A stretch of 64,000 nucleotides of DNA from a virus. The position numbers and the translations under genes were made by a program. Below the pieces are notes generated by a model. The model made no database searches and had not been told where the DNA came from. It was given only the letters and a program-made list of their open reading frames with translations. Where the stretch lies: the IMG/VR virus record IMGVR_UViG_3300009082_000016, positions 1 to 64,000 of that record; one strand, given 5' to 3'. Numbering within the stretch: the first letter of the stretch is position 1; the number at the start of each line of letters is the position of its first letter. Positions 1 through 64,000 of the stretch are shown one piece after another.

Positions 1-818
1 TCCTTCTCGAGGAGCATCTCGGCGAGGATGTCGGAGGCCTCCTTGCGCTTCTTGAGCGCGTGGGCCGCCGCGAGGGCGCCGCCGGCGCCGAGCGCCGCCA
101 CGCCGCCGCGCTTGCCCCACTTCGTCGCCTTCTGGTGCTTGGCCGCGAACTCGGCGCCGCGGACCTTGAGCGCCCGGCCGACGCCCTTGGCGGACTCCCA
201 GATCGGGCCGCCCGCCTGCTTCGCGAGCTCCGCGTACTTGTACTCCAGGAGCTCGGAGACCTTCTCCTCGACCTTCTCCGGGACGACCTCGGCCGCGGCG
301 GCCGCGATGTCCTCGGGCGCGGCGTCCGGCGGGGCGGCCTCGGCGGCCTCCTCGACGGCTTCCTGCGCCGCGTCCTCGACGATGGCCTGCGCCTCCTCCT
401 CGGTCACGTCGGGGGCCTCGGCGCCTTCGCCCGGCTCGCCGCTGCCCTCGCCGCCGACCACCTCGGGCGCCGCCACCGCTTCGCCGGCCGCCTGCTCCTG
501 GGCGAACTTCTCCCAGGCCTCGCGGTAGCCCTCGAACATCGCCTCGCCCGAGAGCTTCGCGAGCGCGAGCTTCTCGAGCATCTCGTCCGACGCGCCCTCG
601 GCCGCCGCCTTCTCGATCATCGAGTCGGCGGTGTCGACCCCGACCTGCGCCTCGGCCCACTTCTCGCGGTAGGCGACGTAGGAGGCATTGATGGCCTCGT
701 CGGCGACCTGGCTGAGGTCGATGCCCTCCGCCGACGCCTGCTTCACGAAGGCGTCGACGCAAGCGGCTTCGGCGTCCGCAGCCTGGTCCTGTCCCAGGAT
801 CTTGTCCAGGTGACTCAT
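1..818 (-). CDS. Acidic Ala/Glu-rich head-associated protein (scaffold-like), runs off the window edge
   Basis: Not in the ORF track. ATG at 818 with GGAG/GAGG SD, open to position 1: MSHLDKILGQDQAADAEAACVDAFVKQASAEG... Has several K-x-A motifs and a Gly-rich hydrophobic stretch; lies downstream of the prohead protease. Confidence 0.7.
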   Translation of the reverse strand, partial: MSHLDKILGQDQAADAEAACVDAFVKQASAEGIDLSQVADEAINASYVAYREKWAEAQVGVDTADSMIEKAAAEGASDEMLEKLALAKLSGEAMFEGYREAWEKFAQEQAAGEAVAAPEVVGGEGSGEPGEGAEAPDVTEEEAQAIVEDAAQEAVEEAAEAAPPDAAPEDIAAAAAEVVPEKVEEKVSELLEYKYAELAKQAGGPIWESAKGVGRALKVRGAEFAAKHQKATKWGKRGGVAALGAGGALAAAHALKKRKEASDILAEMLLEK

Positions 819-916
819 CCTCAACTCCGTTTAGGCGGTATGACCCGCCCGCATCTTTTGCTGGTCATCCCTTGCTCGGGGCCGAGAACCGACCCCTGGG
901 ACACCGGCAGGAAAAC

Positions 917-1138
917 CTAGCGGCCGTAGAGCGCGGCGATCTCGGCCTCGGCGCGGGCACGCCCCGCGCGTCGGGAGGCCGAGATGACGTCGGACGCCCT
1001 CTTGTAGAAGGCAGCCCGATCGACGCCCTGTTCCGAAGCGGTCTTCTGGATCGCCTCGTCCGTCGGGGTCTCATCGGCCTCGAGCGTCGCCAGCTTCTCC
1101 ATCAGTTCCATTTCGGCGAATCGGGCACGCGCGTCCAT
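917..1138 (-). CDS. Small head-cluster protein with K-x-A motifs
   Basis: MDARARFAEMELMEKLAT...QKTASE...YKRASD; GGAG SD upstream of ATG 1138. Confidence 0.7.
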   Translation of the reverse strand: MDARARFAEMELMEKLATLEADETPTDEAIQKTASEQGVDRAAFYKRASDVISASRRAGRARAEAEIAALYGR

Positions 1139-1157
1139 CTGCTCATCTCCTGCGTAC

Positions 1158-1187
1158 AAGGTACTGCCCTTCCTTCGATCCTGTCAA
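1158..1187 (-). promoter_or_regulatory. Sigma70-type promoter TTGACA-N18-TACCTT
   Basis: Perfect -35 and TAnnnT -10 upstream of 917..1138. Confidence 0.75.
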
Positions 1188-2686
1188 GCCCCGGTCCCAG
1201 GAGGAAGGAACGCCGATCCGAAGTAGCGCCGCGTGAACGGGCTGACCAACGGAGTGCGTCCCTGCCTTCCAACCGTGTGCCACAAGTCGCTGTTGTTCTC
1301 GAAGATGCGGTCCGGGCCGCCGTCGAGAACACCCATGATGCGGTCGCGATAGGCCTTGTACCGGTCGTCACCCGACGAGATCTCCTCCTGCGCGGACGTC
1401 TGCTGCAGGTTGGACAGGCGGTACTCGGCCACCGGGCCGAGCACACTGCGCCGGCGCATGACGGCGAGCAGGCGGGCGGCGATCTCCGGCGTGAACAAGC
1501 GGTCGTCGACCACCGGCGCGTCGCGGCCGGCGGAGACGATCTCGTACTCCTTCGGCTTGAGCACGATGCCCAACCCGGAGAGCGTGGAGATCACGCGGTC
1601 GAAGTTCGGGTGCTCCTTCAGGTAGCGGAGGATGGGTTCCGGCATCTCGGGATCGTTCGCCGCGAGGATACTCACTGACTTCTCGTCAAACGGCGGCGTC
1701 GTCTCCTTGTCGATGTCGCCTTCCTTCCGCACGGTCGCGTTCTTCAGGGAGGCGGCCTTCGTCATCTGGAACGCCCGGTCGATGCCGTAGCCGACCGGAT
1801 CGATGCGCTGCCGGATGGACATGCGGGAGGGATCAACTGCTGCCAGCTTCTTGATCAGCTTCGCCACCTTGTCCGCTCCGATCACGACAATCGAGATGTC
1901 AAAGTACTTCGGGAAGTCGTTGCGGACACCAACCTGGGTGCCATCCGCCCGGATCTTCCCCATCTCCGTCTTGCACTCGGGGACGTAGTCGTCCCGGGTG
2001 ATCGACAGGCCGCGGATGCCGACCCCGTCCACCGCCTTGAGGCGGCGGTGCTCGGCGAGGATGGCGTCGGCCGGGCTGCGGTGAACACCGGGCTGGTAGT
2101 CCTTCCACGCCCGGCGATAGGTCGCCATATCGCCGGTGGTCGCCATGTCGAACGGAACCTTCGCGCCCATGCTGACGTCGAAGGGAGCGCCGCGCTGGAT
2201 GCGATCCAGGACCCACTTCACCTTGCTCTGCGCCGTGCGGGCGATGTCCAGGCGGATGATCAGCTCGACCCAGAACTGGTGCGGGTTCCAGGCGACCAGC
2301 TCGACGCGGCCGATGGCCTCGGCGGGGTTCTTGTTGACATGGTGCGGGAAGGCATGGGCGCCGTAGAACGTGGCGGTGCCGTAGTGGCACTCCTTCGCCA
2401 GCTCGCGGTCGACCGCCGGCTCCCCGGTCCATCCGGGCGGCAGGTGCGACAGGGCATCGAGCGACCAGTGGTCGCCGTTCCGGTTCTGGCCGTAGAACTC
2501 GCTGGCCGTGAGCGCGATGACATGCAGCCAGTGGGCCCCGTCCTCCCGCGCCAGGTTGGCGGCGAAGTTCTCGACCTCGGGCAGGACGCAGGCCAACTTC
2601 GTCAGGTTGCGCCCACGCGGCTCGAGCACCGTGATCCGCTGACCGCGGTCGTCGACGAACGGAACGTGGGCCCGCTTCTCGATCAT
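1184..2686 (-). CDS. Putative prohead maturation protease (HK97/assemblin-like serine protease)
   Basis: NRNGD, FPHHVNK (His), VELIIRLD and FDVSMG (Ser) motifs, late DISIV..GAD; ATG 2686 overlaps the upstream stop (ATGA). Confidence 0.7.
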   Translation of the reverse strand: MIEKRAHVPFVDDRGQRITVLEPRGRNLTKLACVLPEVENFAANLAREDGAHWLHVIALTASEFYGQNRNGDHWSLDALSHLPPGWTGEPAVDRELAKECHYGTATFYGAHAFPHHVNKNPAEAIGRVELVAWNPHQFWVELIIRLDIARTAQSKVKWVLDRIQRGAPFDVSMGAKVPFDMATTGDMATYRRAWKDYQPGVHRSPADAILAEHRRLKAVDGVGIRGLSITRDDYVPECKTEMGKIRADGTQVGVRNDFPKYFDISIVVIGADKVAKLIKKLAAVDPSRMSIRQRIDPVGYGIDRAFQMTKAASLKNATVRKEGDIDKETTPPFDEKSVSILAANDPEMPEPILRYLKEHPNFDRVISTLSGLGIVLKPKEYEIVSAGRDAPVVDDRLFTPEIAARLLAVMRRRSVLGPVAEYRLSNLQQTSAQEEISSGDDRYKAYRDRIMGVLDGGPDRIFENNSDLWHTVGRQGRTPLVSPFTRRYFGSAFLPPGTGA

Positions 2687-3498
2687 GGAACGGCCGAGAT
2701 GAGCCTCGGAAGGGCCCCGATGAGTCCGAGTTCGCGGCGCACGTCCTTCTCCACGCCGACGACGTCCTTGAGCGCCGTGGCATTGACCGTCGGGTACTCC
2801 GTCCACTGCCGAACGATCGAGCCGGCCACCAACGGGTCGGACGCCAGATTCGGCGCCACGCTCTGCAGCGTGCGGAACCGGGTCTTCACGATCTTCGGGT
2901 CCTCGTGATGCAGCGCGGGCGTCTCCCGCATCATCTGCGCGAAGTTGTTCCGTGCCTGGGACTTCTCCCGGATCTTCCGGATCAGGTGGAAGCCGCCATA
3001 CAGGCCAGCCGCGGCCGCGCCACCGAGTGCCAGCCGGGTGCCGAAGCCCGCCTTCTCGGCGATCCCCTTCGCGGCTCCACCTCCGCCACGCTCCAGCCGG
3101 CGCATCTTGTCGCGCATGAAGTCGATCATCTTGGACTGCTGCTCCACTTTCCCCGTGGCCCGCTGGGCGCGGTTCTGGAGAAGCTGGAACATGCGTTCGG
3201 GCGAAGGCGCAGGCGGGCGAACATGGGTGCGCGTGACCTTGGGCCGCGGCATCACCCCCTTCGGAAGCCCGGTCTCGATCCCCGGGAGGCCCATCTGCAC
3301 GCCCTTCGGGGCCTCGAACTTGAAGCCCTGCCGGGCCGCGACCTCGGGGGCCTTGGTCATCTTGAACTTGGCCCCCGGAGGGACCATCGATCGGTCGACA
3401 ACCATCTTGACCGCGTTGCCCTTGCGGTCGGGCATCGTGATCATGACCTTGTCGGCCTGCTTCACCATTCCGCCGCGAAGGATGTCGAGCCAGTCCAT
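2683..3498 (-). CDS. Hypothetical virion/internal protein (K-x-A leader, Gly-rich hydrophobic helix, Cys-free)
   Basis: MDWLDILRGGMVKQADK; LALGGAAAAGLYGGFHLI; coupled within the operon. Confidence 0.75.
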   Translation of the reverse strand: MDWLDILRGGMVKQADKVMITMPDRKGNAVKMVVDRSMVPPGAKFKMTKAPEVAARQGFKFEAPKGVQMGLPGIETGLPKGVMPRPKVTRTHVRPPAPSPERMFQLLQNRAQRATGKVEQQSKMIDFMRDKMRRLERGGGGAAKGIAEKAGFGTRLALGGAAAAGLYGGFHLIRKIREKSQARNNFAQMMRETPALHHEDPKIVKTRFRTLQSVAPNLASDPLVAGSIVRQWTEYPTVNATALKDVVGVEKDVRRELGLIGALPRLISAVP

Positions 3499-3499
3499 G

Positions 3500-4399
3500 T
3501 CAGCCCCTCACCGCCCGCGAGACCTCGGCGAACTGGGAGGACAGCTCGCCGTGGATGCGGGTCTTGTCGACGAGCGCCGACGCGGCCTTCGCCAGCCGTT
3601 CGGTCTGGACGCGAAGCGGGTGGCCCGGCGTGACCTCGCGGCCCCACGGGATCGACTCGGGGTCGACCGCGGCACCGATCTTGCCGAGCGTCTCCTGCAC
3701 GACCTCGACGGTGGCCTCGTCCGGCTGGTTGCCCAGCATCGCGCGGGCAACCTCAGCAGCCGATGCGCCTTCCTTGATCGCCTGCTCGGCCGTTTTCACC
3801 AGCTCCCGCGCCCCCGTCTCCAGCTGGTAGCGCAGCGACGCCATGTCCGCGCCGGTCTTGTCCATCGCCCCCTTCACCATGTGGTACAGGCGGGCGTGGC
3901 CACCGGGGCTGCGCGAGCCCTGGGCCATCATCTGGGCGACCTTCTGAAGGCCCATCTTGTCGGGGAGGACGTCCTCCTCCGTAAGGGCCGCCTGCTTCAC
4001 GGCGCCGGGACGATCCTTGATGGGAGCGGTGAAGTAGTCGAGCGACGCCATGTCCTTCCTCCTGTCCGCGCCAGTCTTCATGGAGTCCGGGGACCCGAAC
4101 ACGGCCCCCAGGATGTCAAACACCCGCGCCGGGCCGCCCTCGAAGTGGACGTGCCTTTCAGGCCCCGGGCACTTGTCGTAGAGCTTGAGGTACGCCTGGG
4201 TGTTGGTCTGCTCGATCACGCGGGCGACGTGCGCCGGGTTGAGCAACTTGCCCTTGATGACCTCGAAAACGGACGACGTGAGGTCGGTTCCACCGTCGAC
4301 GTGCAAGGCCGACGCCCTGTCCGCCATTTCTGCGAGCATCTCGGGCGGTACGCGATGACCGCGATCTTCCGCCAGCAGACCGAGGTACCAGTCCATCAT
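3500..4399 (-). CDS. Hypothetical head-cluster protein with multiple K-x-A motifs
   Basis: GGAGG SD; VKQAAL, QKVAQM, VKTAEQ. Confidence 0.75.
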   Translation of the reverse strand: MMDWYLGLLAEDRGHRVPPEMLAEMADRASALHVDGGTDLTSSVFEVIKGKLLNPAHVARVIEQTNTQAYLKLYDKCPGPERHVHFEGGPARVFDILGAVFGSPDSMKTGADRRKDMASLDYFTAPIKDRPGAVKQAALTEEDVLPDKMGLQKVAQMMAQGSRSPGGHARLYHMVKGAMDKTGADMASLRYQLETGARELVKTAEQAIKEGASAAEVARAMLGNQPDEATVEVVQETLGKIGAAVDPESIPWGREVTPGHPLRVQTERLAKAASALVDKTRIHGELSSQFAEVSRAVRG

Positions 4400-4408
4400 C
4401 GCCTCCCG

Positions 4409-4460
4409 AGGTTAGCAGAAACGGCGGAAGGTGGGAAGCGCACAGGGATTATGGTAGGGT
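4409..4460. promoter_or_regulatory. Back-to-back divergent extended -10 promoters
   Basis: Minus: TTCCCA-N17-TAACCT with TGn extension. Plus: TGn-TAGGGT, 8 nt before ATG 4469. Both -10 boxes lie 17 nt from the same hexamer at 4432-4437. Confidence 0.55.
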
Positions 4461-4468
4461 TCTACTCG

Positions 4469-5335
4469 ATGACGAACAACTTCCTGAAGCTCGAAGAAGT
4501 TGCCGATCACCTGGGGATGCCGGTCGACAAGGTGAAGGCGCTCGTCCAGACCCACCTCGTCCGGGTCTCCCGGGGCCTGGTGTCATTGGACGACGTGGCC
4601 ACCGTGCGGGAGGCCGAAAAAAGTCTGGGGGACCTCGGGTCGCTGGTCACCGAGGTCGCCGCCCTGAAGGCGGAGGTCCTGCGCCAGCGGCACATCATCC
4701 AGTTCGTGCTCCACGTCGCCGGGCTGCAGCAGCACCTCATCGAGGTCACGGACCCGCAGCTGATGCAGCTGCTAGAGATTGCCCGCATGGGCAGGGAAGC
4801 GATCACCCCCATCTCTGCTCGCACGATCGTCGGTCGCATCCAGCACATTGTCGAACTTTGCTTCTGCCTCACGGAGCGGGAGTTCCGGCGGATGGAGCGG
4901 CTGACCAAGGAGCCGCAGTGCTGGAAGGCCCTCATCTTCCTGGTCGAGAACATCGACGACGCGCTCGACAAGCGACCTGACTTGAAGCGACGTCCGGAGG
5001 TCCAGAAGGCCCGCTCCGAGCTGAACCTGGCCCGTCTGCATCTCGTCAACCTGGGGAAGTTCACGCTGGCGCTCAACGACCCGTTCTGCAACCCGAAGGA
5101 GCTGCTCGGCGAGATCTGCTTCCGGGCGGCGAAACTGGACTTGCTCACGCCGGCGTCGCGGGGATTCGACCCTGGGCAGGCGATCAGCGCGTTCGCAGAC
5201 GAGATCCGTCCGTCCACTCCGCCGGACGCGGAACCGACACGAAGATGTCCGGACGGGGGAACATCAAGCTCGCCGCCAGCAGGCAGTACAGACACGCATG
5301 GAGCGAGTCGTCCGGCTTCTCCGGATGGTGCATGA
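4469..5335 (+). CDS. N-terminal helix-turn-helix (excisionase/MerR-like) DNA-binding protein
   Basis: MTNNFLKLEEVADHLGMPVDKVKALV followed by a coiled coil; real start is inside ORF-track entry 2945..5335. Confidence 0.65.
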   Translation: MTNNFLKLEEVADHLGMPVDKVKALVQTHLVRVSRGLVSLDDVATVREAEKSLGDLGSLVTEVAALKAEVLRQRHIIQFVLHVAGLQQHLIEVTDPQLMQLLEIARMGREAITPISARTIVGRIQHIVELCFCLTEREFRRMERLTKEPQCWKALIFLVENIDDALDKRPDLKRRPEVQKARSELNLARLHLVNLGKFTLALNDPFCNPKELLGEICFRAAKLDLLTPASRGFDPGQAISAFADEIRPSTPPDAEPTRRCPDGGTSSSPPAGSTDTHGASRPASPDGA

Positions 5336-6869
5336 ACACCGTCTTCTGCCTCGCCGCGTTGAACTCCGTCGTGACATTGAGGAAGTCCTTGGCGTAGGGC
5401 TCGAACACGGGCCACGCCGGGAACTCGATGCGCCCCTGCTTGACGGCGTTGACGAACGCGGCCATCAGCTCGTCGCGCACGCCGATCCAAGACACCTTGA
5501 GCGGGTTCCAGTAGATGCGCCGTTTGGCCTCGGCCACGTAGCGCAGCTTGTGGTGCCGCTTCACGCCGAACGCCTCCTGGAGGATGTGGTTCTGGTGGAA
5601 GCCGATGCCGTAGTCGCCGAACGACACCTTCACGTTGAACATCCGGAACAGCTCGACCAGCAGCTTCGCCTGGGCCTCCGGCGACGACTCCATCCCCGTG
5701 AAGCGGTGAAGGTAGAAGATCTTGAACTTGTCGGGGCGGAGATAGGCGCCGAGAGCGACGACGGTCCACGAATGTTCCGCGGTCCCGTAGTCGGTCCCCA
5801 TGAAGATCTCGCGCTGGCCGGACCAGGCGATCGCCTCCCGCATCTGGTCCCTCGAGATGGTCCACTCCGGGTCGCAGCAGCGCACCAGCTCGGACTTCGT
5901 GAGCGGCCGGATGCCCGCCTCCCACGGGAGCGCCATGACCTCGTTGAAAAACTGCGGCCGGGGGTAGTTGGTGTACTTGTACAGGACCTTCTCGGTCCAC
6001 TGGTGGTCGGCGACCGACGGCGTCAGCATCTGCGGCAGCCGGTAACCGCGGAACTGCGCGTTCGACTGGCCGTCGACCCAGCCCCGCATCGGGTCGAAGC
6101 GGTCGATGATCTGGCCGCACTTGTCGCAGATGAGCCCCTTCTTCCCGAGGTGCTTCTCGCCGATGATGTTCCAGTGCCAGGTTGCGGGCTTGTTGCTCTC
6201 GCCGTGGCGCCGGCACGGGATAGCGAGCTCCGCCTGGCTCGAGATGTCCCAGTAGTACGTCAGCGTGTTGTCGAGCGACTTCGGCGTGCCGCTGTACGCC
6301 CGCCAGCCCGAGTAGGCCGGCAGGTCGGAGTGGGACAGCGTCTCCTCGAGGACCGGGACGTTCTCGATGAAGATGTCCTGCAGCTCGTCGACAGCGAGAT
6401 AGTCCGCCGGGACGCCGCGGACGCGGTCGGCCGAGCGGTTGGCGTACCGGAGCTCGATTGACGACTGGTTCCGCAGGACCTTCTGGTGGACGTTGTCCGG
6501 CAGCATCGGTTCCATCTCGGCCCGCAGGGAGGCTGAGTAGGCGAGCGGCTGCGCGATGCGGTCCTGGCTGAACTTCCGGGTCTGCGTCTGCGAGGGGCTG
6601 ACGTACAGCTCCTTGTAGTGCGGGATCATGCACGCCAGGGCCAGCATCTTGTTGCCCTGCGTTGTAGACTTCTCGCTCTGCCGGCCGATCATGATGACGA
6701 CCCGCGGGTCCGGCCGGTCCAGGATGGGGATGAGGTACTCGCGCTGTCTGAACGAGAACGGCAGGAGCTTCCCGCGAACCGGGATCTGGATGCGCCTCCG
6801 GATCCAGGTCGACACCCTCCACGGCAGCTTCGGCAGCGGAGGGGCCTCAGCCGGCTCGACGACCTTCAC
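5184..6869 (-). CDS. Terminase large subunit (lambda GpA-like)
   Basis: GRQSEKST Walker A variant, LAVDELQD Walker B, YSGTPK motif III, MGTDYG nuclease motif, KPDDSLHA; GTG start overlaps the upstream TGA. Confidence 0.9.
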   Translation of the reverse strand: MKVVEPAEAPPLPKLPWRVSTWIRRRIQIPVRGKLLPFSFRQREYLIPILDRPDPRVVIMIGRQSEKSTTQGNKMLALACMIPHYKELYVSPSQTQTRKFSQDRIAQPLAYSASLRAEMEPMLPDNVHQKVLRNQSSIELRYANRSADRVRGVPADYLAVDELQDIFIENVPVLEETLSHSDLPAYSGWRAYSGTPKSLDNTLTYYWDISSQAELAIPCRRHGESNKPATWHWNIIGEKHLGKKGLICDKCGQIIDRFDPMRGWVDGQSNAQFRGYRLPQMLTPSVADHQWTEKVLYKYTNYPRPQFFNEVMALPWEAGIRPLTKSELVRCCDPEWTISRDQMREAIAWSGQREIFMGTDYGTAEHSWTVVALGAYLRPDKFKIFYLHRFTGMESSPEAQAKLLVELFRMFNVKVSFGDYGIGFHQNHILQEAFGVKRHHKLRYVAEAKRRIYWNPLKVSWIGVRDELMAAFVNAVKQGRIEFPAWPVFEPYAKDFLNVTTEFNAARQKTVFMHHPEKPDDSLHACLYCLLAASLMFPRPDIFVSVPRPAEWTDGSRLRTR

Positions 6870-7309
6870 TTCAGCAGCTGGTCCAGCACCTTCTGCGCCG
6901 CCAGCTTCCGATCGAGCGGGGCGTTGGTCGGCGTGAAGAACCACGAGTCCCGCTCGGGCACCCACTCGAGCGTGCCGTCACGGAAGATCTCGCCGAGCGT
7001 GTCCTTCAGCCACGTCTGGATCTGCCGGCCCCAGGGGCCGTTGTAGAGCGGCCGGTTCACGAGCAGATGGGGCTGCGGGTTGTTCCGCAGGTCCTTGTTG
7101 GCCCCGCACTTCGGGCAGGAGTTGGCCAACGGGTCCTTCTGGACGTGCTTGCACCGCTTGCAGAGCACCTCGCTGTCCCGGTGCAGCTGGAAGATGACCT
7201 TCCCGTCCCGGTCGGTCACGTCCAGCCGGACCAGCCCCTTGCGGATCGCCTCGAACTCGATCCGCTCCACCTTGTCGACCGCGGCCCCGAACGCCTTCAT
7301 CTCGATCAT
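6866..7309 (-). CDS. Zn-ribbon protein
   Basis: CKRC...CPKC; overlaps both neighbours. Confidence 0.7.
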   Translation of the reverse strand: MIEMKAFGAAVDKVERIEFEAIRKGLVRLDVTDRDGKVIFQLHRDSEVLCKRCKHVQKDPLANSCPKCGANKDLRNNPQPHLLVNRPLYNGPWGRQIQTWLKDTLGEIFRDGTLEWVPERDSWFFTPTNAPLDRKLAAQKVLDQLLK

Positions 7310-8193
7310 GTTGAACCTCCCGTACCCTGCCCTCTATCGGGTTCTTCCTCCAGATTCAACAGGGCGACGGGCATCGGGACCGTACCCTCTCCCAACTGCT
7401 TGAGATCAGGGATGGGAATGTCGAGCGTCTTCGGGTCGTACTTGTCGATGTTGTCGACATCCTCACCGCGCTCGATCTTGATCTCACGGATGGCCCTGCC
7501 GGCGTCGATGACACCCTTCAGTCCAAGGCTGAGCGCGGTGGAGCGGGCCAGCCCCGGTTTCATCGTCTTGGTGGCGGCGATGCTATCGAGGTAGGTCAGC
7601 ACACGGTACGACTCGAGCATGGCGACCTCATCGACCACCTGCGGCGCCACACCGATCTGGCTGAGCGAATGCAGCATGTGCTCAGGGGTCGTCCGGGCGT
7701 CGATGACATCGTACAGCAGCGGGTCCTTGAGGTACGTGGAGACGTACGCCTGCAGCTCCTGCACGTTGAGCAGGCTGACGTTCCAGAAGAAGTGCTTGAA
7801 CTCGGCCAGCCCGTAGTCCGACAGCGGAAGTGCTGCCCTGCGGATGAACACCTCGAAGATGGTCTGATCGGAGTTCGGACTGGCCACCAGGGTCTGAAGC
7901 AACGACCGCGCCCGCTTGTCCCGGAAGATGTTGACCGCTTCCTTGGTCCCGCGGTGCGAGTGCCACATCGTCCAGATCTGGTACTTCCGCAGAAAGGCCT
8001 GACTCACGAAGTCGAGCAGGTTCTCGGGGTGGAACGACTGCGGGATCTGCATCTCGTTCCGCAACTTGGCGACGTAGTCCTTGTGCGGGGAGAACACCAG
8101 CTCCTGCTTCAAGTCCGCTTCGATTTCCTCGGTGGGGCGTTTCGGTTCCTTCACGAGGCGGTAGCGGATGTAGTATTCAGCCGGCGAGCGCAT
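7306..8193 (-). CDS. Hypothetical protein, candidate terminase small subunit (by position only)
   Basis: First gene of the terminase transcription unit; probable leaderless start. Confidence 0.55.
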   Translation of the reverse strand: MRSPAEYYIRYRLVKEPKRPTEEIEADLKQELVFSPHKDYVAKLRNEMQIPQSFHPENLLDFVSQAFLRKYQIWTMWHSHRGTKEAVNIFRDKRARSLLQTLVASPNSDQTIFEVFIRRAALPLSDYGLAEFKHFFWNVSLLNVQELQAYVSTYLKDPLLYDVIDARTTPEHMLHSLSQIGVAPQVVDEVAMLESYRVLTYLDSIAATKTMKPGLARSTALSLGLKGVIDAGRAIREIKIERGEDVDNIDKYDPKTLDIPIPDLKQLGEGTVPMPVALLNLEEEPDRGQGTGGST

Positions 8194-8201
8194 CGGTGAC
8201 T

Positions 8202-8230
8202 AGAATGCTCCCGAACTTCGGGAGAATCAA
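8202..8230 (-). promoter_or_regulatory. Promoter TTGATT-N17-CATTCT with a perfectly palindromic spacer
   Basis: Spacer CTCCCGAA-G-TTCGGGAG; ATG 8 nt after the -10. Confidence 0.55.
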
Positions 8231-10254
8231 GCCTGGGCAGGCGTGGACAGCCGGGCGGACACCCGCTTGAGGCCAGCGAGCACATGCTCGAGCGCGAAGA
8301 AGGCGCGGGAAACGTGCTCCTGGGGGAGCTCGGACAGGCCGAGCCGAGCCGCCAGGAGCAGCGTTCCCAACCGGTGCTGCACCGCCTCGAACGCCGGGAT
8401 GAAGGCGACGAAGCGGGAGAGGTTGTCGATGTTGAGGAAACCGAGCGACAGGATGGCGTCAACCGCGCCCGCGTCGCCCAAGCTCGCCGCGTCCTTGATG
8501 AGACCGAAGGCGGCGCCGTGCAAGGTGTCGACGAAGGTGTCCACCTGGGCGGCGAAGGACGCCGTCTTCGTCTCCGCCTGGGTGCGAAGCTCGCTGAGCA
8601 GCGTGACCTCGCTCACCCGGGCGACCTTCACCTGACCGCGGTGGTAGGCCCGCGCCAGCGTGCGCTCGGCGGCCTCCTTCGAGAAACCGAGCAGGCCGAG
8701 GGTGAACATCGCATCGGCCGGGCCAACACCGATGCGCTCGCCGATCTTGAGCAGCGGCCCGCCCTGGATGTTGAATGCCCCGCCCGAATGGCTGATGGTG
8801 CAGACCGACGCCGACTTCTCGGCGAGGCTGCCCACCTGGGCACTCGTGTCGAGCTTCACCATCTTGTCGCCGAGCGACACCCACTTGGCGGACTCGGGGA
8901 GAAGCGTGGTGCCAGTCGTGCCGGGGGAGACGGTCCGGACCGCCGGGGACGTGACCAGCTTCACCTGCCGGCCGTCGATGGTCTCGCACTCGTAGGCCTT
9001 CCGCCCGTCCGTCTCGGTCACCATCTTGCAGCGGATCGGCTCCGTGCAGGCGACCTCGCCCTGCTCGTCCTCCCAGCAGAACGAGCCCAAGCCCTCCGGC
9101 ATCTCGCTCGTCTTGAGGGGCGGAGCGGACTCCGACGGCAGGGCCCCGATGTCGTCCTGGTAGCCGTAGCTGTCGCCGTCGGAGAACAGGCGCATCGGCG
9201 AGCGGCCGCCGGTGAGGGCGTCCATGACCTTCGTCATGAGCCAGCCGCCCATCCCGCGCCCGCCACCGAACGCGTGGCAGGGGCCGGTGCCGCCCAGGAG
9301 GGACGGCCGATCGCTGCCCATCTCGATCGGGGACTCGGCGTCCCGCGGACGCCGGATGATGATCACCATCCCCTTGACGTCCGCCTCTTTCACGATGGCG
9401 GGACCGAGCTTCTCCACCGCAGGGCCAGGCGGGAGGTTGACCCAGGGCGTGTCCTCGTAGGCCCGACGCATCGCCGTCTTCACCTGGAAGATCGGGTCGC
9501 CCTGTTCCGGCTCCAGCTTGCGGACCAGCATGACGTCGGGGTTGAACAGGTTGGTCAGGCCGAACGTCTCGGACGCCGTCTTCGCCAGCGGCTCGCAGGG
9601 GGTGATCTCGGAGACCTGCGCCAGGTAGCCGTGGGTGATCGGGTTGGACACCAGCGCCTGCCGGAGTCCGGCGTTCTTCTCGAGCACCTGCCCAAGCCGG
9701 TCCAGCTGGTCGGAGTAGATGGTGTCGGAGATCATGCCGAGAATCGGGAAGGGGCTGTGCCAGGAATCGAGCGAGGCCGCCTTCTCGCGGTCCGGCGGGT
9801 AGATCGGGTTGCCGAACAGCTCGTTGACGTCGCCGCGGAACGGGGCGTCGAACGTGGACGGGCGGAACAGGGCCTCCCCGAGCCGGGACTCATTGAGCGG
9901 AAGGAACTTCCCCTCCTCCGTCTTGATCATGTCGAACGGGAAGAGCTTGAAGTCCTCGATGATGACCGGGATCTTCGCCGTCCGGATGCCGATCTCCGTG
10001 CCCATCTGGCCGGCGGCCTGCCCCGGACTGAGGCCCGTCTTGCTGGTGAGCAGGATGTGCCCGAACGCGGCGCCCTTCTGGGCGTCGGTCATCTCGTCGA
10101 TGATGATCTCGGTCGGGTACATGTACGCGTACGGGGCGACCTTGAGCCACTCGTCCCGGATACGCATCGGCCACTGGCTCACGTCGCGGGGGAGTTCTCC
10201 TCCCTCCGGCTGAGCCGTCTTCACGATCTGCGGGGCAACGAAGAGCGGCTTCAA
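8227..10254 (-). CDS. Large putative head/structural protein with many K-x-A motifs
   Basis: GGAGGTG SD plus TTG start; VKTAQ, EKAAS, AKTAS, VKEAD, EKSAS, SKEAA, TKTAS. Confidence 0.75.
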   Translation of the reverse strand: MKPLFVAPQIVKTAQPEGGELPRDVSQWPMRIRDEWLKVAPYAYMYPTEIIIDEMTDAQKGAAFGHILLTSKTGLSPGQAAGQMGTEIGIRTAKIPVIIEDFKLFPFDMIKTEEGKFLPLNESRLGEALFRPSTFDAPFRGDVNELFGNPIYPPDREKAASLDSWHSPFPILGMISDTIYSDQLDRLGQVLEKNAGLRQALVSNPITHGYLAQVSEITPCEPLAKTASETFGLTNLFNPDVMLVRKLEPEQGDPIFQVKTAMRRAYEDTPWVNLPPGPAVEKLGPAIVKEADVKGMVIIIRRPRDAESPIEMGSDRPSLLGGTGPCHAFGGGRGMGGWLMTKVMDALTGGRSPMRLFSDGDSYGYQDDIGALPSESAPPLKTSEMPEGLGSFCWEDEQGEVACTEPIRCKMVTETDGRKAYECETIDGRQVKLVTSPAVRTVSPGTTGTTLLPESAKWVSLGDKMVKLDTSAQVGSLAEKSASVCTISHSGGAFNIQGGPLLKIGERIGVGPADAMFTLGLLGFSKEAAERTLARAYHRGQVKVARVSEVTLLSELRTQAETKTASFAAQVDTFVDTLHGAAFGLIKDAASLGDAGAVDAILSLGFLNIDNLSRFVAFIPAFEAVQHRLGTLLLAARLGLSELPQEHVSRAFFALEHVLAGLKRVSARLSTPAQA

Positions 10255-10267
10255 GGATCACCTCCGT

Positions 10268-10921
10268 TCAGGACTTGGTCTTGTCGCTGTCCTTCTTGTA
10301 CCGGTTCCCCAGGATGCTCTCCACGATCAGCTCGTTGGCGAACACCGCCGACGGGGCCGTCGCCAGTACGTTCATGAGAGCCACGCCCCAAGGTACACCG
10401 AGGGTGAGGGCCTGAAGGACGGCGGCCGCGAAAGACAGGACGACCGCCGCGAGGATACGGATGCGCTGGGGGATCTTCTTCGTCAGCGCACCAAGCATCG
10501 GCAAGCGGAATAGCGTCAGGATGAGGAAGATGATGGCGCCCGCGAGGGCCGGGTAGTTCTTGTTGTACCAGGCGTCCTTCACTTTGCCGGCGGCATCGAC
10601 GACCTCATCGCCCGTGGACGGGTCATCGAGCGGATCCACGATGGGGATGACGATGGTATCGGGCGTGGCATCGGCAACAGCAGCGGCGGGTTCCGCGGCA
10701 GACGGCTCGGCATCCGCCGCGGCCGGCTCAGCCGGGGTCTCCGCATCGGCAACAGCCGGCGGAGCCTCGACGACCGGAGTCTCGGCCTCCGGCGCCGTGA
10801 CGGCGACACCCCCGTCCGGGGTGATGACGGCGCTGGCGGGAGCGGCCAACTCGACCGATTCCTGACCGAGCGCCGGCGGGACGATGAGCAGACAGAGCAC
10901 GATGGGAATGAGCCACTTCAT
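10268..10921 (-). CDS. Membrane protein: signal peptide, Ala/Pro/acidic linker, about 3 TM helices (holin-like or exclusion candidate)
   Basis: MKWLIPIVLCLLIVPPALG|QE; C-terminal hydrophobic helices and basic tail; GGAGGT SD. Confidence 0.7.
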   Translation of the reverse strand: MKWLIPIVLCLLIVPPALGQESVELAAPASAVITPDGGVAVTAPEAETPVVEAPPAVADAETPAEPAAADAEPSAAEPAAAVADATPDTIVIPIVDPLDDPSTGDEVVDAAGKVKDAWYNKNYPALAGAIIFLILTLFRLPMLGALTKKIPQRIRILAAVVLSFAAAVLQALTLGVPWGVALMNVLATAPSAVFANELIVESILGNRYKKDSDKTKS

Positions 10922-10942
10922 GGTAGGTACCTCCACACGGGC

Positions 10943-10972
10943 AGGATACTCGTCTCCCTGCCAGGTGGTCAA
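10943..10972 (-). promoter_or_regulatory. Sigma70-type promoter TTGACC-N18-TATCCT
   Basis: Intergenic, upstream of the membrane protein gene. Confidence 0.7.
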
Positions 10973-10975
10973 CCG

Positions 10976-12115
10976 CTAGAGCGGGATGGGGGGATCGGTG
11001 ATGGTGGGCGTGGCCGGGTTGATCGGGTGCTTGTGCGAGATAAGCCAGTTCAGCCAGGCCAGATTGATGGTCGCAAAAAATCCGGTGACGTGGAGTTCCT
11101 GGAAAGAACCGGCGCCCGTGACCCCGAGCGTCCCAGCGATCGTGGTGTTCCCCACGACGTTGAAACCGGCCGGAGCGGAGAAGGCGATCCGATTCGCGGC
11201 GATCGTCTTAGTCTTGGTGACGATCTCGGTGCTGTCCCCCCCAACGCCCTCCTGCCGGTCGCCCTGCACCGTCAAGTTGAGCTCCGAGTACTCCATCGTG
11301 ATGATGGCGCCCTTCTCGTCGATGTTGCCCTCGGCGTCGACGAAGAAGTGGTACTTCTCGCCCGACGCTTCCCAGGTCTCTTCGCCGATCTTCACGGAGG
11401 TCGGCGCAACAACGATGCGGAACCGCTTCTCCCCGGCGTCGCCCTTCACGATCCCAGCATCCACCAGGACAGAAGCGGACTCGTCCGCGGCGTGGGCCTT
11501 CACCATCAGCCGCCACTTCGCCTCGGCTTCGCTGCCGTCCTCGCCCTCCGTACGGCCCCCGTCGAAGTACTGGACGCCGGCGGCGGTGAACTGGCCGTAG
11601 TTCTCGCAGATGTCGCGGATGAAGTTGCCAAGCGGGATGAACAGCCGCTGGCAACTGGCCTTCGAGCCGATCTCCACGATGCCGCCCTTGCGGTAGTGGA
11701 TGAATGCCCCGTCTCGCGTCGTCCAGCCGAACTCGCCGTGCAGCCGCCGCGGCCGCCGCATCGAGTGGTCCGCCTGAATCTCATCACCCTCGGCCGGCGG
11801 CTGCCCTACGCGCTCCGAACTCGAGATGGCCCTGGGCAGACTGCGGAACGCGAGAATGAACGGCGTCCCCGCGTCGCCGGGCGTGGCGATCCAACAAGGG
11901 GCACCGATGTCAGGCAGGCAGTAGCCGCCCTCCCCGCGCTCGTGGTGGGCGTAGAACGAGCCGATCGGGAGGTCCGGGTACGTGCGCCCGCTGCCCTCCG
12001 TCTTCACCGTCGCCGTGTAACGGGCAAGGTCGACGTCGATCACCTTCGCCTCGAGGATGGAGCTGTAGCTGTCCCCCGCGTAGGTCGGTGCCTCGCGATA
12101 GGTCGGTTCAGCCAC
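10976..12115 (-). CDS. Baseplate central spike / gpV-Gp5-like protein
   Basis: N-terminal OB-fold-like segment (AKVIDVD..YTATV...LPDIGAPCWI), beta-helix-like C-terminus, terminal HKH metal motif; GTG at 12115. Confidence 0.7.
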   Translation of the reverse strand: MAEPTYREAPTYAGDSYSSILEAKVIDVDLARYTATVKTEGSGRTYPDLPIGSFYAHHERGEGGYCLPDIGAPCWIATPGDAGTPFILAFRSLPRAISSSERVGQPPAEGDEIQADHSMRRPRRLHGEFGWTTRDGAFIHYRKGGIVEIGSKASCQRLFIPLGNFIRDICENYGQFTAAGVQYFDGGRTEGEDGSEAEAKWRLMVKAHAADESASVLVDAGIVKGDAGEKRFRIVVAPTSVKIGEETWEASGEKYHFFVDAEGNIDEKGAIITMEYSELNLTVQGDRQEGVGGDSTEIVTKTKTIAANRIAFSAPAGFNVVGNTTIAGTLGVTGAGSFQELHVTGFFATINLAWLNWLISHKHPINPATPTITDPPIPL

Positions 12116-12785
12116 CGCGCACCATCCTCCAGCCCGCCTCGATGCCGTGCCGCCCGCAGAATCCCCCGGGCAGTTCGACCACAAAACGAACAGGCTCCGT
12201 CGACAGGTGCGGCGTGTCACTGTTCGGCTCGGCGGAATCGACGACGTTGGACACCGTCCCGTCAACCTTCACGAACACCATGTCCAGCGGGATCGGGACG
12301 TTCCGCATCCAGAACGAGCGGCGCTCGACGCTGGGGAAGTCGAACAGCATCCCCTGACCGTCGGGGAGATGCTGCCGGCCCATCAATCCGCGGCGAAGCT
12401 CGATGTCCCCTTGGGCCACCTCCACCACCACTCGCACGACGTCGCCTTCGACCGAGTTCGGGTTCACGAAGCGGATGGTGTCAACGCCCGAGGCCCACTT
12501 CCGCAGGGCCCCCACGAAGGCAGCGTACTTCACGGCGGCCGGCGATGAAGAGGCCATTCCCTCCCCCAACCAACGCGCCGCTCGACCGAAAGCTCGACCC
12601 GACTTCCTGACGGCAGGAATCGCACCGTGGTGGACCCGCCGGGCCGTCATCCTCGCCGCCTGGACCGCGTGCGGGAGGGCAGGAACGATCACCTCCCACG
12701 GAAGGTGCGGGAGGGCCATGAACTGCTGGAAGAGCTCGGCAACAACACCACCCTTCTTTCGCATCGGAATCTGGTTTGCCTGCAT
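12108..12785 (-). CDS. DUF192-domain protein with N-terminal K-x-A-containing extension
   Basis: RGLMGRQHLPDGQGMLFDF..SFWMRNVPIPLDMVFV..VVELPGG; preceded by VKYAAF and RKWASG. Confidence 0.8.
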   Translation of the reverse strand: MQANQIPMRKKGGVVAELFQQFMALPHLPWEVIVPALPHAVQAARMTARRVHHGAIPAVRKSGRAFGRAARWLGEGMASSSPAAVKYAAFVGALRKWASGVDTIRFVNPNSVEGDVVRVVVEVAQGDIELRRGLMGRQHLPDGQGMLFDFPSVERRSFWMRNVPIPLDMVFVKVDGTVSNVVDSAEPNSDTPHLSTEPVRFVVELPGGFCGRHGIEAGWRMVRGG

Positions 12786-15700
12786 CAGTATGCTCCCGGC
12801 TTCCCCGAGATCCCCTGCCCGAACCGCTCGTTGTAGGCCATCGCCGAGAAGGGGTTGTAGCCCGAGACGTCGGACTCGTTGCCCTGCAGGGCGGCCTCGA
12901 CGAGCGTGTCGCGCAGGCGCTCGTGGTTCATCTTCGCCAGCCAGTCCTCGGTGTTGGCCAGCGGCGCCGTCTTGATGCCCATCAGGACCGGGTTCACCTT
13001 GATCGGCTTCCGGCCCTTCAGGTCGGTGTGGTTGAGCTCGTTCGCCTTGGAGAGCGTGATGTACTGGCCCTTGACCAGGTCGGGGGCATCGCCCGGATCG
13101 GCGATGACGCCGGTGTTGGTCACGCCGCGGGCCAAGAGCTCGAGATTCCGCCGCCGGATGCCGAACGGCTTGAAGATGCCGTCCATCTCGGTGACGATCT
13201 GATTCCGCACCTGGTCGATGCCACCGATGTCGAGCAGCTCGCGCAGGTCGACGTTCCCATCCGTGATCGGCTTGCCCTTCCGGACCTGGCTGCCGACCTT
13301 GAGGTCGCCCACCAGTTTTCGATTCCCCGGAACGTAGTGGTCGATGTCGGAGCCGCGGCCCGTCGTGATGGTGACGTCGAAGCCGCCGGCGGGGTCTTCC
13401 TTGATGCGGGTGATCTTCCCATCCGCCGAGGCCAGCGTGGCCGGGTTGGAGATCTCCTCCGGGATCTGGAGCAGCTGCTTCACGCGAACCATCGCCGGGC
13501 TGCCCGCCTTCATCCCGGTCCCGCCCGTGTAGACGCCGGCGCCGTGCTTCGACTTGAGCATCAGCTGCGCCATGCGCTCGCCGATCGACTGCCCGGCCAT
13601 CACACCAAGGTTCTCACCCATTTGCGGGAGGTGGCCGTCGGGCATCAACCCGAACGCCTTGGACGAGATGCCCTCGCCGTGCGGGGACGTGAGCGGCGAC
13701 GCCACAATCACCTTCCGGATCCGGGCGTTCTTGAGCCGGTCGATCAGCTCGGAGTCGAGCAGCGTACCGCGCTTGAGGGTGAACTTCGCCGTCTTCACCG
13801 GCTCGACGAGGTAGCGGTCGACGACGTCGGGGTGGTCCGTGTCCATCGCGATGCCCTCATCGGGCAGCTGGTTCGACACGACCAGGGAGTTGCCGACGGT
13901 GTTGACCATCTGCTTGTTGATGTAGCCGGGATCCTGGACGGCGGTCTTCGTCTGGACGATGCCGGTGCGGGCGCCGATCGACGCCAGCCAGTAGCCGGTG
14001 GTATCCAGCCCTTCGCCGTACGACCGGGTCACGGGCTCCAGGACGGGATTGCCCTTGGAGTCGGTCATGAGCACCGGCGCCATGGTCATCTCCTGGAACT
14101 GGGACGACGACGGCTTCACGCCCGACCGCGACATGAGGTAGAGACGGTTGCCGGACGCCTTGGCGTTCTTCGCGTGCTCGGCGAGCATCCCCTTACCAGC
14201 TTCCGCCCACGCCTGGATGGCTTTCTCCTCACGGTCGGGGGCGTCGGTGGCCAAGGCCTCGCGGGCCTTCTTCTCGCCCTCCTTCATGTATCGATCGCGC
14301 AGCGGCTTGTCGGTCTTGAGATCCTTCGACGAGAGGCTGAACAACTCATCGTACACGGCGGCATTGCCGAGCCCCATCAGGGACTGGGCCGTCTGGACGT
14401 ACGCCTTCTTGTCCTTTTTGGCGACCTCCGTCAGCAGCTTCTCGGTGTTGTCCTTCGTGAGCTCGAACTCCGGGTCGAACAGCAGGTTCGGTTTCCGGGC
14501 GATGCCCGGCAACGATTGCCACACCAGGAGCCGGCCGGCAGTCGTCTTCTTCCCGCCGACACTCACGACATCCGTCATCCCGAGCTTCCCGGCGCTGACG
14601 GCGTTCACTGCTGCCTTCACAGAGCCGAAGGACCGGTCGGTTTCCTTCCCGAACTGGGACAGGCGGAAGAGGCCGACCGACATCTCGTTCCGCGGCGTGA
14701 ACATGGGCTTTCCAGTCGCCGGGTTGAGCAGGCTCTCGGAGGGGAACATCTTCCGCGCTTCGCCGACGGCCTTCCCGGAGACCGGGACGTAGAGGCTGAC
14801 CGCGTCGCCGTCGAAGTCGGCGCCCATCGACTCGGCGATGAGCGGCGGGATCTTGATCGCCCGGCCACCGACCAGCTGCGCCTTGAACGCCTGCACGCCG
14901 TACTTGTGGAGCACCGGGTCGCGCTTCATCAGCACGGGCCGGTCTTCCATCACCCGCTCGAGGGCGCGGAGGGCGAGCGGATCGTCCTTCTTCACCATCT
15001 CCTGCGCCTGCAGGGCACCGTTGCCCATGCGGGTCAGCTCTCGCACGACGAACGGGCGGTAGATGTTCTTGGCAACGGGCAACGGGATGCCCAGCTCGTC
15101 GATGGTCAGGTCCGGGTCCGGGATGATGGTCGACCGGGCGGCCAGATCCTGCTTCGACTTGAGCAGCTTCGACTGCACCCAGCTCCACTTCGGGCTGCCC
15201 GACCCGGCGATGACGTCGACGAAACCGCGCTGCTCGACGCCCTGGGTCGTCTTCACCGGGTCCATCACGCCGGCCAGCGAACCGAGCGACTTGTAGAGAG
15301 CGAAACGGGTCTTGCCCCTGCGGGATTCGGGCGTGTCCGGGTCCATGTCCTTGAGCCGCTCGTTCATCACGCCGACGCCCTTGTAGAGCTCGTTGAGCGA
15401 ATCGCGGACGAGGGCACCACTGGGCAGCACCGACATCGGCCGCATCGTCGGCGGGATGACGTACACCTGCTGGGACATGTACGCTTCGGTCGGGCTCATG
15501 CCCGTCTGCTTGAGCGCCGTCAGGTAGCGGTACTTCCTGACCGTCTGGTCGAGCTGTTGGCCCTCGAGATTCGGGATGCGGTCCCGGAGCTCCTTGATCT
15601 CCTTCTTCACGTCGATGGCCGAGAGGACCGACTTGACCGCCTCACCACCCGTCAGGGCGTTCGGGTCCTTCCGGTCGACCAGCTTCCCGTCTTTCGTGAG

Positions 15701-18700
15701 CCCGACCGTCCCGGCGATGACCCCGTGCAGATCCTTCTGCTTGAGGCCCGTCAAGGCCAGGACACCACGCTCGAAGAACGGGTTGGGCAGCGACTCCGCC
15801 AACGTGATGTTCGCAGGGTGCTCGCCCATGATCCCGCCCGTCACCTGCGGGTCGAACAGGCCGCCGTCCTCCGGCTTCAGGTCTTCGGCGCGGAGCATGA
15901 GCCCCGGCCGCTTCAGCTCGCCGTGGCTGGAGTCCAGGACCTGCTGGTCCGTCGTGGGGATCAGCTTCACGCGGGTCCCCTTCTTCTCCAACTTCACGCC
16001 GAGGCCCTTCAGGTACTCCTCGAACTTCGCGTGGGCGAACGTCAACTTCGGCGGCGGCAACGGCTGCCCCAACTGCACCGCACGCCAGAGCTCATCCGCC
16101 TGATCGGCATCGGCCTTCCAGGTGTGACTCTCCCGCAGGATCTCGCGGGAGCCATGGGCCAGGAGCGCCATGTTACCGAGGCCGCCGAGCGCCTGGGCCC
16201 CGCCGCCGTGCCCGCCCTTCGGTTGGCGGTTGACGTCGTAGCTGAAGCCTGGCCCACCGGCGCGGGAAGCCATCTTGCGGTCGACCTGGTGACGCTGCTT
16301 GAGCACGTAGGCGTAGCCGACTTCAGCTTTGCCCAACATCCGTCCGGTCGTGGGGTCGGTGACCTCGTCCTCTTCATCCACCCCGAGCTTGTCGAGCGAC
16401 TGCCGGGTGACCTCGCCGTAGTCGACGCCGGGGACGAAGTTCGGCACCTTGATCGGCGTGCCGATCTTCTTCGCCATCTTCGCCGTAGCCAACTCATAGA
16501 CCTGACCGGCGGCAACACGGGCGGCGACGCCGTGCGGGTTGATCGCCAGTTCGATGGGGCCATCCTTCGTCCGCGGCATCTCCTCGTCGGGGCGGATGTC
16601 GACCACGATCCCCTTGATGCCGTGGCGGGTGGTGACCTTGTCGCCGATCTGCAGCGGTTCCTGGGTCCGGACGTGAACCTTCACGGTCCCGGTCGGCGTA
16701 TGGTGGACACGGATGACCTCTCCGGCAACGTCCTGGTCCCAGGTGAGCGCGGCGTTCTGATACGGCTTGGCCAGAGAGCGGTGCATCCGCTTCATGGCCA
16801 AAGCTTCGTTCGTGTGCTCGATCGGGCGCAGACCCAGCACGAGCGGGTCGCCCGGCTTCACGATCGTCCCCGGCTTCACGATGCCGGAGCGGTCGACCAT
16901 CTTGTACTGATCGGTCGTGAACGCCGTCGGGTAGTACGCCTGGAACTTCTTCGGGTCAACGATCTCCTGCTCGTCCGGGAGCGCGTCGATCTTGTGCAGG
17001 TGCTCGCTGGTCAACTTCTTCGCGCCGCCCTCCGACATCACGACCGCGTCCTCGTAGGTGCGGCCGGGAATCGGGATGAGCGCCGTTCGGAGGTTGGTCC
17101 CCAGGGCAAGCACGCCGCCCCGGGTGAAGTTGGAGTCGGCCAGCATCTGGTTCTTTCGCACCATCTGGCCCGGCTTCACCAGCGATTCCTCGTGGATGAG
17201 CTCGCGCTTTCCAGTCAGCGGGTAGTTCTGGTACAGCGGGACCGTGTGCATCTTGCCGGACGTCGAGCGGATGCGGACCTCGCCGTTCTTGATGGACGTC
17301 ACCTTGCCGGTCACGGGCGACAGCGGCAGTGTCTCACGGCCGACCATCTCCTCCATGCTTTCCCGGGAAGAGGAATCAACAGCGACCTGGACCAGCGGGG
17401 CCTCGCGCGTCGTGAGCGGGATGGCCTGCGACATGTGACGCGACGCCATCTCGACACGGCCGGGGTTGGTGTTCTGCACGAAGGGGACAAGCGCCGTGCC
17501 CATGCCCAGCAGCAGGCCCGGGTTGGTCACGATGTACTCGACCTTCTCCGGGTCGACGCGAACGAACTTGTTGCCGATGCCCGACACCCGGACCTTCTTG
17601 TTGACCGGGACCCACTTCTTGCCTTCCTTCCGGTACTGGTCAGGCATTGCCACGACCGAGGTTTCAAAGACGGTGGGGTCGACATTCTCGTACTTCTTCG
17701 TCCGGGTGTTGTAGAGCGTCGTCCGCGGCGTGGTCCCGTCCTTCATCAGGCCCATGGCGAGCTGCAGATTGACGCCGACGTTCTGTCCTTCCGGCGTATC
17801 GAGCGGGTCGATGAAAGCGACGTGGGACGGGTTGACCGCCTTTGCCTCGGAATGCTCCAGGGCATAGGCGCTGCCGGCCTCGCCGAGGATGGTGCTCCGC
17901 ATCGACGAGCGGATCATGTCGACGGGGTTGGTCTGCTCACCGAGCTGGCTCAGCGGAGAGCCGGTGAAGAAGCCTCGAATGGGCCAGTGGAACATGTTGC
18001 CCCGCACGGCCAGGTCCACCCGGTCATGCCGGTCGACTGCGTTCTTGAGCGACCGGGTCTTGTACTGCCCGAACTTCTTCACCGAGAACGCGAGATGATC
18101 ATCGATGCCGATGAGGTTCTTGAACTTCAGGCTGTCGCGGTCGTCAGGCTCCGAGTTGCCGCGGGAGACGGACAGGGCCCGCTTGGAGGCCTGGAGCAGG
18201 AGCTCCGGGGTGACCTGCCGATACGACTTCCCAAGCGTGATCTTCGTCGTGTCAGGGTCCATCGTCAACGAGCTCAGCGCGTCGCGGACCTGGAGCGCGT
18301 CGCCCGGCTTGCCGAAGGCCCGACCGAGCTTCCCGAAGGCGGACTCCGCCCGTTTCGCCGTGACGTCGTTCGCCTTGGCAATCTCGTCACCCCAAGCGCG
18401 GGCGATGACCGAGTTGCTGATGCCCATGGCGTTGAGCACGGGCTTGAGCGGGACGGTCGATCCGCCCGTCTTCAGTTTGAACGCCTTCTGCGCGGCGTCG
18501 AACTCGATGTTGAGGCTGCGCTCCGGGGTGACGATGCTGGAAACGACCGACCGGGCCTTCGGGTAGGTGAAAACGCCCGGCCGTCCCTTCCACAGGTGGT
18601 CGACGTAGTACTCCTTGCCGTCGACGATGTAGCCCCGGGCAGCCGTCACCGCCGGCAGCGTGCCCAGCGGGACCTCCCCGCGGGACTTCACCTTCCCGGT

Positions 18701-18946
18701 GGCTGCATCGCGGAGGGTGAACCGACCGACCAGCGGTACGCCCCACGTCTCGTCGTTGAGCCGGGCGTTCAACTGGGAGTCCACGTCCCGCATGTCCGGC
18801 TCTTTCGAGTACCGAATGTCCTCGAGCTCGAGCACGTTCCGCTTCCCGATGATGGGGAAAACGCCTTTGACCGTCTCCACCAGGCGATTCCGGAGGTTTT
18901 CGAACATCCCACGCGGGTCAGCAGCGTACGGGGGCGGCTTCGCCAT
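12785..18946 (-). CDS. rpoBC: Single-chain multisubunit-type (two-barrel) DNA-directed RNA polymerase, beta-beta' fusion, 2053 aa
   Basis: Beta motifs: DTPEGQNVG, YEDAVVMSE, GDKVTTRHGIKG, YVLKQRHQVDRKMASR. Beta' motifs: VIPPTMRP, RDPVLHKYGVQAF, catalytic GADFDGD (DFDGD at 14804-14818), bridge helix, trigger loop GQSIGE..QLMLKSKH. Confidence 0.95.
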   Translation of the reverse strand: MAKPPPYAADPRGMFENLRNRLVETVKGVFPIIGKRNVLELEDIRYSKEPDMRDVDSQLNARLNDETWGVPLVGRFTLRDAATGKVKSRGEVPLGTLPAVTAARGYIVDGKEYYVDHLWKGRPGVFTYPKARSVVSSIVTPERSLNIEFDAAQKAFKLKTGGSTVPLKPVLNAMGISNSVIARAWGDEIAKANDVTAKRAESAFGKLGRAFGKPGDALQVRDALSSLTMDPDTTKITLGKSYRQVTPELLLQASKRALSVSRGNSEPDDRDSLKFKNLIGIDDHLAFSVKKFGQYKTRSLKNAVDRHDRVDLAVRGNMFHWPIRGFFTGSPLSQLGEQTNPVDMIRSSMRSTILGEAGSAYALEHSEAKAVNPSHVAFIDPLDTPEGQNVGVNLQLAMGLMKDGTTPRTTLYNTRTKKYENVDPTVFETSVVAMPDQYRKEGKKWVPVNKKVRVSGIGNKFVRVDPEKVEYIVTNPGLLLGMGTALVPFVQNTNPGRVEMASRHMSQAIPLTTREAPLVQVAVDSSSRESMEEMVGRETLPLSPVTGKVTSIKNGEVRIRSTSGKMHTVPLYQNYPLTGKRELIHEESLVKPGQMVRKNQMLADSNFTRGGVLALGTNLRTALIPIPGRTYEDAVVMSEGGAKKLTSEHLHKIDALPDEQEIVDPKKFQAYYPTAFTTDQYKMVDRSGIVKPGTIVKPGDPLVLGLRPIEHTNEALAMKRMHRSLAKPYQNAALTWDQDVAGEVIRVHHTPTGTVKVHVRTQEPLQIGDKVTTRHGIKGIVVDIRPDEEMPRTKDGPIELAINPHGVAARVAAGQVYELATAKMAKKIGTPIKVPNFVPGVDYGEVTRQSLDKLGVDEEDEVTDPTTGRMLGKAEVGYAYVLKQRHQVDRKMASRAGGPGFSYDVNRQPKGGHGGGAQALGGLGNMALLAHGSREILRESHTWKADADQADELWRAVQLGQPLPPPKLTFAHAKFEEYLKGLGVKLEKKGTRVKLIPTTDQQVLDSSHGELKRPGLMLRAEDLKPEDGGLFDPQVTGGIMGEHPANITLAESLPNPFFERGVLALTGLKQKDLHGVIAGTVGLTKDGKLVDRKDPNALTGGEAVKSVLSAIDVKKEIKELRDRIPNLEGQQLDQTVRKYRYLTALKQTGMSPTEAYMSQQVYVIPPTMRPMSVLPSGALVRDSLNELYKGVGVMNERLKDMDPDTPESRRGKTRFALYKSLGSLAGVMDPVKTTQGVEQRGFVDVIAGSGSPKWSWVQSKLLKSKQDLAARSTIIPDPDLTIDELGIPLPVAKNIYRPFVVRELTRMGNGALQAQEMVKKDDPLALRALERVMEDRPVLMKRDPVLHKYGVQAFKAQLVGGRAIKIPPLIAESMGADFDGDAVSLYVPVSGKAVGEARKMFPSESLLNPATGKPMFTPRNEMSVGLFRLSQFGKETDRSFGSVKAAVNAVSAGKLGMTDVVSVGGKKTTAGRLLVWQSLPGIARKPNLLFDPEFELTKDNTEKLLTEVAKKDKKAYVQTAQSLMGLGNAAVYDELFSLSSKDLKTDKPLRDRYMKEGEKKAREALATDAPDREEKAIQAWAEAGKGMLAEHAKNAKASGNRLYLMSRSGVKPSSSQFQEMTMAPVLMTDSKGNPVLEPVTRSYGEGLDTTGYWLASIGARTGIVQTKTAVQDPGYINKQMVNTVGNSLVVSNQLPDEGIAMDTDHPDVVDRYLVEPVKTAKFTLKRGTLLDSELIDRLKNARIRKVIVASPLTSPHGEGISSKAFGLMPDGHLPQMGENLGVMAGQSIGERMAQLMLKSKHGAGVYTGGTGMKAGSPAMVRVKQLLQIPEEISNPATLASADGKITRIKEDPAGGFDVTITTGRGSDIDHYVPGNRKLVGDLKVGSQVRKGKPITDGNVDLRELLDIGGIDQVRNQIVTEMDGIFKPFGIRRRNLELLARGVTNTGVIADPGDAPDLVKGQYITLSKANELNHTDLKGRKPIKVNPVLMGIKTAPLANTEDWLAKMNHERLRDTLVEAALQGNESDVSGYNPFSAMAYNERFGQGISGKPGAY

Positions 18947-18953
18947 GAGCCAG

Positions 18954-18983
18954 AGCGTACACCGAACCTGCATCTGCAGTCCA
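18954..18983 (-). promoter_or_regulatory. Promoter TGGACT-N18-TACGCT, leaderless RNAP transcript
   Basis: -10 ends 7 nt before ATG 18946; no SD. Confidence 0.7.
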
Positions 18984-19019
18984 CAGCGCAAGAACCGGTA
19001 CCGGCACCGTCATAAGAGA

Positions 19020-19112
19020 GATGCTGACCGTAGGACCCCGCTTTCCTGCGCGACGCACCACGGGGGGTTTCCCCCGACTCCGCCGTGGGATTCCACGGGC
19101 ACTCCGTGCATC
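19020..19112 (+). other. Multi-stem structured RNA leader or small ncRNA candidate
   Basis: Stems CGTAGGA/TCCTGCG, CGGGGG/CCCCCG, CCGTGG/CCACGG, closed by GATGC/GCATC; directly after GTCATAAG. Confidence 0.45.
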
Positions 19113-19119
19113 AGGAGGC

Positions 19120-19188
19120 ATGAAGAACAATCCCACGCGGCGAGCCGGTGAAGGAATCATCTGGCTCATCCGCATCCTCTTCGGCTGA
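19120..19188 (+). CDS. 22-aa peptide MKNNPTRRAGEGIIWLIRILFG
   Basis: AGGAGG lies only 1 nt before the ATG; TGATG overlap with the next ORF. Confidence 0.4.
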   Translation: MKNNPTRRAGEGIIWLIRILFG

Positions 19189-19367
19189 TGCCCTGGCTGT
19201 GGCTGGCGAAGACCATCGCCCTAGTAGGAGCCGAACTGATCGGTGAAGGTGTCACCGATCTCCTGCTGGACGAGGTCAAACCCAGGCCTGCAAGACTTCC
19301 ACGGCCCGCGCCGGAAACGACGCAGGCACGCCTCGCTCGGGGCTCCCGATACCAGCGCAAGCGGTAA
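19188..19367 (+). CDS. 59-aa protein with hydrophobic N-terminus and basic tail
   Basis: MPWLWLAKTIALVGAELIGEG...RYQRKR; translationally coupled; fills the gap before the convergent portal gene. Confidence 0.45.
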   Translation: MPWLWLAKTIALVGAELIGEGVTDLLLDEVKPRPARLPRPAPETTQARLARGSRYQRKR

Positions 19368-19390
19368 GGGAGCCCCGGGCGGAACCCCCT

Positions 19391-21262
19391 CTAGATCATC
19401 GCGGTGTTGGGGCCGGCTCGAGGCGGACGCTGCTCGGGCATGGCCCGGGCGCCCGGGGCGGATCCCGAAGGAGCGGGGACCAGCGTCTTCATGACCTGGG
19501 CGTACAGCTCCGGCTGGGAGGCCTGGAGCTGGGTGAGTGCCATGCTTTTTTGTTCCTGTGGCATGGCGGAGATCTGCTCGGCCAGCTTCCGCGGAACGAC
19601 GCGGGCGTCGAGCCCCTGCAAGGCACCCGTGTAGGGGTTCTTGGGGCTGGGGGCTTCGATGCCCTGCGGGCCACCGACGGCACCGGGGATGCGGACCTGC
19701 GAACCAACGCCCAGAGCCTGCTGGACCTGGCCCTGGATCATCTGCGCCTTCGCTTGGTACTCGGCCTGGACCAGCATCGTCTCACCCTGCACGCGGGCCG
19801 ACGCCTTCCCCTGCTCGGCCATCGTCGTCAGATTCTCCTTGCGCTCCTGGGCGACAAGTTCCTGCTCGCGGGCCGGGTTGTAGTCCATGCCCGCCAGCAT
19901 GGTCTCGCGGGAGATGGCGCCCATCTGGTTCAGGTTCATCGACATCGACTGGCGCTGGATGTCGTCAGCCATCTTGAACGGCTTCACGTGCCAGTCGGGG
20001 ATCTCCCAGTGGAGATACTTCGCCGACGTCTTGCACACCCACTTGAGCAGCAGCTTCCGCTGCTCGATGAAGCGGAGAAAACTGTTCTCCAACATCCGAA
20101 GCGCGATGGACGAACCGGACCAAGCCACGTCGCCGAACACCAACGACGGCGGATAGCCCATGCCGACGATGATCTGTTCGGACATCACCCGGATCTCCTG
20201 CGACAGCAGGAGCGCCCGGCCTTCGCCGCCGACCATCTGGTGGCCGACCGGGAACGGGAGGATCGGCGTGTAGAGCGGGTCGTAGCGGAACTTGCGGAGC
20301 TCCAGCTCCAGCATGTTGCGCCACTCGGACAGGTTGACGTTCATCACCGGGTCCTGCATCGGCCCGCCGGCCTGCGGGAAGAAGATGCGGAGCGGGATGA
20401 TCGTCCCGAGCGACAGGGCCTCCTGCGCCTTCTTGAGAATCTGGAGGTAGAAGACGTCCTTGAGCACGGGCAGGATGACCGGCGACCCGAGGCCCTGCTC
20501 GCGGGTCGAGCAGGTGGTGCGCTTCAGGTAGAACAGGTTCTCGGGGTTGAGCCGGATGGAGCGGCCGAGCCGGACGGCCTCGAGCAGCTCCTGGGCGCAG
20601 TTGGCGACGACGTGCTTCTTCCCCGAGACGATGTCGGCGCGGAGGTCGGGCGGCGGGTTGTAGACGTAGTCCACCTTGCCCGATTCCTCGTGGTAGTGGA
20701 CGTCGATGTCGATCGGGTTCCGGCGCATGAGCCGGATGCCCTCGACGGCCCCGACGTAGCGATCCCGTGCCCGGGCCTTCCCGCTTTGACCGCACTTCGG
20801 GCACTTCAGCAGGAAGCGGTCGACCGCGTACCGCCACCACTTCTTGTTCGTCTCCGCGTCGACCTCGTGGTTGCAGTGCATGCAGGTCAGCAGCTTCCGG
20901 AACGGGAAGCTGAAGGTGATGATGCACGCGCCGAAGACGTGGTAGTCGAGTGCCGCCCCGATCTCGAACGACTTGTACTGCAGCCGGTCGAAGAGGTAGT
21001 CCTCCCACTTCAGGCGGATGTCGTCGTTCGGCGACTCGATCACGACGTCCGTGATCGGGTACTCGGACAGCTTCGTGCAGATGGCGTTGATCAGGGGGTT
21101 GGTACGGAAGTAGAAGTCGCACCAGCGGTACAGCGACTTGACGGACCGGGGGATGTACGTCGACGCAACATCGAAGAACGGCGACGGGTATGCGATCCCG
21201 CGCTCCGCGTTGAAGATCGGGTTCTTCGACGCAAGGGGTTGGAACTCGGACGGCGTCGACAT
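19391..21262 (-). CDS. Portal protein with an inserted C4 Zn-ribbon
   Basis: YRWCDFYFRTNPLINAIC, DYHVFG, GSPVILPVLKD, IIVGMGYPPSLVFG..WSGSSIALRMLE, Gln-rich tail; CMHC...CPKC insert. Confidence 0.75.
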   Translation of the reverse strand: MSTPSEFQPLASKNPIFNAERGIAYPSPFFDVASTYIPRSVKSLYRWCDFYFRTNPLINAICTKLSEYPITDVVIESPNDDIRLKWEDYLFDRLQYKSFEIGAALDYHVFGACIITFSFPFRKLLTCMHCNHEVDAETNKKWWRYAVDRFLLKCPKCGQSGKARARDRYVGAVEGIRLMRRNPIDIDVHYHEESGKVDYVYNPPPDLRADIVSGKKHVVANCAQELLEAVRLGRSIRLNPENLFYLKRTTCSTREQGLGSPVILPVLKDVFYLQILKKAQEALSLGTIIPLRIFFPQAGGPMQDPVMNVNLSEWRNMLELELRKFRYDPLYTPILPFPVGHQMVGGEGRALLLSQEIRVMSEQIIVGMGYPPSLVFGDVAWSGSSIALRMLENSFLRFIEQRKLLLKWVCKTSAKYLHWEIPDWHVKPFKMADDIQRQSMSMNLNQMGAISRETMLAGMDYNPAREQELVAQERKENLTTMAEQGKASARVQGETMLVQAEYQAKAQMIQGQVQQALGVGSQVRIPGAVGGPQGIEAPSPKNPYTGALQGLDARVVPRKLAEQISAMPQEQKSMALTQLQASQPELYAQVMKTLVPAPSGSAPGARAMPEQRPPRAGPNTAMI

Positions 21263-21272
21263 CGACTACCCC

Positions 21273-21977
21273 CTAACCCTGGCCCTGGTACTCCGGGTAC
21301 TCCGAGTACTCCGGGGGCAACGGGGCCGGAGGCCGAGCCATCAGCCGTCCCGGCAGACCACCCACGGCACCGCCGCCGACGAACCCGGCGATGCTGGGGA
21401 CCAGGCCAAGCGGGGCGCCGGCGAGCCACGTCAGATTCGAGCCGAGCTCGGATCCGAAGTGGTGAAGCCTGGACTTGTACGGTGAGCCGGGCCGACCGTA
21501 TTCCGATTCCGGCGTTCGCGTCACGTCCCGTGCCCCGGTGTAGCCGAAGTACCCGAAGAGGCCCTTGTGGACCGGGCTCATCGACTTCCAGCTCTGGGAA
21601 ACCACCTTCCCCGGTTCCCTGACGAACGCCTGCGCCATGCCGGGAATCGTTCCGCCCGTGGTCGTCGCCCACTCCAGTTCGGCCTTCGCCCTGTTCAGAG
21701 CTTTCAAGGCCCGCGCCTCGGCCGGCGTTCCCCTGACCTTGGCCAGCGCGGCCTCGGCTTCCTGGAGGCCCTTGACTGCTCCGTGCTGCCCCGCACCGAT
21801 GCGCTTCAGGATCTCCGTCTGCTCAGCGGCCGACCGTCGGGCCATTCCCGGGAGCCAGCCTGTCGTTCCGTGGATGGAGCGAGCGAACCAAGGCAGGAAC
21901 TTTCCCTTCGCCGCCATCGCGGCCTGCAGGAAGTCGGCCTGCTTCATCATCGGCCTCGGGATCGGGGGATAGATCAT
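21273..21977 (-). CDS. Gly-rich Cys-free putative ejection/internal protein
   Basis: MMKQADF leader; Gly-rich hydrophobic C-terminal helix; PEY repeats at the end. Confidence 0.7.
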   Translation of the reverse strand: MIYPPIPRPMMKQADFLQAAMAAKGKFLPWFARSIHGTTGWLPGMARRSAAEQTEILKRIGAGQHGAVKGLQEAEAALAKVRGTPAEARALKALNRAKAELEWATTTGGTIPGMAQAFVREPGKVVSQSWKSMSPVHKGLFGYFGYTGARDVTRTPESEYGRPGSPYKSRLHHFGSELGSNLTWLAGAPLGLVPSIAGFVGGGAVGGLPGRLMARPPAPLPPEYSEYPEYQGQG

Positions 21978-23032
21978 ACCGTCCTCACTCCCGGGATCAT
22001 GCTGGGCATCTGAGGCATCGCAGGCATCTGCATGGGCATCGACGGGGGCGGCATGTTGATCGTGACCGGAGCCTGGGATGCCTGCGGAGGCGGAGGCGGC
22101 AACTGCTGCTGGCCGCCGCCCATGAACCGGCTGCTGATCGCCGGCGCCGCGAAGCTCGCGGCCAGGCCAGGAATGACACCCGCCCTGAATGCAGGCAGCG
22201 GGGCCAGGATGTTGAAAGCCGCCGTCAGCGGGTCCTGCTCACCGCGCAGCACGGCGGGCGCCTGCATGGCCGCCGAGATGTACGTGGGGTACCGGATCCA
22301 CTTGTCAGCCCACAGCGCCTTCATTCCGCCGGGCTGGAAGACGCTCTTGTACGAGTCGATGAGCCCCATCTTCCCGCCCTTCGCCGCCGTTCCGGCAGCC
22401 GCGCCGCCCGCGGCCGTAGGAGAAGGTGGAAGACCCTTGTGGGCTCCGGGAAAGTTGACCGGATGGGGTTCCAACGCCGCAGGGGCCCGCACCGGGATCT
22501 TGGCAGGCGGGAGCTGCCGTGCGGCCGATGCCGGAAGGGTGGGAATCCGCCGCGACGCCGCGTTCGCCATCCACCGCTCCCAGTTTGCAGCCCGCAGCGG
22601 AGCGGAACGGACCATGGCGGAACCACCCCTCTGGAGCGCCCCCCCGAGGCGCGGAAGGAACGTACCCGCCCGGCGCCCGAGAAACCCTCCAAGGCGGGCG
22701 ACAAGCGCCCCCAACCCGGCCCATTGCGCTTCCTTGAGCATGGCGTCGATGCCTGCCTGATGGGTGGGGATGGGCCCCGGCTTCCTTTGGGCGGCCGCGA
22801 ACTTGATCACGTACGCCACGTCGATAGGCTTGTAGGCCGCGACCTTCGGCTTCTTCCGCTGTTCCACCTTGCGGAAGTCCTCATGGGTCTTGTGCTGCCC
22901 CCACGCGGTCGTCACCGGATTGGCGACGGGACGAAGTTCGGCCCGGAGGAGACGGGTGATGTCTTCGGCGATCACGGACGAGGCGCCCGCTCTTTTTTGC
23001 CACCGCGGTCCCGCCGGAATCATCAACGCCAC
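21974..23032 (-). CDS. Gly/Pro-rich Cys-free putative ejection/internal protein
   Basis: QKRAG, IKFAA, LKEAQWAGLGALVARLGGFLG amphipathic helix; Pro/Met tail. Confidence 0.7.
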   Translation of the reverse strand: MALMIPAGPRWQKRAGASSVIAEDITRLLRAELRPVANPVTTAWGQHKTHEDFRKVEQRKKPKVAAYKPIDVAYVIKFAAAQRKPGPIPTHQAGIDAMLKEAQWAGLGALVARLGGFLGRRAGTFLPRLGGALQRGGSAMVRSAPLRAANWERWMANAASRRIPTLPASAARQLPPAKIPVRAPAALEPHPVNFPGAHKGLPPSPTAAGGAAAGTAAKGGKMGLIDSYKSVFQPGGMKALWADKWIRYPTYISAAMQAPAVLRGEQDPLTAAFNILAPLPAFRAGVIPGLAASFAAPAISSRFMGGGQQQLPPPPPQASQAPVTINMPPPSMPMQMPAMPQMPSMIPGVRTV

Positions 23033-23766
23033 AGTCCCAACTCCCGGACCTGATTCTCCGCCAACTCCCGCCGGCTGTCCAGATAGTCACGGGCGACCAG
23101 CAGCTTCGCGAGATGAACTCCAACCAGATCTTCGTCGAGGTCAACCGTCCCTGACGGCTTGTCCTTCACCAGGTCCCACATCGGGCGGATGAAGTCGGGG
23201 TCGACGTACTTGGGCTTCTTCTCCAGGAACTCGGGTGGGGCACCACACCAGTCGCATTCCGGGGTGCTCTCGTCGGGATCGACGTTGCCGCACTTCGTAC
23301 AGCGGTACTCGACCCGCGCCGCTTCCTTCTGCGCGAAATCGAGCGGGGGCGGAAGGTAGACGACGCCCTCGCTGAGGGCGCAGGCGGCAATCCAACGCCG
23401 GACTTCGTCGCTGTACTCCGTCTTCGGGCAGATCTGTTCGGCGGCCCAGACCGCATGGAACAACTGCGGCACCGTCGCCGGGCGACAGATTTCGAAGTTG
23501 GGGAGGTTGTTGTTGACCGCCTGGCAGCAGAGCTGAAACACCTCCCAACGGTCGAAGAACCAGGTGCTACCCAACATCGTCCGGACGGCCTGGATCTTCG
23601 CCCGGGTATGCGCCGACGGCTGGATGCCCGCACGGGCCAGCGTGATCCAAAGCGTCTCCGGCTCCCAGTTGACCCATTCCTTCCCGTAGCGGTTGGAGAG
23701 GCTGAGCGTCAACGCGATCGGGTGCGCGTCCGGGCGGGTGTAGAAGATGCTCTCCAAGTTCGGCAC
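23023..23766 (-). CDS. Hypothetical protein with C4 Zn-ribbon
   Basis: CTKC...CDWC; leaderless GTG start. Confidence 0.75.
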   Translation of the reverse strand: MPNLESIFYTRPDAHPIALTLSLSNRYGKEWVNWEPETLWITLARAGIQPSAHTRAKIQAVRTMLGSTWFFDRWEVFQLCCQAVNNNLPNFEICRPATVPQLFHAVWAAEQICPKTEYSDEVRRWIAACALSEGVVYLPPPLDFAQKEAARVEYRCTKCGNVDPDESTPECDWCGAPPEFLEKKPKYVDPDFIRPMWDLVKDKPSGTVDLDEDLVGVHLAKLLVARDYLDSRRELAENQVRELGLWR

Positions 23767-23772
23767 ATGGGC

Positions 23773-23802
23773 ATACTACGCCGAGGCGGGGCGGAACGTC
23801 CA
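23773..23802 (-). promoter_or_regulatory. Promoter TGGACG-N18-TAGTAT (leaderless)
   Basis: -10 ends 6 nt before GTG 23766. Confidence 0.7.
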
Positions 23803-23824
23803 GAGGTGAAGACGAAGGGGGGGA

Positions 23825-24889
23825 CTACGCGGCGGTGAGCACCGGGATCGAGCCGTGGTCGATGAGGCCGTAGAGCAGGCGCACGTTGGCGAGCACCGGC
23901 TGGCGGACGCTGGAGGCCGCCACGATGTTCACCTTCACGTACGTCGCCGCGATCTCGACCACCTCGGCCTGGAACGTGTCGACGAACACGACCGTGCCCT
24001 GGTCCTCGCCGAGCTCGACGACCTTGAGGTTCGTCTCCGCGAAGTTGCCGGCGCCGCCCGCGGTCGCCATCGCACGGACGTGCTCCTTCGCGACGCCGTC
24101 GGCGTTGACCGCCGTGACGACCTCGGCGCACGTCGTGGTGGCGGCCTTGTACTTGATGATGCACTTCTTGCGGGTGGCCGTGATGGTCGGCGTCGCGACC
24201 GCGTTGCCGGTCTGGAACTCGAGCTGGTACTTCGCCGCCGCGGCGCCCGGCTTCGTCGCCTTGAACAGGATGCCGGTGTTGGCCTCCCAGGTCGACGAGA
24301 CGTAGCCGCCCCAGGAGAGGCCCGTGCCGCCGACGAGGTAGCCCGACGGGCCGGCCAGCGCGAAGGCGTCCGGGATCGCCGTGGCGTCGGTGGACGTGAT
24401 GGCGATCAGCTGGCTGATCTTCCGGTCCGCCGCCACCAGGGTCTGCAGGTCCGCCGGCACGGTCGCGCCGTCGTTGTCGATCTTGATCGTGATCACGTTG
24501 CCGTCGCTGGTGACCGCATCGGCCGGGTCGGACGCGAAGACGATCTTGATCCGGTTGCCGAGCTCCCCCGGCTTCACCGCGGTGATGATCAGCTGCTTGC
24601 CGACCGAGTACGTCCAGCGGTAGGCCGCCTTCTCGTAGCCGTCGAGCAGGGCGGGCACGTACAGCTTCGCTCCCGCCGCGCCCACCTTCACGCTCAGCGG
24701 GCCGACGAGGTCCGTGCAGAGCAGCTTCGGCAGGTTGCCCTGCTCGATCCCGAACGCCACGTCGTCGAGCGACGCGCGGAGGTCACGCAGCTCGGCGCCG
24801 ACGCCCGCGTCCGAGCGGGTCAGCCAGTACGCCCGCGTCGGGTGACGCGCCATCCGCTTCGCCAGGGCCAGGTCACGATTGATTCCCAT
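23825..24889 (-). CDS. Structural protein with two sheath-insertion-like repeats
   Basis: LIITAVKPGELGNRIKIVF and ILFKATKPGAAAAKYQLEF repeats; strongly GC3-biased codons; GGAGG SD. Confidence 0.65.
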   Translation of the reverse strand: MGINRDLALAKRMARHPTRAYWLTRSDAGVGAELRDLRASLDDVAFGIEQGNLPKLLCTDLVGPLSVKVGAAGAKLYVPALLDGYEKAAYRWTYSVGKQLIITAVKPGELGNRIKIVFASDPADAVTSDGNVITIKIDNDGATVPADLQTLVAADRKISQLIAITSTDATAIPDAFALAGPSGYLVGGTGLSWGGYVSSTWEANTGILFKATKPGAAAAKYQLEFQTGNAVATPTITATRKKCIIKYKAATTTCAEVVTAVNADGVAKEHVRAMATAGGAGNFAETNLKVVELGEDQGTVVFVDTFQAEVVEIAATYVKVNIVAASSVRQPVLANVRLLYGLIDHGSIPVLTAA

Positions 24890-24917
24890 GTCGAACCTCC
24901 TCGCCGCTCCCGCGGCC

Positions 24918-24941
24918 AAAACCCACGCATCCCGCGTGGGG
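24918..24941 (-). terminator. Intrinsic terminator
   Basis: CCCACGC-GGGAT-GCGTGGG followed by TTTT just after the stop of 24948..26153. Confidence 0.55.
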
Positions 24942-24947
24942 TGAGTA

Positions 24948-26153
24948 CTACTGGTTCATCTGGGGGTGGTTCACGCCGGGCGAGTCCAGGTCATGCGCCA
25001 TCCGCCCCATGACTTCCTTCTCCGGGGTGGGCAGGTGGTTGAAGAAGCCGATCGGGTCGTCCCGGAACAGCTCCGCGAACTCGGGGCCGAACCGGGCATC
25101 GACGTGCTTGCTACGGCGGGCCAGCCTCACGAGGTCGGTCCCTGAAACTCTCCAGGTTCCGAAGTCATAAGAGTATTCCGCCGGGCTCTTGCTTTCTTCC
25201 TGGGCCGTCTTCTCGAAGACGACGTCCTGCGGATTCGGGAGATGCGTCTCCCAGAAGTCGGCCCCGCCGTAGCGGGCATCGAGCTGGGCCACGACTTCCA
25301 TCATCACCTGGGGGTGGAGCGAGGCGGCCTTGTCCATCAGGCCGCGGTACATCTGGCCGGCTTCGGTGTCCCGACCGTAGAACGTCGAACGGGCGAACAG
25401 GTGGCTCCGGATCGCCTCGACCGACGCTACCTTCCGCATCGCCTCCTCAGCGACCTTCTGCATGGACGGGATGCCGATTTCGCTGCAGCGGTTGAAGATG
25501 TTGGTGGCCATCATCCGCCGGGTGATCGGGTCGAACTCGGCAGCGTACTTGTCGAAGTAGCGGTTGGCCTCGACGACGTCATCGTACGCGTCGAGCGGGT
25601 ACTTCTGCCGCACGGGATCCGCGAAGCGCAGAGACCCCTGCTTCACGGTCCGCCCTTTGCGCTGCTGGCAGGCAGCGATCTCCGACCGCTGCTTGTCGGT
25701 CAACGGGTGTGCCTTGCGCCAGAGGGCGACCCCCAGGCCTTGCCCACCCTGCCTCCGAGCGCCGAGACGGAGTCCGGCACCGGGGCCGTACTTCGCGCCG
25801 GGACCCTGCCCACGGCCGGGCCCCAGACCCCGACCGGCCGCCTGCTTCTGCCGCATGTACGCAGCGAAAAGTCCGACCTTCTCCGGCCCCTCCGTCGCCT
25901 TGCTGGTGAGGTTGTCCCCCGCGGCCGGGTCGCCTTCCTCTTCCGTCGCCGTGGTCGGCTGGGTCTCCTGGATGAGCTCCCTCACGGGGGATTCCTCGTC
26001 GGAGGGCGGGAGCGTGGAGGGCGCTTCCTGCGCCTTCTTGATCGCCATGAGACCCCTCGACTTGTCGAGTCCCTTCTGGATCGACGCCTTCGACTGGTGC
26101 GAGAACGGCATCAGGTTGGTGCCGGTGAGATCCGCCTGCTTCGGCCTGCTCAT
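24948..26153 (-). CDS. Head-cluster protein with DUF6582-like domain and many K-x-A motifs
   Basis: FADPVRQKYPLDAYDDVVEANRYF; PKQAD, QKQAA, RKVAS, DKAAS, EKTAQ. Confidence 0.7.
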   Translation of the reverse strand: MSRPKQADLTGTNLMPFSHQSKASIQKGLDKSRGLMAIKKAQEAPSTLPPSDEESPVRELIQETQPTTATEEEGDPAAGDNLTSKATEGPEKVGLFAAYMRQKQAAGRGLGPGRGQGPGAKYGPGAGLRLGARRQGGQGLGVALWRKAHPLTDKQRSEIAACQQRKGRTVKQGSLRFADPVRQKYPLDAYDDVVEANRYFDKYAAEFDPITRRMMATNIFNRCSEIGIPSMQKVAEEAMRKVASVEAIRSHLFARSTFYGRDTEAGQMYRGLMDKAASLHPQVMMEVVAQLDARYGGADFWETHLPNPQDVVFEKTAQEESKSPAEYSYDFGTWRVSGTDLVRLARRSKHVDARFGPEFAELFRDDPIGFFNHLPTPEKEVMGRMAHDLDSPGVNHPQMNQ

Positions 26154-26160
26154 GGTGTTC

Positions 26161-26190
26161 AGGGTATTCCAGACCCCCGAGGGGTGTCAA
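26161..26190 (-). promoter_or_regulatory. Promoter TTGACA-N18-TACCCT (leaderless)
   Basis: -10 ends 7 nt before ATG 26153. Confidence 0.8.
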
Positions 26191-26233
26191 GCCGATGGCC
26201 TGTTGAAATCGGGGCCCAACCCCGATAGAGAGG

Positions 26234-28093
26234 ATGGTGAACATGACCTGGGACGAAACCAAAGCGTACGAGGACGGCATGATCTGGCTGCCGAAGTCCC
26301 GCTTCAACGTGAAGGGGCTGAAGGCGGCGCTCACCTTCATCTACGGGAACTCGGAGTACAACTCGCTCAAGGGCTTCCACTCGTACGTCGAGCAGGCCCA
26401 CCACCTGGGGGTGCCGCGGCACTTCCTCGAGCGGGAAACCATCCGCAGCATGGGGGTCGAACTGGTCGACCTGCGCCCGGAGAAGTACGAGGAGATCGAC
26501 ATCTACTCCAAGGTGCAGCTCGACAAGCTGCGCCCCGAACTGAGCATCCAGACCGACGCGGTCGAGGCCGCGCTGAAAGCGGACGACGGGATCGTCTCGC
26601 TTGCATGCGTCACCGGCGACACGCTGATCAACATCAACCGAGCAGGCATCGGGAAGAGGATGACCGTCGAATGGGTGTACCGAGCCTTGCGGGGTACGGC
26701 CCCAAGAAAGTGGGATCTCGGTATCCCTACCAACATCCGGTCCCTTATCGGAAACCGGATCGGTTTGAACCGCGTGATCGACGTCACCGAAGTTGGCGTG
26801 CGCCCCGTTTTCCTCCTGGAGCTGGGGGACGGGAAGAAACTGAAGCTCACCTCCGATCACGAGGTGCTCACCCTCCACGGGTACCGTTCCATCGACGGAG
26901 GCCTCACGGTCAGATCCCTCGTGGTCACCGATAGCGGGCAGGTGAGCGTGCCGACCCTCGTGCCGGTAGTGAAGATCAAACCGGCAGGGGAGGAAGTCGT
27001 CTACGACGTGGCTTGCCAAAGCCCGTACAACAGCTTCGTGGCAAACGGGATCGTGATCCACAATTGCGGGAACGGGAAGTCACCTGTCGGCCTGCACATC
27101 TGGGCCCAGCATCGTGTCCCGCTCCTGATCGTCACCGACGAGACGTCCATCCTCGAGCAGTGGGCGAAGATGATCGGCCTGTTCATCTCGCCGTCCGACA
27201 TCCCCATCGGGCGCGTCTACGGCGGCAAAAAGGAATGGCACCACCCGGTGGTGCTCGCCTCCGTGCAGTCCCTGCTCAAGGCGCTGGAGAAGGGGTTCCC
27301 GGACGAGCTGCGGCGCAGGTTCGGGATGGTGATCTACGACGAGTGCCACGTCACCGCTGCGCCCAAGTTCAACCTGGTCGCCCCCGTGTTCACCGGCCGC
27401 CGGCTGGGCCTGTCCGCCACGCCGAGCCGCACGGACCGCCTGGATCCCGTGTACCAGTACCACCTGGGCCCCGTGGTGTTCCAGGATCTCTCCCAGCCGC
27501 TGAAGGCGAAGTTCTACTTCTGGACGCCGGAGAGCAGCCGCAACCTGACCGACGACCCGTCGTTCCGCCGGCGCACCGTGCTCTACGGCGAGCTCAACGT
27601 GCAGAAGATGTGGACCGCGCTCTCCGAGGAGGAGAAGCGGACCCGCGAGATCGCCACCGCGATTCGGAAGTACGGGCAGGGGCGCCGCACGCTGGTGATC
27701 AGCCAGCGCAAGGAGTTCCTGTACAACCTGAACAAGCTCATCCCCAACTCGGGCGTCATCGTGTCGGAGACGCCGCTGGCGAAACGCCAGACCATCCTCG
27801 CCGAGGCGGATGTCGTTCTCGGCATCATGCGAATCGCTCAGAAGGGCCTGGACTCGCCCACCCTGAGCCTGCTCGTGCTCTGCGAGCCCTTCAAGGACGA
27901 AAACCTGTTCCAGCAAGTGATTGGCCGTCTGCTGAGGGAGCATCCCAGCAAGCCGGATCCCATCGTCATCGTCGTCCAGGACGATGTCGGAAAGGGCGGC
28001 GGGCCTGTGTACGGACTTTGCAGAAAACTGAAGAGGACTATCAACGAATGGCCAGCGAGTCGTGGCGGCCCCTATACCTTTGACATTCTGTGA
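26234..28093 (+). CDS. SF2 DExH helicase (UvsW/XPB-like) with intein
   Basis: Split Walker A LA|CGNGKS, IYDECH, GLSATP, KGLD, QVIGRLLR. Confidence 0.9.
   Translation: MVNMTWDETKAYEDGMIWLPKSRFNVKGLKAALTFIYGNSEYNSLKGFHSYVEQAHHLGVPRHFLERETIRSMGVELVDLRPEKYEEIDIYSKVQLDKLRPELSIQTDAVEAALKADDGIVSLACVTGDTLININRAGIGKRMTVEWVYRALRGTAPRKWDLGIPTNIRSLIGNRIGLNRVIDVTEVGVRPVFLLELGDGKKLKLTSDHEVLTLHGYRSIDGGLTVRSLVVTDSGQVSVPTLVPVVKIKPAGEEVVYDVACQSPYNSFVANGIVIHNCGNGKSPVGLHIWAQHRVPLLIVTDETSILEQWAKMIGLFISPSDIPIGRVYGGKKEWHHPVVLASVQSLLKALEKGFPDELRRRFGMVIYDECHVTAAPKFNLVAPVFTGRRLGLSATPSRTDRLDPVYQYHLGPVVFQDLSQPLKAKFYFWTPESSRNLTDDPSFRRRTVLYGELNVQKMWTALSEEEKRTREIATAIRKYGQGRRTLVISQRKEFLYNLNKLIPNSGVIVSETPLAKRQTILAEADVVLGIMRIAQKGLDSPTLSLLVLCEPFKDENLFQQVIGRLLREHPSKPDPIVIVVQDDVGKGGGPVYGLCRKLKRTINEWPASRGGPYTFDIL
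26606..27064 (+). mobile_element. Mini-intein (153 aa, no endonuclease) in the helicase Walker A
   Basis: CVTGDT N-terminus, block B LTSDHEV, VYDVAC..NSFVANGIVIHN|C. Confidence 0.9.
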
Positions 28094-28108
28094 CGGTTTC
28101 GGTACGAT
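28080..28108 (+). promoter_or_regulatory. Promoter TTGACA-N17-TACGAT (leaderless HNH gene)
   Basis: -10 ends 6 nt before ATG 28115. Confidence 0.8.
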
Positions 28109-28114
28109 CAGCGC

Positions 28115-28657
28115 ATGGATGAAAAGGCGAGAGCCCGAGTTCAGAGATACCGGGACAGGCACCTAGATGAGATCCGGGAGCGTGAACGCCGCTGGTATTG
28201 GGAGCACCGTGATCAGGTTCGAGCCGCACAGCGAGCGCACCCGGAATGGTCACGGAAATGGAAGGAGAGGAACGAGGAAAAGCGGCGTGCCTACAACCGG
28301 GAGTGGTACCGCAAGAACCGAGACCGCGTGCTTGAAGCAGCCAGGAAACGAGAGCAGACGCCGGAGATGCGGGAGAAGAGGCGCCTGATTGGAATCCGGC
28401 GCCGGCGTGAACTCCGAGCCTTCATCGACTCCCTGAAAAAGGGTCGGTCTTGCCCCTGCGGCTTCAGCGACTATCGGGCGTTGGTGTTTCATCACCGATC
28501 CAAGACAGGGAAGGACCTTCATCTCGGAGAAGCTGTCTGCCACGGGTGGTCCAAGGACCGGATTCTTCGGGAGGTGCGGAAATGCGTGATCCTCTGTGCA
28601 AACTGCCATACTATTCGGCATCACCGTGATGCCGTTCGTTCCCGGGCCAAGAGGTAG
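28115..28657 (+). CDS. HNH endonuclease (probable homing endonuclease)
   Basis: Arg-rich helical N-terminus; CPCG..LVFHH...KCVILCANCH. Confidence 0.85.
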   Translation: MDEKARARVQRYRDRHLDEIRERERRWYWEHRDQVRAAQRAHPEWSRKWKERNEEKRRAYNREWYRKNRDRVLEAARKREQTPEMREKRRLIGIRRRRELRAFIDSLKKGRSCPCGFSDYRALVFHHRSKTGKDLHLGEAVCHGWSKDRILREVRKCVILCANCHTIRHHRDAVRSRAKR

Positions 28658-28717
28658 CCCGCAACTTCCCCCGGGGCCCCGTCATAAGGACCTTGCACGT
28701 GGAGAGGAGGTGTTTTC

Positions 28718-29395
28718 TTGCCCTACGATCGGAATGCCGAGTTCCAGGATCTGGTGAACGAGTGGCGGGAGTGCTCCCGCTGTTCGCTGTCCAAGGAACG
28801 CAACTGCCTCGTGTTCGGGGCAGGTCCTGTCAACGCCGAGATCATGGTGATCGGCGAAGGCCCCGGCCAGGACGAAGACCTGGAAGGTCGCCCCTTCATC
28901 GGGCAGTCCGGGAAGCTGCTCAACCACTTGATCAAGATGTCCGGGCTTGAGCGGGCGGCCATGTACATCACCAACCTGGTGTGCTGCAGGCCCACGTCGG
29001 AGATCGAAGAGCACGGGAAGCTGCGGAAGAAGGACCGGCCCCCGTCGAAGACCGAGATCAACGCGTGCTGGCCCCGGCTCGAGAAGCTGATCTACGTCGT
29101 CGACCCCGTCGTCATCCTGGCCGCGGGGAAGACCGCTGCCTTGCGCCTCACGGGCAAGAAGACCCAGAAGGAGGCGCTCAAGGACGTGTTCCCCGTCCGC
29201 ATTCCCGGGAAGGGGCGGACGATCGAGTACCCGGTCCTGTCGATCTACCATCCGGCCTTCCTGCTCCGGCAGGGCAACAAGGCCGACCTGTTCCACGCCA
29301 CGGTGGACCAGCTGAAGCACCTAAAGATGACGGTCGAAGCGTTCAAGAAGCTGGGCCAGGATAGGCCCTGGAAGGAGAAGAAGACTCATGAGTGA
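28718..29395 (+). CDS. Uracil-DNA glycosylase family 4
   Basis: CSRC, GEGPG, PFIGQSGKLL, NLVCCRP, YHPAFLLR. Confidence 0.92.
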   Translation: MPYDRNAEFQDLVNEWRECSRCSLSKERNCLVFGAGPVNAEIMVIGEGPGQDEDLEGRPFIGQSGKLLNHLIKMSGLERAAMYITNLVCCRPTSEIEEHGKLRKKDRPPSKTEINACWPRLEKLIYVVDPVVILAAGKTAALRLTGKKTQKEALKDVFPVRIPGKGRTIEYPVLSIYHPAFLLRQGNKADLFHATVDQLKHLKMTVEAFKKLGQDRPWKEKKTHE

Positions 29396-29813
29396 CAAGG
29401 AAATGGTCGATTCCACGTTCCGCAAGCTGCTGGAGAGCCGGAAGAAGCTGCGGACCTTCGTGCGGGATCACGGCGAGACGTTCACCCAGTTCGCCGAGCT
29501 GGTGGACGAGTACAACCAGAGCCGCGCGATCCACATCGGCGCCCTGAAGGTGGCGAAGGTGGCGAGCCCGATGTACCGGATGAGCATTCCGCGGAAGTTC
29601 GTCTGCCACGACGTGGAGTCCGCGAAGGAGTTCCTCAAGGACCGGTTCCCGGAGTTCGTCGAGCTGGAGCCGAAGGTCAAGACCGCGGCCGTCCGCAACG
29701 TGCTCGACGCCAACACGCTGCCGGGCATCGAGATGCTGTTCGAGGAAGTCGAGGAAACGCCGCGGCACACCGGACCGAAGGAGATCGACCTGTCGGCCCT
29801 GAAGGGGGACTAG
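29388..29813 (+). CDS. Hypothetical protein
   Basis: Coupled ORF with SD and typical codon bias. Confidence 0.7.
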   Translation: MSDKEMVDSTFRKLLESRKKLRTFVRDHGETFTQFAELVDEYNQSRAIHIGALKVAKVASPMYRMSIPRKFVCHDVESAKEFLKDRFPEFVELEPKVKTAAVRNVLDANTLPGIEMLFEEVEETPRHTGPKEIDLSALKGD

Positions 29814-29816
29814 GCC

Positions 29817-30089
29817 GTGCCGCGCAAGAAGAAGGTCCTCGAGCCCGGGAAGATCCTGATCCGCGAGGTGTCGGCCGCCCTCCATTTCACCGTGCGCGGA
29901 CCGGTGAACTCGTTCTCGTCCGTCAACTTCGGGTACTCCGTGACGGGCGAAGTCCTGGGCACGGAGAACGACGCGGTGATGGCGAAGGGCCAGCTCGACT
30001 CGCTGGTGACCGCGTTCTGCCGCGACCGCTTCCAGCAGGCGATCGAAGAGCTGAAGGCAATCGTCCGCGACAACGAGGGGCAGCTGTGA
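29817..30089 (+). CDS. Hypothetical protein
   Basis: Operon position. Confidence 0.6.
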   Translation: MPRKKKVLEPGKILIREVSAALHFTVRGPVNSFSSVNFGYSVTGEVLGTENDAVMAKGQLDSLVTAFCRDRFQQAIEELKAIVRDNEGQL

Positions 30090-30159
30090 GCCGGCCGTTC
30101 ACCATCAGCACGGCACGGCCCTGGGCGATTTCGACTTCCACGACCTGATGGAGGGATAG

Positions 30160-30564
30160 ATGAGCGGACCACGTACCTGGATGAGCGTGACCTGCCGGGA
30201 GCAGGACCGGAAGGTCTTCGAGGACATGGGTTTCGGCGCTGCGTTCTACGACATCAACGAGACCACGGAGCCCGCGCCCGGCATTCTCTACATGACCGAG
30301 ACCGAATCCGATGGGCACTACGAAGAGCTGCAGAAACTCCGCGTCCCGTTCCTGGCCTCGCAGGACTTGAGCTACGAGTACGACTCCTTGGAATGGGCCA
30401 GCGACGGGAAAACGACCATCTCGGTCGTGGCTTCCAAGGGGGGAATCCCGGTCGTTGAGGTGTCATCGGACGGAGAACCCGATAGGGATCAGCTGAAGCT
30501 GGTCCGGGAGTTTCGCACCCTCGAGAAGAAGGTGCAGGACCTGTTCGGGTTGAAGGAGGGCTAG
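30160..30564 (+). CDS. Hypothetical acidic protein
   Basis: GGAGG SD. Confidence 0.65.
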   Translation: MSGPRTWMSVTCREQDRKVFEDMGFGAAFYDINETTEPAPGILYMTETESDGHYEELQKLRVPFLASQDLSYEYDSLEWASDGKTTISVVASKGGIPVVEVSSDGEPDRDQLKLVREFRTLEKKVQDLFGLKEG

Positions 30565-30867
30565 ATGAAGAAGGGGACCGGATGCGTGGCCGATGCCATC
30601 GAGCTCCGAAAGGTGAGCATCGCCGTGACTGCGCTCGGTCCCACGGTCACGGCCGTGTTCGCGCTGATCGACTCGAAGACGAAGACCGTGGTGGCTTGGA
30701 AGAAGAAGTCGGCCGGCTGGCCCGGTGACAAGGTGAAAGTGCCTCTCGACGAGCTGATCAAGGCGCTCGAGGGCGCCGCCGCGAAGGAGGCGTTCACGGA
30801 TCACGAGGAGGAGCAAACCGTCCAGACCATCGGGGAGTACTTGAAGAAGGTGGAGACGCAGTTTTGA
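30565..30867 (+). CDS. Hypothetical protein
   Basis: AGGAGG SD; abuts the previous gene. Confidence 0.65.
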   Translation: MKKGTGCVADAIELRKVSIAVTALGPTVTAVFALIDSKTKTVVAWKKKSAGWPGDKVKVPLDELIKALEGAAAKEAFTDHEEEQTVQTIGEYLKKVETQF

Positions 30868-31769
30868 GGGTCTCCATCCCAGGCGTCCGCGTCGCGAAGG
30901 TCAAGGAAGACCGGGCGCTGATCTACTGCCCGCTCCACAAGGGCGGGGACGAGAAGCGTCCGGCCGCCTACATCTACTTCGGCTCGGGGACGTGGCGTTG
31001 CCACGCCTGCGGCCGCGGCGGCCCGCTCAAGCAGCTGTTCGAGCAGCTGGGCATCAATACGGACGAGTCCGGGCGCGTGATCGGCGACCTGCGCTCGCTC
31101 GCTCCCAGCCGCCAGTTCCGGAACGCCGAGCACCCGACCTGCCCGGAGTACTACCTGGGCGCATTCAACCGGCGCCCGCTCAACCTCGTCCGTGCCGGCT
31201 TCACCCGAGAGATCCTGGACCGGATGGAAGTCGGCTTCGACAGCGTCCGGACCCGGGTGATCTACACGGTCCGGTCAACGGACGGGAAACTCCATGGTGT
31301 CGTCGGCGGGGCGGTCGTCCCGGAGACGCACACCGACTACCGACTCCTGTACGGCGAAGAGCCGAAGTACCTGGCCTACGGCCCCAACCAGGGATTCCCG
31401 TTCCAGGTCGACCCGAAGTGGACGCTCTGGAACCACCGCTCCGTGCTGGCGATGAACGACTCGCGACCGCTGGTCGTCGTCGAGGGCTTCAAGGCCTTGA
31501 TGTGGGTCATGATGGCAGGGTTCGAGAAGGTGGTTGCCCTCTTCGGGGCCGCCTACGAGAGCCACCAGATGCGCTTGATCGCCAGCCTGTGCTGGCCCGT
31601 GCTGCTGTTCCTGGACAACGACGGTGCCGGGCGGGATGCCACCCGGCGGTTGCAGGCCGACCTGCGTAAGAGGACTGCCGGCGTCGGGGTGGTACGGTAC
31701 CCCCGCGACGTCAAGCAGCCAGATGACCTCACCTTCGGGGAGGTCGCAACGTGCCTCGATAGAGGCTGA
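30864..31769 (+). CDS. dnaG: DnaG-type DNA primase (Zn finger plus TOPRIM)
   Basis: CPLH...CHAC; VVVEGFK; FLDNDGAG; KQPDD. Confidence 0.85.
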   Translation: MRVSIPGVRVAKVKEDRALIYCPLHKGGDEKRPAAYIYFGSGTWRCHACGRGGPLKQLFEQLGINTDESGRVIGDLRSLAPSRQFRNAEHPTCPEYYLGAFNRRPLNLVRAGFTREILDRMEVGFDSVRTRVIYTVRSTDGKLHGVVGGAVVPETHTDYRLLYGEEPKYLAYGPNQGFPFQVDPKWTLWNHRSVLAMNDSRPLVVVEGFKALMWVMMAGFEKVVALFGAAYESHQMRLIASLCWPVLLFLDNDGAGRDATRRLQADLRKRTAGVGVVRYPRDVKQPDDLTFGEVATCLDRG

Positions 31770-31784
31770 AAGAAGGAGAATCAG

Positions 31785-32819
31785 ATGAGCGACGATGGAC
31801 GTGGAGTGCTGGTCGATCGGGACGACTTCCGACAGGAGTACGTCGGTGGGGGGCGTCGGACCTTCGTGCAGGGGCAGTACGACGAGCTGCGACTCTCGCC
31901 GAAGACCACCTCGGAGGTCATCATGGTCCGGGGCAAGTACAAGAACCGCTACTTCCACGACGGCTACAACAAGATCGTCGAGTCGATCGATCCGTACCTC
32001 CGCTACATGCGGCACAACGTGCCGCCCCAGTTCCAGACCCCGATGTTCGCCCGGGACAACCAGGGGACGGACGGCCGCCCGAAGTGGACGTCGCTGCCCT
32101 GTTCCGCCGGCCCGGCGAACGACAGCCCGTGTCACATCTGCTCCATCCCCTCGGCGCAGGTGCGGGCGAAGCCGCGGTTCGTGTTCACCGTGATCCACCT
32201 GGCCACCTACCACATGACGCCCAGCAAGAAGGACCCGGAGCGGCGCTACCCGAAGATCTGCCTCGAGGTGTACGACACCGAGTGCCCCGGCTGCAAGAAC
32301 GACTACCCGACCGTCCCGGCGGCCCGGAAGTGGCTCAGCATGTCCAACCTGGACTGGGAGATCGTCAGCGAGGCCAACACCGAGCTGAAGAAGAGCTGCG
32401 TCTGCGGTGGCACCCTCAAGACGGCGAAGCTGGTCTGCGGCGCCTGCGGCGACGACCTCATCGTCAGGACGGCGGAGAACAAGGAGGAGTTCCGCCGGGC
32501 CCGCAAGGACGGCAAGTTCTACTGCCGCAAGTGCGGGATCGCCGTCCCGATCAAGGAGTGGAAGACCTGCTCCCAGTGCGGCAACCCCCGCGTGCGGGAC
32601 GTGTTCAACTCCATCCTGTCCCTGAAGACGGTGAAGAAGGACAACTACTCGCAGATGGCCGTGACGGGCGTCCGCCCGGCGGGCGAGCTGCTGGAGCAGC
32701 TGAAGGTCTACGCCGAGCCGTTCGACCTGCAGGCCATGTTCTCCCCGCGCACCCTCAAGGAGCAGAAGGAGATCGTCACGGTCCGGCGCTCGGACCAGGA
32801 CTACTCCGAGGAGCGGTAG
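31785..32819 (+). CDS. Putative ssDNA-binding protein (gp32-like) with multiple Zn fingers
   Basis: Between primase and polymerase; CHIC..KPRFVFTVIH; several CxxC pairs; acidic tail. Confidence 0.55.
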   Translation: MSDDGRGVLVDRDDFRQEYVGGGRRTFVQGQYDELRLSPKTTSEVIMVRGKYKNRYFHDGYNKIVESIDPYLRYMRHNVPPQFQTPMFARDNQGTDGRPKWTSLPCSAGPANDSPCHICSIPSAQVRAKPRFVFTVIHLATYHMTPSKKDPERRYPKICLEVYDTECPGCKNDYPTVPAARKWLSMSNLDWEIVSEANTELKKSCVCGGTLKTAKLVCGACGDDLIVRTAENKEEFRRARKDGKFYCRKCGIAVPIKEWKTCSQCGNPRVRDVFNSILSLKTVKKDNYSQMAVTGVRPAGELLEQLKVYAEPFDLQAMFSPRTLKEQKEIVTVRRSDQDYSEER

Positions 32820-32820
32820 C

Positions 32821-35800
32821 ATGCAGAGGCTGAATCTCGGTGCCGGTCGCCCGCAGATGCTCGAGACCCCCGACGCGGTTCTGGCAGCCTGCGCCTCCTT
32901 CCGCGAGAAGGGGGTGGTGGCGATCGACACCGAGACGACCGGCCTCGACATCATCCGGGACGCGCCGCTCTTCGTCAGCATGAGTGACGGGGAGCGGCGC
33001 GTCGCCCTGCGGGTCGGAAGCGAGGAGTTCGCCGCCCTCGAAAGCCTGGTGGGCGACCCGCAGACCGTGAAGATCTTCCACAACTGCCTGACCGGGGACA
33101 GTAGGGTCTGGAAGGCGGACGGCACTCGGAAGACGCTGAGCAGGATGGTGGCCGAAAGGGACCCCGGACCCGTCTACTGCTTGAACGAGAAGACGGGGCA
33201 GGTCGAGGTCAGACCGGTCGTCGGGTGGGTGAACAACCCGCCGCGGGAGTGGAAGGACTGGCTCCGCATCCGCGTACGAGGCAAGGGCTGTCTGAGGCTC
33301 ACGAAGGACCATGAGGTCCTTACGGAACGTGGCCGCGTCCGGGCGGATCGGATCCAGATCGGGGACAGGATTCGCACGACCCGGCCGAACCTGTCCGCGG
33401 CCGAGCGGTCCCTCATCTACGGCTCCCTCCTGGGAGACATGTCCATCCGCCGGCAGAAGGGCGCAAAGTGCCGGAGCCCGATGCTTGTAGTCTCTCACGC
33501 CAGCGGGCAGTTCCCATACCTCTCGTTGAAGCAGATGGTGTTCAACGGCTCCCTGGGTGCCGTTCTGGAAAAGCCCTCCTTCCGTCACGGTGGGTTCTCC
33601 AACTCCAAGGGTACGCTGATGGCCCGGCTTCGTACCCAATCGGACCCCAGGCTTCTCGACGTGGAGAACGCCTGCCTCCGGCAGGGAAAGAAGACTCTGA
33701 CGCAGCCATGGTTGGAGCGCCTGGATGTTCCCGCCGTCGCGATCTGGATCTGCGACGACGGTTCCACGCAGGGGTGTTCGATGAACGCCTGCGTGACGGC
33801 CCTGGGGAAGACCGGTGCCGGGCAGCTGGCCGCAAACTTCCGGAAGCGCGGGTGGCCGGCCAGGATCGTGCCACGCAAGGACGGGCATCTGTACCTGCGA
33901 ATCTCGGGCTCGCAGGGTCCACTCATCGATCCCCGAATCGACCGATTCTGGGAACAGGTGGCGCCCTACATCCCGACCTGCATGAGCTACAAGGCCCCGA
34001 AGAAGTACCAGCACCTCTGCTCCGATTCCTACTGGTACTCCTCGGTGCCCGACAGCTCCTGGTCCGACGAAGTGACCGAGGTCGGTCCGCTCCTCCGGAA
34101 GTCGGGGACGAAAGGTCGGTACCGAGGGTACAGCCCGCGAAAGTACCGGAAGGGCCTCCGGCAGTACTGCCTCACCGTCGCAGGGCACTCCAACTTCTTC
34201 GCCGAAGGTCTGGCCGTCTCGAACTGCAAGTTCGACGTCCACATGCTGGCCAACGTCGGGATGAAGGTGAAGGGCCCCTGGCATGACACCCTCGTCATGG
34301 CCACCATGTCGGACACCAGCCGGTCGTCGAAGAGGCTGAAGGACCTGCTCGTCAGCCTGTACGGCCCGGACGACGAGCGGAGCATCCGCTACTCCGACTT
34401 CTCGGAGACGTTCGGGAAGGTGACGAAGAAGAAGACGGCGAAGCAGCTGCTCGAATCGGCCCCGATCGAGAAGGTGCTCCAGTACGCCACCTGCGACGCC
34501 TGGGGCACGTTCCAGATCTACCAGACGCTCCAGAAGCAGCTCAAGCGCATCCACAACTGGCGCGGCCAGGATCTCTGGCAGCTGTACACGTCCATCGAGG
34601 TTCCCTTCACCGAGGTGCTCTGGGGCATGGAGCGCCGGGGCGCGAAGATCGACGTTGGGAAGCTCGAGCAACTACGAGAGGACTGGACGAAGGAGATCCA
34701 GGACACGGAGCTGAAGTTCGCCCAGGCGGTCGGCCGACCCATCAACATCAACTCCGTTCCGCAACTGCGGGACTACTTCCTGCTCGAGCGAGGTCTCAAG
34801 ACCATCCGCCGCACCGTCGGCGGCGAGTCGGGCGAAGCCAAGGCCTCGCTCGACAAGGTCACCATGGGCATGTGGGTCGAACAGGGCGTGACGGAAGCGG
34901 CGCTCGTGCTTCGCTACCGGCAGCTCAGCAAGCTCGTCGGCACCTACGCCGACCCGCTGCTCAAGTTCCGTGACACGAACGACCGGGTCCACACGTCGTA
35001 CACGCAGATGGTGGACACGGGCCGGCTCGCATCCGACGAGCCGAACCTGCAGAACATCCCCGCCCGCTCGAAGGACGGGAAGAAGATCCGCGAGTGCTTC
35101 ATCGCGGACGACGGTTTCGAGCTGCTGGTCCGCGACTACGACCAGCTGGAGATGAAGCTGGCCGCCGCCCTCTCGGGCGACCCCAACATGATCAAGATCA
35201 TCCTGGAGGGGAAGGACATCCACTCCGGGAACGCGGCCATCGCGTTCGACATCCCGTACGAGGGCATCATCGCCGCCTCCCGGGCGAAGGACACGCTGGG
35301 CAAGGCGGCGCAGGCCGGCCTGCCCGGCGAGCCGCTGACCGACGAGCAGGTGTACTACCTCGTCTGCCGAGACCGCGCGAAGACCATCGGGTTCGAGACG
35401 CTCTACGGCGGCGGCATTCGCAAGCTGGCCGTCCTGCTGAAGTGCAGCGTCGACAAGGCCATCGAGATCCAGACCAAGTTCTTCGCCCCGTTCCAGGTCC
35501 TGCTCAAGTTCATCGAGCGCACGCACCAGGAGGCCCGGTCGACCCTGAGCGTCCAGACCATCACCGGCCGCTTCCGCACGCTGCCGGCCGCGGCGCTCGA
35601 CAAGACGCCGGCCCAGGCTGAAGCCTACCGACAGAGCTTCAACACCAAGATCCAGGGCAGCGGCGCCGACGCCGTGAAGCTGGCCATGATCCTGGTGTGG
35701 TTCGACGCGACGCTGCAGAAGCTGGGCAACCAGCTCGAGCTGCAGGTCCACGACGAGCTCGTCAACGAAGTTCCGAAGGAAACGGGCGAGGAGATCGACC

Positions 35801-35910
35801 GCCTCGTCGGCGAGCACATGCAGCACAGCCTCGAATCCGTGGGACTGAAACTGGCCGTGCCCCTGACCTCGTCGGGCAAGCGGGCGCAGAACTGGGCGGC
35901 CGCGAAATGA
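32821..35910 (+). CDS. polA: DNA polymerase family A (3'-5' exonuclease plus polymerase) with intein
   Basis: IDTETTG, TGRLAS..PNLQNIP, DYDQLEMK, RAKTIGF..LYG, IQGSGAD, QVHDEL. Confidence 0.95.
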   Translation: MQRLNLGAGRPQMLETPDAVLAACASFREKGVVAIDTETTGLDIIRDAPLFVSMSDGERRVALRVGSEEFAALESLVGDPQTVKIFHNCLTGDSRVWKADGTRKTLSRMVAERDPGPVYCLNEKTGQVEVRPVVGWVNNPPREWKDWLRIRVRGKGCLRLTKDHEVLTERGRVRADRIQIGDRIRTTRPNLSAAERSLIYGSLLGDMSIRRQKGAKCRSPMLVVSHASGQFPYLSLKQMVFNGSLGAVLEKPSFRHGGFSNSKGTLMARLRTQSDPRLLDVENACLRQGKKTLTQPWLERLDVPAVAIWICDDGSTQGCSMNACVTALGKTGAGQLAANFRKRGWPARIVPRKDGHLYLRISGSQGPLIDPRIDRFWEQVAPYIPTCMSYKAPKKYQHLCSDSYWYSSVPDSSWSDEVTEVGPLLRKSGTKGRYRGYSPRKYRKGLRQYCLTVAGHSNFFAEGLAVSNCKFDVHMLANVGMKVKGPWHDTLVMATMSDTSRSSKRLKDLLVSLYGPDDERSIRYSDFSETFGKVTKKKTAKQLLESAPIEKVLQYATCDAWGTFQIYQTLQKQLKRIHNWRGQDLWQLYTSIEVPFTEVLWGMERRGAKIDVGKLEQLREDWTKEIQDTELKFAQAVGRPININSVPQLRDYFLLERGLKTIRRTVGGESGEAKASLDKVTMGMWVEQGVTEAALVLRYRQLSKLVGTYADPLLKFRDTNDRVHTSYTQMVDTGRLASDEPNLQNIPARSKDGKKIRECFIADDGFELLVRDYDQLEMKLAAALSGDPNMIKIILEGKDIHSGNAAIAFDIPYEGIIAASRAKDTLGKAAQAGLPGEPLTDEQVYYLVCRDRAKTIGFETLYGGGIRKLAVLLKCSVDKAIEIQTKFFAPFQVLLKFIERTHQEARSTLSVQTITGRFRTLPAAALDKTPAQAEAYRQSFNTKIQGSGADAVKLAMILVWFDATLQKLGNQLELQVHDELVNEVPKETGEEIDRLVGEHMQHSLESVGLKLAVPLTSSGKRAQNWAAAK
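33085..34224 (+). mobile_element. Intein (380 aa) with LAGLIDADG endonuclease, inserted in the ExoII motif
   Basis: FHN|CLTGDS...LTKDHEV...YGSLLGDMS...WICDDGS...NFFAEGLAVSN|CKFD. Confidence 0.9.
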
Positions 35911-36341
35911 GCGTGACCATCCAGCCCGGCATCCACCCGAAGTTCGGGGGTGCTCTCATCACGAAGAGCGTGTACGACGCCAAGTTCGTGGACCGGGTGA
36001 AGAGCGAGATCCACTGGCAGAACCGGGTCTGGTGGAAGGAGAACCGGACCTGGATGTTCAACCCCACCTGCTGGAAGCAGGTGGTGACCATCAGCGTACA
36101 GGTGTTCGGGGATCGGGGCGTCCGCGTCAACGCCCACCTCTTCCCCGAGTTCGAGTGCCCCGAGCTGGTCAAGTTCTGGACGCACCAGCTCAACACGGAA
36201 GAAGAGCAGGAGGCCCTGAGCATGCTGCCGCCCTGGCTCGGCGGACAGGTGGCCGCCTCCGTGAAGGCGTACCACGAGACGAACGGGGCCAAGACGCCGG
36301 AAGAGCCGGAACCACAGAAGGGCCGGCTGATCGACCTGTAG
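35907..36341 (+). CDS. Hypothetical protein (HARP-like)
   Basis: ATGA overlap; YDAKFVDRVK...RVWWKENRTWMF. Confidence 0.6.
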   Translation: MSVTIQPGIHPKFGGALITKSVYDAKFVDRVKSEIHWQNRVWWKENRTWMFNPTCWKQVVTISVQVFGDRGVRVNAHLFPEFECPELVKFWTHQLNTEEEQEALSMLPPWLGGQVAASVKAYHETNGAKTPEEPEPQKGRLIDL

Positions 36342-36356
36342 GTCGAGGAGGACACC

Positions 36357-36524
36357 ATGAAGGAGAAGTACGGCTACGAGAAGGACAACGACCTGACGAA
36401 GAAGGCGGCCGACTCGGGGAAGTGCCCGCAGTGCGGGTCGCCCCTCTCGGGCAACCCCCCGGTCTGCCCGAAGTGCGGGTCCGAACCGTTTGAGAAGAAG
36501 GAGAAGGAAACGAATGTCCACTGA
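36357..36524 (+). CDS. 55-aa double Zn-ribbon protein
   Basis: Not in the ORF track; GAGGAGG SD; MKEKYGYE..TKKAADSGKCPQCG..CPKCGSEPFE. Confidence 0.75.
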   Translation: MKEKYGYEKDNDLTKKAADSGKCPQCGSPLSGNPPVCPKCGSEPFEKKEKETNVH

Positions 36525-36891
36525 CGAGATCATCAAGGCGTTCGAGAACAACAAGTACGTGAAGGTCGTCGGGGAGACCGACACGCCGACCGGCATTCCC
36601 CTCATCGGTGTGGAAGTGACCGACATCTGCATCATGTCCGTGCTGGCCGGGACGAACTGCCCGAAAGGCGGTGACGCCGGACACGGGGGAGTGACAGTTC
36701 TCCTGATCAAGGATCTCGGCAGCGTCTGCATGGAGCTGCACGCCGACGGGAAGGAGGTGGCTTCTCAGCCCACGACGGTTCGCCTCGTTCTCCGCGGTGA
36801 CGCCGAGTGCAGCACGTTCATCGAGGGGATGAGCATGGCGATCCGCTTCCTCAAGGACCAGCGGCTGACGAACAGCGACAAGGAGACGTAG
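36514..36891 (+). CDS. Hypothetical protein
   Basis: MSTDEIIKAF; overlaps the previous stop. Confidence 0.65.
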   Translation: MSTDEIIKAFENNKYVKVVGETDTPTGIPLIGVEVTDICIMSVLAGTNCPKGGDAGHGGVTVLLIKDLGSVCMELHADGKEVASQPTTVRLVLRGDAECSTFIEGMSMAIRFLKDQRLTNSDKET

Positions 36892-37001
36892 AAGAAGTGA
36901 AACGGAACCGGGGCGCCTGAAACTCGACGACTTCGTCGTTCCCGAGAAGCTGTTGTAGGGCGGGGCCCCCAGAAGGGGGCGAGGCCCAGAAAGGAAAAAA
37001 G

Positions 37002-38192
37002 ATGGTGAAGAAAGCTGTGGCCGTGAAGGACGAGATCAACAAGAAGGTGAAGGAGAAGTACGGGAAGGATCTCATCACGATGGCGAGCGACATCTCGCCG
37101 GTGTTTGACATCCGCATGCCGACCGGCCTGCCGGGGTTGGACGTGGCGATGGAGGGTGGCTTCCCGCGGGGGGTCATCGCGCAGATCGCCGGTCCGGACA
37201 GCACCGGCAAGAACGCGCTGTGCTACCAGACCGCCGGCATCTACCAGAAGATGCGGGGAAAGAAGTGCGGCATCGCGCTCTGCCCGATCGAGGGCGAGAT
37301 CGACAAGTACTTCGCCCGCAAGCTCGGGTTCCAGATCCCCCTGTCCGTGCCCGAACTCGTTCGGATGGAGCTGCGCCTGGGGCGCAAACTCACGAAGGAG
37401 GAGCGCGACGACTACACGCGCACCGTCGGGCGCGTCGGCTACATCGACCTGGACGTGGCGGAGGTCATGCTCCAGAAGGTGCTCAACGTCACCAAGACCG
37501 ATGACTTCGGCCTGATCATCGTCGACTCCGTCGCCGCCCTGCTGGCGCAGGATGACGTGGAGCGGAAGGAGCAGGGGAAGATGGTGGAGGTTCAGGTGGG
37601 CGGCGAGCGTCCGTACGCCCGCAACATCAACTCCGTCATCGGCTCCTTCACGAACCGGTTCCAGCAGGCCCGGAAGTCCAAGCCGCACGAGAAGGACAAC
37701 CTGACCACCTGCCTCATGATCAACCAGACGCGGGCCGACGTGAGCGCGAAGGGCCTTCCCTGGAAGGTCGCCGGCGCCAACGCCCTGAAGCACGCCAAGC
37801 GCGTCGACATCTGGCTCAACCACGGGCCGCGGCTTCGGCGGAACGACGTCGTCATCGGGCACACCACGTACTGGCAGATCGCGAAGGGCCAGTGCGGCGT
37901 CCACGAGGGCGCCCGGGGTGCCGTCGACTTCTACTACGATACCGGCTTCGACATCGTGAAGGACCTCTTCGATACGCTGCACGAGCACAACATGCTCGTT
38001 CACACCGGCGGTGGGAAGTGGGACTTGTGCGACGGCGAGGGCGACGTGGTGGAATCCTACGGCCGCGACATCGGCGGGAAGGACGGCCTGCTCGAGGCCG
38101 CCCGCTCGGACGAGAGCCTGCGGGAGAAGTGGAAGACCACGCTGACGACCGTGTACAGCATGCCCCCGATCTACGAAGGGTACGACGAGTAG
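37002..38192 (+). CDS. recA: RecA/UvsX-like recombinase
   Basis: PTGLPGLDVAM.GGFPRG, GPDSTGKN, IIVDSVAAL, INQTR, GANALKH. Confidence 0.9.
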   Translation: MVKKAVAVKDEINKKVKEKYGKDLITMASDISPVFDIRMPTGLPGLDVAMEGGFPRGVIAQIAGPDSTGKNALCYQTAGIYQKMRGKKCGIALCPIEGEIDKYFARKLGFQIPLSVPELVRMELRLGRKLTKEERDDYTRTVGRVGYIDLDVAEVMLQKVLNVTKTDDFGLIIVDSVAALLAQDDVERKEQGKMVEVQVGGERPYARNINSVIGSFTNRFQQARKSKPHEKDNLTTCLMINQTRADVSAKGLPWKVAGANALKHAKRVDIWLNHGPRLRRNDVVIGHTTYWQIAKGQCGVHEGARGAVDFYYDTGFDIVKDLFDTLHEHNMLVHTGGGKWDLCDGEGDVVESYGRDIGGKDGLLEAARSDESLREKWKTTLTTVYSMPPIYEGYDE

Positions 38193-38193
38193 C

Positions 38194-38991
38194 ATGGCGG
38201 TCCCGCAGGGAACGCACGGAAGCGTGATCGTAACCCGGGGGTCGGAGATGACTCTCTCTGACGCCCGGGAAGCGATCACGGCCTCCTACAGCGGGTTCGA
38301 CCCGCAGACGCTCCGGCGGATCGACCGGAACACGTTCCGGTTCGCCGTCAACGGGAGTCAGATGTTCCGCTTCTGGAACAGCGACATCGCCGAACTGTCC
38401 TACGACGGCAAACACATCCGGCTCTGGACCCGAGGTCACCGCACGCCCACGACCAAGGACCGGTTGAACATGATCCTGCGGTTGCTCGATTTCCCACAGC
38501 AGGTGTTCGTGCAGAACCGGGTCTGGATGATCGGGGACTCGAAGAAGGCGGTCCCGTTCGCCGAAGGCGTCATCGCCCGCATCAACGGGAAGGTTGAACT
38601 GCTCGTCGGTGGACTGGGCGAGGTCGCGAAGAAGAAGGCGCTTGAGATGCGAATCGAGAAGTTCATCGGACACGTCCGGAAGCAGCTCCACAAGGACTGG
38701 CCGGTCCCGGAAGATGGCGACTGCCTGTTGTGCAGACTGCCACTGGCAAAGGGCAACGGGTCCCCGAGCGAAGTGACGCTCGGCGGAGACTCGGATCACC
38801 TGCTGCAACACATGGACCAGAACTACGTCCACGGGTCCCTGCTACTTCGAGCCTACCGGTTCGCCGGCTACGGCTCGCCGGAGTACGTGTTCGAGTCGGA
38901 TCGTAGAGGCAAACGGGTCAGCAGCGCAGTCCGCAACCTGCGCCGTTATCTGAGGAGCCGGCTGATCGACAGCCCGCTGGGAAAGGTGTGA
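38194..38991 (+). CDS. Hypothetical protein
   Basis: Operon position; TPTTKDRLN motif. Confidence 0.65.
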   Translation: MAVPQGTHGSVIVTRGSEMTLSDAREAITASYSGFDPQTLRRIDRNTFRFAVNGSQMFRFWNSDIAELSYDGKHIRLWTRGHRTPTTKDRLNMILRLLDFPQQVFVQNRVWMIGDSKKAVPFAEGVIARINGKVELLVGGLGEVAKKKALEMRIEKFIGHVRKQLHKDWPVPEDGDCLLCRLPLAKGNGSPSEVTLGGDSDHLLQHMDQNYVHGSLLLRAYRFAGYGSPEYVFESDRRGKRVSSAVRNLRRYLRSRLIDSPLGKV

Positions 38992-38992
38992 C

Positions 38993-39697
38993 ATGGCGTT
39001 CTTCGAATCGGCGTTCAGGGACATCCTGAAAAAGATGGGGAAGGAGGGCCACGACCCGTCGCCCTCGATCAAGCCCTCCTCCCTCTACTGCCCACGGAAG
39101 ATGACCTTCGAGATGATGCAGGTCCCGCCCAAGTACCACAACTCGGCGGAGAGCGTGCTGCGGATGGAGGACGGCAGCTCCGTCCACGAGATGATCGAGA
39201 AGATGTTCGACAAGCACCTCCCGGCCGTCCGCCCGGGCTGGACGTTCCAGTACGAGATCAAGCTGACGGCCGAGAACTGCACCCGGGCCGCCCCCCTGTT
39301 CATCCGCTGCAAGCTCGACGGCTACGGCAACGGGCCCGACGGCAACCACAAGGTGGTCGAGTTCAAGACCACCGGCGAGAACCAGATGGCTGCCCTCAAG
39401 ACCGCGAAGAAGGAGCACGTCGAGCAACTCAACACGTACATGTACCTGCTCGACGTCCGCGAAGGCGAGGTGCTCTACTTCAACCGCGGCAATCTGGCCG
39501 ACATCCGCGGGTTCGATCACATCTTCGACCCGGAACTCTGGGCGATGACGGAGGCGAAAATCCACCGTGTGCTCGAAGCGACCATGGAGGGCAAGCTCCC
39601 GCCCACGGACGTGAACCCGTTCTGGTGCCGGGATTGCCAGTACTCGTACTGCTGCAAGAACAGGGAGAAGTGGGTTGATGCGAACTGTGAAGAGTGA
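38993..39697 (+). CDS. Cas4-like PD-(D/E)xK exonuclease
   Basis: PSSLYCPRK, G..VHE, KLDG, VEFKT, QLNTY, C..C....C. Confidence 0.85.
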   Translation: MAFFESAFRDILKKMGKEGHDPSPSIKPSSLYCPRKMTFEMMQVPPKYHNSAESVLRMEDGSSVHEMIEKMFDKHLPAVRPGWTFQYEIKLTAENCTRAAPLFIRCKLDGYGNGPDGNHKVVEFKTTGENQMAALKTAKKEHVEQLNTYMYLLDVREGEVLYFNRGNLADIRGFDHIFDPELWAMTEAKIHRVLEATMEGKLPPTDVNPFWCRDCQYSYCCKNREKWVDANCEE

Positions 39698-40166
39698 CGA
39701 GTCGTTCGAATACGCTACCCTCGAGATCGTGAAGCGGCGGCTCGAGCAGAAGGGCCTGAGGCAACCGTCGCAGCCGGAGGAAGAGCTGCCGGACACGCCG
39801 ACCCAGCTGGCGGACCTCCCGCCGGGAGAGGTGATCAACCTGTTCCGGCTCTACGAGGCCCACTACGAGCACGTCAACTACTCGCACGCGATCGCCGAGC
39901 TGCTCGTCGGCGAGTGGAAGAACAACCTCAAGCACATCCTGGCCTCCGTGAAGCAGGACCAGCCGGACGGGGACATCGAGCTCAACGAGCTCATCATCAG
40001 CGCCCGGAAGCGGCTGCAGATCCACGAGCAGGAGGCCGTGCTCCTGGGCACGCACAAGTCCGCGCTGCATCGCCGCATGGCGCTGGTCTCCCGGGCCATC
40101 GAGGGCCTGAAGCTCAGCTTCAGCGGCAGCATCCGCGGCGAGAACGCGGGGCGGGCGTGGGACTGA
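39675..40166 (+). CDS. Coiled-coil protein (UvsY-like by position)
   Basis: Helical protein next to RecA and the exonuclease. Confidence 0.55.
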   Translation: MMRTVKSDESFEYATLEIVKRRLEQKGLRQPSQPEEELPDTPTQLADLPPGEVINLFRLYEAHYEHVNYSHAIAELLVGEWKNNLKHILASVKQDQPDGDIELNELIISARKRLQIHEQEAVLLGTHKSALHRRMALVSRAIEGLKLSFSGSIRGENAGRAWD

Positions 40167-40747
40167 AGCACTGGAAGTTTCCGCGGGAAAAGACCGCGAT
40201 CCACCACCCGAACAACCTGTCGGTGGCGGCCAGCCGCGGCATCAAGGCGGGCATCATCAAGCCCTGTTCGATCATCCTGGACTACGGCTGCGGCTACGGA
40301 GATGACGTGCGCCAGCTCAAGATGTTGGGCTATCACCACGTCACCGGCTGGGACCCGCGAACCGAAACGCGGAGCGCCTTCAAAGCCATCACGGAGATGT
40401 ACCTGGGCATCTACCTGGCCAACGCCTGCCCGCGTCCCGTGGCGAACGTCGTCATCCTGTCCAACGTCATCAACGTGATCGAAGACCCGGAAGAGCGGCA
40501 CTGCGTGCTACTCGACGCCCTGAGCCGAGCGACCGAATGCCTGATCGTGACCGCCTACAACGGCTCGAGCGGGAAGAAGTGGGGTGACGGCGTGGTGACC
40601 CGGAAGGGCACGTTCCAGAAACCCTACTCGAAGGCCGGCTTCCGGCGCGTCATCCAGGGCACGCTGGGAAAGGTCTGCAAGAAGATCGAGTGGCACCCGC
40701 ACGCCAACCTGGCGTTCGTGTGGAAGAAGGAGGTACCCGGACCGTGA
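40157..40747 (+). CDS. SAM-dependent methyltransferase resembling the phosphorothioation-associated family (TIGR04096-like)
   Basis: REKTAI, LDYGCGYGDDV, GWDP, NVINVIEDPEER, WGDGVVTRKGTFQK. Confidence 0.8.
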   Translation: MGLKHWKFPREKTAIHHPNNLSVAASRGIKAGIIKPCSIILDYGCGYGDDVRQLKMLGYHHVTGWDPRTETRSAFKAITEMYLGIYLANACPRPVANVVILSNVINVIEDPEERHCVLLDALSRATECLIVTAYNGSSGKKWGDGVVTRKGTFQKPYSKAGFRRVIQGTLGKVCKKIEWHPHANLAFVWKKEVPGP

Positions 40748-40971
40748 TCAGCATCAAGAACGAGAAGGGGTGGGAGTGCGTCGAGTACAGCCGCTGGACG
40801 GAAGGAGGCCAGTTGTACGAGACGTTCGTGTTCCGAGACCCGGAGAACCAGATGCTCCACGAGGCGGAGTGTTTCCGGCTCCAGCCGCATCTGCCGGGGG
40901 TACGCGTCCACGTCAACCTGGACGACAGTCAGCAGAAGCTGCCCGGCGTCGACGAGAAGAAGGACGGATGA
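40744..40971 (+). CDS. Hypothetical protein
   Basis: GTGA and ATGA overlaps on both sides. Confidence 0.6.
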   Translation: MISIKNEKGWECVEYSRWTEGGQLYETFVFRDPENQMLHEAECFRLQPHLPGVRVHVNLDDSQQKLPGVDEKKDG

Positions 40972-41939
40972 ACGACAAGACCGTCGCCGAGTGGGGCAAA
41001 CGGTGGCTCGAGCAGCAACCGAAGCCTCCACGCCTGTTCGACCTGCAGAACTACGGCCGCCTGTGCGGCATGGCCCGCAGGAAGGACAGCCCACGGCAGC
41101 TGAGCCGCGGGGCCCTGTACAACATCCGGGTCCACCTCGAGAAGGCGATCATGAACCACGTCCGCGGGCGGAAGGACCGGTTCAACGTCCTGTTCAAGGG
41201 CGACGTCTTCGGGCGCAGCTCGAAGCAGGGCGTCTCGTTCCGGCTCGGCCTCGAGAGCTGCATGCCTTCGCCACTCTGCATCGACAAGTGCTACGCCCAT
41301 GACGGGCGCGACGCGGCCCCGATGTCCGTCCAACGCGGGGCGTACAACTCGCTCATCGCGGAACTGTGGGAGAACGGGGACCGGCAGGAGCACAACCAGC
41401 TGACGTACCTGCTGGTGCCCAAGATCCGCCAGGCCGTGAAGCTGTCCCTGAAGGATGCGAGGGAGTCGCCCTTCCGCCGGTCGCCGCGCATCCGGTTCTC
41501 CCACGTCGGCGACATCGCCCGCTACCCGCGGTTCGCCAACTGGGTCGCCGGCCAGTGCCAACTGGAAGTCGCGCTGCTGAAGGACAACCGTGCGCCTCTC
41601 ACCTGCGTGACCTACACCCGGCACAAGAAGGCGAAACTGCTCGACCCCGAGAAGTGGCAGATCGTGTTCTCGATGGATGCGTCGAGCTACCCCGGCCGCT
41701 TGAACTGGATTCCGAAGAACGCGATTCACGCCTGGGCCGCTTTCGACGGAATCGCTCAGGGAGCGGGTGTGGCCAACGTGGTGTTCGCAGAGCATCACGG
41801 GGCGAGGCGCCTGCCGGCCCGCGTGCAAGCAAACTGTCCGCTGCGTCTGCTCCCGTTCATCTGTCCGTCCACCCTGAAGGGAAATCCGCACGGCTGCGAC
41901 AACAACCGCTGCGACTTCTGCTACCGGCCGTTCCCGTGA
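40968..41939 (+). CDS. Gp88-like (radical-SAM-like Cys motif) protein
   Basis: SCMPSPLCIDKCYA, IRFSHVGDI, TYTRH, C-terminal CP...C....C..C. Confidence 0.65.
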   Translation: MNDKTVAEWGKRWLEQQPKPPRLFDLQNYGRLCGMARRKDSPRQLSRGALYNIRVHLEKAIMNHVRGRKDRFNVLFKGDVFGRSSKQGVSFRLGLESCMPSPLCIDKCYAHDGRDAAPMSVQRGAYNSLIAELWENGDRQEHNQLTYLLVPKIRQAVKLSLKDARESPFRRSPRIRFSHVGDIARYPRFANWVAGQCQLEVALLKDNRAPLTCVTYTRHKKAKLLDPEKWQIVFSMDASSYPGRLNWIPKNAIHAWAAFDGIAQGAGVANVVFAEHHGARRLPARVQANCPLRLLPFICPSTLKGNPHGCDNNRCDFCYRPFP

Positions 41940-41953
41940 GGAAGGAGAAAGAC

Positions 41954-42739
41954 ATGGATCGGAAGTTCCTGGACCTCCTGCTGGAGGTCACCGATGAGAA
42001 GGAGCTGCTCGAGATGCACAAGATGTTGGTCGGCCGGCTCAAGGACGTCCGGCACATCGCGGACGTGGGCAGTCTCTCGAAGCTGCGGGCCATCCCGATC
42101 GGGGCCCGCGTCGAGATCCGCTGGCGCGGCAACACCACCTACCACGGCACGTACACCGGCTTGGGGCGCTCGAAGGTTAGCGCCAACATCGACGAGTTGA
42201 ACGGCCGCGGCTACCGCTTCCCGCCCAACTGGATCGTGAAGGTGCTCGACGAGAAGGAGAAGCCCGCCGTCAAGGTCCTCGCGAAGGGCAAGATGACGAT
42301 CGTCGCGCCGCCGGGTACGTCGCCCACCATGATGGAGCGCGTGGCCGAAGCCCACGCCATCTTCGATGCGGCTCAGAAGATCCAGGATGAGGCGGACCGG
42401 ATCATGCTGGGCAACACCGGGGAGCACATCGACTGGGACGCCCGGGGGAAGGAGGAGGAAGCGATCTGGGAGCGGATGAAGAAGCTCGACGAGAGCTCCA
42501 AGCCCGGCCTGCAGATCGGGCGCGTCTGCTCCTGGCCGGTCGCCGACGGCCAGGCCCACTACATCGTGACCGGCGTCGGCTCGCGGGTGCGCCTGATGCA
42601 CATCCCGCTCTGGGACGCCTACCGGAGCGACGCTGTGGACGACCGCGGCACGGCCACCCGCTCCACGGTCGAGAAGTGCCTGGGGTTCCACGACTCGATG
42701 AGCGAGCTGTTCGGGAAGAAGAAGGCGCAGGAGGGCTGA
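41954..42739 (+). CDS. Hypothetical protein
   Basis: AAGGAG SD. Confidence 0.65.
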   Translation: MDRKFLDLLLEVTDEKELLEMHKMLVGRLKDVRHIADVGSLSKLRAIPIGARVEIRWRGNTTYHGTYTGLGRSKVSANIDELNGRGYRFPPNWIVKVLDEKEKPAVKVLAKGKMTIVAPPGTSPTMMERVAEAHAIFDAAQKIQDEADRIMLGNTGEHIDWDARGKEEEAIWERMKKLDESSKPGLQIGRVCSWPVADGQAHYIVTGVGSRVRLMHIPLWDAYRSDAVDDRGTATRSTVEKCLGFHDSMSELFGKKKAQEG

Positions 42740-43191
42740 TGATCCAGGTCCACACCGACGGCTCGATCCAGGAGAAGAACCCGGGCGGTGTGGCCTGCTG
42801 GGGATGGATTGCGTTCGAGGACGTCGCCACTCCCCTGAGCAAGCCCTACCTCGAAAGGATCCGCATTGGGTACGGCTACGGCATCGCCTGCGAAGGCGAA
42901 GGGGCCACGAGCAACGTGGCGGAGTACCAGGCGGTCATCGAGGCGCTCACCTGGCTGGCCGAGCACTGCCCCGGCTCGCGGATCATGATCGTGTCCGATA
43001 GCCAGCTCGTGGTATACCAGCTCACCGGCAAATACGGGGTGAGCAAGGAGCACCTGAAGGCGCTCCGCGATCGAGTCCGGGGGATGATGTCGAAGTTCGC
43101 CGAAGTTCGATTCACCTGGGTGCCGCGGGAGCAGAACACCCAGGCCGACGAGCTGTCCCGGAGGGCGTACTTGGAAAGGAAGGCAGGATGA
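42739..43191 (+). CDS. rnhA: Ribonuclease HI
   Basis: HTDGS..NPG, TSNVAEY, SDSQLVV, WVPREQN..ADELS. Confidence 0.92.
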   Translation: MIQVHTDGSIQEKNPGGVACWGWIAFEDVATPLSKPYLERIRIGYGYGIACEGEGATSNVAEYQAVIEALTWLAEHCPGSRIMIVSDSQLVVYQLTGKYGVSKEHLKALRDRVRGMMSKFAEVRFTWVPREQNTQADELSRRAYLERKAG

Positions 43192-43610
43192 AGAAGCTCG
43201 CCCTGGAAGTGCTGATCGCCGAGATCGGGCCCAGCGTGAACCACATGTACTTCACGCTCCCGCATGGCCGCGGGAAACGCGTCCTGACGGAGGAGGGCGG
43301 CGCCTTCAAGAACGCGCTGCACACGGCCGTGACCGAAGCCTGGAAGGCGGCAGGGATGCCGTCGTTCGAGGCCAGCGCGAAGTTCGAGCTGGAAATCTGG
43401 TGCCGCTTCCCGTCGCTGTACGACAAGAAGGGGAAGCTGATCAAGATGGACGCCAGCAACCGGATCAAGGTCACGGAGGATGGCCTGATGGAGGGCCTGG
43501 GGATCGACGACCGCCAGAACTTCCGGGTCGTCATCACGAAGCTCGAAGGGCCGGCGGCCACCCTGATGCGCCTGTACGAACTGGATGAGGTGCCCCCGTG
43601 GCCGATCTGA
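43188..43610 (+). CDS. rusA: RusA-like Holliday junction resolvase
   Basis: PSVNHMY; DASNRIKVTEDGL...IDDRQ. Confidence 0.85.
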   Translation: MKKLALEVLIAEIGPSVNHMYFTLPHGRGKRVLTEEGGAFKNALHTAVTEAWKAAGMPSFEASAKFELEIWCRFPSLYDKKGKLIKMDASNRIKVTEDGLMEGLGIDDRQNFRVVITKLEGPAATLMRLYELDEVPPWPI

Positions 43611-44815
43611 ACGAGTTCAACGACACGGAGCTGCGGGCCGTGCTGCGGGAGCAGGGGCTCCGGCTCCCGTACTACGTCGAGCGGCAAACCATGGAGGACA
43701 TCCTGGCGCCTGGCCCTGCCAGTTCCGATGTCGACGTGACCCTGGAGCCGTGCCTGATCGAGAGCTGGCGCTACTACATCATGGACTGGGCCGCGAAGAA
43801 CTGGGAGGACGTCTACTACCAGGTGGAATGTCCCCTGCAACAGGACGGGTGCGTTACGTGCCCGGACTTCACGGTGGTGAGTTGCCTCGTGCATAACCGC
43901 CATGTCTTCAATCTGGAGAAGGAGGTCGAACCGATGCCGATGTCGTGGACCGCGATGATGGTGTCCCTCAACAAGAGCGAACGTACCCAGGCCGCCGCGA
44001 TTCTTCGGGAGAATGCCAAGGAGAAGCACGACGACACGAGGGCGAACCGGCTGGCCCTGATGAAGGTCGCCACCGCCGCGTTCGACCTGGCCAACGGCTT
44101 GCCGACGAAGCCGGTCACGGCCTACATGAGCCTGACCCAGGCGACGTTCCCGCCGGAGGTCAAGGGCCTGGCGGACGACGGCGCGACGTCCATCCCGGCC
44201 GTGCTGAACGCCCTCGCCGACCTGCTCGAGTCCGGCTCGACGGCGCCGGCCGCCCCGTCGAACACGGAGGAGAAGAAGCCGGAGAAGAAGGCCAAGCCGG
44301 CCGAGAAGAAGCCGGAGCCCTACTACCCGGGCGTGCAGGACGCCTCCGCCGTCACCAGCAAGAGCAGCGACGATGACGACGACGATGACGACGATGACGC
44401 CCCGGCCCCGCCGAAGCCGGTGAGCGACGACGCCCCGCTCCCGCCCAAGCAGGACGCGGCCAAGTTCGCGAAGGGACAGGAGAAGCCGAAGGCCACGCCC
44501 GCGCCGGCCGCTCCGCCCACCCCGCAGGAGCTCCAGGAGATCGCCAAGGAACCCCTGCCGAAGACGGCCCCTTCCGCCGAGATGTCGGTCCGGAAGGACT
44601 TCGTCTTCTTGTCGGCGGCCCAGATGACCGACATCCGGGACATCGTCCGGGGCGAGATTCGAGACGCCTTCGCCCTGGTCGGGGCGTCCCTGTCCGGCAT
44701 GTTCGGTATGGTGGTGGACGCGCCCGCCACGGTGTCCGAGCCTGCCCCCAAGGTGGGGAAGGGCAAGCAGGAGGAGACGATCCCCGAGATGGACGGGGAC
44801 GACGAGGACGACTGA
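43598..44815 (+). CDS. Hypothetical protein with low-complexity Lys/Pro and poly-Asp region
   Basis: Long ORF with typical codon bias. Confidence 0.7.
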   Translation: MADLNEFNDTELRAVLREQGLRLPYYVERQTMEDILAPGPASSDVDVTLEPCLIESWRYYIMDWAAKNWEDVYYQVECPLQQDGCVTCPDFTVVSCLVHNRHVFNLEKEVEPMPMSWTAMMVSLNKSERTQAAAILRENAKEKHDDTRANRLALMKVATAAFDLANGLPTKPVTAYMSLTQATFPPEVKGLADDGATSIPAVLNALADLLESGSTAPAAPSNTEEKKPEKKAKPAEKKPEPYYPGVQDASAVTSKSSDDDDDDDDDDAPAPPKPVSDDAPLPPKQDAAKFAKGQEKPKATPAPAAPPTPQELQEIAKEPLPKTAPSAEMSVRKDFVFLSAAQMTDIRDIVRGEIRDAFALVGASLSGMFGMVVDAPATVSEPAPKVGKGKQEETIPEMDGDDEDD

Positions 44816-44931
44816 CCCCAGGTTGACGGTCCTGCCCATTCTCCTGTATTCCTAGAACCTCAACAGCAGTAGGGGGGGCCCTTGGGGGCAACCCCGGGGC
44901 TCCCGCTTACTGCAGGAGAAGGAGAAAGACT

Positions 44932-45732
44932 ATGGTTATCGAATGGTTGGTCGCTCTCATCATCGCCATCGCGCCGCACTGGGGACCGGGCGACTGCGAG
45001 GAGGAGGACACGGTCTGCGTCTCGCGCAACGAGGCGAAGGCCGAACGCGTCCACTCCATCGCGGAGGCGATCCTGGGAGGAAGCGAGAGGGAGAAGATCG
45101 ACGACCCCGTCCTGATCGCCTCCGTCATCGCCCGGGAATCGAGCTTCCTCACCGAGCCGTGCGAACGGGTCATTCCGCTGTCGAAAATCGTCAGCCGGAC
45201 TCCCAACCCCAATCGCGAGGGACAGGAGCACATCGAGTGGTCCTGCGGGTCCAGGACCTGTGCCCGCGATGCCATCAACGTCAGCACCGTGGGTGACAAG
45301 CTGAACTTCTGGGTCTGCTCCGCGGGCGAGCTGGGCATGATGCAGCTCCACCCGGCCGACCGCTGGGTGCGTTCGGGGATGCGGATCCCGGGGACGGACA
45401 TCACGCTCCCCCGCAGCCCTTCGGACAGGCGGGAACTCGTCCTGGACCCGGCGAACAACATCGCCCTGGGATGTGCCGAGATGGCCTCCCACCGCGAGGC
45501 GTACGTTCGGGCGCACCCGAACGACGACGAGCTCATCTGGATGGACTGGATCGGACGCTACAACAGCGGCCGGGACGGGAACACCACCTACCTGAATCGC
45601 ATCCTGGCTCAGTACCGGGTGCTCTGCAACACGGAGATTCCGAACACGATCGACGGCGTGACCACGATGGTCCCGTTGCGGGATGTCTGGGAGGGGTGCG
45701 CTGCAGTGGACGAATACCTGGCGAACGAGTGA
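44932..45732 (+). CDS. Lytic transglycosylase (SLT-like endolysin) with N-terminal signal/SAR segment
   Basis: LIASVIARESSF (catalytic Glu), GELGMMQL, NIALG, YNSG; hydrophobic N-terminus. Confidence 0.8.
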   Translation: MVIEWLVALIIAIAPHWGPGDCEEEDTVCVSRNEAKAERVHSIAEAILGGSEREKIDDPVLIASVIARESSFLTEPCERVIPLSKIVSRTPNPNREGQEHIEWSCGSRTCARDAINVSTVGDKLNFWVCSAGELGMMQLHPADRWVRSGMRIPGTDITLPRSPSDRRELVLDPANNIALGCAEMASHREAYVRAHPNDDELIWMDWIGRYNSGRDGNTTYLNRILAQYRVLCNTEIPNTIDGVTTMVPLRDVWEGCAAVDEYLANE

Positions 45733-46187
45733 AGGTGACGACCCAGGAATGTGCCGGCTGCTCGGAGCAGGTCATCGCGACCCGTAGGCTCTGCTTCAAC
45801 CCCTCGGGCAAAGCCTACGTCTGCCGCAGCTGCCGGCACTGGCATCTCGGGTTCGCCTCCAAGCCCGACCTCTGCCACGCGTGCGGAGAGAAGGAGCTGT
45901 ACGAGAAGGACATGGACCGGGCGCTCTGCCCGGAATGCACGAGGAAGCTCGAGGAGGCCGACAAGATCGTGAAGGCAGGCGGGGTCTACTGGTCCTGCTC
46001 CGGCTGTCACTCGGAAGGCGTCCTCAAGCCGGACCACCCGCTGGCGAAGAAGATGCGGGCCACGTACCGCGTCCAGCCGCCCGATCCGATCGTGCTCAAC
46101 CTCGAGCACTGCCCGTTCTGCAAGGAGAAGGAGACGGAGAAGGAGAAGAAGGCGCCGGCCCACCGCGTTGACACCGCGGCGAACTGA
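45729..46187 (+). CDS. Multi-Zn-finger protein
   Basis: Six CxxC pairs; GTGA overlap. Confidence 0.7.
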   Translation: MKVTTQECAGCSEQVIATRRLCFNPSGKAYVCRSCRHWHLGFASKPDLCHACGEKELYEKDMDRALCPECTRKLEEADKIVKAGGVYWSCSGCHSEGVLKPDHPLAKKMRATYRVQPPDPIVLNLEHCPFCKEKETEKEKKAPAHRVDTAAN

Positions 46188-46197
46188 CTGCTACCAT
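46168..46197 (+). promoter_or_regulatory. Promoter TTGACA-N18-TACCAT with TGn extension (leaderless)
   Basis: -10 ends 7 nt before ATG 46205. Confidence 0.8.
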
Positions 46198-46204
46198 CCG
46201 GCTC

Positions 46205-48055
46205 ATGGATCCCCTGTTCGCTAAGTTGGCGATCTCCTCCCACATGCTGCGAGGAGGGAAACTGCTGAAGTCCAGGGGCAAGTCCACCCCGATGCGTCTG
46301 GCGACGCTCCTGAAGAAGATGGGTGCCACTGGGCCTGCGGCACCGTCGCCGATCACGAACACGCCGGGAGCCGGGAAAGTCACCGCACCTTCCAGCAAGG
46401 GGCTCGGCGGGGCCAGCTACAAACTGACCCCGCCGCCCCCTGTTGGAGGGATGCAGCTGCAACGCAATCTTTTTGCCAAGTCGCAGAAGCCGGGCGAGTT
46501 CCACGGCAATACGACCGTCGGGACCATGAATCCGGCGGGAACGTCGGCGCAGGACCTCGGTTTGCCACCCGTGGTCGCGAGCCTGCGAATCGGGCGCATC
46601 GACAAGTTGGGCGCGGACCCGGCGCCCCTTCCGCCTCCCCCGGTTCCGCCGGTCAGCGGCAACCTTCCGCCACCGCCTGCGCCGGCGGTGCCGAACTACA
46701 TCCCGCCCGCCCCGGACGTACCGACCGCCCCTCCGCCGTCGACGAGCACCCCCTCCGGGTTCTCCGACATCCCTGGCGGGGGTGGTGGCCAGGTCTGGAC
46801 TCCGCCGACCGATTGGACGACCCCCCGTCCGTGGGGCGACCAGAGCGGATGGCAGAAGACGAAGGACATCGGCCTTCAGGCTCTCGGTGGTGCCCTCAAC
46901 CCGTTCGGCATGGGCACGACCGGCATGCTGGCAACGGCCCCCCTGATGATGATCCCCGGTGTCGGCGCACCCCTCGCGGTCGGGATGGCTTTGGGCGGCG
47001 CCGTCTGGAACCCGATCAAGAACTACATCGACCGTACGCAAGGCGGAACGGCCATCGGTCAGATCCGCAAGGATATGCCCACGACCACAGGCGAAGCGCA
47101 GAACGCCACGGGCATCGAGTCGAAAGAGCAGTTCCTCGAGCGGTACGGCAACGACCTCCCGACTGCCATGGCGGACCCCGTGCTTCGGAGCCTCGCTGTC
47201 AACTTCGGCATCGCCCCCGGGGGCTTCTCCATCTCGAACGACATCAACAAGGGCGAATGGATGGAACGCGAGGGCGGCGGCGGGGAGTGGTCCGGTGAAG
47301 CGGCCGCCTGGCAACAGGCGATGGCGGAGAAGGCGATGCAGAATCCCGAGCAGTACCCGGAACTGGCAGCCGCACTGGCGCAGAGCCAGGAGGGGAAGAC
47401 CGCGGCGCTCGTCGTCCGCAACCGCATCGCGTTCCAGCGGGCGATGCCCAAGACGGCCAGCCCGATCGCTGCGGCCCTGCGTGCGGCCCAGCGGATGCAG
47501 GAGAAGAGGGCCGACATCGCGTGCCGTCTCGATCGCGACGCGGTGCAGGAGATCCTGAAGAAGGCGGGCTTGGAGAAGCAGTCTTTCGGTCTGGTCGGCA
47601 AGGGCCTTCTCGGCCTCGGCCTCGGTGCCTACGGCCTCGGATCGGCCATCACCCCCAGCGCCCAGGAAGCACCGGGAGTCGGCGGCCTCGGTCGATTCGG
47701 ACTCGGCCTGGCCGGCCTGTACGGCGGCTACAAGATGGCCGACAAGGTCGGACTCCCCGGCTGGCTCGGCGCCATGGTCGGCGCCGGCGTCCTGCCCGGC
47801 CTCGTCGGCAGCGTGACCAGCGGCGGCCAGGGGGGCTTGATGGGTCCTGGTGGCCTCACGGGTCTCACGCAGAACCCGCTGCTCACCGGCGCCCTGGGCT
47901 ACTGGCTTGCCAACAAGTACCCGTCGATTGGCAACGCCCTGCCCGGCGGCAAGTGGGGCGGCGCGGCTCTCGGCGCTCTCCTCGGTCCCAGCCTCATGGG
48001 CGGGATGGGCAACATGATGGGCATGGGCGGCGGGATGCGCGGCCCGTACGGCTGA
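46205..48055 (+). CDS. Pro/Gly-rich putative ejection protein with glycine-zipper helices
   Basis: AKLAI, PKTAS, EKRAD, EKQSF; long GxxxG-rich C-terminus. Confidence 0.75.
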   Translation: MDPLFAKLAISSHMLRGGKLLKSRGKSTPMRLATLLKKMGATGPAAPSPITNTPGAGKVTAPSSKGLGGASYKLTPPPPVGGMQLQRNLFAKSQKPGEFHGNTTVGTMNPAGTSAQDLGLPPVVASLRIGRIDKLGADPAPLPPPPVPPVSGNLPPPPAPAVPNYIPPAPDVPTAPPPSTSTPSGFSDIPGGGGGQVWTPPTDWTTPRPWGDQSGWQKTKDIGLQALGGALNPFGMGTTGMLATAPLMMIPGVGAPLAVGMALGGAVWNPIKNYIDRTQGGTAIGQIRKDMPTTTGEAQNATGIESKEQFLERYGNDLPTAMADPVLRSLAVNFGIAPGGFSISNDINKGEWMEREGGGGEWSGEAAAWQQAMAEKAMQNPEQYPELAAALAQSQEGKTAALVVRNRIAFQRAMPKTASPIAAALRAAQRMQEKRADIACRLDRDAVQEILKKAGLEKQSFGLVGKGLLGLGLGAYGLGSAITPSAQEAPGVGGLGRFGLGLAGLYGGYKMADKVGLPGWLGAMVGAGVLPGLVGSVTSGGQGGLMGPGGLTGLTQNPLLTGALGYWLANKYPSIGNALPGGKWGGAALGALLGPSLMGGMGNMMGMGGGMRGPYG

Positions 48056-48089
48056 TTCCCTCTTCTTTTTTCACCCGCCAACCCTCCAG

Positions 48090-48119
48090 TTGTCCTCGGG
48101 CCTGACCCTGATGTATCCT
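48090..48119 (+). promoter_or_regulatory. Promoter TTGTCC-N18-TATCCT (leaderless sigma gene)
   Basis: -10 ends 7 nt before ATG 48127. Confidence 0.7.
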
Positions 48120-48126
48120 GAGGGCC

Positions 48127-48849
48127 ATGAGCGGCACTTCGACCCAGGATCTCCAGCTCTGGAACCAGTGGAACCAGGGCGGCCGCAAGCGCGGAGACCT
48201 CGAACCGCTGCTCGACAACCTCGATCCGCTCGTTCACAACGCCGTCAACCAGTACGCCGGGAAGGTGAACATCCCGTCGGAGGCCATCCAGTCGAAGGCG
48301 GAAGACCTCGCGATCAAGGGGATCAAGTCCTTCAACCCCGGGAAGGCCCAGCTGTCCACGCACGTCGCCTGGCAGCTGCGCGGCCTCAACCGCTTCGTGA
48401 CGACCTACCAGAACCCGGCCCGCATCCCGCAGCACCAGACCCACAAGATCCAGGCGCTGATCACGACGCGGGACCGGATGACCTCCGCGATGGGGCGGCC
48501 GCCGACCGACTACGCGCTGGCGAGAAAGCTGCACTGGACGCCGCGGCAGGTGGGCTCGCTCCAGAAGGGGCTCTCCCGCCGAGTGCTCGACCCGGAGATG
48601 TTCAAGCTGCGCGACCCGCGCTCGTTCTCGCCGTCCCGCTTCAAGGAGGTCATGCAGCTGTTGCCCTCCGAGCTCGGGCCGCGGGAGAAGTTCGTGTTCA
48701 AAGCTACGTACGGGATCGGCCGCCAGAAACCGCTGTCGGCGTCCCAGATGGCAAAAAAGTTGCGGACGTCGCAGGCGACGATCTCCCGCACGCGAAAGCG
48801 GGTCGCCGGCATCATCGCCCGCTACATGAACGTCGGAGGTGAACGATGA
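48127..48849 (+). CDS. Sigma70-family (group 3, SigB/F/FliA-like) sigma factor
   Basis: Region 2 (PLVHNAVNQY..IKGIKSFNPGKAQLSTHVAWQLR..ARIP), region 3 (MGRPPTDYALARKL), region 4 HTH (LGPREKFVF..YG..SQMAKKL..SQATISR). Confidence 0.85.
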   Translation: MSGTSTQDLQLWNQWNQGGRKRGDLEPLLDNLDPLVHNAVNQYAGKVNIPSEAIQSKAEDLAIKGIKSFNPGKAQLSTHVAWQLRGLNRFVTTYQNPARIPQHQTHKIQALITTRDRMTSAMGRPPTDYALARKLHWTPRQVGSLQKGLSRRVLDPEMFKLRDPRSFSPSRFKEVMQLLPSELGPREKFVFKATYGIGRQKPLSASQMAKKLRTSQATISRTRKRVAGIIARYMNVGGER

Positions 48850-49481
48850 ACCTGGTGCGCCAAGTGGAGATCGCGTCCTTCTGTGGAGCGATGGAGAAGT
48901 GGGCGCAGGACCAGGGGTTCAGCGGCACGCTCGCGGACCTCATGAAGCCGGTCGTGTACGGGATCGGTGGCTACGCCGCGTCCCGCGCCCTCGGCGGCGA
49001 GCGTGCGACGGGCATCCCGGACTATCTGCTCGGCCCCGCGCTCGGTGTCGGCGCCGCCATGCCAGCTATGGGCGCCATCGGCCGCAGCATCAGCAACTAC
49101 CGGGCCCGCAAGCAGATGGCCCATCTCGATGCCCAGCAGCAAGCCCAGCTCGAACAGGCACTCGCCCGGGAGCAGGAACTCCAGGCCCAGATGCAGGCCC
49201 CGTCCCAGGACATGCTGAACCAGCTGGCCGCCTACCAGATGGGCGTGCCGCCGGACGCGATGATGGGCCAGAAGATGGGCCAGCTGCGCGTCCCGGCCCA
49301 GCAAGCTGACCAGATCGCGACCAACGCGCAGCAGCAGTACATGCAGGGCCAGCAGCAGCAGATGCAACAGCAGATGCAGCAGGCCGCGATCGCCCAGCAG
49401 ATCAAGGGCCAGTTCCGCGGCCTCCAGCAGAACCAGGCGCGTCAGGCGCGTCAGCAGCCGCAGCAGGGAGCCGGCCGGTGA
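48846..49481 (+). CDS. Putative ejection protein: K-x-A leader, Gly-rich helices, Gln-rich tail
   Basis: ASFCGAMEKWAQ; GGAGGTG SD. Confidence 0.7.
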   Translation: MNLVRQVEIASFCGAMEKWAQDQGFSGTLADLMKPVVYGIGGYAASRALGGERATGIPDYLLGPALGVGAAMPAMGAIGRSISNYRARKQMAHLDAQQQAQLEQALAREQELQAQMQAPSQDMLNQLAAYQMGVPPDAMMGQKMGQLRVPAQQADQIATNAQQQYMQGQQQQMQQQMQQAAIAQQIKGQFRGLQQNQARQARQQPQQGAGR

Positions 49482-49672
49482 ACGAGAAGCTCACCAAGCT
49501 CAAGGAAGCCGTCACCGCCTGGCACAGCACGGCGAAGAAGGAGCTGGAGTCGGAAGCGGCATTCCTCGAGAAGGTGCAGGCCAGCGGGGATGACGTCCAC
49601 ATCTCCCGGTACACGACCGGGGCGTCGTACTCCGACCTCATCGCCGACACGATCGCGGAGCTGACGGCATGA
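49478..49672 (+). CDS. Small hypothetical protein
   Basis: Overlaps both neighbours. Confidence 0.65.
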   Translation: MNEKLTKLKEAVTAWHSTAKKELESEAAFLEKVQASGDDVHISRYTTGASYSDLIADTIAELTA

Positions 49673-50616
49673 ACTTCGAGATCACCAGGGTTCGAACCGA
49701 TCTCCTGTTGTACGCCCAGGACGTTGCCACCCTGCTGACGCTCTACACGCACATCCGGATCGACCGCGCGATGTCCGGCGGCGGCCCGTGGTCACCGCTC
49801 ACGGACACGACCGCAAAGCCGGCGTCCACCCGCTGCCGGAAGGACGGGCCGTACGCCATCAGCGGGAAGTACCTGAACCTCACGCTGCCGGACGGGACGC
49901 TGTTCAGCCACATCTTCACGACGCCGGACCCGGTGTCGGCGACGGACGCGATGACGGAGCTCAACGGGGCGTCCGCCCAGCTCGACTGCGTGGTCGACGG
50001 GGACACGCTCGTGCTCCGCACGCTCGACACGGGCACCGACGCCTGCCTGAAGGTGGATGGCGGGGACGCCTGCGTGAACCTGGGTGTCGCGCTCAACGAC
50101 ACCGCGTTCGGCCTCGCCGGCGACGTCCTGCTGGTCGCGGGCCAGGTGATCTACCCGTTCACCGACGAGAACGGCGATTCGGACTGGTCGTACCGCTACC
50201 GCTTCATCAACGCTGCGCCGCCGCGGGAGTCGGAGCCGCTGTTCTCGTACCCAGGTACGGAACTCAGCCTGGACCTCGACCTGCTCGCCGTCGGTCACGC
50301 CCACGCGGTCGACACCGACGGCCGGGCTGCAGCGGGCGCCATCGCTCATGTCGGCAACCGCTACGTCCCGCCCTCCGTCTCCGGAAGGCTGGTGATCGGC
50401 GGCCAGTCGAAGGTGATCGACCGACACGGCGACGTCTGGTTCCCGCTGGTGCGGGGGGCGCAGATCGAGTTCTGGATCGCCGGGACCCCGCTCCACCGCA
50501 TCATCGAGGTGCCCGACGCGGCCGAGTTCGACATGCTCGACCCCAGCCTGGTACGCGACGATCCGTGGGGCATCGTCGTGCCCCCCTACACCGGACTCCC
50601 GAGGACGACGCCATGA
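49669..50616 (+). CDS. Putative virion structural protein
   Basis: Acidic, beta-rich; FTDENGDSDWSYRYRF. Confidence 0.65.
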   Translation: MNFEITRVRTDLLLYAQDVATLLTLYTHIRIDRAMSGGGPWSPLTDTTAKPASTRCRKDGPYAISGKYLNLTLPDGTLFSHIFTTPDPVSATDAMTELNGASAQLDCVVDGDTLVLRTLDTGTDACLKVDGGDACVNLGVALNDTAFGLAGDVLLVAGQVIYPFTDENGDSDWSYRYRFINAAPPRESEPLFSYPGTELSLDLDLLAVGHAHAVDTDGRAAAGAIAHVGNRYVPPSVSGRLVIGGQSKVIDRHGDVWFPLVRGAQIEFWIAGTPLHRIIEVPDAAEFDMLDPSLVRDDPWGIVVPPYTGLPRTTP

Positions 50617-51470
50617 CACTCGAACAGGTGAGGTGGGAGGCCTTCCAGAAGGAGGCCCAGTGGGCCTTGTTGGGAAGGCTCCTGGGAGGGGCGGGGAAAC
50701 TGATGGCCCGGGCAGGAAGCCAAGGGGGGCTGCTGGCCCGGATGGGCGGCACCGCGGCCAAAGCCGGCACCCGAATGGTGGAGTCCTCTCCGCTGCGGAA
50801 TCTCCTTCAGAACGCCCCACGAGTCCTGCAAGGGAAACCCTTCCTCTCCCCGCGAAACATGGCGGCCGGCGAAACCATGATCGACCCCCTTGGGCGCATG
50901 AGAACAGGCCAGGCTCTCCCGCTCTGGTTCAAACGCCGCCCCCTTCCGCAGATCGCCCCCCTTCGGCCCAGCTATGAAGGCGTGACAAGGGCGACGATCA
51001 TCAAGCCCCAGACGCCCGTGAACCCGATCGGGCCGACGGCCTACCAACCTCCCACACCGGCCCAGGTCAACCCGCTAGGCAGGACAGTCGGCAGGACGGC
51101 AGTGGGTCCCATGCCTAGCGCCCCCGGGGTAACTCAGTCCAGCATCCCCCAGGTGACGCAAGCCGGGATCCTTCCGCCCGCTCCCACGGTGAGCACGATT
51201 CCTGTGACCCCGCCGATTCCCGGGACGGCCGCGTACAGTCGGAACATGTTCAGCTCGGGCGGCGCCGCCATTCGGGCAGGAACCCTTCAACGATCGATGA
51301 ACAACGTCCTGGGCCCGACCGGAACGGCTTTTGCTCGGGCACCCAACCCCATCGATCAGACCTTCCGCAGCCTTTCCAGTTCGCCCTTGCTCTCCAAGTT
51401 CAACTCGCTCATCGAGCAGGTGGAACAGGCCACCTTCCTCGAGGCGATCATGCGTCAGAACTCCAGATAG
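50613..51470 (+). CDS. Basic Pro/Gly-rich Cys-free protein with K-x-A leader
   Basis: MTLEQVRWEAFQKEAQWALLGRLLGG; real start is inside ORF-track entry 49788..51470. Confidence 0.65.
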   Translation: MTLEQVRWEAFQKEAQWALLGRLLGGAGKLMARAGSQGGLLARMGGTAAKAGTRMVESSPLRNLLQNAPRVLQGKPFLSPRNMAAGETMIDPLGRMRTGQALPLWFKRRPLPQIAPLRPSYEGVTRATIIKPQTPVNPIGPTAYQPPTPAQVNPLGRTVGRTAVGPMPSAPGVTQSSIPQVTQAGILPPAPTVSTIPVTPPIPGTAAYSRNMFSSGGAAIRAGTLQRSMNNVLGPTGTAFARAPNPIDQTFRSLSSSPLLSKFNSLIEQVEQATFLEAIMRQNSR

Positions 51471-51474
51471 AGCA

Positions 51475-51528
51475 GCGGCGGGAGGCGCCGTGATCCGGGG
51501 GGAGCAGAAGACGGCACCTCTCCGCCGC
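51475..51528. terminator. Long inverted repeat between convergent genes
   Basis: GCGGCGGGAGGCGCCGT ... ACGGCACCTCTCCGCCGC. Confidence 0.5.
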
Positions 51529-51550
51529 CGGGGTCAGAATACCACGAAAT

Positions 51551-52018
51551 CTAGCGGAGCCAAACCGGGGGCTTGACCGTCTCGCCGACGGTGGTGATGC
51601 TCCGAAGGGCCTGCGCCTGTTCGGGCGGCAGCACCTTCAGACGGGCAGCAAGTCGCTTCGCCGCAGTAGGCAGCGCCGGCGGAAGAACACCCGCGGCCCG
51701 AGAGAAGAAGCTGCCCATCGGCAGCGGGCCCGCGTACTTCAGGAACTCCTCGACGAAGGTGTTGAACTCGACGGCGGCTTCCTTGTGCGTGTGCTGCCCC
51801 TTCTTCCGACGTTCCGAAGCAGTGCGGGCCAAGGCCTTGGCCAACCGAGCCGCCCCTCGCCCCCGCCCGACGGACTTGAAGGCCTTCGGTGTAACATCCG
51901 TGGCAACGACATCCCAGGGGATATCGTCAAAGAGTCCAGTCAGCGGGCTGCCCCGCCGGAGACGCCCCACGCCGTGCAGGCGGCCGATTCCCTTTCCAAC
52001 GGCTCGAAGTTCACCCAT
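51551..52018 (-). CDS. Basic Cys-free protein with K-x-A motifs
   Basis: HKEAAVEFNTFVEEFLKYAG. Confidence 0.6.
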   Translation of the reverse strand: MGELRAVGKGIGRLHGVGRLRRGSPLTGLFDDIPWDVVATDVTPKAFKSVGRGRGAARLAKALARTASERRKKGQHTHKEAAVEFNTFVEEFLKYAGPLPMGSFFSRAAGVLPPALPTAAKRLAARLKVLPPEQAQALRSITTVGETVKPPVWLR

Positions 52019-52020
52019 CG

Positions 52021-52725
52021 CTATTGTTCTACCTCAGGTTGGCTAGCCGCCTGCTTCACCCCACTCGCCAAATCCCACTTGTCTCCCACCCGCTTGGTGA
52101 ACTTGAACAGCGTCGGCTTTCGCTTGATCCCGTGACCGACAGCCTTCTCCTTGTTGATGAGGAGCTTGCCGTCCTGCTTGGTGACCTCGTACGGTTCCTG
52201 CTTCTCTCCCCTGAAGGTGCGCGGACCCGTACACGACTTCAGCTCACCGTGCTGCCTGCTGTGGAAATGCCACGGAACGGACCCGACGGGGAACCCCCTA
52301 GCAGCTAGCTTCAGACTGCCGCTGCGTACCTGCTGCTTGAGGTCGCCAAGGCTGATCTGGCGGATCTTACCGATCGTGATGTGGTGGTGCTTGGCACTGC
52401 GTAGGACGTCCCGCTTCGTACCGAAGTTGAGGTAGACCTTGTGCTCGTCGAACTTGGACGGGTCGTGCCAGTCCATCTTGTCGACCACGTAGGCCCGGCG
52501 CGAGTTCTTGTTGGGGCCGACGAACACGTCGAGTGGATCCTTGTCCGCTCCCATCGTTCCCGGGAACGAGCCGTAGTTGTGCGTGTATCGTTCCCGCTTG
52601 TTGATGAACAACGTCCCGATGGGCCGCTCGATGTTGATATTCAGCCCGTGAATACGGGTCTTCCACCGGGTGACGTCACCTTCCCAGGCTGTCTTGAGGA
52701 ATGCCGACTTCTCGGCTAGCCCCCG
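52021..52725 (-). CDS. Inorganic pyrophosphatase-like (inPase) domain, probably reached by -1 frameshift from the upstream gene
   Basis: HGLNINIERPIG...YGSFPGTMGADKDPLDVFVGP...FDEHKVYL; the domain N-terminus lies upstream of the first in-frame start codon (TTG 52611). Confidence 0.75.
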   Translation of the reverse strand, partial: RGLAEKSAFLKTAWEGDVTRWKTRIHGLNINIERPIGTLFINKRERYTHNYGSFPGTMGADKDPLDVFVGPNKNSRRAYVVDKMDWHDPSKFDEHKVYLNFGTKRDVLRSAKHHHITIGKIRQISLGDLKQQVRSGSLKLAARGFPVGSVPWHFHSRQHGELKSCTGPRTFRGEKQEPYEVTKQDGKLLINKEKAVGHGIKRKPTLFKFTKRVGDKWDLASGVKQAASQPEVEQ

Positions 52726-55703
52726 AAAGGGCTTCCGCCGCCCTGTTGCATCGCCATCTCCTGCATCGCCTGCTGCTCGAGCTGGCGACGGCGGCGATTG
52801 CGGGCACGCTGCGCGAGCGCGTAGCCGGTGACACCACCGGCGACGCCGCCGAGCGCGGACATCTCCGGCATCGGGGTCGCGCCGTAGAGCTTCTGCAGGA
52901 GCGGCAGGGCCGCGGCGCCGGCGAGGGCGCCCCCGCCCGCGGTCAGCATCGGGTGACGCTCGGCGAACCCCATCTGCTCCTGGGCCCGCTTGAGGAAGGC
53001 ACCGTGCTTCGCCTTCCCCCGCGCCCGCTGGTAGGACTGCGACACCGCCGACGTTCCGAGCATCCCGCCGAGACCGCCGGCGAGGCCGGACGCGGCACCC
53101 GTGAACACAGGGTGACGACCGGCGAAGGAGAGGTGCTTGCGGATCTTCTCCTTCTCCTTCTCCGTCATCCCTTCCTCGAGCGAGTGACGCAGGACCGAGC
53201 CCGCCGCTCCACCGCCGATGGGGCCTCCCGCCCAGCCGCCGAGGAATCCGGTGGCCATCGGATGCCGCTCGACCCAGCCCGCCTCCCGGGCCTGCTTCTC
53301 GCGCGTGAAGTCGGCGAACGAGCCCTGCTTGTAGTAGGACTCCGGCGACTTCTTGCCGAACAGCGCCTTCGCGCCCCAGAGACCCGCCAACGCGCCACCG
53401 CCGATCAGGCCGGCGCGAGGAAGGGCCTTCATGAGGGGCTCACCGACGCTCTTGCCCACGAGACGGGGCCGCCTGGCGATGTACCCCGGGGTCTTCTTGA
53501 TCTCCGCGTCGATCGCGGCGCGAGCCGCATCGCGGGCCTGCTGGTCCACGATTTTCGCAGGCATCCCACGAGCGTCGCGCATCGCACCCGTCGGCAGGGC
53601 CTCACGCTCCGCCCACAGGTTCTGCAGTCGCTCCAGCTCACGGGCCTCCAGTCCCCTCTGGGCCTTCCGCCCGACGTGCGCCCCCACGCCCAGGGCCGCC
53701 GCACCGGGGAGGATGCCGATCTCGCGGTCCCGGATCTCCCTCAGGGAGTTCGGCGCCGGAGTGCCGTACTGCGCGTACTTGTACTTCGCCTCCTGGAACG
53801 ACCGCTCCTGCAGGTTGCCCAGGATGGACTCGAAGTCCTCGAGTCCGGCCGTACGCGTGGTCGGGGAGGGGCCGATGCTTCCGCGGGTCGCGTCTCCGGT
53901 GCTGGGGCTGGCGAACGTGGTCGGCTGGCCCGTGACACCGGCGCTCGAACCACCACCCATCGTCATGGGGACGGAGGTGGCTCCACCGCCGGCCGCGCTG
54001 GCAACACCACCGCTGGGCGAACCGACGGCGACCTTCGTGAGCATCGCCCGCTTCTCCGCCATCTGCGGATCGAACGCCGCCATGCGCCGCATGCCGGGCG
54101 CGTACGGGTCCATGCCGCGAGAGATCGGCGACGGGTGCCCACCACCCATCCGGCTGTGACTGAGCTCGTGGCCCAGCACGCCCGAATCCCCACCGCGGGA
54201 GATCGACGCCGGGCCACCGCCGCGCATCCGGCGGTAGATCTCGCCCGCGCCGAGGCCGAGGCCGCCACCGGCCGCCGCGCCGCCCGCGATCGCCAACCCG
54301 CGGCGCTTCTTGTCCTTCATGCCCCGCGTCGCCAGCGCCGTACCGGCGCCGCCGGCCACCGCGCCGCCGAGACCGCCGATGACCCGCGGGTCGGAGAAGA
54401 ACGAACCGATGTCGCTGCTGCTGAGCGCCTGCTTCTTCATGGTCATCCTCGCCTGCTTCTGGAACGACGCCTGGACCTTCATGCCGCCACCACCGGGGAC
54501 GGCAGCCTTGGCCACTTCCGTGGGGGCCGGAGCGGCCGGAGGCGGAGCGGCAGCCACCTGCGGGGCAGCCGCAGGCCCGGCGGCCGCAGGAGCCGGGACG
54601 GGCGCAGCAGCCGGGCCCATCACCATCGACTCGTAGTTCGGGGCCCCCTCCGCGTTCAGCGCGAGCATCTGCTGCAACGCCGGCGTGCCGAGCTGCTGAC
54701 CACCCTGCTGGAGGGCCTGCGCGGCCGCCTGCGGACCGAACAGGGCCGTCATCTCCTGGAGGGCGGCCTGGGACGGCCCACCTTGAGCCGCGGCGTTCGC
54801 GGTCTCGGGCCCCATCATTGCCTGCAGGCCCGCCGCACGGCGCACGGCCTCCAGGGACTGGGTCTCGTCCGTCAGCCCGGCCGCCGGAGCTTCTCCCCTG
54901 GCCACAGGGCCGCCGAAGCCGCCCTGATCGAACCGGCTGGGCATGTCCATGGGCGAACCGCTGGCGTAGCCGCCGCCCATGCCCTGGATGGCGGCCGCCA
55001 GGCCCGGGTCCATGCCCGTCGGGGCCTGCGGCGCGTTCATCGCGCCCATCAGGCCCTCGAGCTGGCCCCGCTTCTCCCGCGGGATGCCCAGGATTTCCTC
55101 CACCACCGAACGGGCCTGCGCTTCCTTGACCGCCCGCGGGGAGAACTCCCCGAGCTTCTGCTTCCTGAGGTTCCGGGGAGCCGTCGGGTTCTGTCCGGTT
55201 CGTTCCACGTGGTGCTCCTTGAGGCCGGGAAAGCGTGCATAGACCTTCGAGCGTACCGTGGCCCGCTCCGCAGGCGTACCGTGCTGCGACACCCTGGCCA
55301 AGGCGTTGCGGGCATGCGGTGCGTCGTGGATCGGGTACTTCTCCTGCTTGGGAAGCGCGAAGTTCTTCGGCTTGATCTTCTCCCGACCGGCAGCCGTCAG
55401 GTTTGCAGCTTCCTTCTGCATGGCTCCGAGCGTACCACGGGTCAGCGCGTCCTGGGAAGCCCGCCACAGGTCGTAGTTCAGGGAGCCGGTCTTGAGCGAC
55501 TTGTACTCGCTCTTCGGCTTGTCGAACTTCGCCTTCGCCTCGCGCTTCCCCTGGGGGGTGCCGAAGCCCTTGGGCGCCTGCCCCTTGGCGTGCGCCTGCT
55601 GCGTGGCGACGGCAAAAGCGACCGACTTCGCCTTCTTCGGTGGGTACGTCTCCTTCATCGAGGGAAGGAGGTGCATAGCCCGGTCGTGAATGGCCTTCGG
55701 CAC
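52716..55703 (-). CDS. 995-aa Cys-free modular putative internal/ejection protein (DUF6582-like domain, glycine zippers, RHP repeats)
   Basis: AGGAG SD plus GTG 55703; FALPKQEKYPIHDAPHARNALARV; many K-x-A motifs. Confidence 0.8.
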   Translation of the reverse strand: MPKAIHDRAMHLLPSMKETYPPKKAKSVAFAVATQQAHAKGQAPKGFGTPQGKREAKAKFDKPKSEYKSLKTGSLNYDLWRASQDALTRGTLGAMQKEAANLTAAGREKIKPKNFALPKQEKYPIHDAPHARNALARVSQHGTPAERATVRSKVYARFPGLKEHHVERTGQNPTAPRNLRKQKLGEFSPRAVKEAQARSVVEEILGIPREKRGQLEGLMGAMNAPQAPTGMDPGLAAAIQGMGGGYASGSPMDMPSRFDQGGFGGPVARGEAPAAGLTDETQSLEAVRRAAGLQAMMGPETANAAAQGGPSQAALQEMTALFGPQAAAQALQQGGQQLGTPALQQMLALNAEGAPNYESMVMGPAAAPVPAPAAAGPAAAPQVAAAPPPAAPAPTEVAKAAVPGGGGMKVQASFQKQARMTMKKQALSSSDIGSFFSDPRVIGGLGGAVAGGAGTALATRGMKDKKRRGLAIAGGAAAGGGLGLGAGEIYRRMRGGGPASISRGGDSGVLGHELSHSRMGGGHPSPISRGMDPYAPGMRRMAAFDPQMAEKRAMLTKVAVGSPSGGVASAAGGGATSVPMTMGGGSSAGVTGQPTTFASPSTGDATRGSIGPSPTTRTAGLEDFESILGNLQERSFQEAKYKYAQYGTPAPNSLREIRDREIGILPGAAALGVGAHVGRKAQRGLEARELERLQNLWAEREALPTGAMRDARGMPAKIVDQQARDAARAAIDAEIKKTPGYIARRPRLVGKSVGEPLMKALPRAGLIGGGALAGLWGAKALFGKKSPESYYKQGSFADFTREKQAREAGWVERHPMATGFLGGWAGGPIGGGAAGSVLRHSLEEGMTEKEKEKIRKHLSFAGRHPVFTGAASGLAGGLGGMLGTSAVSQSYQRARGKAKHGAFLKRAQEQMGFAERHPMLTAGGGALAGAAALPLLQKLYGATPMPEMSALGGVAGGVTGYALAQRARNRRRRQLEQQAMQEMAMQQGGGSPFGG

Positions 55704-55711
55704 GGCTTCTC

Positions 55712-58700
55712 CTACGCCGGCGGACGAATGTTGGTCATCGTGTACTTGATGCGGATGCCGTACAAGTACTCTTCGGTCGGTTGCCCGCCAGCCTGATTCT
55801 TCGCGGAGCGCACGCGCACGTAGTACTGGCTCCGCGTCTCGGAAGCCACAACGTGAGCGCACGCACCGACGAACGTCTGGAAGTTGGTAAGCGCGGGAAC
55901 GCCGACGCTGACCAAGGCCTCGACGATGGGCGGGTCCGCGAGCGGAACGGAGGGGTGGTAGGGGGACGGACCCGGGTGCGTCTGCCATCCATCCGGCGCC
56001 GCGCCAACCGGGCGGGCGATGAGCTGGGCCCTAGCCTGGGCGCTGAACGCACCGTCCGCCGGAACACCAGTGATGGAGGCGTACTGCAACTCCAGTTCCG
56101 TGACGATCGCGCCCTCCGGCAGATGGACCGGGAAGATGATCTGCTGATCCTCGTGCTCGTCGGCGGAATACCCGGCGTTGAACGTGATCGACCAGTACGT
56201 GGCGGGGGAAGGGTACTGCGGGTTGCGGTAGAAGAACTTGTACACCCAGTCGTTCGTCGCCGCGTCGTTGGGCTCCGGCAGGATGCCATCCGCCAGGTTG
56301 ACGTGGTGGTACAAGGTCCTGGCCGTAGGGGAGAACCGGTGGTCCAGCCCGTCCACGTTTCCGACGGGGGCTCTGACGTCACCCGCCGTCGCCTCGATGT
56401 CCCCGGTGTCGGCGATGATGTCGCCACCCGTCGAGGTGATGTCGGTGGCCACCTCGACCTCGCCCATCTTCATCAGGCCGTCAGCAAACGCCTCGATGAC
56501 CTCGTTGTAGTAGCCACCCGACGCCCACGCCCGGACCGACAGCACCTTGTCCGGCCCGACGGGCACGCCACCGATGTCCGGAAGCAGACCCGTCCAGTCC
56601 CGGCCGTACACGGAGAGGCCCGGCAGCTGGCTGTAGCCCAACGAGAGCGGGAACGGCGGCCCGGCGACGGGCTCGGGAACGTGCAAGCGCAAGCCGTCCC
56701 CGATCCGCACCGGGGTACCGGCGTCAACAGACACCATGTTGCCGGCCTGGTGCAGCCGGGGCCGGAGAATGCGGCAGGTTCCCCCGGGCACGAGATCCGC
56801 ACCCGACTGGTCGCCGTCGATGCGGATCAGCTGGGCCGTGACATTGTCGATGAAGTGGTGGATCGTCCAAAGCGACGTGGTCTTGGTCACCGCGTTGGTG
56901 AACTCGACCAGGTCGTGGCGAAGGAAGAGATCGGTGTCAGGAAGATTCCCCCACCGCTTCCCGCCACCAAGTACCAGCAGGGGCGGGACAGCGGCCGTAC
57001 AGGGGTTTCCGCTACTGGCCACGTCCATGATCGTCGCCCGGCTGAAACCCACAGGCTGGACGTGCAGGTAGGCGGCGAAGCCCGTCTTCGTGGCGCTCGA
57101 AGGCCCACCGTCATCGACCTCATCGTACGCGGCAACGGCACTGCTGCCACGGCGGTTGAACTCCAGATGCGCCTCCGCGTCCCACGCGCTGAAGGTGAAC
57201 AGCGGGAAGTCCAGAAGGGATGCGGCCAAGATGTGAAGGGCCGTCGGCTGCGTCAAGCCGTCGTAGCGCATGGAGAAGACGCCACGGAGAGTACCCACGG
57301 CGGTCTTCTGGTAGCCCCGCAGCAGCCAGAAAGACTCCCCGTTGATGAGCTTCAGCGGGATGCTTTCGGTCCCGCCACTCTTCGTGCCGATCAGTGTCAT
57401 CATCCCGGGGATGCTCTGGCTGGGACCCGCGATACCGGTGGTGTCCAGCACGATGGGCCGCACGAACCGGACGTACCCGTTGGCCGCGGGGAGCTCGGAG
57501 CTGGTGACCCGCCCATCGATCGTCAGCAGCGTGGCGATCTGACCGGCCGGATCGAGCGCCTGGATGAAGTAGACGCCCAGCAGGTCTCCGACCGCGCCGC
57601 CGGTCTTGTCGTAGACCTCGACCATGTCGGTCCCGATGATGATGTCGGTGTCCCCCGTGCCGGGGTTCAGCCATCGGTTTCCACCGAGCAGATCGATCTT
57701 CCCCGCCCCGCCGCCCGGCTGGAACTCGTTGTTGATCGGCAGCCGGCCGAGAACCGTGTCCCCCGTGAACTCCATGGCCATCAGATGGACGAAGCCGTAG
57801 CCCGCGTGGCGGTTCCCGGCACCGCTGTCCTCTTCGCAGGCGACGACGAAGCCGGTCTTGATGCGCGGTCCAAGGGGGAAGAGGCTCGCGCCACGGAGGT
57901 CGGCGAAGAACATCGCCCCCAGGCCGTCGTAGTCGTACGGGCTGTTGGGCCCCCCGCCGGGCGTCTGCGGCATCCGGCCGACGATGGTCGGCGTGAGATC
58001 CCGAGCTCGGCTGACCTCCTTCACGAGCTCCCGAACGGTGCCCGCGTCATCCCGGTTGCTCGCACGATCGAACGACCCGAACAGGAGACAGATGTCCGAT
58101 CCGCTGTAGTCGAACACGCGGTCGAACTCGACCTGCGGCGTCAGGGCAACCGTCGTCAGGTAGATGACGTCACCAACCTGCCAGTCCTGCGCTGCGACCA
58201 AGTCCCAGTCGGTCGTGAGAAAGTTGCCGGCGCCGGCCACGTGGTTGTTGACGACGGCGAACGCCTTCCAGAACTGGTCCCGCTGGTTCTGCGCCAGACG
58301 CGCCAGGCGAGAGTAGTTGAACAGACAGAGCTGGGCCAAGGAGACGAGGTCGGTATCCGGGCCGCCGACATCTTCCTCAGCGAGACGGCACTTCCTGCCG
58401 TCCATCCAGTCGAACTCGATCACCTTCCCGCACTTCCCGTCCGGGAAATAGCCAGGGCCGGGCAGGGCAAGCGGGTACAACGAGAGGCCGCCACTGTCCT
58501 GGACGTCGATGACGGTCACCAGCTGCAGGTCGTTGTCACGAAGCGGAACCCAGTTGTCGTCCCCGAACTTGATCAGGGCCGCAACATACTCCTTCGCCCC
58601 GGCCGACGCGGTCCCGGGGGGGCCAAGGTACACGAGCTGATCGTTCGACGGGCACGTCACACCCCAGGTGGCGTCGGCCAAGTTGACCTTGGAAACGGAC

Positions 58701-59023
58701 CCACCAGGGCCAAGCAGGCCGTAGACCCGCTGCATGACGTAGCGCGGACGGTCGGCCAGCGAGTCGATGGAGCTGTGCAGCGCGTAGAGCGCCCGGTTGA
58801 CCGTCTTCGACTCGACGTCCTCACCGAAACCGATGAGGGTCGTACCGGCAGGGTACGTCGTTCCGGGCGGATTCTCGGGAAACCCCTTCGCAGGAGGCTC
58901 GCCGATGTACGGGCGCCGGTTGGCATTCGGAGCGCCCTCGTAGCGGGTCACCAGGTTGTCGGTGTCTCCGGCAGGGACGTGACGATGGATGAAGCCGGGG
59001 TAGTTCTTGGTCGGAAACGTCAT
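55712..59023 (-). CDS. Large tail/tail-fibre-associated structural protein
   Basis: Beta-rich, Gly/Pro-rich, 1103 aa, downstream of baseplate genes. Confidence 0.6.
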   Translation of the reverse strand: MTFPTKNYPGFIHRHVPAGDTDNLVTRYEGAPNANRRPYIGEPPAKGFPENPPGTTYPAGTTLIGFGEDVESKTVNRALYALHSSIDSLADRPRYVMQRVYGLLGPGGSVSKVNLADATWGVTCPSNDQLVYLGPPGTASAGAKEYVAALIKFGDDNWVPLRDNDLQLVTVIDVQDSGGLSLYPLALPGPGYFPDGKCGKVIEFDWMDGRKCRLAEEDVGGPDTDLVSLAQLCLFNYSRLARLAQNQRDQFWKAFAVVNNHVAGAGNFLTTDWDLVAAQDWQVGDVIYLTTVALTPQVEFDRVFDYSGSDICLLFGSFDRASNRDDAGTVRELVKEVSRARDLTPTIVGRMPQTPGGGPNSPYDYDGLGAMFFADLRGASLFPLGPRIKTGFVVACEEDSGAGNRHAGYGFVHLMAMEFTGDTVLGRLPINNEFQPGGGAGKIDLLGGNRWLNPGTGDTDIIIGTDMVEVYDKTGGAVGDLLGVYFIQALDPAGQIATLLTIDGRVTSSELPAANGYVRFVRPIVLDTTGIAGPSQSIPGMMTLIGTKSGGTESIPLKLINGESFWLLRGYQKTAVGTLRGVFSMRYDGLTQPTALHILAASLLDFPLFTFSAWDAEAHLEFNRRGSSAVAAYDEVDDGGPSSATKTGFAAYLHVQPVGFSRATIMDVASSGNPCTAAVPPLLVLGGGKRWGNLPDTDLFLRHDLVEFTNAVTKTTSLWTIHHFIDNVTAQLIRIDGDQSGADLVPGGTCRILRPRLHQAGNMVSVDAGTPVRIGDGLRLHVPEPVAGPPFPLSLGYSQLPGLSVYGRDWTGLLPDIGGVPVGPDKVLSVRAWASGGYYNEVIEAFADGLMKMGEVEVATDITSTGGDIIADTGDIEATAGDVRAPVGNVDGLDHRFSPTARTLYHHVNLADGILPEPNDAATNDWVYKFFYRNPQYPSPATYWSITFNAGYSADEHEDQQIIFPVHLPEGAIVTELELQYASITGVPADGAFSAQARAQLIARPVGAAPDGWQTHPGPSPYHPSVPLADPPIVEALVSVGVPALTNFQTFVGACAHVVASETRSQYYVRVRSAKNQAGGQPTEEYLYGIRIKYTMTNIRPPA

Positions 59024-59033
59024 CGGCTACACC

Positions 59034-59720
59034 TCAGACCCGGTACGTCCACTGGACCTCGAGCTCGTAGTCGACCGCTTTCACCACCGGCCGGAAGTTC
59101 TCGTAGGACGAAGCCGCGATCTTCATGTCCGCCAGGGAGAGCTCCTTGAAGTTGCCGCCGCCGTCGTCGATGTACGGGTACATGGCAGCCTCGGTGATGG
59201 GCACGTCGTCCCCGCCGTAGGCGTTGTTGATCTCGCCGACCGTCCAGAGCGCCGTGTACTTGACCCAGACCTGGAATCCGGGAGCCGGCCCGACCGGCGC
59301 CGAGTAGGTCACCGACAGGATCGGCTTGGCGTAGACGCCCCCCGAAATCAGGGCCGGAACTTCGAGCCCCGTCTTCGTGACGTCGGTGTCGTCCTGCAGG
59401 AACGTGGCCAGCGGGTCGACATTGGCGATGACCCAGGCCTGATCGGCGGGAGCGGACTGCTCGCGGCCGCCACAGCCCAGGCCCATGAAGGCGATGCGGC
59501 GGTCGAACGTCGGGGGCGGGATGGGGTCTCCCGCCGCGATCGGGTAGGCACCCAGCGAGATCTGCTGGATCAGCCAGTCGCGCCCCACGTTGAGGAAGAT
59601 GTTGTGGCCCTTGTGCTGGTCGACCACGCGGCCCTTGTGCAACGTCCGAACTCGGACGTTGGCCACGATCGGGATCGTCTGCTTCAGATTCCGGCTGGGC
59701 TGGCGGCGCATCGTGGTCAT
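59034..59720 (-). CDS. Baseplate/tail-fibre attachment protein
   Basis: HNIFLNVGRDWL, FMGLGCG, ITEAAMY, LEVQWTYRV resemble tail-collar N-terminal domains. Confidence 0.6.
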   Translation of the reverse strand: MTTMRRQPSRNLKQTIPIVANVRVRTLHKGRVVDQHKGHNIFLNVGRDWLIQQISLGAYPIAAGDPIPPPTFDRRIAFMGLGCGGREQSAPADQAWVIANVDPLATFLQDDTDVTKTGLEVPALISGGVYAKPILSVTYSAPVGPAPGFQVWVKYTALWTVGEINNAYGGDDVPITEAAMYPYIDDGGGNFKELSLADMKIAASSYENFRPVVKAVDYELEVQWTYRV

Positions 59721-62700
59721 GGTACCTCACTCGTCGGTTCCGGTCCAGGGTACCCGGCCGGAGGCGGCTCGATCAACTCATCGACCAGGACACCCGGCGC
59801 TCCACCGGACATGTCCCGGAGGAAGATGTGAACATAGTCGCGCAGGTAGAACACCATGTCATCGAACCCGGCCCAGTTCGACTTCCCGCTGATGGGCTCG
59901 CAACTGATGGTGAACAGGTAGGTGTTGTCCGTCGGGAGCGGGGCGGGCAGCGTGAGGGTGATGTCGGTGGCCGTGACCACCGTGATCGGGTCCGGTGTCG
60001 CACCCACCAAGCAGAACAGGGCGCCCGGGATGATGCCGTACCGCAACGGGTCGACCAGATCCCCGATCGTCCCGTCCGGCTGGACGTGGTGAATCTCGAT
60101 CTTCGCGATGGCCGGAGGTCCAGCATCGACACGCACCGCGGCGTAGTGCTCACGCCCGTCCAGGACCGTATCGAAGTAGTTGTGGACCCCCGTCTCCGGG
60201 GGGAGGGCAGGAGTGAAGAACATCCCCCAAGGCACCATCCGGCCCGACAGCTGGTGGCGATCGAACATCGGGGCGCCCCAACGTGCGCCGGGGTAGGCCA
60301 CGAAGTGCATGATCACCTTGAGCGTCATGTGGTCGTGGATCAGCACGTCGTCCATCAGGTTCTTGAGCAAGGCGAAGAACGGGTAGTTGTAGGTGGTCCG
60401 AAAACCGATCAGCCACTCGTAGGCGGCCCGGACGGCGGCCGAGCTCCCGGACTCGATGATGTCGGCGTCCACGGCGAGCCAGAAGTGGTGGATCTTCTCC
60501 GGCTCGGTGATGATACCCGCGGCGATCAGACCGCGGATGAAGTCCGGGTCCCGGATGTAGTCCTGGTAGATGGCGGCGTTCGACACCGTGTCGAACCAGC
60601 GGACGGTGTCCCCGACCGCGTACTCCTTGCCCGTCGCGGGATTGATGTCGAGCCCGACGCTGAACGGGTAGACGTAGCCGCGGACGATCTCCGGGTGCTT
60701 CAGGTCACGGACAACGAGGTAACCCTTCTCGGCCGAGAGCACACGGGCGTCGATGATGACACCGTCCTCCTCGAAGAACGGGGCGCCGCAGATGATCGAC
60801 ATGCCGCGCTCGATGAAACCGGGCTTGCTGCCGTGGATGTAGCAGTACCACAGACCGAGCAGGGCCCGCTGGTAGCTGAAACCGGTCCGTGTCGGCGAGT
60901 CTTCGAGCTCCAGCCCCAACCCCGTACCGAACCGGGCGGAGAGGTCGGGACGCTGGTCGACGTACACGATCTCCGCCCACATCCGGGCTGCCGGGTAGGG
61001 CTTGTCCGTCACGGCCGGCGCAAACGCGCGAGTCACAGACGGGTAGCCGGCATCCTGCAACTCCGAGTTGAAGTCGAACACCAGCGCCCGCTGGCCCCAC
61101 CGGTCGGAGACGACGTAGTGCTCGTACTCCTTCCACCCCTTCCGGGCCTCGGCGTCCTCTTTCAAGACGGGGACGGACAGGTGGGTGGAGTCAATCGGAA
61201 CGTAGAACAGGCGCAGCACCGACTTGAGCAGCACCGTCCGGTCCTTGCAGAAGAAGTACGGGCTGGTCACGCCGAGCCTATAGAAGCCAGCGCCCATCAC
61301 CGTCTCCGAACCCTCCGTCCGGACGCCCGCCGAATCGGTGACCTCGACGAACACCAGATCGCCCGGAACGACCAGCTCGTCCCGGTAGTCCACCTCGGAC
61401 GACTCGAAGTACGAGGGGACGACAAAGGGGTACGAGTAGCCGATCCCCAGGTCCGGAATCTCTTCTTCCGTCGACACGTACGTGAACGGGTACGACACCC
61501 CGCCGGCGTCCGTCATGTTGGCTGCCGCGATGGTGAAGTTGGTCCCGCCGAGGTTGATGATGTCACCCTTCTTCAAGGTGAGGTCGGCGTCGTAGTTCGT
61601 CTTGTAGAAGTCCATCGGCGTGACCGGGGCCGTGACCAGGTACAACGTGTGCTCGTCGATCCGCAAAGCCTGGCCTTCCAGATGGTTCCTGCGCCCCGGC
61701 CCGAAGATGCCCGCCACCTCGATCACGTAGTTGTCGGAACGGATGGACAGGTGCCGAGTCCCGTTGAACATCTCGACCCGCGCCTTGACACCGGCGATGC
61801 CCGCCGCATCCATGGCAGCGTTGAACGAATCGGGCAGGGTCGTCACGTTCAGCGTGAGCGGCAGGGACATCCCCTCCGGGACGTCGAAGACGGTGATCAG
61901 GATGGAGACGTTGCCGGCTACCGGCAGCTCTTCCGAATAGACCGGGACGAAGCGGCGGTTCAGCAGGGCCGTGTCGGGGTTGGTCTCCTCGAGCAGCGGC
62001 TCGTAGCCGATCCAGCGGCTCATCATCACGTCCTGGCAGTTTCCCAGGGAGTAGGACAGCTGGACGTTCCACGCCTCTTGGATCATGGCGCCAAAGGCAC
62101 GGATGAAGGTGCGCCACGACGTCTCCATCCAGGTCTTGTCCGACACCGTCGTCCAGAAATCGGCGATCGAGCGCCACAGCCACGACGCGTCGACGGGCAG
62201 GCCAGTCGCCGTGTTGGCCGCCAGTACCGAAATGATGCTCACGTCGGCGTCGCTTCGGGTGGGCGGAACGACGGCGGAGTCGTAGACGTACAGTCGGACG
62301 GCGTAGACCCCTTGCACCGCGGGGACGAACGACGGGTAGGGCGACGTCGCATTGATCAGGATGGCCGATCGAATCACCATCGCGTAGTCGAACGACTCGC
62401 CGGCGAACGGCACGGCGTCCTCGACGTCGATGGTGGTCGGGCCGGGGAGACCGACGATCTTCGTCGCTCGTCCCCCGATGAGCAGTACGTCCCCCAGCGA
62501 CGTGGCCGCCGGGTCGTAGTTCATGGTGACCCGGTGCGAGTCGGCCGCGCAGACGGCGTAGGCCACCGTCGTCTCGAGGGCTGCCAGCGGTCGGTCGACT
62601 TCGAGCCGATCAAAGCCTGCGCCGAACGGCGTGCTGGTCACGTAGTACAGGCCGGCGTTCGGGCCGGCGCTGATGATCAGGTGGTCACCTACCACAGGCC

Positions 62701-63022
62701 TCTGGGCCGCCGGCAGGGAGGTGAGGTCGAACGGGAAGCCGCCGACGCTGAAATGGACTTCGGCGCTGCCCGGATCGCAGTTGAGATCGACCGTCGTCCC
62801 ATCCACGCGGATGGTCTCCGGCTCGATGACGAACGGCCCGGGGAAGCCGGCCTGCGGGTAGTGGATCAGGTGCGGATCGCCCTCGGGCACCTGGATCATG
62901 CGCCAGTCGTACTGGATGCTGCCGGACGGGGTTGTGCTACGCGTCCCGTCCAGCCCCAGCACGAACCCGTTGGGGGCGACCCGGTCGGGACCGGCGATGG
63001 CTCGCAGGGCGCCGATGCCCAT
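59717..63022 (-). CDS. Large baseplate wedge-like protein with PKD-like segments
   Basis: LDGTRS...YDWRM and PSFVPAVQGVYAVRLYVYD (split PKD-like); YQRALLGLWY..HGS wedge-like motif; GGAGG SD. Confidence 0.6.
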   Translation of the reverse strand: MGIGALRAIAGPDRVAPNGFVLGLDGTRSTTPSGSIQYDWRMIQVPEGDPHLIHYPQAGFPGPFVIEPETIRVDGTTVDLNCDPGSAEVHFSVGGFPFDLTSLPAAQRPVVGDHLIISAGPNAGLYYVTSTPFGAGFDRLEVDRPLAALETTVAYAVCAADSHRVTMNYDPAATSLGDVLLIGGRATKIVGLPGPTTIDVEDAVPFAGESFDYAMVIRSAILINATSPYPSFVPAVQGVYAVRLYVYDSAVVPPTRSDADVSIISVLAANTATGLPVDASWLWRSIADFWTTVSDKTWMETSWRTFIRAFGAMIQEAWNVQLSYSLGNCQDVMMSRWIGYEPLLEETNPDTALLNRRFVPVYSEELPVAGNVSILITVFDVPEGMSLPLTLNVTTLPDSFNAAMDAAGIAGVKARVEMFNGTRHLSIRSDNYVIEVAGIFGPGRRNHLEGQALRIDEHTLYLVTAPVTPMDFYKTNYDADLTLKKGDIINLGGTNFTIAAANMTDAGGVSYPFTYVSTEEEIPDLGIGYSYPFVVPSYFESSEVDYRDELVVPGDLVFVEVTDSAGVRTEGSETVMGAGFYRLGVTSPYFFCKDRTVLLKSVLRLFYVPIDSTHLSVPVLKEDAEARKGWKEYEHYVVSDRWGQRALVFDFNSELQDAGYPSVTRAFAPAVTDKPYPAARMWAEIVYVDQRPDLSARFGTGLGLELEDSPTRTGFSYQRALLGLWYCYIHGSKPGFIERGMSIICGAPFFEEDGVIIDARVLSAEKGYLVVRDLKHPEIVRGYVYPFSVGLDINPATGKEYAVGDTVRWFDTVSNAAIYQDYIRDPDFIRGLIAAGIITEPEKIHHFWLAVDADIIESGSSAAVRAAYEWLIGFRTTYNYPFFALLKNLMDDVLIHDHMTLKVIMHFVAYPGARWGAPMFDRHQLSGRMVPWGMFFTPALPPETGVHNYFDTVLDGREHYAAVRVDAGPPAIAKIEIHHVQPDGTIGDLVDPLRYGIIPGALFCLVGATPDPITVVTATDITLTLPAPLPTDNTYLFTISCEPISGKSNWAGFDDMVFYLRDYVHIFLRDMSGGAPGVLVDELIEPPPAGYPGPEPTSEVP

Positions 63023-63070
63023 CAGGCAGCCTCCTTGCAACGCCCCGCGGAATGCTGGAGACTGATCGGC

Positions 63071-63355
63071 ATGGGCGTCGAGTTCATGAAGGAAGAGGAC
63101 ATCAAGGCGATCCTGGCGCCGGAAGTGGACATGCTCGTCCCCCGGATGAACATGGGACCGAAGCTCTGCCCCGGCTGCGGCTGCGCCCTCTCCATCCAGG
63201 CGGGCACGAGCAGCATCACCCGACTCGTTTGCCTGGCATGCGACCTCGCGCTCGACCCGGAGACCGGTTTCATCTCCCGCCTCGGGAACGCGGCACGCAC
63301 GGTGGAGCCGGAGTTCCGCATGATCGTCAAGCCTACCCGAGTCTCCGGAGAGTGA
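63071..63355 (+). CDS. Small Zn-ribbon protein, antisense to the baseplate operon
   Basis: CPGC...CLAC; possible TTGCAA-N17-GAGACT promoter 7 nt upstream. Confidence 0.65.
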   Translation: MGVEFMKEEDIKAILAPEVDMLVPRMNMGPKLCPGCGCALSIQAGTSSITRLVCLACDLALDPETGFISRLGNAARTVEPEFRMIVKPTRVSGE

Positions 63356-64000
63356 GCCGCCCGACCGAGAACGCCGCCAACCGCGACACGCTCACGCGGT
63401 CCTTCGCCACCACCAGGTTGTACGTCCTGTCCTGGCGCAGGAACGCCGCGCCGATCTCGATCGGAAGCTCGACCGACGTCGCCCCGAGTTGCTGCATCCG
63501 ATAGATGATCTCGCTCACGTCGAGCGTGTCCATCTGGGCCTCGATGAGCTTGTCGATCTCCTTCCGCATCTCGGTTTCGGCCAGACCACCGGAGTACTCG
63601 ACGGTGAGGAAGACCTCGCACGGACGCATGCAGCGGGCCAGGATGGACTCGTTGTTCTCCCGCTCATCCTCGCTGTCCGCCAACGTCTGCACCGCCGCCA
63701 CCGTCGGATCGCGATCGTAGTTGAGCCGCAGCCCGGAACCGTAGACGGGCGTCTGATCGACGTAGCCGTCCGACACCGACGGGTCCTGGATGTAGGGCGT
63801 GGCGCTGAAGATGGGGGTCTCGCGCACGCTGAACGACAGGACTTCGTTGACCGGCCGGATGCTGTAGCCCAGCGCCTTCCAACCCGTCAACTCTTCGAAC
63901 GTCACGTCAGGACCGAGGTTCCACTCGTCGCCCGTGCCGAGCGACATGAGCTCCACGTCGGCGTAGTACAGGCCGCTGTCATGGATGCTCTCGGAGATCT
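63333..64000 (-). CDS. Baseplate J-like protein, C-terminal part (partial)
   Basis: Open to the window end; YDRDPTVAAVQ..SEDERE..ILAR..P, LDVSEII...LGA. Confidence 0.55.
   Translation of the reverse strand, partial: ISESIHDSGLYYADVELMSLGTGDEWNLGPDVTFEELTGWKALGYSIRPVNEVLSFSVRETPIFSATPYIQDPSVSDGYVDQTPVYGSGLRLNYDRDPTVAAVQTLADSEDERENNESILARCMRPCEVFLTVEYSGGLAETEMRKEIDKLIEAQMDTLDVSEIIYRMQQLGATSVELPIEIGAAFLRQDRTYNLVVAKDRVSVSRLAAFSVGRLTLRRLG

Follow-up and report, generated by a model that had tools for sequence, protein, structure and literature searches.

A candidate programmed -1 ribosomal frameshift between an orphan Gly-zipper protein and a pyrophosphatase-like module in a high-GC phage

In a 173-kb high-GC phage genome, a programmed -1 ribosomal frameshift at C_CCU_UUC probably joins an inorganic pyrophosphatase-like (InPase) module to a fraction of the 995-aa protein encoded immediately upstream. 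The site lies in the window analyzed here, the stretch of 64,000 nucleotides that comprises positions 1 to 64,000 of IMG/VR record IMGVR_UViG_3300009082_000016 (Table 1). Several observations favour this explanation. The heptamer is rare in the genome, lies in phase and is of a type that ranks as efficient in E. coli; neither a start codon nor a Shine-Dalgarno (SD) site serves the conserved N-terminal portion of the InPase domain; InPase normally forms part of larger packaged proteins; and one known protein (P0017) joins InPase to a DUF6582 domain similar to that of the 995-aa protein.

The majority of ribosomes on the 995-aa gene would stop at its TAG codon, and a fraction would slip back one base on the heptamer, with tRNA-Pro re-pairing from CCU to CCC and tRNA-Phe from UUC to UUU; the slipped ribosomes would read CGG next and then continue for 234 codons. 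The product of the slip would be a 1227-aa form (993 + 234 residues, in agreement with the length of about 1227 aa given in a preliminary description of this DNA), in which the DUF6582 domain and Gly-zipper repeats of the upstream protein would be combined with a C-terminal module consisting of InPase and a second small domain with a W-H-F-H motif. We infer that slippage takes place, and likewise its rate.

Table 1. Coordinates of the junction and of its two partners (positions in the window)
Feature	Positions	Strand	Remarks
Upstream gene, 995 aa	52716..55703	minus	GTG start, AGGAG 6 nt 5' of start; TAG stop 52718-52716
DUF6582 (PF20223) domain of the 995-aa protein	55269..55394	minus	29.8 bits versus cut-off of 27.3
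Three R-H-P + Gly-zipper repeats of the 995-aa protein	52893..53267	minus	Residues 813-937
Slippery heptamer C_CCT_TTC	52725..52731	minus	In phase as X_XXY_YYZ (Pro992-Phe993), 2 codons 5' of stop
G5 run	52720..52724	minus	Directly 3' of heptamer; G6 would give in-frame fusion
5-bp GC-rich hairpin, GCCGA (52716-12)/GAAG/TCGGC (52707-03)	52703..52716	minus	8 nt 3' of heptamer; -8.5 kcal/mol
-1 frame from the re-read C	52021..52725	minus	234 codons + stop (52023-52021)
InPase (PF18823) domain	52330..52680	minus	Residues 16-132 of -1 segment; 66.3 bits versus cut-off of 26.8
ATT, possible non-canonical start	52651..52653	minus	One residue before HGL block; no SD core upstream
TTG start chosen by gene callers	52609..52611	minus	Residue 39; 196-aa product; no SD core upstream
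Second small domain, W-H-F-H motif	52048..52296	minus	Residues 144-226

The heptamer, the G run and the hairpin

Read in its own frame on the minus strand, the 995-aa gene ends AGC (52733-31) CCT (52730-28) TTC (52727-25) GGG GGC TAG (52718-16), and the in-phase heptamer that the preliminary description had placed at this gene end was recovered at the same position. Heptamers of the form XXXYYYZ occur in phase 110 times in the 49,803 codons of the genome, with Y being A or T in only 21 of them, and CCCTTTC occurs in phase once, at the present junction. The A/T-type heptamers together amount to 0.042% per codon, which puts the chance of meeting one within the final 5-10 codons of any one gene at approximately 0.2-0.4%. 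The sequence C_CC.U_UU.C belongs to the H_HH.U_UU.Y class, which is among the most efficient slippery motifs in E. coli (PMC4066793). A coding-like -1 continuation past the stop was found for two of the 21 A/T-type heptamers, the present one and another at 109144, and the latter was rejected as a frameshift site on the grounds that the gene downstream has an ordinary GGAGG and a GTG start overlapping the stop.

The GCCGA-GAAG-TCGGC hairpin reported earlier is present at the stated distance of 8 nt, within the 5-9 nt range looked for in stimulatory structures, but it is not exceptional (29% of random 30-nt segments of the genome fold at least as well), and it carries no statistical weight. Inspection by eye revealed no clear SD-like stimulatory element upstream, an Rfam scan of the junction returned nothing meaningful, and ARAGORN detected no tRNAs of the phage that could influence decoding. 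The programmed -1 frameshift proposed in the preliminary description stands as the best single explanation on the strength of the rare heptamer and the startless domain, whereas its hairpin proves ordinary and an indel in the adjoining G5 run is a live rival.

Runs of five G residues have a frequency of 0.14% per base per strand in this genome. Because the run adjoins the heptamer, a G6-to-G5 deletion in an in-frame fusion would give an identical sequence. A lesser but real chance is therefore given to a one-base deletion (at its simplest, G6 to G5 at 52720-52724) in an ancestral in-frame 1227-aa fusion, fixed in the population; InPase would then go untranslated or would depend on adventitious slippage at the nearby heptamer, as a tolerated or 'rescued' indel. 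Homopolymer runs are preferred sites of indels, one added G gives ...PFGGLAEK... in frame, in-frame fusion behind 470 to more than 900 residues is the norm for InPase, no other InPase locus has the frameshift arrangement, and all records of the junction are identical and may derive from one recent clone. Such a deletion, however, needs a rare, efficient and in-phase heptamer to lie by chance no more than two codons from the break (the 0.2-0.4% given above); moreover, the 234-codon frame is fully open with a GC3 of 0.82, nearly invariant residues of the family are kept, and the identical sequence was recovered from several samples.

An error of sequencing or assembly in the G run, with the true genome encoding an in-frame fusion, is very improbable. 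Errors in homopolymer length are a common artefact on some platforms, but another four contigs, assembled from different datasets (one SRA run and three JGI samples), match the window with 100% identity over 1.6-12.6 kb, junction included, which weighs against the indel error named in the preliminary description. All five records, being identical, may stem from a single clonal population.

The -1 frame and its candidate starts

The translation of the -1 frame reads ...PFRGLAEKSAFLKTAWEGDVTRWKTRIHGLNINIERPIG... and, as described earlier, contains two K-x-A motifs (residues 6-8 and 11-13) followed by the InPase domain from residue 16; over the extension as a whole, K-x-A motifs are found at the module borders (residues 6, 11, 139 and 224). 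The change of frame is also visible in GC3, which is 0.90 in frame 0 before the stop, and in the -1 frame 0.82 after the stop and 0.54 before the stop.

The InPase segment is predicted by profile, motifs and fold to be a family-I pyrophosphatase of the polyvalent-protein type. It scores 67.4 bits in a genome-wide profile search, residues 26-40 match the consensus block of the family, HGLxIxIENPxGSxR, and the motifs D-K-D-P-L-D and F-D-E-H-K are present. The conserved metal-binding acidic residues are kept, with D61, D66, D93, E94 and K96 occupying invariant or nearly invariant columns. The AF2 model has pLDDT values above 90 over residues 21-135, and its top PDB matches by Foldseek are all inorganic pyrophosphatases (family-I PPases). 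The W-H-F-H domain that follows is approximately 53% identical to the N-terminal regions of two other proteins, P0015 and P0050, of which P0050 carries a Mu F minor-head domain; no MuF domain was found in the present genome.

The previous stop in the -1 frame is at 53442, and the first ATG, GTG or TTG thereafter is the TTG at 52611, inside the domain, as the preliminary description had stated. This codon falls after the conserved HGLxIxIExPxG block and after the strands formed by residues 21-25 and 28-34 of the model. Gene callers picked it as a start, and the InPase open reading frame may conceivably be a separate gene that begins there, without its first two strands, or at the non-canonical ATT at 52653, but either start is improbable. 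Short forms that have a start of their own make up approximately 11% of viral InPase loci, and the natural stand-alone InPase L034 begins 3 residues before the HGL block, in a place equivalent to that of the ATT; ATT is, on the other hand, a very rare initiator codon. Initiation at the TTG would leave out two strands of the barrel along with the block that is best conserved, and both the homology and the confident part of the model reach 9 residues upstream of the ATT, where GC3 of the 24 preceding codons is highest in the -1 frame (hand count). The cores GGAG, GAGG and AGGA are absent before the TTG at 52611, the ATT at 52653 and a CTG at 52644, unlike the neighbouring genes, which have such cores.

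The upstream protein and the arrangement in relatives

The 995-aa protein is rich in Ala and Gly and contains, in addition to its DUF6582 domain, at least seven uncharged Gly-zipper segments. It is an orphan: word-index protein searches brought back nothing beyond the products of the window itself, and no match was obtained in a search of the ESM Atlas or in an IMG/VR scan with its C-terminal half. The Gly-zipper tail of another protein (P0014) was rejected as a relative, resembling it in composition only, with no significant BLAST match. The gene stands at the end of an operon, after a baseplate-J-like gene and two genes of approximately 1100 aa, with no tape-measure context, and the preliminary description was right to set this locus apart from tail-chaperone frameshift sites. 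An IMG/VR scan with the 1103-aa neighbour gave no match.

Viral InPase loci were scanned with the narrower of two alignments (A2), the wide one (A1) being too diverse. The conserved block has an in-frame start in all 80 of the other viral loci; in approximately 70 of them (about 88%) it is fused in frame after a stretch of 60 to more than 900 residues, and the frameshift arrangement occurs in none of the 80. According to PHROG and PB1-like matches, InPase likewise forms an internal or C-terminal domain of large head or polyvalent proteins. The DUF6582 domains of the 995-aa protein and of the InPase+DUF6582 protein P0017 share 68% identity; none of the other 80 viral loci was found to have DUF6582 close to InPase, and P0017 is the single instance of this domain link.

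No close relative of the InPase module was found: an exhaustive HMMER search of 1.84 billion representatives yielded 4006 InPase relatives, none of which exceeded 53% identity, and an IMG/VR scan with the InPase open reading frame yielded one relative (39%), which is an in-frame polyvalent protein. The locus had no megablast match among GenBank phages, and metagenomes scanned for the junction, with the length of the G run left free, gave 0 matches, near-identical records possibly being masked. The nearest related phage (G001, reached via its RNAP, 38% identical) has five small open reading frames at the corresponding position, and neither InPase nor a homologue of the 995-aa protein. In these searches, the junction is not kept by any homologue of the two partners. 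The preliminary description had proposed to look for conservation in relatives; no relative with the junction was found, and the absence of such an arrangement from the other 80 InPase loci counts against frameshifting.

Known systems and the meaning of the arrangement

Gene 10A/10B of phage T7 reportedly undergoes a -1 frameshift near the 3' end of a virion gene, giving a C-terminally extended minor form, and the same is said, in work attributed to Garcia et al. 2004 (cited in PMC10885494), of the major head protein of Lactobacillus phage A2. There as here, an X_XXY_YYZ-type slip within a few codons of the stop would yield one protein in two forms, the short one major and the long one minor, but their extensions are structural, whereas in the present phage an enzyme module (InPase and W-H-F-H) would be appended to an orphan Gly-zipper protein that is not known to be in the virion. 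In the G/GT tail chaperone of lambda, as here, a -1 slip on a heptamer would fix the ratio of two products; the lambda genes, however, are a small chaperone pair directly upstream of the tape-measure gene, in contrast to a 995-aa gene outside any such context. The InPase of polyvalent and PB1-like minor head proteins belongs to the same family (PF18823) and carries the same expectation of packaging and injection, but it is joined in frame, whereas the present one is one base out of frame and lacks its own start. MuF-effector fusions and MuF-like/VIP2 pairs also combine a head-internal carrier with an exchangeable effector, in one gene or in two adjacent frames, and MuF-like/VIP2 pairs have been flagged by PRFect as possible frameshifts, as predictions only (PMC10885494); the W-H-F-H domain is shared with a MuF protein (P0050, above).

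If the programmed -1 frameshift operates, the 995-aa protein may be a membrane-active protein of the virion or one that is ejected, bringing the enzyme into the particle or the cell, and early in infection InPase would clear PPi or a signal derived from nucleotides. The low stoichiometry, the cargo role and the removal of PPi for an injected RNAP that the preliminary description put forward are conjectural. The PPi-clearing idea is not new, since the InPase domain of phage polyvalent proteins has already been proposed to clear PPi or to act on nucleotide-like signals (Iyer, Burroughs, Anand, de Souza, Aravind 2017, PMC5512222). A more elaborate and rather doubtful suggestion is that slippage serves as a dosing device, by which a membrane-active virion or ejection protein would, in a small and fixed proportion of its copies, bring InPase and the W-H-F-H domain into the particle and the host, as a frameshift-built equivalent of a polyvalent protein from which a maturation protease could free the modules at the K-x-A borders.

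If the junction reflects only an indel, it is an ordinary broken fusion, and its lesson is confined to annotation. If the slip is real, phages would attach an injected enzyme to its carrier by recoding instead of gene fusion, with built-in control of the copy number of the packaged enzyme; the class of frameshift sites would extend beyond tail chaperones and capsid proteins, and such sites would be miscalled by pipelines as truncated genes, as exemplified here by the 196-aa call.

Reading frames and the slippery heptamer

The proposed frameshift locus lies at the end of a minus-strand operon (table) in a phage whose IMG/VR record, the first 64 kb of which make up the window, is 172,723 bp long, with a G+C content of about 66% and ends that overlap by 100 bp. 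Other window genes encode a large terminase, a DNA polymerase, a helicase, a recombinase and a fused beta/beta' RNA polymerase, whose sole relative found on a viral contig is 38% identical (IMGVR_UViG_3300014656_000018). The phage also encodes a tmRNA, which is absent from ARAGORN output.

The preliminary description had proposed that a programmed -1 frameshift joins a 995-aa protein to a pyrophosphatase-like domain, and its observations of heptamer, phase, -1 frame and hairpin are confirmed. The upstream gene ends AGC CCT TTC GGG GGC TAG on the minus strand, with C_CCT_TTC as an in-phase heptamer. Ribosomes that slipped by -1 would next read CGG, and the predicted products are 995 aa (short) and 1227 aa (shifted). 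Ahead of the junction the -1 frame stays open for 237 codons, yet it offers no ATG, GTG or TTG before 52611. Third-position G+C is 0.90 in frame 0 (last 100 codons), 0.54 in the -1 frame before the junction and 0.82 in the -1 frame past it; thus, the frame in which coding runs switches at the junction.

Across the confidently coding ORFs of this genome (49,803 codons), 110 in-phase XXXYYYZ heptamers were counted. Their A-site triplet mostly consists of G or C; in just 21 it consists of A or T, and the junction holds the sole CCCTTTC. For any one gene, an A/T-type heptamer is expected among the final 5-10 codons with a probability of about 0.2-0.4%. In E. coli, C_CC.U_UU.C is among the high-level frameshifting motifs and H_HH.U_UU.Y among the most efficient classes (Sharma et al. 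2014, PMC4066793). A coding-like -1 frame extends past the stop at two of the 21 A/T-type heptamers, the junction site and one at 109144 of the phage genome; the latter was rejected as a frameshift because the next gene, with its GGAGG and a GTG that overlaps the stop, makes this an ordinary coupled pair.

The hairpin lies 8 nt 3' of the heptamer (-8.5 kcal/mol) and is unexceptional in stability, since 29% of random 30-nt windows placed 5 nt after arbitrary genome positions, and 35-60% of longer ones, fold at least as stably. An extended two-tier stem (-13.8 kcal/mol) takes in the G run directly 3' of the heptamer, so the ribosome would already have opened it. A search of Rfam found no element at the junction.

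Features of the proposed frameshift locus and of the phage genome (window coordinates, or genome coordinates where marked G000)
Feature	Coordinates	Strand	Remarks
Operon, first gene		-	1468 aa, baseplate-J-like region
Operon, next genes		-	1107, 228 and 1103 aa, without family matches
Operon, last three		-	995-aa gene, pyrophosphatase-like frame, 155-aa gene
995-aa gene (putative carrier)	52716-55703	-	GTG start at 55703, AGGAG 6 nt upstream; stop 52718-52716
DUF6582 domain of carrier	55269-55394	-	
Heptamer C_CCT_TTC	52731-52725	-	
Extension (-1 frame)	52021-52725	-	234 codons, then stop 52023-52021
W-H-F-H...H-C motif domain	52048-52296	-	extension residues 144-226 (about 80 residues); no Pfam family; pLDDT <50
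Weaker DUF6582-like match	25545-25646	-	21.3 bits, below cut-off; in 401-aa ORF 24948-26153
K-x-A-rich protein	8227-10254	-	near terminase; 13 motifs vs 3.3 expected
K-x-A-rich protein	24948-26153	-	near terminase; 8 motifs vs 2.2 expected
K-x-A-rich protein	G000 170869-172413	-	near terminase
RNA polymerase	12785-18991	-	2068 aa; Rpb2 and Rpb1 domains within one ORF
tmRNA	G000 73856-74253	-	= L011:10856-11253 (extracted locus); Rfam RF00023, 86.9 bits, full-length match
In-phase G_GGT_TTC	G000 109123-109554	-	6 codons before stop, coding -1 continuation; coupled pair, not frameshift
Operon end in distant relative L010	IMGVR_UViG_3300014656_000018, 46000-65900		1310/245/1089-aa gene row kept; replacing ORFs 126-170 aa

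Modules of the extension

Residues 16-132 of the extension, numbered from the slip, match the polyvalent-protein type of family-I pyrophosphatase, InPase (Pfam PF18823, 66.3 bits versus a cut-off of 26.8). An exhaustive HMMER search yielded 4006 InPase relatives, none above about 50% identity except the window's own shortened gene call. The strongest family block in an alignment of about 160 relatives, HGLxIxIENPxGSxR, corresponds to residues 26-40, and the extension keeps both D-x-D-x-x-D and F-D-E-H-K. An AlphaFold model (37 sequences) has pLDDT >90 over residues 21-135, with barrel strands at 21-25 and 28-34, and its top Foldseek PDB matches are all family-I inorganic pyrophosphatases. The W-H-F-H domain shares about 53% identity with the N-terminal parts of P0015 and P0050, two proteins from the InPase search; P0050 bears a Mu F minor-head domain.

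Initiation, deletion or slippage

The 196-aa gene of the annotation probably falls short of the full coding sequence: its start, TTG 52611, is residue 39, downstream of the family's most conserved block and of the initial pair of strands. Cores of the GGAG, GAGG or AGGA kind, which neighbouring genes have, were not found in the 25 nt upstream of TTG 52611 or of the other candidate starts, ATT 52653 and CTG 52644. Independent initiation of the InPase frame is conceivable at ATT 52653, which is equivalent in position to the start of a natural stand-alone InPase (L034) that begins M-N-I-H-G-I, three residues before the block, via an ATGA overlap with its upstream gene. Initiation at ATT is very rare, however, this one lacks a Shine-Dalgarno sequence, and the Pfam match and confident model reach nine residues further upstream; we regard independent initiation as improbable.

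The survey took in 80 further viral InPase loci with 3-kb flanks. Every one has an in-frame start ahead of the block, or else a frame that stays open to the edge of the fetched DNA: 52 carry 69-897 in-frame residues before the block, in 19 the frame is open to the end of the flank (most with at least 1000 codons open), and nine are short forms that have a start of their own. The window locus is therefore unique among the 81 in having the block without a start.

The family norm, an in-frame fusion behind several hundred residues, lends weight to the main rival, in which a G6-to-G5 deletion in such a fusion would give exactly the observed sequence; five Gs adjoin the heptamer, and one more would place InPase in frame as ...PFGGLAEK.... 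Two points speak against a deletion: it would make the rare heptamer a coincidence, and the 234-codon frame has stayed intact without loss of any conserved residue. An assembly slip is unlikely because four further contigs (JGI samples 3300027792, 3300009037 and 3300027726, and SRR5468431 as assembled by Logan) match the window at 100% identity across 1.6-12.6 kb, a span that takes in the junction; these contigs may represent one population and, being identical, carry no evolutionary information. By our own rough estimates, which are not measurements, the heptamer counts about 60-200:1 for slippage, the G run about 10:1 for deletion and the prior about 3:1 for indels, which together lean towards slippage by a small factor. 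The two may also be combined: an indel would be tolerated because the heptamer beside it allows a share of ribosomes to pass, and for practical purposes such a site would act as a frameshift site. As judged from this one sequence, -1 frameshifting is the best-supported explanation, with somewhat better than even probability.

Putative carrier protein and possible function

Apart from its DUF6582 domain, no homologues of the 995-aa protein were found. It is rich in Ala (17%) and Gly (15%), its Ala/Pro/Gln linkers are long, and its uncharged Gly-zipper segments number at least seven, among them three R-H-P repeats close to the C-terminus. This composition hints at a membrane-inserting protein. 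The 232-aa protein P0017 combines InPase with a DUF6582 that is 68% identical to that of the carrier; none of the 80 further viral loci showed DUF6582 in the vicinity of InPase. The tail of P0014, the second-closest InPase relative in the exhaustive search (46%), contains a Gly-zipper and is rich in Gln and Ala, with no significant sequence similarity to the carrier. In the nearest related phage found, which has the 38% identical RNA polymerase, five small ORFs replace both the 995-aa gene and InPase; thus, the pair behaves as a variable cassette and the operon end as a variable region.

The two K-x-A motifs reported ahead of the InPase domain are present, and the extension has four in all (residues 6, 11, 139 and 224), at the module borders. 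Genome-wide, 270 were observed versus 215 expected from per-protein shuffles, with strong enrichment in a few proteins (table); the 995-aa protein is not enriched (11 observed versus about 9.5 expected from composition). The genome-wide over-representation may reflect a processing motif, possibly a protease site.

Iyer et al. 2017 (PMC5512222) assign InPase domains of this type to phage polyvalent proteins, for which packaging and injection are probable, with proposed roles in acting on nucleotide-like signals or in clearing PPi to aid early transcription or replication; the PPi-clearing idea in the preliminary description, there on behalf of a putatively injected RNA polymerase, is thus already published for the domain. 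In PB1-like phages, a minor head protein of 765 aa, encoded three genes ahead of the head maturation protease, terminates in InPase. Frameshifting of this sort and the InPase domain are each already known; if the frameshift is real, what would be new is the attachment of a polyvalent-type enzyme module by recoding.
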